Virus record (IMG/VR): IMGVR_UViG_3300024287_000002
Location: 1-41,279 of that record
Direction: 5' to 3' (one strand)
From: a virus
Lineage: Duplodnaviria; Caudoviricetes
DNA: 41,279 nt
The notes below the pieces were generated by a model that made no database searches, was not told where the DNA came from, and worked only from the letters and a program-made list of their open reading frames with translations. A program made the translations under genes and the position numbers. Each line of letters starts with the position of its first letter. Position 1 is the first letter of the stretch. Shown here in pieces: positions 1 to 41,279 of the stretch.

Positions 1-127
1 GTGATTTCCACAGGTGCGATCTGACTGACTATAAAACGCCGGTCAGCTATTCAAACGGCACTGGCCGCGCCCCGGCACCTAGCCGTGAGGCTGCACCGTT
101 GGAATTTGATGCATGGTGGAAATCCGA
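1..127 (+). repeat. Terminal direct repeat, copy 1 (assembly overlap of a circular contig)
   Basis: Identical to 41153-41279. Confidence 0.95.
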
Positions 128-425
128 GATCGAAGCAAACGGCGGCACAAGCATTGGCGCGGATTTCCGACATTGGGCCGGGAGGGGATATCGCGCTGCA
201 CTAGCCCAGCAGGGCGCAGGAGCTGCGGCAGAGGATGCCGACACCTTGAACGTGATGCTGTGGCTGCTGCGCCGTCTGCCTCGCGCCTACGAAAACCCAC
301 CGTTTGTTGTGCAAACCGTTCAGCGCCTCGCAGAGGGCACCGGAACCGACGTATCCGAATGTCTCAACGAGCGCGCCGCTCATCCAGGCGATGCGGCAGA
401 AGGCGGGAGAGTGGGTGCAGCGTGA
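1..425 (+). CDS. 3' part of a junction-spanning hypothetical protein (starts at 40945; about 210 aa)
   Basis: The frame from ATG 40945 continues through the overlap (GDFHRCDLTDYKTPVSYSNGT...) into the 99..425 frame and stops at 425, overlapping the next GTG. Confidence 0.8.
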   Translation, partial: DFHRCDLTDYKTPVSYSNGTGRAPAPSREAAPLEFDAWWKSEIEANGGTSIGADFRHWAGRGYRAALAQQGAGAAAEDADTLNVMLWLLRRLPRAYENPPFVVQTVQRLAEGTGTDVSECLNERAAHPGDAAEGGRVGAA

Positions 426-790
426 GCGACTTCTACATCATCAGCGTAAAGCACACGCGCCGCGAGCACGACTACATCACGGTATGGCGGCCAGACAATA
501 ATGGCTACGCATGGCCACTGTCGTGGGCCGGGAAGTACAGCGAGGCCGATGTGCTGGCGAATCGCGACTACTACCACTGCGGCGACGACACCTTGGCCGT
601 GCCCTGTGCCCTGCTCGACACGCTGGCCGTCCCGCCGACCAAGGGCACCGTCGATAACGACGCCGGGCCTGTCGTGCTCAACAACCGCGCGAACTGGAAA
701 TGCATTTTGGAGTTCGCCATGCCCGATCCGATCTACAAGCCCCAGCCGCAATACAAGCGCGTTCTCCGCGCCACCAAGGAGGCAGCATGA
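422..790 (+). CDS. Hypothetical phage protein
   Basis: GTG start overlapping the upstream TGA; MSDFYIISVKHTRREHDYITVWRP...; ends KEAA with the next gene's RBS. Confidence 0.75.
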   Translation: MSDFYIISVKHTRREHDYITVWRPDNNGYAWPLSWAGKYSEADVLANRDYYHCGDDTLAVPCALLDTLAVPPTKGTVDNDAGPVVLNNRANWKCILEFAMPDPIYKPQPQYKRVLRATKEAA

Positions 791-1146
791 GCATCAACAT
801 CGAAAAGGAGCGCGCGGCGTTTGAGGCGGTTGCACGTCGGATTACCCACGCACAAGACTTTGAGCGCGAAGGTGAAAGCTACTCCGACTATGTGCTGTCG
901 ACCTATTGGGACTTCTGGCTCGCCGCCAAGCGTGACGCCATTTCGGCGCAAGCGGATGATGCGAAAATCGCAAACCGCGTGCGCGACCTGATTGCCGACC
1001 ACGTAGCCGATAACTGGCCGATGGCCCGATATCACCTCGAATTGGTAGAGAAGAAGCTGCGTGCGATCAGAGCCGACCACTTGCTAGCGAAGCATGACGC
1101 CGCCATTGAAGCGCACAGCAAGGCCGGGAAGGACGGTGGCCAATGA
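787..1146 (+). CDS. Hypothetical phage protein
   Basis: AGGAGG RBS, ATGA overlap, MSINIEKERAAFEA. Confidence 0.75.
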   Translation: MSINIEKERAAFEAVARRITHAQDFEREGESYSDYVLSTYWDFWLAAKRDAISAQADDAKIANRVRDLIADHVADNWPMARYHLELVEKKLRAIRADHLLAKHDAAIEAHSKAGKDGGQ

Positions 1147-1217
1147 ACCCCGCCATCATCTTCTGGCTGCTGTGGCTGATCTGGATGCCGGCGCAGCGCA
1201 CGGAGCCGCGCGAATGA
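1143..1217 (+). CDS. Small hydrophobic peptide (24 aa, MNPAIIFWLLWLIWMPAQRTEPRE)
   Basis: ATGA coupling to the upstream gene; fills the gap before the excisionase. Confidence 0.45.
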   Translation: MNPAIIFWLLWLIWMPAQRTEPRE

Positions 1218-1240
1218 AAGAATCGAAAGGAAACACGAAG

Positions 1241-1480
1241 ATGACGAACGAAACCATGAACACCGAAGCCGCCGCCAGCCTGCCAGCCACCGGCTACGTG
1301 CGCCAGGTGCAGCTGGTCGGGAATAAAGGGAAGGGCGTACTGGGCGTAATCCCGTTCTCGGCGGCGACGCTCTGGCGCAAGGTTGCGGCCAAGGAGTTCC
1401 CGGCGCCGGTTAAGCTGTCGGCAGGCGTGACCGCGTGGAAGGTCGAGGATGTGCGCGCCTGGATGGCGCAGCGCGCGTGA
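1241..1480 (+). CDS. alpA: AlpA-family excisionase / recombination directionality factor
   Basis: PFSAATLWRKVAAKEFPAPVKLSAGVTAWKVEDVRAW motif; AAAGGA RBS; convergent with the integrase. Confidence 0.88.
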   Translation: MTNETMNTEAAASLPATGYVRQVQLVGNKGKGVLGVIPFSAATLWRKVAAKEFPAPVKLSAGVTAWKVEDVRAWMAQRA

Positions 1481-1483
1481 TTG

Positions 1484-2701
1484 TCAGGCAGTCCGCGGCG
1501 GCACAATTTCGGCGCCGAGGCGCAGCTTATCTAAGTAATCCGCCCACCTCTGCATCATTCCCCGGCGGGCCTCCAGATGGGTGGTCCTGTTGTAGGCCCG
1601 CCCATTCGCATCCTTGACCGCGTGCGCCAGCTGGTGCTCGATCAGGTCGACCCGCTCCCCCAGCACCTCATCCAACATCGTGCGCGCCATCGCGCGGAAG
1701 CCATGGCCGGTCATCACGTCGCCGCCGTATCCCAGCGCGCGCAGCGCGGCATTCACCGTGTTGTCGCTCATCGGCCGGCTGGCCGACCTTATGCTGGGGA
1801 ACACATACGGGCCCGCGCCTGTGATCAGCTCCAGCGCGCGCAGGATCTCGACCGCCTGCCGCGCCAGCGGCACGATGTGATCGTTGTCCATCTTCATTTT
1901 CTCAGCAGGGATGCGCCACTCACCGGCTCCCAGGTCGATCTCGGACCACTCGGCCTGCCGCAGCTCGCCCGGGCGGACAAACACCAGCGGCGCGAGCTTC
2001 AGCGCGGCTTGGCAGTACGGGTGTCCCTGATAGGCATGGATCGCGCGAAGCAGGGCGCCTGCCTGTGCCGGCTCGGTGATCGCGGCGAAGTTGGCTTCGG
2101 TGCGCTTCTCGAGCGCGTCAGCAACGCCCACGGTCGGGTCTCGGTCGGCCAGCTCGGCGACCATGGCCATCCGGAACACCTTGCTCATGTACCCGAGCAC
2201 CCGCAGCATGGAATCGATGATGCCGCGGGCCTGCATGCGCTTCATCAGCTCCAGAATGTCGGGGGAGCGCAGATCGCCGATCGGTCTCTTGCCGATGAAG
2301 GGGAACACGTCGCGTTCGAACCAGCTGACGACGCGCTGCTGTGTTTCCTCGCCGCGCTCGCTTGCCGAGGTTGCCAGCCAGTCGCGCGCCACCGTTTCGA
2401 ACAGTGCGCCGGCTGCCCGCTTGGCTTCCTTCTGCGCCTCCTGCTTCTCGGTGCTCGGGTCTTTCCCGGCGGCCAGCAGCTCGCGCGCCTGGTCGCGTCC
2501 CTTGCGCGCGGTGGCGAGCGACACCGCTGGGTAGACGCCTAGGGCGAGCGTCTTCTGCTTCCCAAGGAAGCGGTAGTTCAGGCGCCAGTACTTGCCGGCC
2601 GCGTTGACCAGCAGGTACAGGCCGCCGCCGTCTGAGTGCTTGTCACCCGCCTTGGCGCCGCTGTACTTGGCCTGGCGAACGAATGTGTCTGTCAAGGGCA
2701 T
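1484..2701 (-). CDS. int: P4-family tyrosine integrase
   Basis: N-terminal arm-binding motif (MPLTD...DGGGLYLLV...W...YRF.GKQKTLALGVYP); catalytic R (VRPGELR), HGFR, QLAH and AYNR. Confidence 0.97.
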   Translation of the reverse strand: MPLTDTFVRQAKYSGAKAGDKHSDGGGLYLLVNAAGKYWRLNYRFLGKQKTLALGVYPAVSLATARKGRDQARELLAAGKDPSTEKQEAQKEAKRAAGALFETVARDWLATSASERGEETQQRVVSWFERDVFPFIGKRPIGDLRSPDILELMKRMQARGIIDSMLRVLGYMSKVFRMAMVAELADRDPTVGVADALEKRTEANFAAITEPAQAGALLRAIHAYQGHPYCQAALKLAPLVFVRPGELRQAEWSEIDLGAGEWRIPAEKMKMDNDHIVPLARQAVEILRALELITGAGPYVFPSIRSASRPMSDNTVNAALRALGYGGDVMTGHGFRAMARTMLDEVLGERVDLIEHQLAHAVKDANGRAYNRTTHLEARRGMMQRWADYLDKLRLGAEIVPPRTA

Positions 2702-2771
2702 GCTTGTCTCACTTGTTGGTATCTGCTGGGCCGCAATGGCGACATACCATCAAATCGTACCAACAAAAATC

Positions 2772-2872
2772 TGAGATGGGATGATACAGGATGAGATTTA
2801 CTGAGTCTGCCCTACACCCCATTCGTCATAGGGGAAGTCGGGAGTTTTGAGACAGGATGAGATTTCTTGAGA
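2772..2872 (+). promoter_or_regulatory. Helically phased TGAGA-like repeats, putative excisionase binding sites
   Basis: TGAGA/TGATA/TGAGA/TGAGT at 2772, 2782, 2792, 2802 and TGAGA at 2848, 2858, 2868; ACAGGATGAGATTT duplicated at 2786 and 2852. Confidence 0.6.
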
Positions 2873-2880
2873 TTAACGGG

Positions 2881-2902
2881 TGGTCCCCCCGACTGGAATC
2901 GA
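2881..2902 (-). other. att core: 3' end of a tRNA (T-loop to CCA), probably tRNA-Arg(CCU)
   Basis: Minus strand reads TCGATTCCAGTCGGGGGGACCA (T-loop, T-stem, acceptor strand, CCA); isotype inferred from recalled betaproteobacterial tRNA-Arg ends. Confidence 0.8.
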
Positions 2903-3043
2903 GAAAAATGCTGGAAGCCGCATGGATGCTGGCTTTGAGTGATGGCGATGTGCATACATACCAACAAAAATACCAACGCGCCGGGTTGGTGCACCTTTGA
3001 CCTGCCTCGACCTTATCCCAGCCGCGCCCGGTAGACTGCCGGG

Positions 3044-3247
3044 ATGCTTCCAACCACCCACAACGACCGCCCTGACCGTGACCGCGCCCGGCTGGTCGAT
3101 GCCGCGCTTGATCTGCAAATCGAGCAAGGCCCGCAGGCTGCCGCAGCATTCCTGACCGACAACGGATTCGGCTTCTCTGCGGTCGTGCGCGTGCTTGCCG
3201 AGCCGGAACGGCGCCGACCGCTTGACCTGCCGCCGCGCTCGCCTTGA
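3044..3247 (+). CDS. Small hypothetical protein (moron next to attP)
   Basis: 67-aa helical ORF in the same orientation as the following moron gene. Confidence 0.6.
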   Translation: MLPTTHNDRPDRDRARLVDAALDLQIEQGPQAAAAFLTDNGFGFSAVVRVLAEPERRRPLDLPPRSP

Positions 3248-3314
3248 GTGTAAACAAATTGGCGTAAACACAACAGTGAGACGATGCCTCATCAACCACT
3301 ACAGAGGATGCTCG

Positions 3315-4442
3315 ATGAAACACCTGATTCTCGGCACCACCCTGGCGGCGCTCTTTGCCAGTGCCAGCGCCGGTCCCGTCAGCCAAGCCAGTACCGGCCC
3401 CGGCATTGCCCGGGTCGAGCCGGTCGACCCACCCCCGCCTGCGGAACCCCCGGGGGCGCCGCCGCCACCGCCGGGCGCCGCCATTCCGCCGCGGATGACG
3501 ATCGCCGGGCTGCAGAACCTGCGCCTTGGCATCAGCTTCAAGACATCGAAGGATGATGACGACTGGTGGATGCTGTGCGCCGACGAGGTCGGCTGCGAGC
3601 GCGTCACCCCCACCTATTTTCTCCCCGGGCTGACCGTACGGATCCGGCTTGGCAATGACGGCATCACGCCGATCACCTGGTATCAGCCGACCCAGAAGGT
3701 GGACGCGGCCACCGCCGACCGCCAGGCCTACCTGATCCCGGCTTTTAATGCCAGTGTCGGCGATGCACTCGCCGTGCTGATCAGCCGCACCGGGCCGCGC
3801 GGCGCGCGTGCCCCGTCCACCAGCGGGACCAAGACCGGCACCGGTGGCAAGGACAGCGACAAGCCGCGACCGGCAGGGACGGTCAACCCGTTCAAGGACC
3901 AGGTGGTGATCATCGAAGGACCGGACACACCGGACCCGCCAGAGTACCACCCGCCGCCGTACGATCCGCCCCCGCCACCAGACATGTCGCCGGCGCCGCC
4001 GGAGGATGGCGGGGGCGGTGGCGGCGAGTACCAGGACCCGGACGGCAGCGGGTGGAAGTCGCCCAAGCCAGCCAGTACGCAATGCGTGGCCACACTGCCA
4101 CCACTGCCGCCCGCTGCCGGCTGTGCGGTGACGGTGCCGGCGACGCACCCGCCGCTGCCGCCCGTGCCCGGCGATCCGCCACCACCCCCGCCGCCACCGA
4201 TCAACGGGTGCACCGTATTCGGCGTCGGCTGCGGCGGCATGCCCGAGCCGCCGCTGCCCAATCCGGCCGGTCCGATCTGCGGCTCGAAGTTTGTCGTTGA
4301 CGTGGCGGTCTGCAACCGCAACCGCGCGCTGGGCAAGCTCTCGCGGGTGCAGCACCAGCAGTGCATGGACATTAAATTTGCCGAGCTGGCGCGCTGCCGC
4401 GCGACGACCGGCGCCCAGCAGGTGACCCGGCCCGTGCATTGA
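3315..4442 (+). CDS. Secreted proline-rich, cysteine-containing protein (moron)
   Basis: AGAGGA RBS; Sec signal MKHLILGTTLAALFASASA; several polyproline tracts; 10 Cys; opposite strand to the late genes. Confidence 0.75.
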   Translation: MKHLILGTTLAALFASASAGPVSQASTGPGIARVEPVDPPPPAEPPGAPPPPPGAAIPPRMTIAGLQNLRLGISFKTSKDDDDWWMLCADEVGCERVTPTYFLPGLTVRIRLGNDGITPITWYQPTQKVDAATADRQAYLIPAFNASVGDALAVLISRTGPRGARAPSTSGTKTGTGGKDSDKPRPAGTVNPFKDQVVIIEGPDTPDPPEYHPPPYDPPPPPDMSPAPPEDGGGGGGEYQDPDGSGWKSPKPASTQCVATLPPLPPAAGCAVTVPATHPPLPPVPGDPPPPPPPPINGCTVFGVGCGGMPEPPLPNPAGPICGSKFVVDVAVCNRNRALGKLSRVQHQQCMDIKFAELARCRATTGAQQVTRPVH

Positions 4443-4466
4443 CCTCATCCGACGCTACGCTGCGCG

Positions 4467-4958
4467 TCACGGCGCCAGCCCGTTCTCGCGCAGGAATTCC
4501 TGGCACGCACGCCCCGTGGCCAGGTCCTCCTCCACGGCGAGCGTCAGCGCTCTAAGATCGCGCTCAACGTCTTCTCGAACCAGCCGGCCGGGTGGATCGG
4601 CGCGGTCGCTGCCGGTGGCGCTTTCGGTTTCGGCGGCGGCGGCAGGTCCACCACAGATGGCGGCACCGACGTACACGCGCTGAGTAACAATGCGCTCGCG
4701 CACAGGGGCAAGTTCTTCATTTTTGACCTTCGTGAGGATGGCGTTGGTGGCGTCCTGCTTGATGCTGAGGATGGCGTTGTCTTGGGTGCGCTTGAGGATG
4801 GCCACGGCGTCCTGGGCCGCGCGCTCGGAGACAGCAGCCTTGTGCCCCTCGTCGTACTTGCGGACACCGTAGAACTGCACGCCGCCGGCACTCGCGGCAG
4901 CTACCAGCACCACGGCGCCGGCCTTCCAGTACCAGGGGATGATGTCGGGTAGGATCAA
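4467..4958 (-). CDS. Rz: Inner-membrane spanin (Rz-like)
   Basis: TTG start overlapping the endolysin stop; N-terminal TM helix, helical periplasmic part, C-terminal ACQEF; contains an embedded lipoprotein ORF. Confidence 0.85.
   Translation of the reverse strand: MILPDIIPWYWKAGAVVLVAAASAGGVQFYGVRKYDEGHKAAVSERAAQDAVAILKRTQDNAILSIKQDATNAILTKVKNEELAPVRERIVTQRVYVGAAICGGPAAAAETESATGSDRADPPGRLVREDVERDLRALTLAVEEDLATGRACQEFLRENGLAP
4544..4720 (-). CDS. Rz1: Outer-membrane spanin lipoprotein (Rz1-like), embedded in Rz
   Basis: MKNLPLCASALLLSAC lipobox followed by a Pro-rich segment; different frame, wholly inside Rz. Confidence 0.85.
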   Translation of the reverse strand: MKNLPLCASALLLSACTSVPPSVVDLPPPPKPKAPPAATAPIHPAGWFEKTLSAILER

Positions 4959-5413
4959 GCGGCCACCTGCAAGTCGAACCGGCCCAGGTTTCGCCCGCGG
5001 ATGACCGCGATCAGCTTGTTCGCGTAATCCGGATCGGTGGCGTAACCGGCGGCAGCCACCGCGCACGCCCAGCCTTCGCCGGTCGTCTCATTGAAGCAGG
5101 CGGCATAACGCGAATTCTTGCGGAAGAAGGCGGCGCGGTCTGCCAAGCATTCGGCCCAATCCGCATAGAGCCGGAATTGGTCGATAGCGGCTATCTTTTG
5201 TCCGCTCACATATTCATGGGTATTCACCATTGTGACCGGGCCTTTCCAACTCTTGTCGGCCTTCACGCCGAATAGGTTGCACCCCTGGGCGCGGTTGCCC
5301 CAACTCGACTCCAGCGCTGCCTGGGCGATGGTGAACGAGGCAGGAATGGCGAATTCGCGATGGCATTCCTGTGCGGCCGTAGCGATCTGGTCGATAAACT
5401 CCTGCGGCTTCAT
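4955..5413 (-). CDS. Endolysin, glucosaminidase/FlgJ-like (GH73)
   Basis: IAQAALESSWG, NLFGVKA and GYATDPDYANKL motifs; lies between holin and spanins. Confidence 0.92.
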   Translation of the reverse strand: MKPQEFIDQIATAAQECHREFAIPASFTIAQAALESSWGNRAQGCNLFGVKADKSWKGPVTMVNTHEYVSGQKIAAIDQFRLYADWAECLADRAAFFRKNSRYAACFNETTGEGWACAVAAAGYATDPDYANKLIAVIRGRNLGRFDLQVAA

Positions 5414-5415
5414 TT

Positions 5416-5652
5416 CTAACCTTCTGCGGAACGGCGGTCGCGCCAAGCGCGCTCAAGCCTGATCAATTGAATCCCCAACACGACAATGGCGGTCACGATG
5501 CCGACACCCATCGAGACGACCGATAGCCAGCCCTGGATGACTTCTAGCTTTGCTGCCGCGCCAATTGACGTGGTTCCTGCCGCAATAGCAGTTGCCACCT
5601 TCGGATTACTTGCTGCAGCCTCAATGGCCGAGCGTGCGCTTTCTTCTTTCAT
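5416..5652 (-). CDS. Putative holin
   Basis: 78 aa with hydrophobic helices and a basic C-terminus, immediately upstream of the endolysin. Confidence 0.7.
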   Translation of the reverse strand: MKEESARSAIEAAASNPKVATAIAAGTTSIGAAAKLEVIQGWLSVVSMGVGIVTAIVVLGIQLIRLERAWRDRRSAEG

Positions 5653-5672
5653 TGTTCTTTCTTTCAAGAATG

Positions 5673-6071
5673 CTAGCCACCGCCGACACGATCACGATGC
5701 AGAACCACAGCGAGCCAAGAACTATTAGCATCATGGCGGTCAGGAATGACGAGTCGAAGCCACTGCGCAACGGTCAGCCCCCACATGAAGACGTTGTAGA
5801 GGCTGGGCGGTGCGTAGATCATGTACAGAATCCAGCCTCCGGCATTGCCGACGATGGATGCCAGGAATAGCCATTGCATGTCGCCGCACAGCCGCCTGCA
5901 CAGGAGGGCTGGAGAAACCATCAGCAAGAGCCAATCGAGCAGCGCGGCGCTTCCATGGAATACCAGCATCCCAGCCGGTGAATTCGGAAGCGATCCGGTG
6001 GCATGACCGTGCAAGATCATGAAGACCGTAATCAGCAGCCACATTTGCAAGCGCGCGCGCCACTTGTTCAT
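5673..6071 (-). CDS. 4-TM membrane protein of unknown function
   Basis: 132 aa; four hydrophobic segments carrying polar residues (H, D, N, YN, Q); start coupled to an upstream peptide ORF. Confidence 0.8.
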   Translation of the reverse strand: MNKWRARLQMWLLITVFMILHGHATGSLPNSPAGMLVFHGSAALLDWLLLMVSPALLCRRLCGDMQWLFLASIVGNAGGWILYMIYAPPSLYNVFMWGLTVAQWLRLVIPDRHDANSSWLAVVLHRDRVGGG

Positions 6072-6163
6072 TTCTTCTTCGGTTTTGGCGGCGTGTATTG
6101 CTTCTTTTCGGGAGGACGCTGCTGCCCGCCGCCGGCACCGGTTGCCATCGTCATTTTCTTCAT
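6068..6163 (-). CDS. 31-aa peptide MKKMTMATGAGGGQQRPPEKKQYTPPKPKKK
   Basis: AAAGGAGA RBS just upstream of the ATG; its TGA overlaps the next ATG (ATGA); below the ORF-track size cutoff. Confidence 0.75.
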   Translation of the reverse strand: MKKMTMATGAGGGQQRPPEKKQYTPPKPKKK

Positions 6164-6199
6164 GAATTTCTCCTTTCAGGTTGGTGGTTGAGGTTATTT

Positions 6200-6700
6200 T
6201 TAAACATCTGATTCATAGTCGAAACTTGCAATGGCATTTACCGTCACGGAGTGCCCTGTGCTATCGCCAACCACGCACTGCACGGTGCACTCGCCAACAT
6301 AGCCGAATCTGCCGATTGTATGGCTGACACTGCAGGCTGATGAGGTTGAATTACTGAGCGAGAATCCGGCGTCGTCCTGGATGATGATCGACCACTGGTA
6401 TGAGTAGGGCGCGAGTCCGCCCGATGCGGTGACAAATGGGTGCACAGTGGCGGTAAATGAAGTGTGGCCATTTGCGATGCCAGACGATGCGCCATCCGTC
6501 TCTGTTGCGCTAAATGGGCCTGATCCTCCGCCCCCGCCACCCGCACCAGTCTTCCCATAACAGGAACTGATCGAGATCGAACCCGACGCGACCCCGGCCA
6601 GCGTGCGCACATTGCCATCCCCCAGGCCGATTGCCCCCGATGACCCGATCTCGGCGCGCACCGCAAACAGGCTGATCGGCCCTGAGTTTGGCAGTGTCAT
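6200..6700 (-). CDS. Putative fibre-tip adhesin / receptor-binding protein
   Basis: N-terminal TLPxSGPISL...VRTLAGVASGSIS.S..YGK motif typical of phage fibre-associated proteins; poly-Gly linker; beta-rich Ig-like C-terminus (GGLAPYSYQWS). Confidence 0.6.
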   Translation of the reverse strand: MTLPNSGPISLFAVRAEIGSSGAIGLGDGNVRTLAGVASGSISISSCYGKTGAGGGGGGSGPFSATETDGASSGIANGHTSFTATVHPFVTASGGLAPYSYQWSIIIQDDAGFSLSNSTSSACSVSHTIGRFGYVGECTVQCVVGDSTGHSVTVNAIASFDYESDV

Positions 6701-7059
6701 GCGTCCACCATGCCAGTCAGCACCCAGCCGGGCAGCCCATTGGCGCGGATCGAGGCATACGCTTCCGCCACCGGATCCTGGCCATCCTCATGTTCGAAGC
6801 TGAACGCGAAGTTCATATCGGTAGCACCGAAATTTTTCTCGCGCGCTTCCTGGCTGGGATATACCTGCCCGCGCGCGATGTACATCACCGCATTGACTAC
6901 GACAGGCCTCAATACATCGCTCGTCGTGCCGTCCGAGTTCTCGACAACCTCCGGCACCACATCGGGCCGCAAATACTTCTGGATCGTCACCTGCGTGATG
7001 ATCAGGTAGCCATCGGTGATGGTGAAGCCGCCCTTCTTGGCAGTGAGTCGAATTGCCAT
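6697..7059 (-). CDS. Hypothetical tail-fibre-associated protein
   Basis: Coupled between the tail fibre and adhesin genes. Confidence 0.65.
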   Translation of the reverse strand: MAIRLTAKKGGFTITDGYLIITQVTIQKYLRPDVVPEVVENSDGTTSDVLRPVVVNAVMYIARGQVYPSQEAREKNFGATDMNFAFSFEHEDGQDPVAEAYASIRANGLPGWVLTGMVDA

Positions 7060-7060
7060 G

Positions 7061-8002
7061 TCATACCCTTTCCAGTTGATTGATTCGTTGCTCTAGCGTG
7101 TCGATGCGGTCGGTTAGCTCGCGGGTCGCCTCAACTAGCGCCGCCAGGGCAAGCTGGCCATAAGCCACAGAAAGATGGCCTTCGTCACTGGCCAGGACAG
7201 CCTCTCCAAAGCCCGCCTGCATAACTTCCTGCGCGCCAACACCGATCTTGCGCTGGCCTGTCCGGTTGTCGAGGTAGGTAAAGCCGCCATGTTCCATTGC
7301 CAGCAGGCGCTCCGTGACGTTTTTCAGCCGCTCGATCTCTTCCTTGAAGCGCATGTCTGAGAAGGCGGTTACATTGCCAAGCGCAACGAAATTGCCCGAG
7401 ATGTCAGATGTCCAGCGGTATACATCAGAGCCCTGCGACCAGCCACCAAGGGCGAAAGTGTTGCTACTATTCAGTCCTAGCTTGATGCCAAATGCGCTTG
7501 GCGTCTGGCGCTCAAACTGCATAACGGCGCCATTACCAGCTCCCAATGCTCCAAAAACGTGCAACGTATTTAGTGCTGTGCTCTCAAAGCTACCCGCACC
7601 AATCGCAAATTTGTGCAGACCGGTGTAGTTTTGCCCAGCGATGTTGGCCGGCGTGTAGCCAAGCGCAGTCGTCACCTGGGAGCTTGTAATACTCAGGAGG
7701 AACCCATCCGGATTGGTGTCTGCGGTCGGTAGCGTAAAAACCAAAACGCCTTTCGCGTTTTTGACGGTGACAGAATACAGCCCTGAAAAATAAATGTTTG
7801 CTGGCGTGTTATTTCTTACAATGTAGCCGTTCACGGTGCGCAGTGGCTGAGCGGCCGGGATTGTGCCTGCCGCATCCCAATAGACCGTTACCGGCGAGGT
7901 CTCCGGGTTTTGGCTGGGCTGGCCAAAGTAGACGTAGCCGCCTTCAAGCGGCTCTCCATCCGCATCGGTATAAAGTCTGATTGGGGATTCGATTGGATGC
8001 AT
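7061..8002 (-). CDS. Tail fibre with P22-type particle-binding N-terminus and C-terminal intramolecular chaperone (Peptidase S74-like)
   Basis: YTDADGEPLEGGYVYFG...NP...P...YWD...AQPLRT N-terminus; SDMRFKEEI, GVGAQEV and LSVAY motifs plus a terminal coiled coil. Confidence 0.85.
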   Translation of the reverse strand: MHPIESPIRLYTDADGEPLEGGYVYFGQPSQNPETSPVTVYWDAAGTIPAAQPLRTVNGYIVRNNTPANIYFSGLYSVTVKNAKGVLVFTLPTADTNPDGFLLSITSSQVTTALGYTPANIAGQNYTGLHKFAIGAGSFESTALNTLHVFGALGAGNGAVMQFERQTPSAFGIKLGLNSSNTFALGGWSQGSDVYRWTSDISGNFVALGNVTAFSDMRFKEEIERLKNVTERLLAMEHGGFTYLDNRTGQRKIGVGAQEVMQAGFGEAVLASDEGHLSVAYGQLALAALVEATRELTDRIDTLEQRINQLERV

Positions 8003-8010
8003 GGTTTCCT

Positions 8011-10056
8011 CTAATGCAGCGTTGCGCCGCTTGGGCGGTATTCGATTGTTTGCGCAGTTTGCGGGACACGGCCAGCAAGTGCCTGCTCGATGCGCTTTTG
8101 GATCCTGTGGTTTTTCACCTGCTTGGCGACCAAGCGCAGGGTGGAAAGAACCGGCACGGGAAGGCCCGTCAGGCTGCCAGTGACGCCAGCTTCGCCCAAT
8201 GCAGCGAGCAGCACGCTTGCCGTATTCGAAGTGTTCACAGCGCCAGGAGGTACGGTGTAAATCACCTTGGCCAGATCGTTGACATCGCGTAGATGCTGCG
8301 CGCCCTGCTTGCCGAAAATGGTCTCAAGACGCCTGTCAGCATCGAGACGTTTGATGGCGTTGTTCAGCTTCGGAACGGACAGGATCACGTTGCCGCGCTG
8401 GTCAGTGGCTGTATTGGCGAATGCTTGATCCTTGATCCAGTTGAGCGTCTCGCCCTGCAAATCGCGCCATGCCTGCTGTCCAAGCTCGCGGACATCGGCG
8501 GCCGCATCCTTGGCGTGTGCGGTCAAGGCACGACGCACATACGCGACATTCTCGCGGCTAGCGTTGAGGATCGAGTGGTCGAACACATCGGCAATTGCCA
8601 CCTTGCGGTCTGCCGTGCCGCGCTTGTTGTTCAGTAGGGAAGCGATGATGCCCCGGTCCTCGTACTGCTTGGCGAGGTTCTCGCGCATCCGGCGCGCGTT
8701 GCGGTACAGCGGCCCGGCAACCGGCGCCGTTGCAGCATCGATTTCCCCCTTCAGGATCGCGGCATTGCGAACGTTGGTCGGCTCGTAGTCGGTCGCGTTG
8801 CCAATCGCACGGCGCAGCAGTTCGGCATTTTTCACGGTCGTGGGCTGGGCCACCAGATTGCCATCGGCGTCCTCGACGGCGGCACCCAGTTTGATCGCAT
8901 GGCGTCGCGCAGCACCCAGCAGCTTCGAGACCTCGGCGTCCGGCGCGCTCTCGTTCAGGAACTGGATGGCCGAATCGAGCGTCACCGGCTCCGCACTCTC
9001 GGCCGACTTCTCTGCATCCTTGTAGGCCACCCGAACGCGCGCCCGGTCGTTCTCGTACTTGGCCTTCAGCGCCTGATCCACCGATTGCCCCGTGCCAGCC
9101 AGGTCAGCGGATTCCTTGCCGGTCCTGTCGATCAGGTTTTCAAAGTGTTTTTGGACTTGCTCGTTCTGGTCCGAGTAGCGATCGCGGAATGCCGATCCTT
9201 GCTCGCCCTTGGCGGTCTCCTGCTCGAAGCGCAGCTGCTGCTGGTCGCGTGTGAGCTGACCTGATGTGAGCTTGACGCCGACTTGATCCGCGAGCTGCTG
9301 GCGTTGGCTGGCGATGTCCGTTCCTGCCGAGCCGACGCTGCCCAGCGTGCCAGGAGTCGGCTGGGGCTCAGGATTGCGCGATAGCGTGCGTTGCACGCGC
9401 TCAGCGATGGCGGGGGCGGCCTGCCGAATGCGCGCAACAGCCTGTTCTGCCGCAGGAACAACCGTCGCTCCCACCGCTGCGCGCGCACCTAGCGCGGCAT
9501 TCGATGCGCCTTGTCCTGCTGCGCCAAGCTCGGCGGTCAGCGGCGTTACCGGAAGCGCTGCCTCCAATGCAGACCCGACCGCAGCCGTCTGCTGCCGGCC
9601 CTCTGCTGTACGCGGCTGGTAGGTCAGCGCATTCGCCCCCTCGGCTGCAGCCTGCTCGACGTTGCGAACGCCCTCTTGCGTCCCAAGCTGGCCGGTTGCA
9701 ATCGCGCCCGCCAAACCGCCAAGCGTGCCGCCCAAAGCGCCAAGCGCGCCGCCAGTGGCACCAGTGGCCAGGGACAGCGCCGTTTCGCCGCCACCGATGA
9801 GCTTATCCACCAGTGATGGATTGGCTGGTGGAGCTTGCGTCGCGGGCTGACTCGCCATGAACTGCCGCTCTGCATCTGACACCGGAATCTGCGTACCGAT
9901 GGGCTTCGTGATGGTCAGATGACCGATGATTTCAGTATCCGAGTAGCCAGCCTTGCGTGCGCCGGCCACGTCGAATTTCTGCTCCTTGGCGAGGTAGCCA
10001 GCAATCTCCGCATCCGAGTAGCCAGCCGCGCGTGCGCCTTGAACGTCGAAGGCCAT
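8011..10056 (-). CDS. DNA ejection protein (P22 gp16 position)
   Basis: 681 aa, Ala/Gly/Gln-rich; tandem FDVxGARxAGYSDxEI repeats; third gene of the ejection cluster. Confidence 0.7.
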   Translation of the reverse strand: MAFDVQGARAAGYSDAEIAGYLAKEQKFDVAGARKAGYSDTEIIGHLTITKPIGTQIPVSDAERQFMASQPATQAPPANPSLVDKLIGGGETALSLATGATGGALGALGGTLGGLAGAIATGQLGTQEGVRNVEQAAAEGANALTYQPRTAEGRQQTAAVGSALEAALPVTPLTAELGAAGQGASNAALGARAAVGATVVPAAEQAVARIRQAAPAIAERVQRTLSRNPEPQPTPGTLGSVGSAGTDIASQRQQLADQVGVKLTSGQLTRDQQQLRFEQETAKGEQGSAFRDRYSDQNEQVQKHFENLIDRTGKESADLAGTGQSVDQALKAKYENDRARVRVAYKDAEKSAESAEPVTLDSAIQFLNESAPDAEVSKLLGAARRHAIKLGAAVEDADGNLVAQPTTVKNAELLRRAIGNATDYEPTNVRNAAILKGEIDAATAPVAGPLYRNARRMRENLAKQYEDRGIIASLLNNKRGTADRKVAIADVFDHSILNASRENVAYVRRALTAHAKDAAADVRELGQQAWRDLQGETLNWIKDQAFANTATDQRGNVILSVPKLNNAIKRLDADRRLETIFGKQGAQHLRDVNDLAKVIYTVPPGAVNTSNTASVLLAALGEAGVTGSLTGLPVPVLSTLRLVAKQVKNHRIQKRIEQALAGRVPQTAQTIEYRPSGATLH

Positions 10057-10058
10057 TG

Positions 10059-11312
10059 CTAGCCTCCGAAGCTCGAAAGAGGCGGGCGCTTGTCAGCCGC
10101 AGCCGGGGTGTCGGGATTCCCGAGCGGTACGCCAAAACGCTTGCTGATGATGCCTCGCGACTTCAGAGCCAGGCGTTGAACCTCACGCAAATTCGCCTCG
10201 AACTGTTCGTGCGATTGCGTTCTGCTCAAGTTTTGCAACGAGGCCTGTAGCTTATCGCCTTCCTTTTCGCTCAGGCTGCCGGTGCCCTTGATGTTAGGGA
10301 TCTGCGAAATAAAGACCTGAGAGCCAAGCGTATCGATATTGGCAATGGCATCCGCTGCTTCGTCGCTAAAAACAGCAGGCAAGCGGCCCTGAATCGAGCC
10401 GAGAACACTATTGAGGCTTGGATTCTTCAATGTGCGATCGATGGTGTTGAGCAGATTGTCAATCGAGCCTGCCGCCGATTCGGCGTTGGCAACCTTCGCG
10501 CGTGCATTGTCATTGAGTTCTTGCTGCGCCTTCTGCACCTGTAGCCCGAGTTCCTGACGCTTCAATGCATTCGTCTCGCGGCTGATCTGCGCGTTCAGGT
10601 AACCGATCTTGGTCTGGTCTCGCTTGTACTGGCTGTCAGTTCGGATGCCTTCCAGCTTGGCCAGTGCGGTCGGTTCTGCATATTGAGCCTCGGCGGCCTT
10701 GGTGGTGGCTTCTGACTCTGCGCCAGATGCTTCCGCATTCGCTTGCCGCAGCTTGGCCGGCGCCTGCTCCTGAGCACGCTGCTCGGTGCCTAGCTTCGCA
10801 TAGTTCTCCGCGAAGTTTTTTGGGTCCTGCGTATTGGCAGCCCACATGAGAAGCTGTCCACGAAGCAGATTCGGATTGGTGTCAACCAGGCCAAGGAACT
10901 GTTTTTCGTGGGAGGCATCGCGCCCGCTGTTTTCAAGCGCCTGGATGCGGTTCTGCAAAACCTGCTTGGCAGCGTTGGGATTGCCACTTTCCAGCGCAAA
11001 GCTTGTCTGCAATGCAGCGTCGCCTTCTGACTTGCGCTGACCGGCGTCAAGCTGATCCCACGATTGCTTGAAAGCTTCCCGCTGCTGTGGATATTTGAGC
11101 GCGAGTGAGGCGAAAGCCTGTGGGCTAGGGTTATTGATTGCGGCAGACACATCAGACTGATACTGCTGCGCCTGCTGTTGGGCGAGCTGTTGCGCCTGCG
11201 CCTGCTCCTGAATCTGGCGTATCCCAAGACCGAGCTGCAAGCCTCCTTGAATGTCGCGCAAGAAATTCTGCTGCGGCACTTGGGCGAGATAGTTGATCGG
11301 TTCGATTGCCAT
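10059..11312 (-). CDS. DNA ejection protein (P22 gp20 position)
   Basis: Q/A-rich helical protein with a C-terminal KGTGSLSEKEG motif; synteny. Confidence 0.7.
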   Translation of the reverse strand: MAIEPINYLAQVPQQNFLRDIQGGLQLGLGIRQIQEQAQAQQLAQQQAQQYQSDVSAAINNPSPQAFASLALKYPQQREAFKQSWDQLDAGQRKSEGDAALQTSFALESGNPNAAKQVLQNRIQALENSGRDASHEKQFLGLVDTNPNLLRGQLLMWAANTQDPKNFAENYAKLGTEQRAQEQAPAKLRQANAEASGAESEATTKAAEAQYAEPTALAKLEGIRTDSQYKRDQTKIGYLNAQISRETNALKRQELGLQVQKAQQELNDNARAKVANAESAAGSIDNLLNTIDRTLKNPSLNSVLGSIQGRLPAVFSDEAADAIANIDTLGSQVFISQIPNIKGTGSLSEKEGDKLQASLQNLSRTQSHEQFEANLREVQRLALKSRGIISKRFGVPLGNPDTPAAADKRPPLSSFGG

Positions 11313-11320
11313 GACAGCCC

Positions 11321-12088
11321 TCAGAATTTGGTCGGCAAACCGCCGATCAGGTCGCTGACCGGAAGTTTTGGCGGAACGAAGTCGTAATTGCCGGCAGAGG
11401 AAAACAGCGGGTTAAAGCCGGGCGATGCAGCAGGCGCGGACGCGGCCGGAGCACCGCCTTTTCCGCCGAACAAGCCGCCCAGCAATCCGCCGATTCCTAG
11501 CAAGCTGCCGAATGCTTGCCCCGGCACGCTCCCCTGGGCGATCTGACCGCCCGCTGTTGCCGCGCCCTGCTGCTGAAGTAGTTGCGCAATATTTGAACCA
11601 GTTTGCAGGCCAGCGTTGCCAACACCGGCTGCCGAGTTCTGGCCGATCGAGGTCAGGCCGCCGAGGCGCGCATATTGCTGGTCAATAAGCTGTGACAGTA
11701 ACGCCGGCTGGAACTGCGCCAACGCCGCTTGCACGTTCCCGCCGCGTAGTCCTCCGGTTGCCGAGGCGTTGGCTAAGATCGCGTCATTCCCCTGCTGCGA
11801 CAGCGCCTGAAATTGAGGAGAATTCTGTAGCGCGCCAATTGCGGCTTTCTGCGCATCCGCGCCGTTCAGACCGAGCAAATCCTGTTGTCCTGATAGCGCA
11901 CCGGTTCCCGCATTCACGTAGGGCGCGAGTTGCTGGCGGAATGCCTCCAGCGCAGCATTTTGCTGGTTAATCCCCTGCTGTGCAGCCGCAGCCTGCGTTG
12001 CGGCGCCTTCCTTGATGGCGTCGGCCTGCTGGCTGGCTCCGGTTATGCCGCCAACGACCTTGCCAATCGTCTTTCCGATGAATGACAT
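11321..12088 (-). CDS. DNA ejection protein (P22 gp7-like)
   Basis: Start MSFIGK; PYVNAG..AL and NASATGGLRGGN motifs; synteny. Confidence 0.75.
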   Translation of the reverse strand: MSFIGKTIGKVVGGITGASQQADAIKEGAATQAAAAQQGINQQNAALEAFRQQLAPYVNAGTGALSGQQDLLGLNGADAQKAAIGALQNSPQFQALSQQGNDAILANASATGGLRGGNVQAALAQFQPALLSQLIDQQYARLGGLTSIGQNSAAGVGNAGLQTGSNIAQLLQQQGAATAGGQIAQGSVPGQAFGSLLGIGGLLGGLFGGKGGAPAASAPAASPGFNPLFSSAGNYDFVPPKLPVSDLIGGLPTKF

Positions 12089-12549
12089 CAGTTGCACTCC
12101 CATTCGTTGCGAGTCATGCCAAGGACGTGGACGCCAAGAAGTCGGCCGTTCTGACGACAGGCGTTTCTGCGCAAGCCCTCGACCTTGAAGCCTAGCTTGA
12201 TGCAGTAATTGCGAGCCGCGTTCATGCCCTCGATGACATAGGCGGTGACGCGCTCGATGACGGGGTTGCTGAAGGCGTGGCCGAGGCATAGCCGACCGAG
12301 CGCGCGCGAGTAGGGCAGTGCGCGGCGCTGGAGCAGTGCGTGCAGATCAAGCTCGATGAAGCCGGATTCGATGACCAGGAAGGCGCCAACCAGGATGCCG
12401 TTGACGTGCGCGCCGAGGTAGCGCACTGCCGGGTGATCGATCAGGGTGGCCGGGCGGTCGTCATGGCCGACGCGCGCGATGTAGGGATCACGATAGAGCT
12501 CAGCGAGGGCGTATTCGTCGGTAAGCGGATGCAGTTCCAGCAGCGGCAT
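12088..12549 (-). CDS. GNAT-fold virion assembly protein (P22 gp14 position)
   Basis: ARNYCIKLGFKVEG.RR motif; GGGAGA RBS; lies upstream of the gp7-like gene. Confidence 0.7.
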   Translation of the reverse strand: MPLLELHPLTDEYALAELYRDPYIARVGHDDRPATLIDHPAVRYLGAHVNGILVGAFLVIESGFIELDLHALLQRRALPYSRALGRLCLGHAFSNPVIERVTAYVIEGMNAARNYCIKLGFKVEGLRRNACRQNGRLLGVHVLGMTRNEWECN

Positions 12550-12630
12550 CAGGTTCTCCCATTCGGGGTTCTGGTGCGCCGCTGGCTGCGCGATAGGCTC
12601 AGCTGTTGCCGATGCTCTGGCAATGTACTG

Positions 12631-12660
12631 ATTATAGATTTCTCCGCGCTTGGATTGCAA
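12631..12660 (-). promoter_or_regulatory. Putative sigma70 promoter inside the late region
   Basis: Minus strand TTGCAA-18 bp-TATAAT in an intergenic gap upstream of the gp14/ejection cluster. Confidence 0.55.
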
Positions 12661-12677
12661 TCTGGGGATCGAATATT

Positions 12678-13142
12678 TTATCCATCCAACTCGGGGTTAA
12701 TGGCCATGAGCGCGGTTTCGCCTACATGGGCGATGTCGGCAAAGACCGGCCTGCCGGATGCACGCAGAGCCCCCGCTGCCAACTCGTAGCAGTACCACTT
12801 GTCATTCTGCGTCCAGTCACGGTACGGAGAAAGGCCAAGACCGAGAGCCGCACCCCAGTCATATGGCAAACCAACCTGCTTTTTCAACCAAGCTATCCCA
12901 GCGTCCGCATCCGGCACTTGGTATCGAATTTCTTTCACGATCATCAGCCCTGACGTTGCCGTCGCACGGTCAGTTGTACGCACACCATGCAGCATGTGCG
13001 CTTCATAGACGGCATCGCCGGCATCGATGATGCAGTGCGACGACAGCGCCAGCGCAAACCGCGAGCGCGGGACGGCCCAACGGATCAACCACGAAATCGG
13101 GTTCCATTTGCGCCGAGTGAAAATGAGGGTGATCGTCTGCAT
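12678..13142 (-). CDS. Permuted papain-like NlpC/P60 enzyme (YiiX/YebB-like)
   Basis: SSHC...VYEA, QVGLPYDW and KWYCYEL, giving His-before-Cys catalytic order. Confidence 0.8.
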   Translation of the reverse strand: MQTITLIFTRRKWNPISWLIRWAVPRSRFALALSSHCIIDAGDAVYEAHMLHGVRTTDRATATSGLMIVKEIRYQVPDADAGIAWLKKQVGLPYDWGAALGLGLSPYRDWTQNDKWYCYELAAGALRASGRPVFADIAHVGETALMAINPELDG

Positions 13143-13144
13143 TC

Positions 13145-13684
13145 TTACCATGTGATAGCGTTGACTTCTTCGGGCGTGGTGGCGGCGGCAATCTTCGCCT
13201 TGAGGTCTTGCGAGTGCATGAAATTCGCAATGCCGGCGTCGTACATCCCGGTGAAGAATGCATTCCATTCATCCACGCTGGCGATTTGCACAAACGAGTT
13301 GTCAACAGCCTTCCAGCCGCCAGGCCAATTCGGTGGCATGCCCACCCCCTTGCTGATTCGAGCATCCGAGACCAGCAGATCGTTCATGTCCTTTTCGGCC
13401 GTGCGAATCGCTTTTCCCTGATAGACGAAATGGTCGGCATCGGCGGCTAGCCTAGCCTGGGTGATTTCCGCAGTCTTTTGCGCCTTGAGTGTCGAGAGGT
13501 CGACCACGGGCGCCGAAATCACCAACTGGCCGTCAACAAAGTCGAACGTGTAACCGACCGGGCGCGTCATCGCTGCTTGGTAGTCCTCGATCGGCACCTC
13601 CACCACATCGGCGGGCAGGTTGTCGCCATAGTCGATTTCAAACGGGTAGAACGTGCCTGTGGTTTTCGAATAGCGGGTTTTCAT
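13145..13684 (-). CDS. Tail fibre assembly/chaperone-like protein (DUF4376-like C-terminus)
   Basis: YSKTTGTFY...LPADVVEV N-terminus; WKAVDNSFV and KAKIAAATTPEEVNAITW C-terminus. Confidence 0.75.
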   Translation of the reverse strand: MKTRYSKTTGTFYPFEIDYGDNLPADVVEVPIEDYQAAMTRPVGYTFDFVDGQLVISAPVVDLSTLKAQKTAEITQARLAADADHFVYQGKAIRTAEKDMNDLLVSDARISKGVGMPPNWPGGWKAVDNSFVQIASVDEWNAFFTGMYDAGIANFMHSQDLKAKIAAATTPEEVNAITW

Positions 13685-13694
13685 CGAATCCTCC

Positions 13695-14303
13695 CTAACG
13701 CCCGATGGCAAAAATTCGATAGACGCGTGAACCGGCGGGGCCAATCGTGAAGCCCCCAATGGCGGTAGGCGATCCAAGGCCTTCGACGGATGCATTGATT
13801 GGGCTGCTACTGATTGCGCTACCCATAGTTAGAAGCGCCTGTAGCGGGCCGGTCGGGAAGGCAACCGGCAGCGTGAAACTGAAACCTACAGGCGATCCGG
13901 TGTCTGTTTGCGTAAACTGCCCCCACTGAAAAATCAGGCCACCAGGCAGCGGCTGCCAGCCGTTAGTTGCCAGCAGGCCCGCAAACGCGGCAAGGGGGGC
14001 CTTCTCTGTGTCGAGTTCGTTAATTGCTGCCTGCACAGTGGTCGATGAAATACCACCAGCCGGGGTATTGCCGACGAGGGCCGCCCCCCCTGGCGCATGC
14101 AGTGCGGCCAACTGGCTCAAGGCGCTGGTGGCGTCGGCCTGGGCGCTATCTGCATCTTCCTGAGCATGGTTGGCGGTAACCTGCGCTGTCGTAATGGAGT
14201 CCGTGTTGCTGCCGACATCCTTGAGCAGCGTTTCAAACGTGATAATGGCATCCGGAGGCAGGAAGTTCTTCAGGATCTTCCGGTCGATGACAAGGCTAGG
14301 CAT
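13695..14303 (-). CDS. Tail needle-position protein with a fibre-tip-like C-terminal domain
   Basis: Follows gp10; N-terminal coiled coil; TVQAAINELDTEK; NGWQPLPGGLIFQWG...FTLPVAFP...IFAIG tip motif. Confidence 0.7.
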   Translation of the reverse strand: MPSLVIDRKILKNFLPPDAIITFETLLKDVGSNTDSITTAQVTANHAQEDADSAQADATSALSQLAALHAPGGAALVGNTPAGGISSTTVQAAINELDTEKAPLAAFAGLLATNGWQPLPGGLIFQWGQFTQTDTGSPVGFSFTLPVAFPTGPLQALLTMGSAISSSPINASVEGLGSPTAIGGFTIGPAGSRVYRIFAIGR

Positions 14304-15696
14304 TGAGCGGCTCCAACTGCGCCTCCAGGCGCGCGAAGGACAAATGGGCGTCTGACGTACCGCGAAACTTCTGGATGCGCCATGCGGGCATGTAACCCTG
14401 CCGCAGCCAGGTAATGCGGCACGTGCGGTCGCCCTGTCGGCCCACCTTGCATGGGCGCTCGCTGCTCCACGTTTCGCCATCAATCGAATGCGAGGTCCAG
14501 ATCACCGGGTCGGCGCCGAGCGGAACGCGGCCAGAGAGGGCGATCAGCTCAAGCTCGTGAAAGACTGCGCCACGGCTTTCGTTGTAGATGATGCGGGTGC
14601 CGAACTCCCAGCCGATGACGGCGCCATAGTGGGTCGATACCGCATTGTTTAGCGTCCCTACCGTGTTGCCAGTCGGGTCGCCGCACAGCCATTTGTTGTA
14701 GCACCACACGAGATTGCGGGCGCGATAGGCGGCCGGCGATCCCACGCCGGAGTCGAGCGTGAACCAAACCGGCTCTCCGACTGCCTGCGACGCTGCGGCG
14801 TCATATACCAAGCATCGGTCCGGCAAATGCAAATACAGAAATTCGTGGCTTTTTTCGGTCCTGGCTTCCAGCACGCTCAGGGCAAGCTGCGCTTCGCTGT
14901 AGCCCTGCAGGATCGTATCGATTTCGCGCGTGGAGATTTTGCCGGTCTCTCCATTGGCGCCAAGCCAGACGGCCGGGGGCTCTTTGCGGCCACTGCCAAG
15001 AAATGCAATCTGCTCAAGGAAAACGCACGCGCAATGAGTGCCGATCGCGCCGCGCTGCAACATTGCCCCTTCGTTGCGGGAGAAGGGGAAATTCGCGCCG
15101 CCAACGTTGCTGAAACTTTCGATGGTGTACCTATTCAGCGCGTAAATCTCGCGGCGCAATTTGAGCAGCCCTTTGATCGGATCAGGATCGGCTTCAGCCG
15201 TGCCGTATTTCAACGGATTGACAGACAAGGGGTTGCTCAGGTCCGTAACGATGATGAAAGCGCCATCTGTCGTGACGAAATAACCGTCGAACCAGATCAT
15301 ATCCAAGACCGTGCCAAGATCAGTATCGGTGACCTGTTGCAAAGTGGTTCCGGTCCAATAATACAGGCCGCCATTCGAAGCGATGCCAAGGCGGTCCAGA
15401 GAGTAATCCAGCGATACCTGCCCGCCATTGCCTACGTCGCCAAGGATGTCGAGCGTACCGTTCGCGTTTACCCTGACGAGTTTGCTGCCCATCACGCGGT
15501 AGCAGATATCATTCCAGTTGATGCCACCCCGGTCCATGCCCGGTCCGGTTCCGATCAGACTGACGCCATCGGCCGGGCGCAGATAACCAGCACTGATGCC
15601 ATTGTCTTTTGGGACTGGAATCAGATTGCGCGGAAGCGCGGTTCGAAAGTCCGGCGCTTCGTCCGCAAAGATTCCACTCAGAATTGGGATTTGCAT
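14296..15696 (-). CDS. Packaged-DNA stabilization / tail hub protein (P22 gp10-like)
   Basis: 466 aa, beta-rich; DGYFV, AEADPD and S.DGETWS motifs; synteny. Confidence 0.85.
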   Translation of the reverse strand: MQIPILSGIFADEAPDFRTALPRNLIPVPKDNGISAGYLRPADGVSLIGTGPGMDRGGINWNDICYRVMGSKLVRVNANGTLDILGDVGNGGQVSLDYSLDRLGIASNGGLYYWTGTTLQQVTDTDLGTVLDMIWFDGYFVTTDGAFIIVTDLSNPLSVNPLKYGTAEADPDPIKGLLKLRREIYALNRYTIESFSNVGGANFPFSRNEGAMLQRGAIGTHCACVFLEQIAFLGSGRKEPPAVWLGANGETGKISTREIDTILQGYSEAQLALSVLEARTEKSHEFLYLHLPDRCLVYDAAASQAVGEPVWFTLDSGVGSPAAYRARNLVWCYNKWLCGDPTGNTVGTLNNAVSTHYGAVIGWEFGTRIIYNESRGAVFHELELIALSGRVPLGADPVIWTSHSIDGETWSSERPCKVGRQGDRTCRITWLRQGYMPAWRIQKFRGTSDAHLSFARLEAQLEPLNA

Positions 15697-15709
15697 GGCT
15701 AATCCAGGC

Positions 15710-16510
15710 TTACGGCCACAGCGATAGGTCGTACAGAAAGCCGATCACGGAAGCATCGACCTGCGTATTGTTCTGCGATACCGAGAGCACCCGGATTGCC
15801 GTTGATGATGTCGCCGAAACCGTGTTGTAAGGAACGCCACAGCCAACTTCATGCCGGTAAATGCTCTGCCCACCAGCGAACAGGGGCAGGCGAACGGCAT
15901 TGATTTGCCTGCCTGCCGAATTGGTCGTGACGAAGACGAAGCGCACGCTTTCTGCGCCGCCAGTGGTCGTAATTCCCATGACTGCCGAGTGAAGCTCAAG
16001 CAGAAATCCGGCAGGCACGGTGTATTTGCACTGGTTCAGCACGCCGTCGCCAGGGGAGATGTAGGCACGCGCCGCGCCGCCACCGGTCACGCGGATCGTC
16101 AGCAGGCCGGCATTCACGCCACCGCTGCCAGCGGTCAGCACAATGGCAGCGTTGGTTGTCAGATGCGCTCCGGTCAGCGCAACGGGCGTGGTGCCGTTCA
16201 GCGTGACTGTTTGCGTGACCTCGGCAAAGCTGCCGTTCAGCGTCGTAATGCTCAACGTGCGCGCGCCCGTTCCGGCTGCGGTATCGTTTGCGCTGCTTGA
16301 CACTACCTCCCAGGATTCCGCACTTGCAGGAACCGGGATTAGCGTCGATTCGAGCGCCGGGAAGATGTCCTCGGGAGCGGTCGCGATATCGACATCCGAG
16401 TTATAGCCGCTGAACACAATACGGCGCACGCCAGGCACTTTCCCGAGCGAAGCGGCGGCAAGAAATTCGCCCGTCCCCCTTCGCGTCGTCTGGAAACCGC
16501 TGCCGGACAT
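15710..16510 (-). CDS. Hypothetical virion protein
   Basis: VVSSSANDTAAGTGART...EVTQTVTLNGTTPV; beta-rich; within the structural operon. Confidence 0.7.
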   Translation of the reverse strand: MSGSGFQTTRRGTGEFLAAASLGKVPGVRRIVFSGYNSDVDIATAPEDIFPALESTLIPVPASAESWEVVSSSANDTAAGTGARTLSITTLNGSFAEVTQTVTLNGTTPVALTGAHLTTNAAIVLTAGSGGVNAGLLTIRVTGGGAARAYISPGDGVLNQCKYTVPAGFLLELHSAVMGITTTGGAESVRFVFVTTNSAGRQINAVRLPLFAGGQSIYRHEVGCGVPYNTVSATSSTAIRVLSVSQNNTQVDASVIGFLYDLSLWP

Positions 16511-16511
16511 G

Positions 16512-16811
16512 TCAGAACCCCTCGCCGTTCATGATGTGCAACGTGGTGCCAGCAGAAGAGATATGTGACAGCTTGTCGGCCTGCTCGGACTTGGTAATGG
16601 GCACTTGCCAGTTCGGCGGGACCGGGAAATCGGCCGTGCTTGCGTTGGCAACAGTTCCCTCAGCGATGCGGACATAGCAGACATTCGTGCCGAGGTTCGT
16701 CAGGATGACCTGCTTACTGCCCTTGGTGAGCGTGACAGTCGCGGCTGCAGCGGCTGGAGTAACGGTTTGGCCGGAGCCGTAGGCAGGTGCGAAAGGCTGT
16801 TTGATGGTCAT
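16512..16811 (-). CDS. Hypothetical small virion protein
   Basis: Beta-rich 99 aa, tightly packed in the structural operon. Confidence 0.7.
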   Translation of the reverse strand: MTIKQPFAPAYGSGQTVTPAAAAATVTLTKGSKQVILTNLGTNVCYVRIAEGTVANASTADFPVPPNWQVPITKSEQADKLSHISSAGTTLHIMNGEGF

Positions 16812-16814
16812 ATA

Positions 16815-17273
16815 TCATCCGATCCGATACCAAGAATTGTTGATAGTGTTGAAGCGCAGCCGGAAGAAGCCATTTGCGGACAACGTGGTCGGCACACCGT
16901 TGACGACTGCTCCGTTTCCGGCAACCGTCAGCGCAGTAATTGCCTGCGTGCTGGTGACAAGCACCTCCTGCCCATCAGCTGTGGTCACAGAAACTGGCAG
17001 CGTTACCGTTCCTGCCGCAAAGGCGCCTGTCGGCGTTAGTAGCAAGTGGACATCTTCGCCTGGGGCGGGCGGTGCAATCGTCACGTTAAAAGCGGTCGCG
17101 TTCGGGGAGGCATATTGCGTCGCCATCGCGCCCGCTTCTGCCAAGTTCTCTTGCAGGAAGTCGAGTAGCACCGACATGGCAGCGGCGCGCGCATCGCCAT
17201 TGTTGGTTGCGAAGATCACGAGCAGGTCGCCCAATGAGAGCGAATCGGCGCGCGAAAGCTGGTTGATCTGCAT
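16815..17273 (-). CDS. Hypothetical virion protein
   Basis: MQINQL... to ...WYRIG; within the structural operon. Confidence 0.7.
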   Translation of the reverse strand: MQINQLSRADSLSLGDLLVIFATNNGDARAAAMSVLLDFLQENLAEAGAMATQYASPNATAFNVTIAPPAPGEDVHLLLTPTGAFAAGTVTLPVSVTTADGQEVLVTSTQAITALTVAGNGAVVNGVPTTLSANGFFRLRFNTINNSWYRIG

Positions 17274-17281
17274 TGCGGCTC

Positions 17282-17764
17282 CTAGTTGAATTCAAGTTCG
17301 CCGTCAGGGCCTGCGTCGATTGGCTCGGGCGGCTGCGGCAGGAACGGGTTGCGACCCAGAGCCCAGGATTTGTTGCCGGCACCGGATGGCATCGTGCAGG
17401 GATAGCGAACTTCGGGCGGCATCGCGGAGCGTGCCATCAGCATGTCGTAGCCTTCTTTGGCCGTCGCGGCTGTGGTCGGTGCAATCTGCTTGCCGTAGCC
17501 GGCTGCGATGCGGACGGCCAGGTTCATGAAGACAGGCTCACTGGCGTAATCTGGCAGGTTCGAGTCGTCGTCCAAACTCGATGAATCTGGCGACGATGGC
17601 AGCGGGTAGCCGAGTCGGATTCCTTTGCCGTCCCACATCGCCATCATCGCGTCCAGGCGGCGCAGGCCCAATTGCAGGATATCGGCGTCAAGCGTTATTT
17701 CGAAGCCGCGCAATGCGAGTTCATTGAACGCTTCCTCCACCAGCTGCTGCTTCGACCAAGACAT
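17282..17764 (-). CDS. Head-to-tail adaptor (P22 gp4-like)
   Basis: LRRLDAMMAMW, NLAVRIA..YG and MPSGAGNK motifs. Confidence 0.85.
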   Translation of the reverse strand: MSWSKQQLVEEAFNELALRGFEITLDADILQLGLRRLDAMMAMWDGKGIRLGYPLPSSPDSSSLDDDSNLPDYASEPVFMNLAVRIAAGYGKQIAPTTAATAKEGYDMLMARSAMPPEVRYPCTMPSGAGNKSWALGRNPFLPQPPEPIDAGPDGELEFN

Positions 17765-17767
17765 GGC

Positions 17768-18070
17768 TTAGCCTTTCAGTGCTGCTTCGATAAGCTCACC
17801 GAGCTTCCTATCGCCCGTTCTGCCGTCGAACTTGATTCCAAGATCGGTGGCCTTGGTTTCCAGCTCGGCGCGGGTCGGTGGTGCTTTGTCGTCCTGAGCA
17901 GGAGCCGGGCGTTTGGAAGCTTCCAGCGCCTCGGTCGTGGTCATCGACCAGCCTTCAGCCAATGCGGCATCCAGTTCGTCGTCGTTGTCAACGATCAGGG
18001 TGGAGAAGCGCCCACCGTGGATTTCTTCAGTGCCTCCAGCCTTGTAGAGCATGCGCGGAAACGAGTCCAT
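17768..18070 (-). CDS. Hypothetical protein following the coat gene
   Basis: AAAGGT RBS; MDSFPRMLYK...GW...; C-terminal ELETKATDLGIKFDGR small helical motif. Confidence 0.75.
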   Translation of the reverse strand: MDSFPRMLYKAGGTEEIHGGRFSTLIVDNDDELDAALAEGWSMTTTEALEASKRPAPAQDDKAPPTRAELETKATDLGIKFDGRTGDRKLGELIEAALKG

Positions 18071-18082
18071 CTGATACCTTTC

Positions 18083-18108
18083 AAAAAAGGCCCGCGCGAG
18101 GGCGGGCC
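18083..18108 (-). terminator. Rho-independent terminator after the coat gene
   Basis: GGCCCGC/GCGGGCC stem followed by T6 on the minus strand. Confidence 0.75.
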
Positions 18109-18144
18109 AAGCCAGGAAACTCCTAGCGGGGTGGAGACACCAGA

Positions 18145-19446
18145 TCAGGTTTGCGAGAACAGAATCACGCCGCACATCTCGGGGTTCGTCATGCCGACGC
18201 CGAACCGGGTATCGCAGCGGTACTTGTACTTCTTCGTGTTGATGTCGAAGAACTTGTACAGCGTCACATCGATGCCCAGTTCCGTGGTGCCGCGCATGAA
18301 GCCAGCGCCAGCCGCAGTCAGGCCATCATCGACGCCGTTGCGGCCAGGCAGCAGTTCGATTGCGCGCTGATCCCAGAACGGCGCGACGTTGGCGGCTGCG
18401 GTGTTCAGGAACGTGATCGCAGCGCCGTTTGCCGGGGTCGCGGTGACGTTCTTGTACTCCAGCTCAGCCTGCGTCGGCGACGAGTCGGCGGCGATGATCG
18501 GCGGGCTGATCGTGACGACGCCCGAGCCACCAGCACCGGAGACGATGGCGGTGATGGTGAAGGTCTTGAGCTGGCCGGTGTCGGCCTTGCTGATGTGGTG
18601 CACCGCGTTGACGCCCGCGATGGTGAGTCGGTCGCCCACCTTGACCGTGCCGCTGGTGACTGCGATGGTCAGGTTCTGGTAGCGGTTGTCCACGTTCGCG
18701 GTCTCGCCAGTGGTGGCCGTACTGATGGCCTTCGGCACATAGCGCTGGTTCGCGCCGTTGACGGTGACGGTCACGCCGGCCGCTGCGGTCAGGCGGTAGG
18801 TATAGTCCGACTTGAAGGTCTCGAAGCCGGAGACGGTGCCCACATATGCCTTTTCGTAGGCGGTGTTCACCTTCGGATTGGCCGAGGCCTGCGGCTTGGC
18901 GAGGTTGCCCGCCATCGAGTTGTAGTCGCGCGCATGCAGAACGCAGATGCGGCGGGAAGCGTCGCCAACAAGGCCCTGCTCGGTCATCAGCGCGTCGGCC
19001 AGCGAGATATCGTCATAGCCGCTGGCGGCGGTGGTGCGTTTGACCACCAGCGTGCCTTGTTGGCCGGCGACGTTGGCGACTGCCACGTTGATGTCGGTCG
19101 CCAGGCGCTGCATCGCGCTTTCATACTTGCGCTCGCGCTGCTGCGGGTCGTTCAGGTCGTCGCTGGTCATGGTCCACGGTACAGCCTTGTTGAAGCCCAG
19201 GCCGATCGGTACGGACAGCTGGGTCACGTCCGCGAACGAGGTCGAAATGTCGGTGCCGGCTGCACCATCGACCGAGACCGAGACGTAGGGGACGGGACGC
19301 CAGATTTGCGTGCCCTGCGAGCGCTCCAGAACGGTAGCGTCAGCGCTGAATTTGGAGACGTTCTTGCCCATCACCAGCAGGTCGTCAAAGCCTGCCAGCA
19401 TTTCGTCAAAGAAGACCGTTTCTTGCTTACTGAAAGATGTTGCCAT
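18145..19446 (-). CDS. Major capsid protein (P22 coat family)
   Basis: 433 aa; IWRP.PY, VKVGD.LTIAGVNAVH.ISK..TGQLKTF (insertion domain) and NPEMCG motifs; AGGAG RBS. Confidence 0.93.
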   Translation of the reverse strand: MATSFSKQETVFFDEMLAGFDDLLVMGKNVSKFSADATVLERSQGTQIWRPVPYVSVSVDGAAGTDISTSFADVTQLSVPIGLGFNKAVPWTMTSDDLNDPQQRERKYESAMQRLATDINVAVANVAGQQGTLVVKRTTAASGYDDISLADALMTEQGLVGDASRRICVLHARDYNSMAGNLAKPQASANPKVNTAYEKAYVGTVSGFETFKSDYTYRLTAAAGVTVTVNGANQRYVPKAISTATTGETANVDNRYQNLTIAVTSGTVKVGDRLTIAGVNAVHHISKADTGQLKTFTITAIVSGAGGSGVVTISPPIIAADSSPTQAELEYKNVTATPANGAAITFLNTAAANVAPFWDQRAIELLPGRNGVDDGLTAAGAGFMRGTTELGIDVTLYKFFDINTKKYKYRCDTRFGVGMTNPEMCGVILFSQT

Positions 19447-19601
19447 GAATGGCTCCTGAATGAGTTAAAAGGGATAAGCAATCACTCGATTGCCCGTTTC
19501 TCAACTCACCCATTCAAGGCAGGTGGCAGCCTCATCTGTCGCACCGATTGCGGACGGTGGCACCGTTTTGCATCGCTTAGGGCGCGATGCTGGCCCTTGT
19601 A

Positions 19602-20522
19602 TCAAGCCGCTGCCAGACGCCTCTTGCGCAGGTACTCGGCTACCTTCGTGCGGTCGCCGGTCTTGTCCGCTTCGGCCTGGAGGCGCTCCAACTGATCCGC
19701 TGCAGCGCCCGATGTGCCGCCCGAACCAGCAATCCTCTTTTCAGCCGGTGGCGGTGCCTTGCGCGATGTAACCTTCAATTTCGTCTCCAGTCGCGCAACT
19801 GCAAACGCGAATTGCACGGGGTCTTTGATCGCCGCCAGCTCTTGCAGCTTTGCTGGGCTCTTGCCAATCGCATAGATCAACTGCTCAGGCTTTTCCGCGC
19901 CGGTCAGGATGATCGCCTGCTTGGTCGTGTCAAGCGCGCCTTGTACCGATGCCTCGGCATCCTCGAAATCAGAAACAGGCAGCTTGGCCTTGGCGTCGTT
20001 GTACAGCGTCAGGCGCTTGTTCCATGCTGCCTGCGCTTCCTCCGCGGCCCTGCGCTCGCCCTCTACCTTCTGCTCGACCTGGCGCTTGCGTTCGTGCCAT
20101 GCAGTCAGGTCGGCCTCGAAGCGTTCGGCGTCGAAGTCGCAGCCCTCAAGTGTCGGCTTTGCGCCCAGCTCGACCTTTTGCGGCACGGAAGCGGTAGCCA
20201 ACTGCTGCTCTAGCTCGCGGATGCGCTTGGACTTCTCGCGGTCGGCCTTGCGCAGTTCGCGCACCCATTCCGGCGCGCGGTTCTGCTCTTCCTCTACTGG
20301 CTCCTCGCCCTCCAGAGTGATGACCAGTTCGTCGGAGGGCTGATTAACGGGATCGGTGGCCTCACCTTCGACACCGCCTTCAGGCTTCCCGCCCTCAATC
20401 TGCTCACTGGCTTCGCCATCTGTCGCAGCCACGTCCGCAGTACCACCAGCACCACCGCCCGTCTCGTCGCCATGGAACTGCTCGCGGAACGAGCGCTGCT
20501 TCCACATCCAACTCTTGTACAT
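19602..20522 (-). CDS. Scaffolding protein
   Basis: Acidic N-terminus, coiled coil and basic C-terminus; lies between portal and coat. Confidence 0.85.
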   Translation of the reverse strand: MYKSWMWKQRSFREQFHGDETGGGAGGTADVAATDGEASEQIEGGKPEGGVEGEATDPVNQPSDELVITLEGEEPVEEEQNRAPEWVRELRKADREKSKRIRELEQQLATASVPQKVELGAKPTLEGCDFDAERFEADLTAWHERKRQVEQKVEGERRAAEEAQAAWNKRLTLYNDAKAKLPVSDFEDAEASVQGALDTTKQAIILTGAEKPEQLIYAIGKSPAKLQELAAIKDPVQFAFAVARLETKLKVTSRKAPPPAEKRIAGSGGTSGAAADQLERLQAEADKTGDRTKVAEYLRKRRLAAA

Positions 20523-20614
20523 GCGTTCCCCCGTTGATATCGCCGTTGTCCGGCTCGTTTTCTCTGATGATAGACTGCAACTATCGCAAAATCAATAGCA
20601 ATAGTTTATATCGT

Positions 20615-22684
20615 TTATACCGTTTGGCCTGATTGCGGCACAGGCTTGGGTGCGATCAACTGCTGCGCCACGTTCAGCGCGTGCTGCTCGCTGCCTTGCT
20701 GGACGCCTGCTAGTGTGGCGATCGTGTCCGCGTTCGTCTGCCCAACCCTGGCATGGGTAAGTTCTGTGTCGGCTTGCTTCTTCGCAGCGTCGGCCATCTG
20801 GTTCTGCGCCGCCGCTTGCAGGTATTGCGCTTGCGGGTCCGGCTGCTGATTCGCCGCTTCGGCTTCCAGCTCCTGCTTTTCCTCGTCGGTGGGCTGAACG
20901 GCTCCAATGCGCACCAGCTTCTTGCGGAAGTAGCCACGGACATCGGATAGGCCTTCGCCCTCCATATTCATGATCGCCAGGGAATTGAGGACCGCTTGCG
21001 CATCCGGGTCTTGGGTGAACTGCAGGATGGACGTAATGGCGCTGACGGTGGCAGAGCGCTTGCTGGAAGACGATGGGCCGACATCGGCAACGACATCGAA
21101 CTTTGCTTCGGAAAGATCGTTTTCGAGCACTTCCGCGCCGTCCTCGTTGATCGCCGCACGCAATAGCTCAATCTGCCCGTCAGTACCGTCCGGGCCAACG
21201 GCCTTCATCTTGCGGCCTTCCTCGACGTAGACATCCTTGGCCATCGACAACCAGATTTCTCCGCAGCGGCGCATGGCCTTGGCGAAGTTGGACATGTAGA
21301 TGAAAACCTGCATGTCCAGGCGCGTTTGAACCAACTCCATCAGCTTGCCGGAGATGTTCGACTGCACCTGTTCGCCGGCCTGCTGATTCCCGAGCAAGTC
21401 TTGGATGTCTTCCTCGGTCAGTTGCAGCAAAGCCGCCAGCGCCTGCGGAATGCTCGGGGCCTTGGTGTAGCCAATCGGCCCGTTCTGGACGATGTTCCCG
21501 GCATTGTCCTTTACCGAATTGAGCATCAGGTACGGATAGCGCTTGACCGAATCGTCGGCCCACATCTGCGTATGCCCGGCCACCTGCTCTGGCGTCACGA
21601 TTGGCTTTTCTACAGGGCTGAACGTGGCAATCTCGGCCAGCAGCGATACCAGCATGTTCTTGAGCATCTGCGGGTCTTTCGCCAGGCGCACATGGCCCAT
21701 GCAGCGCTCGACGTTATCCACGAACCACCGTTTCCCATAGACTGGGACAATCGGGATGTGACGCCCGGCGATGCAGCCCTGGTCCTCGATAATGCGCGCG
21801 CCGTCCATCACATACTTGTGCACCTTGCGGCGGTTGATGCGCTTCTCACGCACCTTTCTAAATCCCGTGGCGAGCAGCGTTTGCTCGATGCTTGGATCGT
21901 CTTTCATCTCCGAGTCCCAGAACTTCTTTTCGTTTGGCTCGGAGTCGTCCAAGGCACCCCCCCGGAAAACGTGCAGTACTTCCGGCTTTTCCTCGACCTC
22001 ATAATATTCGGCCACATAGACCACATCGGGCGTGCACCAGTCAAATTCGTGCTGGTAGACCGACTTCGGCCAGCTCGCCGGGTCCGAATCGTATTCCTCC
22101 TTGTAGCGCTGAGGCGTGTAGCCGACAAGCACCCAGCATCGCTTGGCGTCGCGCTTGTCCTGGCGTTTGGCGTCCAAGTCGAAGAACACGCATGAATCGG
22201 CGTCATAGATCGGCTCAATGCAGATGCGCTGTCTCTGGTCGTCCTCGTCCTCTTCGTCCTCGTAGTCGGCGCGCAGGCGCCATGCACCAAATCCGCCGCC
22301 GACCGCTTCCTCGAAAGCATTGTCATAGGCTTCCTCGGCTCCGCTGTCCTGCTCGTCGGCTCGGTACAACCCATCGCAGGCATCCGCCAGATTGTCGTTC
22401 GGCGTGCCGTCTTTCGGCGTGAAATCGACCGTGACGCGGTTGTTTCGGTATTCGTTGAAAATCCTGATTACGCTCAGGTGAATCTTGTTGACCTCGAACC
22501 TCGGCTTGTTCTGGAATTGCTCCTGCAGCGGGCCTTCCCACTGCGCGCCTGGGATGGAGTAGAAGCGCCTGTCCTGCAGGCATTGCATGCGCTCGTTGTA
22601 CACGGCGCCCTGTACGCGGTCGAATTCGTTGATGGCGCGCTCGTGAACCCGCTGCAAGCGCTCTTCATTGGTCGGTCTGCTCAT
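20615..22684 (-). CDS. Portal protein (P22-like)
   Basis: 689 aa; DRRFY...GAQW, GGGFGAWR, IPIVPVYG, GHVRLAKDPQ and DV.ADVGPS motifs; Q/A-rich barrel tail. Confidence 0.95.
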   Translation of the reverse strand: MSRPTNEERLQRVHERAINEFDRVQGAVYNERMQCLQDRRFYSIPGAQWEGPLQEQFQNKPRFEVNKIHLSVIRIFNEYRNNRVTVDFTPKDGTPNDNLADACDGLYRADEQDSGAEEAYDNAFEEAVGGGFGAWRLRADYEDEEDEDDQRQRICIEPIYDADSCVFFDLDAKRQDKRDAKRCWVLVGYTPQRYKEEYDSDPASWPKSVYQHEFDWCTPDVVYVAEYYEVEEKPEVLHVFRGGALDDSEPNEKKFWDSEMKDDPSIEQTLLATGFRKVREKRINRRKVHKYVMDGARIIEDQGCIAGRHIPIVPVYGKRWFVDNVERCMGHVRLAKDPQMLKNMLVSLLAEIATFSPVEKPIVTPEQVAGHTQMWADDSVKRYPYLMLNSVKDNAGNIVQNGPIGYTKAPSIPQALAALLQLTEEDIQDLLGNQQAGEQVQSNISGKLMELVQTRLDMQVFIYMSNFAKAMRRCGEIWLSMAKDVYVEEGRKMKAVGPDGTDGQIELLRAAINEDGAEVLENDLSEAKFDVVADVGPSSSSKRSATVSAITSILQFTQDPDAQAVLNSLAIMNMEGEGLSDVRGYFRKKLVRIGAVQPTDEEKQELEAEAANQQPDPQAQYLQAAAQNQMADAAKKQADTELTHARVGQTNADTIATLAGVQQGSEQHALNVAQQLIAPKPVPQSGQTV

Positions 22685-22752
22685 GCTTGGCCTATCGGTT
22701 TTGTATTTCCGATAGTCTAACGCTATTGCTTGCCAAGGTGGAAGGATTTGTG

Positions 22753-24219
22753 CTAGCGACGCCCGAACGCCGACGCCATCGGGATTGGGATGACTGGCTG
22801 GACCTGCGCAGCCGGCGCGGCCTGCACCGTCTTGATTGCGTCGAACATCGGGTCAAGCTGGTCGTCGTGCGCTCCGCCTGGGAAGGATGCCGCCTCGGCT
22901 AGGAAATCGGAGAGCCATGGCGCGTCCATCGGCAATAGAACGTTCCCACTTTCTATGAATGGCGCAGCATCGTGACCGCGCGATATTTTGTCCTTGTCAC
23001 GCTGAACCGGTACAACAGGGATTCCCTCGCGCCTGAGTGTCTGGATCAAGCCAGTACCAGACACCTTGTCCTCGACCATCATCGCGCGCAGGACCGAGCT
23101 GTCGAAGCCGACCTTCATATGCTTTAGCCAGAATGCACGGGCCTGCACCAACAGTTCGGGTGCCTCCCACTTGCCCCGAATCTGGTCAATCAGCACGGCC
23201 TCGCCAGTTGTCGCGCGGCCCCAGCATTGGAACACGGAGTAGTCGTTTTCCTCTCCTGTTTTCTGGGCGGTGTCGGCGTGGATGTTGCGAAATTCCAACT
23301 TCGGCAACACGGTGTAGTAGCGGAACCACGATTCCTTGAGGATGCCGCCGCCGCGCGGAGCTGGGCGTTGCTGTAGCTGGCCGGCAGTGCCATACGAACC
23401 AAGCGTGGTCTCCAGCTCGCGAACCTGATCCTCGCTGAAGCGCTCGGGGAACATCAGTTCGCCCTCATGCTGGCGCGGATCGGACCAGCCAATCGACGTG
23501 GTGCAGCGCCGGCCAGGCTCGAAGCGCATCGGTATGCACAGGTGCACGTATGGCAGCCCCATTTCCTGAATCACGCCGGACACGTCCTTCTCGTTCAGGC
23601 GCTGCATGACCACGACGATGGCGGACTTGTCGGAGTTGACGCGAGTGGGGAGCGTCTCAGTGAACGCGATGCGCGCCTCTTCAAGCTTGGCGTCGGAGTT
23701 CGCATTGTCGGCGCTGATCGGGTCGTCAAGGATCACGCGGTCCCCGCGAACGCCAGTCATACTGGTGAACGCACGCGCTTGGCGGAAGCCTTTCCGGATG
23801 TTGCCGAACTCCTTCTTGCCGTCTAGGTCGCGCAGCAGCTCAAGCGGCCACAGCTTCTGGAACCAATCCGACTTGACCAGATCGCGGCACTTGCGGTTGT
23901 CGCGGATCGCCAGCGTCTCCTCGTGCGCGGTGCCGACGAACCGCATCTCAGGCATGCCACGCGGCCCCCATTCCCACGCTGGCCAGATGACGCCGGTAAG
24001 CAGCGACTTCATCGAGCCAGGAGGCACGTTCATCAGCAGGCGCGTGATTTCCCCATTCGTCACGGCCTCCAAGTGCTGGCAGATTGCATCCAGCGCCCAG
24101 CCCCATTTCAGTTCAGCGGCAGGCTCCAGCACATGCCATGCACGCCGGGCGAAGTGCGCCAGGGAGCGCCGGCACAATTCGCGTTCGACCGCCAGCAGGT
24201 CAGCTTCCGTCAGATGCAT
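22753..24219 (-). CDS. terL: Terminase large subunit
   Basis: LMNVPPGSMKS Walker A, ILDDP Walker B, VVMQRL coupling motif, nuclease DTA...DYS...HDDQLD. Confidence 0.96.
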   Translation of the reverse strand: MHLTEADLLAVERELCRRSLAHFARRAWHVLEPAAELKWGWALDAICQHLEAVTNGEITRLLMNVPPGSMKSLLTGVIWPAWEWGPRGMPEMRFVGTAHEETLAIRDNRKCRDLVKSDWFQKLWPLELLRDLDGKKEFGNIRKGFRQARAFTSMTGVRGDRVILDDPISADNANSDAKLEEARIAFTETLPTRVNSDKSAIVVVMQRLNEKDVSGVIQEMGLPYVHLCIPMRFEPGRRCTTSIGWSDPRQHEGELMFPERFSEDQVRELETTLGSYGTAGQLQQRPAPRGGGILKESWFRYYTVLPKLEFRNIHADTAQKTGEENDYSVFQCWGRATTGEAVLIDQIRGKWEAPELLVQARAFWLKHMKVGFDSSVLRAMMVEDKVSGTGLIQTLRREGIPVVPVQRDKDKISRGHDAAPFIESGNVLLPMDAPWLSDFLAEAASFPGGAHDDQLDPMFDAIKTVQAAPAAQVQPVIPIPMASAFGRR

Positions 24220-24643
24220 CTTTCGCTTTCATGATTTCGGCCAGGACGGCGGTGGGCAGGCTTGCCACATCCAATGAAGTCTTGGCCTCAACAGGGCCGC
24301 CGCCCTCGCCAGTAAGCTGGAGCTGGTTGCCATACTTGCGTGGCTTCATGCGCTGGGCCTGTTCCACACGCGCGTGAATGCGCAGTTTAGCCTTGCGGAT
24401 AGCGTCCGCGTCGGTCTTGCAGCTGTCGGCAATCTCCACGATCTCATCAATCATGGTATCGGCCCGCTCGTCGGTCGCAACCTCGTACATCTTCGCGAAG
24501 TCGGGATGGTCGCGCAGCCAGCGAAACACAGTGGCCTTACTTGGCATTCCCTTCATCTTGCACACGGTGCGGATGGTATTGCCGTCTGCGATCGCGGCGC
24601 AGAACTTCGCGGCAAGGTCGGGCGCGTAGGTGATCGTGGTCAT
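24200..24643 (-). CDS. terS: Terminase small subunit
   Basis: IADG...GMPSKATVFRWL HTH and PRKYG motif; overlaps terL. Confidence 0.9.
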   Translation of the reverse strand: MTTITYAPDLAAKFCAAIADGNTIRTVCKMKGMPSKATVFRWLRDHPDFAKMYEVATDERADTMIDEIVEIADSCKTDADAIRKAKLRIHARVEQAQRMKPRKYGNQLQLTGEGGGPVEAKTSLDVASLPTAVLAEIMKAKDASDGS

Positions 24644-24783
24644 GGCAATGTCTCAAACGAGTAACGCGACATCGACAGCTTAAGCCAAGCCATCCATGCT
24701 TGAAAAGGAGTCGGTGCCCAAGCACTGCAGGATGGGCAGCGGCATTCCCAAAGGCCGTAGTGCGAACTGAGGCGCGGTTTCAT
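24640..24783 (-). CDS. Small hypothetical protein (47 aa, Cys/Trp-rich)
   Basis: ATGA-coupled at both ends; GGAGGG RBS. Confidence 0.55.
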   Translation of the reverse strand: MKPRLSSHYGLWECRCPSCSAWAPTPFQAWMAWLKLSMSRYSFETLP

Positions 24784-24890
24784 TCGCATCCCTCCAACTC
24801 CTTCATTCCCTGCCCGAAAGCCTCCGCTATCCGCCACAATGCCACCGAGCAGGCAATCAGGGCGGCTACAATGTATGGAACGTAGGTCAT
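24780..24890 (-). CDS. Small membrane peptide (36 aa, MTYVPYIVAALIACSVALWRIAEAFGQGMKELEGCE)
   Basis: AAAGGA RBS; ATGA overlap with the ninG stop and with the next gene. Confidence 0.55.
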   Translation of the reverse strand: MTYVPYIVAALIACSVALWRIAEAFGQGMKELEGCE

Positions 24891-25471
24891 GGCTGTCCTT
24901 TCAAATCCAGCAGTTTCTGTTTGTACGTCGCTTTAATCTGCTGTAGCTCTGGAATCGTCCACTTCTGAGGCGTCTGGTCGGCCTCCAGCGCCTCGACTCC
25001 AGCCAGTCCGATGCGCGCGATCAGCCCAAGCCGGTAATCGACCGCCCGCCCCGCGCCGTACCGGTTGCATTGCTTCGCCTGGGCGTGCACGTTCTGCTCA
25101 TTGAATCGCATGTGCGGCGCGCTGCCCCGGCTGCGGTAGTGGCCTGCATCGACGTTGTTACCGGACCAGTCGATAGGCTGTCCGCAGCAGATGCACGGGT
25201 AGCCGGCCAGCCTGTCGCGCTCGCGGATGAATGCGTTGAAGGCCGCTTGCGCTTCCTTCATCCAATCGCCGCGCGTCTTGAGCGCTGCTTTGCGCGCACG
25301 GTCCTGCTTGCGTTCGGCCTGCTTGCGCTGCTGCTCAATCAGCTCCTGGGCACATTGCGGCTTGCACGCCTTATGGCTGATCGTGCGCGGCTCGAACTGC
25401 TCGCGGCAGATGGCGCACTTGCGCTTGCGATGCTTGCGGGGCTGGTCGGAGGTGCGTGTGAAGGTCATCAT
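24887..25471 (-). CDS. ninG: NinG/Rap-family recombination endonuclease
   Basis: CAIC...C..QC, AQAAFNAFIRERD, CICCG, DAGHYRSRG and RFNEQNVHAQ motifs. Confidence 0.92.
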   Translation of the reverse strand: MMTFTRTSDQPRKHRKRKCAICREQFEPRTISHKACKPQCAQELIEQQRKQAERKQDRARKAALKTRGDWMKEAQAAFNAFIRERDRLAGYPCICCGQPIDWSGNNVDAGHYRSRGSAPHMRFNEQNVHAQAKQCNRYGAGRAVDYRLGLIARIGLAGVEALEADQTPQKWTIPELQQIKATYKQKLLDLKGQP

Positions 25472-25478
25472 CCTGGCC

Positions 25479-26165
25479 TCAGATATCGGCCAGCGTTTCA
25501 ACTTCGCCGGGTGATGGGAACCATGCCGGCAGGCTCTCGAAGCTCTCGCGCAGCTTCATGATCCCTCCGAAGCACTCAAGGTCACCAAGACCGCCGAGCA
25601 CGAAGGTCAACGGGCTTTCGTTATCTCGGTTGAAGAATCGAATGGATCCTCCGAAGCTCTTACCGATTTCCAGCGCATCATTCAGGTACTTTGGATTTAC
25701 GGCACCGGAAATTCCCTCCTTGTATCCGATGACGCTAGCAACGCGCTCGATTCGCGGAAAAGCGCCTTCGACAAGTGAATTCCCCGGCTGGATAAACAAC
25801 GGCTGCGCCACGTCGCCGGAGATCATCGCGCCGCCGTTCGACATCACGTCGAGCGTATGCTTGGCGTTTCCAGCATGCTTGAGTGCGTCCTTGCTGACGG
25901 AAACGATAACTTCGCGCTCTACATACCCGTGCGGGTCGCGCACGACGATATACCGATGGCCGTCAGTCGCAACGATCATCGCCGTGCCATCTTCCAGAGG
26001 GCGAATATTGATTCCATTCAGGTAGTATCGAATGTCCTGCTGAGCAATGAACGGGTATGCCAGCTTGACGGCGACAGCGTTGATGCGAGCAATCATGTGC
26101 GCGTCTTGCTCTTTCTCCGGGATTCCGTCAAGCGTGGACTGCTCTGATTTGGTAGTTGTATTCAT
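25479..26165 (-). CDS. Truncated DNA polymerase III beta-clamp-like protein
   Basis: DIRYYLNGI...VATDGHR, EGAFPRIERV and NPKYL motifs match the middle and C-terminal clamp domains; 228 aa. Confidence 0.65.
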   Translation of the reverse strand: MNTTTKSEQSTLDGIPEKEQDAHMIARINAVAVKLAYPFIAQQDIRYYLNGINIRPLEDGTAMIVATDGHRYIVVRDPHGYVEREVIVSVSKDALKHAGNAKHTLDVMSNGGAMISGDVAQPLFIQPGNSLVEGAFPRIERVASVIGYKEGISGAVNPKYLNDALEIGKSFGGSIRFFNRDNESPLTFVLGGLGDLECFGGIMKLRESFESLPAWFPSPGEVETLADI

Positions 26166-26232
26166 CTTCTTCCCCTTGCAGTTGTTGTTGTCGCCCGGCG
26201 GGCCGGGCGTGGTGGTGCTGGTGCTGGTGCGG

Positions 26233-26665
26233 TTAGAACGCGGCGATGCGCTCGCCCAGGATGTCCGAATACGTCTTCATGGCGACGTGCTGGGTGCGCA
26301 GGCGCAGCTGCTCGTCGTCAGCCAGACCCTCGAAGGTTGCCTTGCTGAAGAAGGCGCTCAGCTTCGACAGCTTGTCGTCCAGCTCGGCCTTCTCGTCGAG
26401 GACGCGCTGCTGGTGCGGCGGGATGATCTTGCTGTACTTCCGCTCGAACACGTCCCTCGGGTTCAGGTATTCGTAGCCGTCCGCTTGCGTCACCAGGTAG
26501 TCGCCTACCACCGGGCAGTAGCGCACCGTCATGCTGGTGTCGGCGCTGTAGTTGCGGCCGTCGCTCAGGCGCAGCATCAGGTTACCGTTCGACTGTTCGG
26601 TGACTTCGAGGATGGTGGCCGCGATGACATTCACCGGATTGGGCTCTGTGGGTTGCAAGTTGCAT
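26233..26665 (-). pseudogene. Two-domain protein with an apparent 1-bp frameshift near the start; candidate nucleotide-signal sponge
   Basis: AAGGGA RBS and ATG at 26665 give MQLATHRA, out of frame by one C (CCC, plus-strand 26641-26643) with NPVNVIAA...GDYLVTQADGYEYLNPRDVFERKY...QQRVLDEKAELDDKLSKL...ERIAAF. Confidence 0.65.
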
Positions 26666-26693
26666 GGGTTTTCCCTTGTTGTTGGTACTGCGG

Positions 26694-27026
26694 TTAGATG
26701 CAGAGTTGATCGCGCGCCGTCTCGATGCGCCGGGTCAGGAAGATGAGCCGATCGGTCGCCTGGTCCAATTGCTCGCTGACCTTGCATGCGCCGATCGGAC
26801 GCGGATTGCTGTCCTTCTCGCTTTCCGCCTCTTGCCGCGAAACAGGCGCCAGCCGGTCGATCAGGTCATCGGCCAAAGCGCTCAGGAACCCGATGCGCTC
26901 GGACAGATCCGCGGTCGAGCGCTCGACCGGCGAACGATCTTGGCCAATGGCGGCGTTCTGGAAGGCGGCGGAACCGGCTGCGATGCCTGCGATCCGGTTC
27001 ATGCTAATGAGTTGTTGGTCGTGCAT
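26694..27026 (-). CDS. Hypothetical coiled-coil protein
   Basis: AAGGAGA RBS; 110 aa. Confidence 0.7.
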   Translation of the reverse strand: MHDQQLISMNRIAGIAAGSAAFQNAAIGQDRSPVERSTADLSERIGFLSALADDLIDRLAPVSRQEAESEKDSNPRPIGACKVSEQLDQATDRLIFLTRRIETARDQLCI

Positions 27027-27086
27027 GCTCTCTCCTTGAGTTGGTCCTGCAGTTAGCGCTCGCGCGCGAAATGGTCTCTATGCCGC

Positions 27087-27332
27087 CTACTTTTTGATCA
27101 CACGTCCAAGCACCGCTCCCTCAGGCAGCCGATACCAAGCAAACAACGTCTCCAACGGTACGCCGCACCTCTGCTGGATCATGTCGACCGTGGCCATGTT
27201 CATGCCGGTTTGCTTCCCACTGTGGATCCGGCTTACCTTGCCGTTGTCGAGCCCAAGGGCAACGGCGCATTGCGCGTGCGTGCGCGATTTCGTCCACTGC
27301 ATGAGGCCTTCTAGGACGTGTTTGGTGGTCAT
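27087..27332 (-). CDS. Small HTH-like protein
   Basis: AQCAVALGLDNGKVSRIHSGK HTH pattern; coupled to the upstream gene. Confidence 0.6.
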   Translation of the reverse strand: MTTKHVLEGLMQWTKSRTHAQCAVALGLDNGKVSRIHSGKQTGMNMATVDMIQQRCGVPLETLFAWYRLPEGAVLGRVIKK

Positions 27333-27988
27333 GCCACCTCCAAGTTGTCAGCTCGCCCCAGGCGCAGCATCTCCGATGCCTGAGGCAGTTCTGTCGCCAG
27401 CAAGCGAAGTGACTCGGCGCCGCCCTTGTATACGGAGATCGCCTTGGCCTGATCACCCAGCAGCAGAATCCGCGGCTGCGCCTGAATGCTGCGTTCTGCG
27501 TTCTGCGCCTCCGCGATGCCGATCAGCTTGCGCGGGTACTCCGGCACTTCCGCGCGCATCGCAAAGCCCCGGTAGCGGTTCTGGAACTCCTTGGCGACGA
27601 AGACGAATTCCTCTTCGCTCGGGCAGCTACCCAGCTTCACCCAGCCGCCCATGTCGCTGATGACGCGGTGGATGATCGGGTCGTCAAACGCCACGGTCTC
27701 GTAGGTGCCGATGCTGCGGATCGCGCGGTCGACCTTCGACCAGGCGGACAATGCCGCATCGTTGCTGGTGCCGCCGATCATCCGCACCACGTCGGCCGGC
27801 TTGGGCAGGAACTGGCCGCTGTCCGGGTTGACGGCGTGCCGGCTGAACGCGCCCGATACAGCGGCGAAGTCGTACGGCCTCATGGCCTCCCACCAGACGT
27901 TGCCGGCGAAGGCGGAGAAGGGCTGCTTGTAGAACGCGAACACGTCTGCGAGCAGGGTCAGGAACTGCTCCTTGTCGGCAGGCTTCAT
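27329..27988 (-). CDS. Replication-associated protein (DUF6475-like, helicase-loader position)
   Basis: GQFLPKPADVV, V.FDDPIIHRVISDMGGW and EF..RY motifs; directly after the initiator. Confidence 0.75.
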   Translation of the reverse strand: MKPADKEQFLTLLADVFAFYKQPFSAFAGNVWWEAMRPYDFAAVSGAFSRHAVNPDSGQFLPKPADVVRMIGGTSNDAALSAWSKVDRAIRSIGTYETVAFDDPIIHRVISDMGGWVKLGSCPSEEEFVFVAKEFQNRYRGFAMRAEVPEYPRKLIGIAEAQNAERSIQAQPRILLLGDQAKAISVYKGGAESLRLLATELPQASEMLRLGRADNLEVA

Positions 27989-28839
27989 TGCGGATTACCT
28001 CCCTCTGCGGCCAGCATGCGCGCGACCACGGCGCGGTTTGCCAGCTCAAGCTGCTCCTGGCGGTTAGGCCCACCACCGACTGGCGGAAGAGATGCCGGCC
28101 TGGCGCTCGTTTGCGAACGTTCGTTGCGAACCCATGTGCGCCAGGTGGCTGGCCAATCGGCTTTGCGAGCATCCACTCCGGCCTTGGCGTGCCAGTAGTC
28201 GCGGAAGTTCTCGGCCACGCGCTCGGGGTCAAGCTCGGGACGCTGCTCGCGGCAGTAGGCGATGTCCTTGTCCGATGGCTTCCAGTCAGAAGGCAGGCGC
28301 GAAGCGCGTGCGTCCTTGGGTTGCCTTGGCTTTTCCTCGGCAGGCTCGGGTTGTGCTCGCGGCGCCTCTTCTGAAGGGAATCCGGAATCAGGAATCAGGT
28401 TAAGGGAATCAGGAATCAGCCCGGCTCGTTCCGGAATTTCCGGTTCTTGCACCATGCGACGCACGGTACTAGCACTGTTCTTTACCGATACTTCCTTTGC
28501 TTCCTGGGGAGCGCTGTCTGGTGCCGGAATGGTGCTCGCAGCTTCCTTTACGTGCGGGTTCTGGTGTTTGTGCCATTTGACGATCTGGATGTACGCCTTG
28601 CCATCGACCGTGTAACGCTGGATGAAACCGTGCTTGTCCAGTGCTGAAAGCAGTTCGTCCACGTTGCAGCTGTCGAACGGGAGGATCTTGGCCTTGATCT
28701 GTTTCGGCCGGTCCTCCAGGCGCCCTTCTCGGTCAGCAATGGTCCACAGGCCCGCGAACAACAGGCGCCCGAGCGGGTCGACTTCCGCCAGCTCGTCGTT
28801 CGTGAAGAATCCAGGCTTGATGTTGCGAGCGCGTGCCAT
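27985..28839 (-). CDS. Phage replication initiator protein
   Basis: MARARNIKPGFF...RLLFAGLWTIADREGRLEDRP N-terminus; C-terminal FRDYW...KADWPATWRTWVRN. Confidence 0.88.
   Translation of the reverse strand: MARARNIKPGFFTNDELAEVDPLGRLLFAGLWTIADREGRLEDRPKQIKAKILPFDSCNVDELLSALDKHGFIQRYTVDGKAYIQIVKWHKHQNPHVKEAASTIPAPDSAPQEAKEVSVKNSASTVRRMVQEPEIPERAGLIPDSLNLIPDSGFPSEEAPRAQPEPAEEKPRQPKDARASRLPSDWKPSDKDIAYCREQRPELDPERVAENFRDYWHAKAGVDARKADWPATWRTWVRNERSQTSARPASLPPVGGGPNRQEQLELANRAVVARMLAAEGGNPQ
28377..28417. repeat. 7-bp-period GGAATC repeats in the initiator linker (candidate origin iterons)
   Basis: GGAATC at 28377, 28384, 28391, 28405 and 28412. Confidence 0.5.
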
Positions 28840-29375
28840 TATTGTTCCTTGATCTTGTTCCAGCAGATGCCGCAGAAGTAGCGGAAGCGGCCACTCTCCC
28901 TGCTCGGGCCGCGCGCGAAAACTATTTCTGCCGCGTCGATCACTTCGTGCAACGGCAGCTTTGAGTTGAAATGTTTGATGGATTGCAGCCAATCGCGAGA
29001 CATCCCGTCGATGCTTGATTCCGGGATCAGGGCGTCTGCAACCCTCCACATGTCATCCTCGATGCGGTCCAGCTGCCGCTGCATAACTTCGCGGTAGCCG
29101 GCAATCTGCTTCTCGTGCTCCGCGATCTCGGCCGCTTTCTCGGCAAGGCTCTTAGGCACGACATTGAGAGGTATTCCGGCCTTGCCGCGGTTACAGTCGA
29201 AGCAGGCCGTGATCAGGTTGTCGATGTCGTTTGTGCCGCCATTGCAAACCGGATCGATGTGGTCGACCTCAAGCAAAGCCTTGGGCGGGACCGCTCCGCA
29301 GTACTGGCAGCAGAATCCATCGCGCTTGAAGACTTCGAAGCGCGTCTTCTTGCTGAGCTGGATGCGTTCGCTCAT
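28839..29375 (-). CDS. HNH endonuclease
   Basis: RFEVFKRDGFCCQYCG, LEVDHI.P...GG and NLITACFDCNRGK motifs. Confidence 0.92.
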   Translation of the reverse strand: MSERIQLSKKTRFEVFKRDGFCCQYCGAVPPKALLEVDHIDPVCNGGTNDIDNLITACFDCNRGKAGIPLNVVPKSLAEKAAEIAEHEKQIAGYREVMQRQLDRIEDDMWRVADALIPESSIDGMSRDWLQSIKHFNSKLPLHEVIDAAEIVFARGPSRESGRFRYFCGICWNKIKEQ

Positions 29376-29599
29376 CCCAACTTCCCCTGTAGCCCGCTCA
29401 GCGCGCGCAGATGGCCGACCGCCACCTTTTGCGCGTACGGCCTGAGTCTGACCAGCGACACGACCGCTTGCGCCACGTCAGAACCGTGGGCGCCGGCGAG
29501 CGCATCATTGACGATGGGGGAACGTGTCGGCAGCGAAATGGGCGCGCACACTTCCGCGCACAGGCAGTCGGTCGGGTGTTCGATGGCTACGAATTGCAT
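29372..29599 (-). CDS. Hypothetical protein
   Basis: AAGGAGG RBS before MQFVAIEHP; ATGA-coupled to the HNH gene. Confidence 0.6.
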   Translation of the reverse strand: MQFVAIEHPTDCLCAEVCAPISLPTRSPIVNDALAGAHGSDVAQAVVSLVRLRPYAQKVAVGHLRALSGLQGKLG

Positions 29600-29784
29600 G
29601 CTGCCTCCTTGTGTTGTCGTTTTTGTGTCCACAGCGCGTGCTGGCGGCCCCACTCTTCTTGGTAGGTGCTGATGGCCTCGCGGGCGTGCCAGTTGAAGCC
29701 GTGGCCGTCGCGGCCCTTGCCGGCCACGAAGTCGCGGTGGGCCTTTTCGCGGATCAGGTCGTGCGGGATGATTGGGTCATCCAC
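29587..29784 (-). CDS. Hypothetical protein downstream of cro
   Basis: GTG start overlapping the end of cro; 65 aa. Confidence 0.65.
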   Translation of the reverse strand: MDDPIIPHDLIREKAHRDFVAGKGRDGHGFNWHAREAISTYQEEWGRQHALWTQKRQHKEAACNS

Positions 29785-29989
29785 GGGGTAGCTCTTCCGT
29801 TTGACGCTTGGCGAGCAGCTGCCTGAAGATCTTTGGCCTCGCTGCCTTAAGAAACTTCAGCTGGGCCTTTGGGATGCCATTGTTCTTCCACTGCGACACA
29901 GCACTTTTGCTGATCTCGCAGATCTTGGCGGTTTCCGATGGGCCGCCGAAAGCTTCGATTACCTCCTCGGCGCTTGGCTCTTTTGTCAT
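29777..29989 (-). CDS. cro: Cro-like repressor
   Basis: VIEAFGGPSETAKICEISKSAVSQWKNNGIP HTH; divergent from the repressor. Confidence 0.88.
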   Translation of the reverse strand: MTKEPSAEEVIEAFGGPSETAKICEISKSAVSQWKNNGIPKAQLKFLKAARPKIFRQLLAKRQTEELPRG

Positions 29990-30023
29990 TTTTCAGCTCA
30001 TTTTTTTGTTGAACGATGAGCTG

Positions 30024-30053
30024 AGTATAGAACTCTAAACGCCGATAAGTCAA
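30024..30053 (-). promoter_or_regulatory. PR-like promoter driving cro and the replication/late arm
   Basis: Minus strand TTGACT-18 bp-TATACT, overlapped by operators. Confidence 0.8.
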
Positions 30054-30088
30054 GCACTCTATACGATCAAATGTTTAGAATCCTAAAT
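30025..30088. promoter_or_regulatory. Three 16-bp operators (OR-like)
   Basis: GTATAGAACTCTAAAC (30025), GTCAAGCACTCTATAC (30049) and GTTTAGAATCCTAAAT (30073); 24-bp period; consensus GTWTAG-N4-CTAWAC. Confidence 0.85.
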
Positions 30089-30514
30089 ATGAATCTATTG
30101 TCAGAACGACTAGCTTATGTCTACAAGGAAAGACCCGACCTTGAGGGGGACAGGGGGCAGACTGGACTTGTGCGCGCATCGGGCGCTTCGAGGGCGGTCG
30201 TCAACCAGTGGTTGAACGACAAGATCAAATCGATGGATATCCTCTATGCGCTGCAAATTGAGAACACGCTTGGTTTCTCGCACATATGGCTTATGACTGG
30301 GCTTGGCGAGCCGATGGCGAAGCCCGGGGCCCGAATTTCACTGATTGGGAAGGCTGATCAGGAGCAGACGCGCTTGACCCTGGCTACATCGGACGAGCTT
30401 GATTTGCTCGACCTATACCGGCGATCAACTGATCGGGGCCGGGACGAAATCCAACGCGCCGCTAGACTCACTCCTAAACGAAACATTGCCGGGCTGGGCA
30501 GCAACGAGGCGTAA
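30089..30514 (+). CDS. cI: CI-like immunity repressor (HTH, no S24 peptidase domain)
   Basis: LSERL...QTGLVRASGASRAVVNQWL...WLMTGLGEP HTH; divergent from cro; short helical C-terminus. Confidence 0.85.
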   Translation: MNLLSERLAYVYKERPDLEGDRGQTGLVRASGASRAVVNQWLNDKIKSMDILYALQIENTLGFSHIWLMTGLGEPMAKPGARISLIGKADQEQTRLTLATSDELDLLDLYRRSTDRGRDEIQRAARLTPKRNIAGLGSNEA

Positions 30515-30631
30515 GAGCGGTCGCTGTCTTGGATATTGCCGCGCTCTGTCCCTCGCTGTCGCCAGCGTAAATTCTTGCGCTTCATCATCCATCGAGTGAA
30601 ACAGCGCAACAAGTTCGTCAACATCTGCCAT
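30425..30631 (-). CDS. Small protein convergent with and overlapping cI (candidate antirepressor)
   Basis: AGGAG RBS; MADVDELVALFHSMDDEAQEFTLATARDRARQYPRQRPLLRLV...; overlaps the cI 3' end by 90 bp. Confidence 0.6.
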   Translation of the reverse strand: MADVDELVALFHSMDDEAQEFTLATARDRARQYPRQRPLLRLVAAQPGNVSFRSESSGALDFVPAPIS

Positions 30632-30817
30632 CTTGAAACTCCTACAAGCCACCAAGGCGCCAGTAGGAATGATCCTACTACGTGCATTGAGTTATATCAG
30701 GTCTTTCTTAACAGATATTCACAAATTACCACTGTACGTACTGAACAAGCAAAAAAAGTGACCTACGGAGAGGGTCAGACACAACATTTACATTTTGAAA
30801 CGGCTGAGAATCGCGCG

Positions 30818-31060
30818 ATGGCGATTCCCCCGGACAAAACCCATACAAAGAGAACAGTGCGGCTACCAGACAGCCTGTGGGATCGTGCGCAAGCCGAGGC
30901 CACCAAGAACGGACGGAGTCTGAATGCCGAGATTACTGCGAAGCTGATCGAGGCATACGCGCAACCGACATTGGCGGACATCGGGCAAAAGCAAGACGAG
31001 ACGCGCAGACTTGTGCGCCAAGTGCTTGATGAAATCGAGGCGCTGAATTTGAGAAAGTAG
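30818..31060 (+). CDS. Arc-family ribbon-helix-helix regulator
   Basis: RTVRLPDSLWDRAQAEATKNGRSLNAEITAKL motif. Confidence 0.85.
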   Translation: MAIPPDKTHTKRTVRLPDSLWDRAQAEATKNGRSLNAEITAKLIEAYAQPTLADIGQKQDETRRLVRQVLDEIEALNLRK

Positions 31061-31119
31061 CTATTGTGTAAGCTGTGGCGCTGCGGCACGCCTGGATGCC
31101 GACCGTGGGGAGTAGAATA

Positions 31120-31500
31120 ATGAAAAGAGTGACCGCCTTCCTAATCATCGCTTCATCAGTCGCAGGCTGCGCGACTGCTAGCAAAGACATTGCCAGCAGC
31201 TACGTTTCTCCCGTCGTATACCAATCGTATGATTGCCAACAAATCGCAGAGGAAACGGCTCGCATACATGCTCGCGCTACCCAGCTTGGCGGTCGTTTGG
31301 ATGAAGCGGCCAGCAACGACAAGACTATTACGGGCGTCGGCGTGATCATCTTCTGGCCGGCATTGTTTGCTCTCGGCGGCACCAAGGCACAAGAAGCCGA
31401 ATACGCTGCCTTGAAGGGGCAGGCTGACGCAATCAATCATGCCTCTATAGAAAAGAAATGCAGCGCTGCTAGTAGCCCGATGAACGTCGCTCTAAGATAA
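31120..31500 (+). CDS. Lipoprotein in the immunity region (candidate superinfection exclusion)
   Basis: MKRVTAFLIIASSVAGC lipobox; YVSP..Y..YDC motif; internal hydrophobic segment; GGGGAG RBS. Confidence 0.75.
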   Translation: MKRVTAFLIIASSVAGCATASKDIASSYVSPVVYQSYDCQQIAEETARIHARATQLGGRLDEAASNDKTITGVGVIIFWPALFALGGTKAQEAEYAALKGQADAINHASIEKKCSAASSPMNVALR

Positions 31501-31517
31501 GTCAGCCTCCCCATATG

Positions 31518-31546
31518 AAAGAGCCCGCCTTGAGCGGGTTTTTTTT
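31518..31546 (+). terminator. Rho-independent terminator ending the immunity operon
   Basis: CCCGC/GCGGG stem (extendable by G-U pairs) followed by T8. Confidence 0.85.
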
Positions 31547-31576
31547 GTCTCTGTTACAAATTTTTTTGTCCTTTGC

Positions 31577-31617
31577 GTTTAGAGTTCTTGACGTGTAATG
31601 GTTTAGGGTTCTATACT
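31577..31617 (+). promoter_or_regulatory. PL-like promoter with two operators
   Basis: TTGACG(31588)-18 bp-TATACT(31612); operators GTTTAGAGTTCTTGAC (31577) and GTTTAGGGTTCTATAC (31601), 24 bp apart. Confidence 0.85.
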
Positions 31618-31698
31618 TATCTCCATCGACACAAGCACAGCAACCGCTGGGCTGACGGAGCCGGCGCATGGGGCGCGGCGAGAGATGAGAAGGAGAAG

Positions 31699-31929
31699 AT
31701 GATGGACGAAGTGGACGGCGATTACTGGTACATCCATCGGCACGAACTGGAATGCGGGCAAATTTTCCGCACGTTCGATGGCTCGCTTGTGAAGCTGGAC
31801 CGCACCGTGCCTGGCGATGGAACCAAATGGTGCGTGGCCGACTGGCACAACGGCTGGAGCTACTACGACAGCACGATTGAGCCGGGTGATCTCCGCAGCA
31901 TGCCGTTGCCCGAACCTTCAGTCGCCTAA
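31699..31929 (+). CDS. Hypothetical protein (first gene of the early PL operon)
   Basis: AAGGAG RBS; VKLDRTVPGDGTKWCVADW. Confidence 0.75.
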   Translation: MMDEVDGDYWYIHRHELECGQIFRTFDGSLVKLDRTVPGDGTKWCVADWHNGWSYYDSTIEPGDLRSMPLPEPSVA

Positions 31930-31968
31930 CACCAACCCGCGCCCTTCGGGGCGCCACTGGAGACCGCG

Positions 31969-32172
31969 ATGCCGATCATCACCCTCGAACAGCAAGGCTA
32001 CCGCTTCCTGCTCAGCCAGGACGGGCACCACGCCGACTGGATTCATCCGCTGGAGGTCGCGACTCGCCCTGGCTGGACCGACTGCACCTGCATGGACGAC
32101 GAAGAGCTGCAGCGGCTGATCGCGGAACGACAGGACGCGAGCGCGCGTCTCATCGGCATCACGGTGCATTGA
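31969..32172 (+). CDS. Hypothetical protein
   Basis: GGAG RBS; WIHP...WTDCT.MDD. Confidence 0.7.
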   Translation: MPIITLEQQGYRFLLSQDGHHADWIHPLEVATRPGWTDCTCMDDEELQRLIAERQDASARLIGITVH

Positions 32173-32183
32173 GGAGACCAGCC

Positions 32184-32546
32184 ATGGCACGCGACATCAG
32201 CCACGAGGAAGCGCGCGACGAGAAGATCGACGAGCTGACCTTCCACCACTACACGAAGCTGCGCGCGCAGCTGCAGGCCGGTAACGATCAATTGGCGAGC
32301 GCCATCGGTGAGTCCATCGCCCAGCACATGAGCGACGACATCTGCAACGAGCAGATGATCTATGCGGTGATGCCGAACGGCGGATCAGCATCGCCACGGT
32401 ACAAGAAGCTGATCGAAAACGCGCTGGAAGCAATGGCTGAAGTCGAGGCGGTCAAGGAAGTCGAGCGGCTGGAAAAGGATCGCCAGGAATCGCAGGACGA
32501 AGCAAGGGCCGACCGGGCCGTGATGGACCGGGCGATGAACGGATAA
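32184..32546 (+). CDS. Hypothetical protein
   Basis: GAGGAG RBS; helical 120 aa. Confidence 0.75.
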   Translation: MARDISHEEARDEKIDELTFHHYTKLRAQLQAGNDQLASAIGESIAQHMSDDICNEQMIYAVMPNGGSASPRYKKLIENALEAMAEVEAVKEVERLEKDRQESQDEARADRAVMDRAMNG

Positions 32547-32851
32547 CTCAACTGGCAGAGCGCCCGACTGGCTCCCGTAAGGAGCCACCACAGAGCAAGG
32601 GCGGCGTGGAAAGCAGACACGCACCCGATTCGGCTTAAGTGCCGAACGCAGTAATCAACTTCGGGTCCTGATACCGGGACATGGCCAGTTGAAGCTGGAG
32701 TAGCGCCCAGCCCCTTGCTCTGTGGTGAATGGCGCAGTGCTGATGCGCCACGGCGAACGCAATCATGAGGATGGATAACCGTCCCGCATGTTGCTCAGTA
32801 CCCGGCCAAAGGCCACGGCAAGCCGGAGAATCCAGCACCGGCCACCACAAC
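32541..32851 (+). ncRNA. Structured intergenic RNA array with tRNA-like folds
   Basis: Perfect 16-bp stem 32586-32601/32712-32727 enclosing D-like and T-like arms; second fold 32721-32849; tRNA D-arm-like fragment and a CCA-ended hairpin at 32541-32590. Confidence 0.65.
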
Positions 32852-32880
32852 AACCAACAACCAAAAATCCGGAGAAAGCC

Positions 32881-33423
32881 ATGCTGAACCTGAATGAAGA
32901 TGATGTGAAGGTCGCGATTGTCCAGAAAGTCGCTGACGAGATCCTGCATCGCGACGACGACATTTCCACGCTCGTTGCTAAGGAAGTGAAGGCGCGTCTG
33001 GACAAGATTTTTCTCGACAGAGCACAGGCCCAGATCGAGGCAGCCATCAGCGATGCCGTCCAAGGAAGCTTCGACCGTGAGTATCAGCGCGTCACGGCAT
33101 GGGGAGAGCCCGAAGGATCAAAGACGACTATCCGCGCCGAGCTGCTCAAAACGGTGAATGGCTACTGGAGCGCCCGCGTAAGCGCGCGCAACGGTGAACC
33201 GTCGAGTAGTAGCTACGACAGCGTGACCCGCGCCCAATATGTGATGACGCAGGTCTGCGCCAAAGACTTCATTGAGCACATGGAGCAGGCCGCCACGAAC
33301 GTCACCGGCGCCCTCAAGGACGGCCTGCGAGTGCAGCTGGCGCAACACATGGACAAACTGCTCAACGGCCTGTTCCACGTAAAGAGCTTGCAGGACCAGG
33401 GCAAGGTCGAAAAGCCATATTGA
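32881..33423 (+). CDS. Hypothetical protein
   Basis: GGAG RBS; 180 aa, helical; flanked by 19-bp direct repeats. Confidence 0.8.
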   Translation: MLNLNEDDVKVAIVQKVADEILHRDDDISTLVAKEVKARLDKIFLDRAQAQIEAAISDAVQGSFDREYQRVTAWGEPEGSKTTIRAELLKTVNGYWSARVSARNGEPSSSSYDSVTRAQYVMTQVCAKDFIEHMEQAATNVTGALKDGLRVQLAQHMDKLLNGLFHVKSLQDQGKVEKPY

Positions 33424-33467
33424 TCAGCACCGGCCACCACAACCCAAACAACAACCCGGAGAACAGA

Positions 33468-33692
33468 ATGAAATTCAAAGTTTATGGAACCGTGAAAGTG
33501 GGCGTCACCGTGACGGTCGATGCCGACGACGAGGAAAGCGCAATCGAAGCCGCCTACGAAGAGTTCGGCGGTCTGTCAGGGTATATCGGGAATGGCGGCA
33601 GCGATCAGTTAGTTGGAGTCCATAACCCGAACGTATCGCTTGACGTTGGTGAAGATGAAGGCGACTTCATCGAGGCTGAACAGGTCAACTAA
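33468..33692 (+). CDS. Small acidic hypothetical protein
   Basis: GGAG RBS; MKFKVYGTV...VDADDEESAIEAA. Confidence 0.75.
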   Translation: MKFKVYGTVKVGVTVTVDADDEESAIEAAYEEFGGLSGYIGNGGSDQLVGVHNPNVSLDVGEDEGDFIEAEQVN

Positions 33693-33726
33693 AGCCAGCG
33701 CAAAAAACAACAACAGGAGAACCGCC

Positions 33727-33906
33727 ATGCAAACCGTGATCTACCAGTGCAAACCGCCCGCTGACCATCCCGACCAGCGGCTGCTGAACGCGCCCGCGGC
33801 GTTCTTGTCGGCTCTGCGCAAGCTGGGTTACACGATCGTCGCGTTCGAGCCGAAGGCCGAGACTGTTCGCGGGATCGATCTTTCGAAGAAGGCGGGGAAG
33901 GCATGA
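33727..33906 (+). CDS. Hypothetical protein
   Basis: AGGAG RBS; ATGA-coupled to the next gene. Confidence 0.65.
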   Translation: MQTVIYQCKPPADHPDQRLLNAPAAFLSALRKLGYTIVAFEPKAETVRGIDLSKKAGKA

Positions 33907-34784
33907 GCGACTTGGATCTGTTCGGTGCGCCAATGCCCACTCCCGAGATGCCAGGCCCGGAAGAGATTGTTGCTAAGGCGATCGCCATTCACCAGCCGGT
34001 AGCGATTTACGTCGGCTTCTCCGGTGGTAACGATAGTCGCGCCGTGGCCCACTGGATGATGAACAACGTGCCGGGATGCCGCCCATTCCACATCAACACT
34101 GGTATCGGCATCGAGCTCACGCGCGAATACGTGCGTGACACAAGCGCAATGTATGGCTGGGACCTGCGCGAAATCCGCGCGCTTCAAGACTGCGGGCAAA
34201 GCTATGAAGCCCTGTGCATCGCTTACGGCTTCCCTGGGCCTGACGGCCACCAAATGATGTATTCGCGTCTCAAGGAGCGCGGGGTGCGCAAGCTGGTCAG
34301 GGAGTCCAAGGCAGGCCATCCGAGACGCGCCAAAGTGCTGATTGCCTCGGGTATCCGTCACGATGAAAGCCTGATTCGTATGGGCTACGCCGGCCGCGAA
34401 ATCAACACTGTTGGGTCGCAAGTCTGGATCAACCCGCTGTACTGGTGGGGTAAAGAGCAACGAGACGCCTACAACTCGGCCAGCGGCATGCCCGAGAACC
34501 CGGTAACGACGGCGCTCGGTATGAGCGGTGAGTGCGGTTGCGGGGCGTTCTCGCATCCTGGGGAGCTGGAACGGTGGAGGGCGGTAGATCCGTCGTTTGG
34601 GGCCAGGATCGACGCGCTGCAGCAAAAGGTATTTGCTCGCGGATTTACGTGGTCATGGGAGGGCCGCCCACCGAGCGGCGGATTCAAGCGCGAGCAGCAG
34701 TCATTCCAGATGCCGATGTGTGTCGGCTGTGAGAAGTCGGCCATTGTGCGCCGAGAGCTGGAAGAAATCGGGGGCGTCAAATGA
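33903..34784 (+). CDS. PAPS-reductase-family (PP-loop) protein
   Basis: VGFSGGNDS PP-loop, INTG, SGIRHDES..R, NPLYWW and SGECGCGAF motifs. Confidence 0.85.
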   Translation: MSDLDLFGAPMPTPEMPGPEEIVAKAIAIHQPVAIYVGFSGGNDSRAVAHWMMNNVPGCRPFHINTGIGIELTREYVRDTSAMYGWDLREIRALQDCGQSYEALCIAYGFPGPDGHQMMYSRLKERGVRKLVRESKAGHPRRAKVLIASGIRHDESLIRMGYAGREINTVGSQVWINPLYWWGKEQRDAYNSASGMPENPVTTALGMSGECGCGAFSHPGELERWRAVDPSFGARIDALQQKVFARGFTWSWEGRPPSGGFKREQQSFQMPMCVGCEKSAIVRRELEEIGGVK

Positions 34785-34990
34785 CCGCCCTCTACCGCAT
34801 CGCGCGCCGCCTGGTGCGCAAGGCCCTCAAGCCGGCCCTCAAGTGGCTCATCGCGTGGCAGTACAAGCGCAGCGAGGAAGAGGTCGAGCACCTGCAGTTT
34901 TTGCGTGAACTGCTGCCGAAGAAGGAGCATGCGCAACGTCGGCGCCAGGTTCGGCTGCAAGAGCGGCACAACCGGATTTCGGGGTGGTGA
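34781..34990 (+). CDS. Small basic hypothetical protein
   Basis: ATGA-coupled; 69 aa. Confidence 0.65.
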   Translation: MTALYRIARRLVRKALKPALKWLIAWQYKRSEEEVEHLQFLRELLPKKEHAQRRRQVRLQERHNRISGW

Positions 34991-35016
34991 GCATGGATAA
35001 CAACAAGGAGAAGAGC

Positions 35017-35331
35017 ATGGAAGTGAAACACACCCCCGCACCGTGGAGGGCAACAAAACGTGAAGTACCGGAAGGATTGAACTGGGCGTCGCGCATCCCG
35101 TTCGCCATCGAACGTCCGGCCGGTGGCGCTGTGTTGCCTGTTGCTGATGTGTGCGACCAGCCGGAAGCCGAAGCTAACGCCCGCCTGATCGCCGCCGCGC
35201 CGGAGCTGCTGGATGCGCTAAGAGCATGCGCCGCCGTGTGCGCTGGCGAAACGATGCACAAGCAAGGGCTTATCGATACTTTGCAGCTCGCCCAGAAGGC
35301 CATCACCAAAGCCACCGGGAGCGGCTCGTGA
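35017..35331 (+). CDS. Hypothetical phage protein
   Basis: KHTPAPW...EANARLIAAAPELLDAL, a motif common in phage early genes; AAGGAG RBS. Confidence 0.8.
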   Translation: MEVKHTPAPWRATKREVPEGLNWASRIPFAIERPAGGAVLPVADVCDQPEAEANARLIAAAPELLDALRACAAVCAGETMHKQGLIDTLQLAQKAITKATGSGS

Positions 35332-35435
35332 TCCGCTTCATCCTGACCCAGTACCGCCTCTCCTGCCGCGCCGGATTCGGCAGGCGCAGGGCGATCAAGC
35401 GCGCGGTGCGTGCTTATCGTTTCGGATTCCAGTAG
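35328..35435 (+). CDS. Small Arg-rich hypothetical protein (35 aa)
   Basis: GTGA overlap with the upstream stop; GGGAG RBS. Confidence 0.5.
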   Translation: MIRFILTQYRLSCRAGFGRRRAIKRAVRAYRFGFQ

Positions 35436-35493
35436 CAGCAAAGACGAGCAGTCCTCTATAACCCCAACTTTGGCTCCGAGCGAAAGGCTAAAA

Positions 35494-36006
35494 ATGGCAA
35501 AGCAAGAACCGGCAGCAGAAGAAGAAAAGCGCACCCACTGGAAGCAACTGGTTGACCCGCGCTTCATCGGCGCCTACGCGCTCCCCAACGGTTATGACCT
35601 GACTGTGACCATCGAACGGGTGCAGCTCGAAACCGTGACCATGATGGGCGGGAAGAAGGAAGACCACAGCATCATGTACCTCAAGGGGCAGAAGCCGATG
35701 ATTCTCAACGCCACCAATTCCAAGTCGATCCACAAGCTCTATGGACCGTACATTGAGGATTGGGTCGGCAAGCAGATCACTCTGTATGCCAGCACCACGA
35801 AGCTCGGCAACGAGCTGGTCGAGTGCCTGCGCATCCGCCCTAATATCCCGGCCCGCGAGAAGACAAAGATCAGCGACGAGCGCCTGGACAAGGCGCTGGA
35901 GCAAATCAAGGCAGGTACGTACACGGTGGAGAAGTTGCGTGCGAACTTTGCACTCACCAAAGATCAGGCCATTAAGGTGGCATTGCTTGAGGAGGAGGCC
36001 GAATGA
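35494..36006 (+). CDS. Recombination-module protein (possible ssDNA-binding or annealing partner of the exonuclease)
   Basis: THWK...KPMILNATN...IEDWVGKQITLY...LRIRP; directly upstream of the exonuclease. Confidence 0.65.
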   Translation: MAKQEPAAEEEKRTHWKQLVDPRFIGAYALPNGYDLTVTIERVQLETVTMMGGKKEDHSIMYLKGQKPMILNATNSKSIHKLYGPYIEDWVGKQITLYASTTKLGNELVECLRIRPNIPAREKTKISDERLDKALEQIKAGTYTVEKLRANFALTKDQAIKVALLEEEAE

Positions 36007-36746
36007 CCAACACTTTTCGCTTCCGCTGCTCTTCGCTGGGACTGATCATGACCGACGCGCAGTCGATCGATGAGCAGTTCGTTACCACCGAAATTGCCGA
36101 AATCCAGCGCAAGAAGAACAGGACGGACGAAGAAAAGTCGATGCTCCAGGCGCTCAAGGATAAGAGTCTGTCAGCTGGTGCAAAGACCTACCTCGAAAGC
36201 ATCGCCAAGGAATTCCTTTACGGCTATCACGAGGTCGTAACTGGCAAGTACATGGACAAGGGCTTGATCGTCGAGAACCAGTCGATTGATCTCTACAACT
36301 CGGTGCACTTCACGAATTACAAGAAGAACACCGAACGCCGGACTGATGAATACCTTACTGGCGAGTGCGACATCATCGTCCCGCGCGTCAAGGGCATCGA
36401 CATCAAATCGGCGTGGTCCTTGTCCACGTTCCCGGCCACCTCAGCGGCAGGTGCCGACAAGCTCTATGAATGGCAATGCCGCGGCTACATGCGGTTGTGG
36501 GACGTTCCCGAGTGGGAAGTCGCCTATTGCATGGTCAATACGCCCGATGAGCTTATCAAGTACGAGCAAGAGGAGCTGCATTACGTCGACCACATCGAAG
36601 AGGCTCTGCGCGTGACCGTCGTTCGGTATGAGCGCGATATGGAGCTGGAGGCAAAGATCGTCGCCAAGGTCAAGGCGGCCAGGCGCTATCTCGACAGCGT
36701 CGTCTCGGAAATCAAGCGGCAGCACAACGTTCTGGAGGCAGCATGA
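36003..36746 (+). CDS. YqaJ/lambda-exonuclease-like PD-(D/E)xK nuclease
   Basis: FRCSSLG, KG...E, GECDI...DIKS and YEWQCRGYM.L motifs. Confidence 0.82.
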   Translation: MTNTFRFRCSSLGLIMTDAQSIDEQFVTTEIAEIQRKKNRTDEEKSMLQALKDKSLSAGAKTYLESIAKEFLYGYHEVVTGKYMDKGLIVENQSIDLYNSVHFTNYKKNTERRTDEYLTGECDIIVPRVKGIDIKSAWSLSTFPATSAAGADKLYEWQCRGYMRLWDVPEWEVAYCMVNTPDELIKYEQEELHYVDHIEEALRVTVVRYERDMELEAKIVAKVKAARRYLDSVVSEIKRQHNVLEAA

Positions 36747-37198
36747 CCCGCCAGCCATTCGCCACACGCCGTATCCGCCTGGTCAGCCCTGTGCAGCGCG
36801 ATACCGCCCTGTCTCTGCTGCGGAACGTGCCGCTGGATGCCGACAAGCCGCTTGAGCTGATCGTGCGCGAGGAGGTCAAGGCGCGCAAGCCTGACCAGAA
36901 CGCGCTTATGTGGGCTGGGCCGCTCAAGGACATCGCGGATCAGTGCTGGGTTGAGGGTCGCCAGTTTTCGGCTGAAGTCTGGCACGGCTATTTCAAAGCG
37001 CAGTTCCTGCCGGAAGAGTTTGACCCGGAACTGTGCAAGGAGGGCTATCGCAAGTGGGACATCGATCCTGCTGGCGAGCGAGTCCTAATCGGGTCGACCA
37101 CGCAGTTGACCGTGAAGGGATTTGCGCAGTACCTGACGCAGATTCAAGCCTTCGGCGCGCACCAGGGCGTCGAGTTTCACGAGCAGCAGAAGCAGTGA
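36743..37198 (+). CDS. ninB: NinB-family recombination protein
   Basis: RKPDQNALMWA..LKDIADQ, AEVWH..FK and GSTTQL...FAQYLTQIQAFGA..GVEF motifs. Confidence 0.85.
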   Translation: MTRQPFATRRIRLVSPVQRDTALSLLRNVPLDADKPLELIVREEVKARKPDQNALMWAGPLKDIADQCWVEGRQFSAEVWHGYFKAQFLPEEFDPELCKEGYRKWDIDPAGERVLIGSTTQLTVKGFAQYLTQIQAFGAHQGVEFHEQQKQ

Positions 37199-37224
37199 AC
37201 AACAACTAGAAGGAATCCCAAGAG

Positions 37225-37626
37225 ATGAACATCCAGTTGAACGTCAGACCAATCAAGAAGCCCGGCAGCCGCCTGAGCCTGAGGCAGAAGCATGAAATGC
37301 GCGAGCGTGCAGTCGAGCAAATCCGCGCCCTGCTGGCCGTTGGGTCCGAGTCTCCCGGCAGCATCGCGGAGAAACTCAAGCTGAGCCAGTCGAGCGCATA
37401 CGCCTATCTGAAGTACATGGCATGCGAACTGCGCGAGGTCCGCCGCACCGGCAGGCTTGATAGCGAAGGCCGGCACCTGTGGGAGTTGGGCGACGATTCC
37501 CAGATGCAGAGCCGCAACGCTCTGATCGACCAGGGCTTTGCGCCGAAGCGGCCGATTGGGCCGGCGCGGCAGATCGGCATGCAGCGCGATCCGTTGGTGC
37601 AGGCGATTTTCGGACCGGCAGCATAA
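37225..37626 (+). CDS. Putative winged-HTH protein
   Basis: SIAEKLKLSQSSAYAYLKYM HTH; C-terminal RDPLVQAIFG. Confidence 0.65.
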   Translation: MNIQLNVRPIKKPGSRLSLRQKHEMRERAVEQIRALLAVGSESPGSIAEKLKLSQSSAYAYLKYMACELREVRRTGRLDSEGRHLWELGDDSQMQSRNALIDQGFAPKRPIGPARQIGMQRDPLVQAIFGPAA

Positions 37627-37648
37627 ATCCACCACCAAGAGAGACATC

Positions 37649-39034
37649 ATGAACAACAACGAAGAAAACAAGATAACGCCTGCGGCTGATGTGGGCGGGC
37701 TGACGGGGAAATTGCGCGAGGCACTCAGATGGGCGCTTGAATGGATTGACGCCGTGCCACCCGATACTACCTTGCCAGCGATGCCTGGTTTCGACCGCGA
37801 CTACGTGAACGACTTGCTGGATGCGCGCGAAGTGCTCGCCACCAAGGCGGAAGCAGCGCAGGCCGCGCCCGAGCAGGCGGTGCCGGAAGGCTACGCTCTG
37901 GTTCCGGTCAAGGAAACGCCGGCGATGGTGGACGCCTACAACAATGTGCCGAGCGGGATTGCTGGCTCGCCACCGCATGCGGCGCACGTATGGGCTGCCA
38001 TGCTCGCAGCAACCCCTGTGCCGCCAGTATCAGCGCCGGCCGAGCAGCCGGCCACTTCGGTGCCGCGCTTGGCAAGCATAGATACGCCTGCGTTTGCCGA
38101 ACTGATCGAGAACCACGACCGCGCCAGTGATGGCAAAGAAATGGACGCGGCCTACGCTGCAATTGTCGCCCACGTCGACGCCCACATCGCGTGCCAGGCT
38201 CAGGCTTTGCCGGTGGCGTGGGTACGCTGCCATCCTGACGGATCGCTGACCACCGAATACCTGTCGGATCAAGTTATCGAGCCTGTGCGCAAGGCATCCG
38301 GCGCGTGGCTGCCGCTTACTCTCGCCGCTCCCACGCTGGCCAGCGCTCCGCAAGCTGCACCGTTCCAGAAGCTCGACCTGACGGACTACAGCAAGCCGGT
38401 TGTTTACTCCAATGGGACCAGCGCACCGCAAGCAGAGCGGGCGGCAGGGCCGGAAGTCCTGTTGGACGATGCGCGGCGATACCAGCGACTTCGGATTCTC
38501 GGAGCGGCACCGTTCGGAACGAAGCAACTGGAGGATGGCCATGTTCTGCGCTTCCAGTCGTTAGACGCTTTTCTTGACGCCGACATTGCAACTCACCCTT
38601 CGCGAGGCGAAGCCGCCCCGAGCAGCACCGAGGCCATCGCACAGGCCGCCAGCGCCACCAGCTCCGAGAACGTGGATTCGCCGGAACTGCGCGCGCTACT
38701 CAAAGCCTACCGGGACTCTGGCCTTATCCGGCTGCGCGCAAGGCATGACGCCATCATCGCCCACATCCAATCCCTGATCGCTGCTCAGGTAGCTGGCGCG
38801 CGCAAGGATGCGTGGGTCAGTGTAGAGGACCGTCTGCCGGCTAATGATCAGTACGTATGGGCATCGTGGACTGGCGCGGGCAATTGGAACCACGACGCCA
38901 AGCAGGGCCTAGCCCGCTACGTTGATGGTCTAGGATGGCAGCCTCAGCAAAGTACGGGATGGGACTGGGTCGTCACGCACTGGATGGCGCTACCTCAGTC
39001 TCCTGCAAGCGACAGCCAGGAAGTGGGTGCGTGA
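37649..39034 (+). CDS. Mosaic Eaa/Ea22-like protein with a C-terminal DUF551-like domain
   Basis: VPEGYALVP, DARRYQRLR and WVSVEDRLP...VTHWMALPQSP motifs joined by Ala/Pro linkers. Confidence 0.75.
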   Translation: MNNNEENKITPAADVGGLTGKLREALRWALEWIDAVPPDTTLPAMPGFDRDYVNDLLDAREVLATKAEAAQAAPEQAVPEGYALVPVKETPAMVDAYNNVPSGIAGSPPHAAHVWAAMLAATPVPPVSAPAEQPATSVPRLASIDTPAFAELIENHDRASDGKEMDAAYAAIVAHVDAHIACQAQALPVAWVRCHPDGSLTTEYLSDQVIEPVRKASGAWLPLTLAAPTLASAPQAAPFQKLDLTDYSKPVVYSNGTSAPQAERAAGPEVLLDDARRYQRLRILGAAPFGTKQLEDGHVLRFQSLDAFLDADIATHPSRGEAAPSSTEAIAQAASATSSENVDSPELRALLKAYRDSGLIRLRARHDAIIAHIQSLIAAQVAGARKDAWVSVEDRLPANDQYVWASWTGAGNWNHDAKQGLARYVDGLGWQPQQSTGWDWVVTHWMALPQSPASDSQEVGA

Positions 39035-39324
39035 TGGCGCTGCGATGGAAGAAAAACCCCATGCCGACAGGTCTTGCTCGCGTCGTCTGCGGGCCGCAGG
39101 GTAGCACGCTGCGCGATGGTGAAGTGAGGTATGCGAGTACCGGCACATTTCATTTCCGCGACACGCGAAAAGGTTGGTATTGGGTCGCCAGCTGTGAATC
39201 AGTCGTCCCGCACCGAAACACCTGTAATGAGCCGGTGCCCGACGAAGCCACAGCAAAAGCCGCCGCGCTGGCTTACGTGCGCGAGCATCTGAAACGCGCC
39301 ACCACCCAACCAAAGGAATCCTGA
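39034..39324 (+). CDS. Hypothetical protein
   Basis: MALRWKK...TGLARV...GWYWVA...NTC; coupled to the upstream gene. Confidence 0.7.
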   Translation: MALRWKKNPMPTGLARVVCGPQGSTLRDGEVRYASTGTFHFRDTRKGWYWVASCESVVPHRNTCNEPVPDEATAKAAALAYVREHLKRATTQPKES

Positions 39325-39326
39325 CC

Positions 39327-39536
39327 ATGATCTTCCTGACCGACGAAATGCCGAGCTTCTGCCCGAGCTGCGGCAAAGAGCACAAGACCGACAGCTACGC
39401 ATCGAGCGACTTCCACGCTGGCGCATCCAGCCAGTGCAAGTGCGGCGCGATGTGGCAGTACGTGACAACCAACAAACTCATCGACACAGCGCAGACGACC
39501 CCGAACGGCGATCTGCACCGCTACGCAGGAGCCTAA
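39327..39536 (+). CDS. Small zinc-ribbon-like protein
   Basis: CPSCG...CKCG; AAGGA RBS. Confidence 0.7.
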   Translation: MIFLTDEMPSFCPSCGKEHKTDSYASSDFHAGASSQCKCGAMWQYVTTNKLIDTAQTTPNGDLHRYAGA

Positions 39537-39539
39537 ACC

Positions 39540-39767
39540 ATGAGCCACGAAATCATTGAGCGCAGTGAAGGCCGAAAGTCCCTGCGCATTGTCATCGACG
39601 GCTACGAAGTATTCGGCATGACACTTGGACCGGTGGATTCGACTCATCACGAGTGGTTAGCTGAGATCCTTGATCGCTCATTTGCGGACGCGATGGTGAA
39701 GGCCGTACGCCGTGCTCGCGCCAAAGACCAAGCTGAAATGCGCCGCTTACTCGGCATCGGAGACTGA
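39540..39767 (+). CDS. Hypothetical protein
   Basis: AGGAG RBS; operon packing. Confidence 0.65.
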   Translation: MSHEIIERSEGRKSLRIVIDGYEVFGMTLGPVDSTHHEWLAEILDRSFADAMVKAVRRARAKDQAEMRRLLGIGD

Positions 39768-39770
39768 CCC

Positions 39771-39974
39771 ATGACCGCAATGACTGAACAACGCGATATT
39801 GCCGACCTGTCGGATGCTGAGTTGATCGAAGCGGCAAATACCGCCCGCGACGACCTCGCCAAAGCGGCGGCAGACGAGCCCGAAGGCGAATGGCATCAAG
39901 CATGTTTTGCTGGCGTCCTTGTGTATGCCGGCGAACTCCAAAAACGCGGGCTGAAGCTCGCAACATTTCACTAG
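39771..39974 (+). CDS. Hypothetical protein
   Basis: GGAG RBS; operon packing. Confidence 0.65.
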   Translation: MTAMTEQRDIADLSDAELIEAANTARDDLAKAAADEPEGEWHQACFAGVLVYAGELQKRGLKLATFH

Positions 39975-39982
39975 AGGCCGCA

Positions 39983-40405
39983 ATGACTGAACAAGAAACT
40001 ATCCGAGTGCTGCGCGAGGCGCTGAGCACGATTCGCCATTTGGCATACAGCGCACCACAGACTGCACAGTGGATTTCGGAGGCATTCAACACGGCCAACG
40101 ATGCGATCAACGCCACCGCCACCATCCAGCCAGCCGCAGCGCCCGAGCAAGCCGATGTGCGGGATGCGGAGCGTCTGGATTGGCTTGAAGTCTCAATGGC
40201 GAGCAATCATAAATCGACGCCCTATCATGATGGCACCGGCTTCGGGTTCCCATATCTGGTGCACGGATCGCCAATGGGTGGCGGTGTCGGCTTTCACGGC
40301 TGCGACAGTCTTCGCGCCGCTATCGATGCAGCAATGGCCACCTGCACCCCGGCAGACGACAGCCAGCCCTCTGTGGGCGATAAAGGTCAGGGAGGTGCGG
40401 CATGA
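39983..40405 (+). CDS. Hypothetical mosaic protein
   Basis: GAGG RBS; RDAERLDWLE...LRAAIDAAM motif. Confidence 0.7.
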   Translation: MTEQETIRVLREALSTIRHLAYSAPQTAQWISEAFNTANDAINATATIQPAAAPEQADVRDAERLDWLEVSMASNHKSTPYHDGTGFGFPYLVHGSPMGGGVGFHGCDSLRAAIDAAMATCTPADDSQPSVGDKGQGGAA

Positions 40406-40941
40406 GTCCCGAACTGATGGCAGCGCTGGACGCCCGCGACGACCGGATGAAGGATCAGCTTGACCGGATTGGCCGGTCCATTGGCTACGGTCGCGCGATC
40501 CAACTGCTCGGGCAACTGTGGGACGACATGATGCAGGCCAGCTATCCGCAGGTCGGCCGCCACCAGGAGAGCACCCACCGCCGCACGGACATTGAGCTGA
40601 TCGAAGCGGGGCTACCACTAGGGCGCAAGGTTGTCTACTTCCAGAAGCGCGGACGCAAGGGCCAGATTACCGCCTTGGTCCCGATGGATTTCGAAATCGA
40701 GAACGTTGCGCGCGTCGTTTCAGATACGCCGCTATATGGCCGAGTGCCGTTTGCGGACGACAAATCCCCCTCCCAGAAGGCAGACGACAGCCAGAAAGGC
40801 GGCGGCACAAAGCAACTCACCCGCTGCGCTGCTGACCAAGATGGCGACTGCAGCCACGCCCAATGCCCGCAGCTGCGCGACGGCGAACCGGCAAAGTCCG
40901 GCCGCCACTGCCCGCTTGACACCTACACCGAGGAAGACTGA
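40402..40941 (+). CDS. Hypothetical mosaic protein with a C-terminal Cys-rich motif
   Basis: GGAGG RBS; RCAADQDGDCSHAQCPQLRDGEP...HCPLD. Confidence 0.7.
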   Translation: MSPELMAALDARDDRMKDQLDRIGRSIGYGRAIQLLGQLWDDMMQASYPQVGRHQESTHRRTDIELIEAGLPLGRKVVYFQKRGRKGQITALVPMDFEIENVARVVSDTPLYGRVPFADDKSPSQKADDSQKGGGTKQLTRCAADQDGDCSHAQCPQLRDGEPAKSGRHCPLDTYTEED

Positions 40942-40944
40942 CCC

Positions 40945-41279
40945 ATGACCGACAAAAACAAACAGGCAGACGAGCGGACGCCGTTTGATGCCGCAATCGA
41001 CGCAACATACCCGATTCCCGATAGCCCTCACACATCCGTGGTACAGCGTGCCATCGATAACAGGATCGCGTTCCGGTTCGGCTGGGAACAGGCCTGCGCC
41101 GCACTCGCCCAGCAAGCCTGGGTATCTTCGACCACCACGGCAAGCGCGAGCGGTGATTTCCACAGGTGCGATCTGACTGACTATAAAACGCCGGTCAGCT
41201 ATTCAAACGGCACTGGCCGCGCCCCGGCACCTAGCCGTGAGGCTGCACCGTTGGAATTTGATGCATGGTGGAAATCCGA
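40945..41279 (+). CDS. 5' part of the junction-spanning hypothetical protein (continues to 425)
   Basis: GAGGA RBS; ATG 40945 frame is open to the window end and continuous with 1..425. Confidence 0.75.
   Translation, partial: MTDKNKQADERTPFDAAIDATYPIPDSPHTSVVQRAIDNRIAFRFGWEQACAALAQQAWVSSTTTASASGDFHRCDLTDYKTPVSYSNGTGRAPAPSREAAPLEFDAWWKS
41153..41279 (+). repeat. Terminal direct repeat, copy 2
   Basis: Identical to 1-127; 127 is a common assembler k-mer length. Confidence 0.95.

What the first reader, a model, noticed from the sequence alone, without database searches (positions are those of the whole stretch)
5673..6180. Hidden peptide plus 4-TM membrane protein pair directly upstream of the holin: candidate peptide-controlled lysis or communication module
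Seen in sequence: a 31-aa ORF (6163-6068, MKKMTMATGAGGGQQRPPEKKQYTPPKPKKK), absent from the ORF track, has a strong AAAGGAGA RBS. It is ATGA-coupled to a 132-aa protein with four hydrophobic helices carrying polar residues (H in TM1, H..A..D in TM2, N in TM3, Y.PP..YN...Q into TM4). The peptide has a compact TGAGGGQQRPP core between a Met/Lys leader and a Pro/Lys tail, and no hydrophobic signal sequence. Holin, endolysin, Rz and Rz1 are already accounted for downstream, so this pair is extra to a complete lysis cassette. Inference: a short precursor-like peptide coupled to a small intramembrane protein is the layout of peptide signalling pairs such as AgrD/AgrB, though I see no sequence similarity to AgrB or AimP/AimR. 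It could be an undescribed ligand/receptor or ligand/processing pair that tunes lysis timing or senses phage density in a Gram-negative phage, or a toxin/antidote pair.
Basis: partly seen in the sequence, partly recalled or inferred. Interest (0 to 1): 0.8.

Follow-up and report, generated by a model that had tools for sequence, protein, structure and literature searches.

The report
Phage peptide sensor wired to holin
This phage carries a tiny overlooked peptide gene, a membrane protein related to the sensor part of bacterial kinases that sit beside similar peptide genes, a hidden third gene and a likely holin; the set recurs in dozens of phages of Gram-negative bacteria and likely lets an infected cell sense peptide spilled by bursting neighbours and adjust when it bursts.

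Summary
Observation confirmed and extended. The pair is half of a four-gene cassette: peptide A (31 aa), four-helix membrane protein B, an unnoticed single-helix gene C nested in +1 frame in B's tail, and holin-like D.

A lies directly upstream of B in 87 of 90 loci found through B (6% at random anchors). Its core is selected as protein, often tandemly repeated, and once relocated to the opposite strand. C occurs in 66 of 66 loci and is the selected frame.

B is homologous (HHalign 98%) to the N-terminal sensor domain of chromosomal histidine kinases in a few Burkholderiales genomes; 41 of 44 of these sensors have their own upstream Gly/Pro-core peptide. Three phage contigs lost A and B together and kept C-D.

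Best reading (0.5): a leaderless peptide released by lysis is sensed on B's periplasmic face and tunes holin triggering. Binding, release route and effect on lysis are untested, D is only weakly holin-like, and Vibrio phage CP-T1 has B without A. Not found in eight literature searches or in this scan's earlier notes.

The parts
6169..6176 (-). Shine-Dalgarno site of peptide A (AAAGGAGA)
   Evidence: an SD-like word of 4 or more bases precedes A in 83 of 92 loci
6068..6163 (-). Gene A: 31-aa leaderless cationic peptide, predicted ligand
   Evidence: 75 distinct relatives, net charge +1 to +16, only 1 of 75 with a 9-residue hydrophobic stretch over 1.6
6110..6145 (-). Conserved core of A, ATGAGGGQQRPP; family pattern [TVIA]G(x)GG[GDNRK]G?[KQ]Q[RK]P, tandemly repeated in several phages
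5673..6071 (-). Gene B: 132-aa four-helix membrane protein (PHROG 15451). Residues 1-112 are homologous to a histidine-kinase sensor domain; the last ~20 residues are an unselected shadow of gene C
5621..5734 (-).
5416..5652 (-). Gene D: 78-aa two-helix, class II holin-like protein (PHROG 13707)
   Evidence: weak holin PHROG hits, E 0.008-0.04; nearest named cluster Phage_holin_2_2, score 0.86, lead only
4955..5413 (-). Endolysin, glucosaminidase family (context; the endolysin family is swapped among relatives)
4467..4955 (-). Rz-like i-spanin, with nested Rz1-like lipoprotein at 4720-4544 (context)
   Evidence: lipobox-like LLLSAC seen in sequence; weak Rz-like hits, E 0.04-0.06

Best explanation
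A-B-C-D is a conserved phage cassette that likely works as a peptide-controlled lysis timer: the leaderless cationic peptide A would accumulate in infected cells, spill out when they burst, likely bind the periplasm-facing pocket of receptor B in neighbouring infected cells, and B would act through the nested single-helix protein C on the likely holin D to shift (more likely delay) lysis. Shown: the four genes, their conservation and selection, B's four-helix model and its homology to the sensor domain of peptide-flanked histidine kinases, joint loss of A+B with retention of C-D in three contigs, and adjacency to an endolysin in most loci examined. Inferred: topology, binding, release by lysis, passage through the outer membrane (perhaps helped by the K/R-rich flanks), that D is the holin, and the direction of the effect.
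For: A upstream of B in 87 of 90 independently found loci vs 171 of 2682 random anchors. Core under protein-level selection. Tandem cores in e.g. L044, L045, L054, L057, L059, L060, L149, L159, L188, as expected of a multi-copy signal precursor. In L055 A lies on the opposite strand at the end of the endolysin operon, converging on B-C-D, so it need not be translationally coupled to B. The B profile hits N-terminal domains of longer membrane proteins in three genomes; 8 of 13 scanned carry HATPase_c. HHalign probability 98.3, E 2e-14, 106 columns; 80.4 with close homologues only. All 16 domains beat 200 local shuffles each, and the kinase-only profile finds the prophage B as the single match in G365. 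41 of 44 sensor loci have an upstream peptide with a leader and [IVL]G...PPP[KR] cores, often tandem, such as VGQNDGGGSRPP; peptides were not used to select them. Divergent response regulators in 3 of 3 checked. Positive-inside counts put the conserved aromatic loops 1 and 3 in the periplasm. C in 66 of 66 loci; overlap syn:nonsyn is 614:477 in C's frame vs 142:932 in B's. L317, L318 and L322 keep C-D without A or B; L319 and L335 have D alone. The endolysin family varies (GH73, GH24, GH108, M15) while the cassette stays. Present in phages of Klebsiella, Escherichia, Vibrio, Edwardsiella and others (93 records).
Against: No experiment on any component. D has no Pfam holin match, and several loci carry a second holin-annotated gene (GTA_holin_3TM in L009, L055, L062; DUF7940 in L003, L005, L006, L020), so D may not be the holin. 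CP-T1 keeps B-C-D with no recognisable peptide anywhere in its genome. B is sometimes not beside an endolysin (phiPLPE). Phage cores are cationic while kinase-linked cores are neutral or acidic, so the resemblance is of layout and Gly/Pro core, not an alignment. The kinase evidence rests on one genus of three fragmented genomes plus one other genome, and no kinase ligand is known. Cores are nearly the same across large B clades, which gives little of the specificity expected of private signals. A 1-3 kDa peptide must cross an outer membrane and survive proteases. Topology rests on charge counts only.
Confidence: 0.5

Rival explanations
1. Same ligand-receptor pair, but acting within one cell: A reaches B from the cytoplasm, or through the first holin lesions, as an internal timer or all-or-none trigger, with no cell-to-cell signalling.
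For: No export signal in 74 of 75 peptides; A and B are ATGA-coupled in most loci; cores are poorly diversified.
Against: B's conserved face is predicted periplasmic. The kinase-linked peptides carry leaders that suggest export. A can be moved to another transcription unit.
Confidence: 0.2
2. A is a superinfection signal: the basic peptide is co-packaged with DNA and ejected into the periplasm by incoming virions, where B senses it and imposes T4-like lysis inhibition or exclusion.
For: Median net charge +7; A often follows tail genes in the late operon. T4 LIN is triggered by superinfection through periplasmic RI (PMC13577005, introduction read).
Against: No virion proteomics seen. Kinase homologues sense peptides with no virion involved. 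In Jedunavirus the cassette is divergent from the endolysin with its own -10-like box.
Confidence: 0.12
3. B-C-D is a peptide-gated suicide or abortive-infection pore (phage-versus-phage defence, or a toxin held by an antidote) independent of normal lysis, and another gene is the true holin.
For: Second holin-annotated genes beside the endolysin in several loci; cassette apart from the endolysin in phiPLPE; the window phage is temperate (integrase).
Against: In the window and in Jedunavirus no other holin candidate lies by the endolysin. Phage KB2 was reported to lack any holin gene (PMC10276810, passage) yet has D. D occurs alone directly before an endolysin-like gene in L335.
Confidence: 0.1
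4. A is a cis-acting leader or ribosome-arrest peptide (QRPP resembles RAPP-type arrest motifs, recalled) that sets translation of B.
For: ATGA coupling; a polyproline-like motif in the window's copy.
Against: PP is not conserved (QRPT, QRE, QRV, KVR). Core position varies and is repeated. A is relocated to the opposite strand in L055. A and B are lost together.
Confidence: 0.04
5. B is an AgrB-like or other intramembrane protease that matures A, or A is a spanin-replacing outer-membrane disruptin.
For: Polar H, D, S, N residues in the helices; A is cationic.
Against: No invariant residue in 147 sequences. H21 and H39 are lost in a whole clade that keeps a peptide. No AgrB or protease profile hit. 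The homologous domain is a kinase input. Rz/Rz1-like genes are present and A is not amphipathic.
Confidence: 0.04

Closest known systems
Peptide pheromone / polytopic histidine kinase systems of Firmicutes (ComC-ComD-ComE, AgrD-AgrC-AgrA; recalled)
   Same: Small precursor gene directly before a multi-pass membrane sensor. The chromosomal relatives found here have the full layout (peptide, kinase, LuxR-type regulator), and a few have ELS..VAGG leaders resembling double-glycine leaders (motif recalled; no Pfam hit).
   Different: No profile match to AgrC/ComD/AgrB. Gram-negative hosts. In the phage the sensor has no kinase, the peptide has no leader or cysteine, and the apparent output is a membrane lysis protein.
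Arbitrium AimP-AimR-AimX (recalled; abstract start of 10.1101/2021.09.20.460909 seen)
   Same: Phage-encoded peptide gene beside its presumed receptor; would report density of recent infections.
   Different: AimP is Sec-secreted and re-imported, AimR is a cytoplasmic TPR transcription factor, and the output is lysis versus lysogeny in Bacillus. Here: leaderless peptide, membrane receptor, post-translational lysis output, also in phages described as lytic.
T4 lysis inhibition RI/RIII/T (PMC13577005 introduction); other LIN systems: N4 (abstract), BSPM4 ORF52 (abstract), CSP1, ICP1 (listing)
   Same: A periplasm-side signal of phage density acts through an antiholin on a holin.
   Different: Those signals are superinfection-derived or unknown, and no dedicated diffusible peptide is described in what I read. 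T4-like and N4-like phages were not among the rows listed for B or D (33 of 93 rows were not listed).
Class II holins (Phage_holin_2_2; phage 21 pinholin S21 recalled) for D
   Same: About 80 aa, a weakly hydrophobic Ala/Gly/Thr-rich first helix, a stronger second helix, a charged tail, and a position before the endolysin.
   Different: No Pfam match; PHROG holin hits only E 0.008-0.04; the window's endolysin has no SAR-like N-terminus; it carries an overlapping upstream single-helix gene.
MASE8 membrane sensor domain (PF20968)
   Same: Membrane-associated sensor domain; weak hits in 4 of 147 B members (best E 5e-4).
   Different: Not reached by the window protein or by the 13 kinase-type proteins scanned; a lead only.

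Membership tests
Agr system (AgrB/AgrD) | B matches the AgrB profile with an invariant catalytic Cys/His | tested here: not met
   no Pfam hit to AgrB in 147 members; NCBIfam none for 4 B proteins; no invariant column
Agr system (AgrB/AgrD) | Precursor with amphipathic leader, Cys/Ser thiolactone core and acidic tail (recalled) | tested here: not met
   75 peptides: basic tails, no conserved Cys
Arbitrium | Peptide with Sec signal sequence | tested here: not met
   maximum 9-residue hydrophobicity over 1.6 in 1 of 75
Arbitrium | Cytoplasmic RRNPP/TPR receptor adjacent | tested here: not met
   the partner is a four-helix membrane protein
Peptide-sensing two-component system | Sensor domain fused to HisKA/HATPase with a response regulator | tested here: not met
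   not in the phage (B ends at 132 aa); met in chromosomal relatives
Peptide-sensing two-component system | Membrane sensor domain homologous to a kinase input domain | tested here: met
Peptide-sensing two-component system | Peptide binds the sensor and changes its output | not testable with these tools
   needs binding or reporter assays
Class II holin (gene D) | Two transmembrane helices, about 70-110 aa, next to the endolysin | tested here: met
   not adjacent in phiPLPE, divergent in Jedunavirus
Class II holin (gene D) | Significant match to a curated holin family | tested here: inconclusive
   none in Pfam; PHROG holins E 0.008-0.04 in 1-3 of 37; Atlas 0.86 lead; some records annotate it 'holin family protein'
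Class II holin (gene D) | Timed, PMF-sensitive membrane lesion that releases endolysin | not testable with these tools
   needs complementation and CCCP triggering
T4-type lysis inhibition | Homology to RI/RIII/T | tested here: not met
   no such Pfam/PHROG hits for B or D; C was scanned only against NCBIfam
MASE8 domain | Score above the Pfam gathering cut-off | tested here: inconclusive
   4 of 147 members, best E 5e-4
Known solved fold family | Specific structural match above generic four-helix bundles | tested here: inconclusive
   best Z 11.6, rmsd 3.5, 111 aligned, a designed bundle; Foldseek no E<=0.001

The most novel reading that the evidence does not exclude
The first peptide communication system of phages of Gram-negative bacteria, with lysis itself as the secretion step. 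A kinase-type membrane peptide sensor is wired, with no kinase and no transcription, straight to a holin through a nested gene, so infected cells count neighbouring bursts and retime their own. Peptide-less CP-T1 would be an eavesdropper or a relic. The same ligand-sensor family forms arrays of up to 29 peptide-receptor pairs per genome in Burkholderiales, a peptide language not described for proteobacteria in the searches made.
Probability: 0.45. Interest if true: 0.96.

Novelty: categorically new. Interest (0 to 1): 0.88.

Why it matters
Peptide signalling among phages is known from Bacillus arbitrium, and density-dependent lysis delay is explained molecularly mainly for T4. This cassette supplies a named ligand, receptor, adaptor and effector in small cultured phages (Jedunavirus, including an E. 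coli phage), so the question 'do phages of Gram-negative hosts signal with peptides, and can lysis timing be set from outside?' becomes testable with a synthetic 12-mer. It would also explain the missing holin reported for phage KB2, bear on yield and behaviour of Klebsiella therapy phages (64 Klebsiella phage records carry B), and define a new membrane sensor domain with paired peptides in proteobacterial chromosomes.

Tried and rejected
Co-folding B(1-114) with A, both as alignments: no answer (score 0.03, mark 0.32); not evidence either way.

Pfam, NCBIfam, PDB sequence and fold searches name no family for B; the Atlas gave only unnamed clusters.

B-C fusion by frameshift: disfavoured, because a Met precedes C's helix in 66 of 66 loci, an in-frame stop lies directly before it in 3, and SD-like words in 25. 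The window's C has no SD, so a frameshift is not excluded there.

C or D as split pieces of the kinases' helices 5-6: no profile match.

Longer fused forms of phage B in the word-indexed database: none (weak evidence).

Genome-collection scans with the close alignment or the core pattern: no cassette; five pattern hits, the one checked (L108) a shadow frame. Clade A6 scan found nothing. Class-level genome search: 1 of 400, a stop-riddled weak hit.

No promoter-like site in window 4300-6500. -10-like hexamers upstream of A in 15 of 49 and 8 of 26 loci vs 3% and 10% background, confounded by AT-rich intergenic DNA.

Peptide-receptor covariation: one clade (L062, L063, L065, L067) pairs core ATGG[DN]GPxKPP with H21F and H39F/Y; a single event, suggestive only. 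The tree was the quick fallback, unrooted, with long branches, so no direction of origin is claimed.

My first peptide rule missed TGTGGG cores and gave 70 of 93; it was relaxed and the control used the relaxed rule.

Literature searches without a description of this cassette: (open-licence PMC and bioRxiv only). Earlier scan notes: nothing relevant. No expression data were sought.

Full report
Setting. The window is a complete 41-kb virus record with terminal repeats: P22-like portal, coat and ejection proteins, a tyrosine integrase and AlpA, so a temperate podophage. A close relative of its cassette lies in a bacterial chromosome (L230), whose B protein is annotated as from Massilia endophytica (WP_231765885.1). 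An Oxalobacteraceae-type host is therefore likely (inference).

Observation. Both ORFs, the SD and the ATGA overlap are as described. B has no Pfam or NCBIfam match and matches only PHROG 15451, of unknown function (140 of 147 members). It belongs to a large family: 335 representatives at 50% identity and 93 cultured-phage records, mainly Jedunavirus of Klebsiella and Escherichia, plus Vibrio, Edwardsiella, Iodobacter, Erwinia and Aeromonas phages. AlphaFold2 gives a confident four-helix bundle with a disordered tail. Fold searches return only generic bundles.

Peptide A is real. Of 106 loci with B, 95 had an intact 5' end and at least 170 upstream bases; 92 have a short basic GG-core ORF ending at B's start. 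Removing five loci found through the peptide motif gives 87 of 90. After collapsing duplicates it is 78 of 81, those five included. Random anchors give 171 of 2682. The three misses are informative. phiPLPE has two cores split by a frameshift in an A-run. L055 has the peptide on the opposite strand, at the end of the endolysin operon, converging on B-C-D. CP-T1 has no such peptide in its whole genome, and its B lacks the usual His. Two passes are marginal: L030 (13 aa, no SD) and L061 (a different repeated core, PMKGR). In 32 distinct cores of the window's type, codon positions 1-2 are almost invariant and position 3 varies freely. Flanks differ in length and sequence but stay K/R/P-rich, none looks like a signal peptide, and several precursors carry the core twice. 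From the other side, of 120 viral loci matching a GGRGKQR pattern, 17 have B just downstream, always with the motif in a small ORF; most other matches are in long frames, startless frames or unrelated short ORFs.

A hidden third gene. In 66 of 66 loci examined (the window and 65 others; one truncated locus gave no B hit), the +1 frame over B's tail encodes a Met-started hydrophobic helix and a basic tail that overlaps the start of D. In the overlap, substitutions are mostly synonymous in this frame (614 vs 477) and mostly non-synonymous in B's (142 vs 932; 132 pairs from 31 segments). B's last 20 residues are therefore a shadow, though B still reads through and is ATGA-coupled to D in 24 of 61 loci. 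A stop directly before the Met in three loci and SD-like words in 25 favour separate initiation.

Gene D and the lysis link. D (PHROG 13707) has two helices and only weak holin hits. The cassette stays beside endolysins of four unrelated families. In Jedunavirus it is divergent from endolysin and spanins with no other holin annotated there, and phage KB2, reported to lack a holin gene (PMC10276810, passages), has D. Against this, several loci have a second holin-annotated gene. Searching from D, 22 of 29 loci have B upstream. Of the seven without, three keep C directly before D with A and B both gone, two have D alone, one looks like a deletion-fusion and one is spurious. This pattern fits D as core effector, C as its partner and A+B as a detachable input module.

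What B is. A search of 401 genomes of one Burkholderiales family with the B profile hit the L230 prophage and, in three other genomes, the N-termini of 290-530-aa membrane proteins; 8 of 13 scanned have a kinase ATPase domain. Profile comparison gives 98.3% over 106 columns (the kinase set was chosen by the B profile, so this is partly circular) and 80.4% with close B homologues alone. All 16 domains beat hydrophobicity-preserving shuffles, and the kinase-only profile finds the prophage B. The independent evidence is context. The three genomes hold 29, 15 and 11 copies. Of 49 examined, 44 had enough upstream DNA, and 41 passed an automated peptide rule; by eye 42, as the rule missed two and passed one wrongly. 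These peptides have a leader (MFD..VLPV, or ELS..VAGG) and [IVL]G...PPP[KR] cores, often in two to six copies. Divergent response regulators complete three loci checked. A fourth genome of another genus has 3 of 3 such pairs, linked to B only through the kinase profile. The three main genomes are one genus, so the copies are not independent lineages. Charge counts place B's N-terminus inside and the conserved H21, Y/F38, H/Y39, W80, Y83, PP, Y92 face in the periplasm (inference).

Mechanism. The simplest reading that joins these facts is a peptide sensor rewired to lysis. The chromosomal peptides need leaders; the phage peptide has none, because lysis can release it. It would reach the periplasm of neighbouring infected cells, bind B, and through C change when D triggers. 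By analogy to lysis inhibition a delay is more likely, but synchronised early lysis is possible. Confidence 0.5. Rivals keep the ligand-receptor core but change the route (intracellular 0.2, virion-borne 0.12) or the output (suicide pore 0.1); leader-peptide and protease or disruptin readings are about 0.04 each. A co-folding job gave no answer and is not counted.

Comparison and novelty. It works like arbitrium in purpose, like ComC-ComD in ligand-sensor layout and like T4 lysis inhibition in output, and it fails the membership tests of each. Eight searches of open-licence PMC and bioRxiv showed no description. I read part 1 of 6 of PMC13577005, abstracts and outlines of the N4 preprint and PMC11657625, and keyword passages of PMC10276810 and PMC3262810. 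The last cites an in silico screen for double-glycine peptides in Gram-negative bacteria (Dirix 2004; title only seen), which may touch the chromosomal peptides. Subscription literature and supplements were not seen. Agr, Com, arbitrium, S21 and RAPP details are recalled. Verdict: a real, widespread, apparently undescribed system with strong genomic support and untested function; interest 0.88.

Noticed in passing
window 3315-4442 (+): A 375-aa Pro-rich protein with a signal-peptide-like start (MKHLILGTTLAALFASASAG), on the opposite strand between the spanins and the integrase; no Pfam or PHROG hit for the 415-aa ORF. Looks like a lysogenic-conversion gene.
   Followed up: partly
G052, G122, G093 (L231-L304) and G002 (L305-L307): An expanded chromosomal family of peptide + membrane sensor pairs (29, 15, 11, 3 copies), some kinases, others with unknown cytoplasmic tails, with diverse tandem cores; deserves its own study, including the exporter, which was not looked for.
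   Followed up: partly
L055 3717-3806 (-): Peptide gene relocated to the end of the converging endolysin/GTA-holin operon.
   Followed up: yes
L317, L318, L322 upstream of D: Natural loss of A and B with C and D retained; L320 looks like a deletion fusing another holin-like gene's start to D.
   Followed up: partly
L068 43784-44478 (CP-T1 gp69-gp70): B-C-D without any peptide in the genome; B lacks the conserved His. Possible eavesdropper or relic.
   Followed up: partly
L037 about 2270-2390 (phiPLPE): Peptide gene with two cores in different frames around an A7 run: sequencing error or slippage.
   Followed up: no
L009, L055, L062, L015, L023, L026, L038, L042, L046, L047, L059: GTA_holin_3TM (hits in L009, L055, L062) or similar-looking genes follow the endolysin where no Rz/Rz1 was noticed while D is also present; that family may do the outer-membrane step rather than be a holin.
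   Followed up: no
L039 2896-3177 and other Jedunavirus records: D is annotated 'microfibrillar-associated 1 family protein' in some records and 'holin family protein' in others; the first is probably a coiled-coil artefact. Gene C is unannotated in the records opened, and A in most.
   Followed up: partly
L149 peptide; L044 peptide: Single precursors carrying two different cores (TGGNGRKR with TGGRGKQR; GGNGKQR with DAGGKAKVR), which could address two receptor types.
   Followed up: no
L030 upstream of B: The core sits at the very end of a longer upstream frame or in a 13-aa ORF with no basic tail, suggesting the core alone suffices.
   Followed up: no
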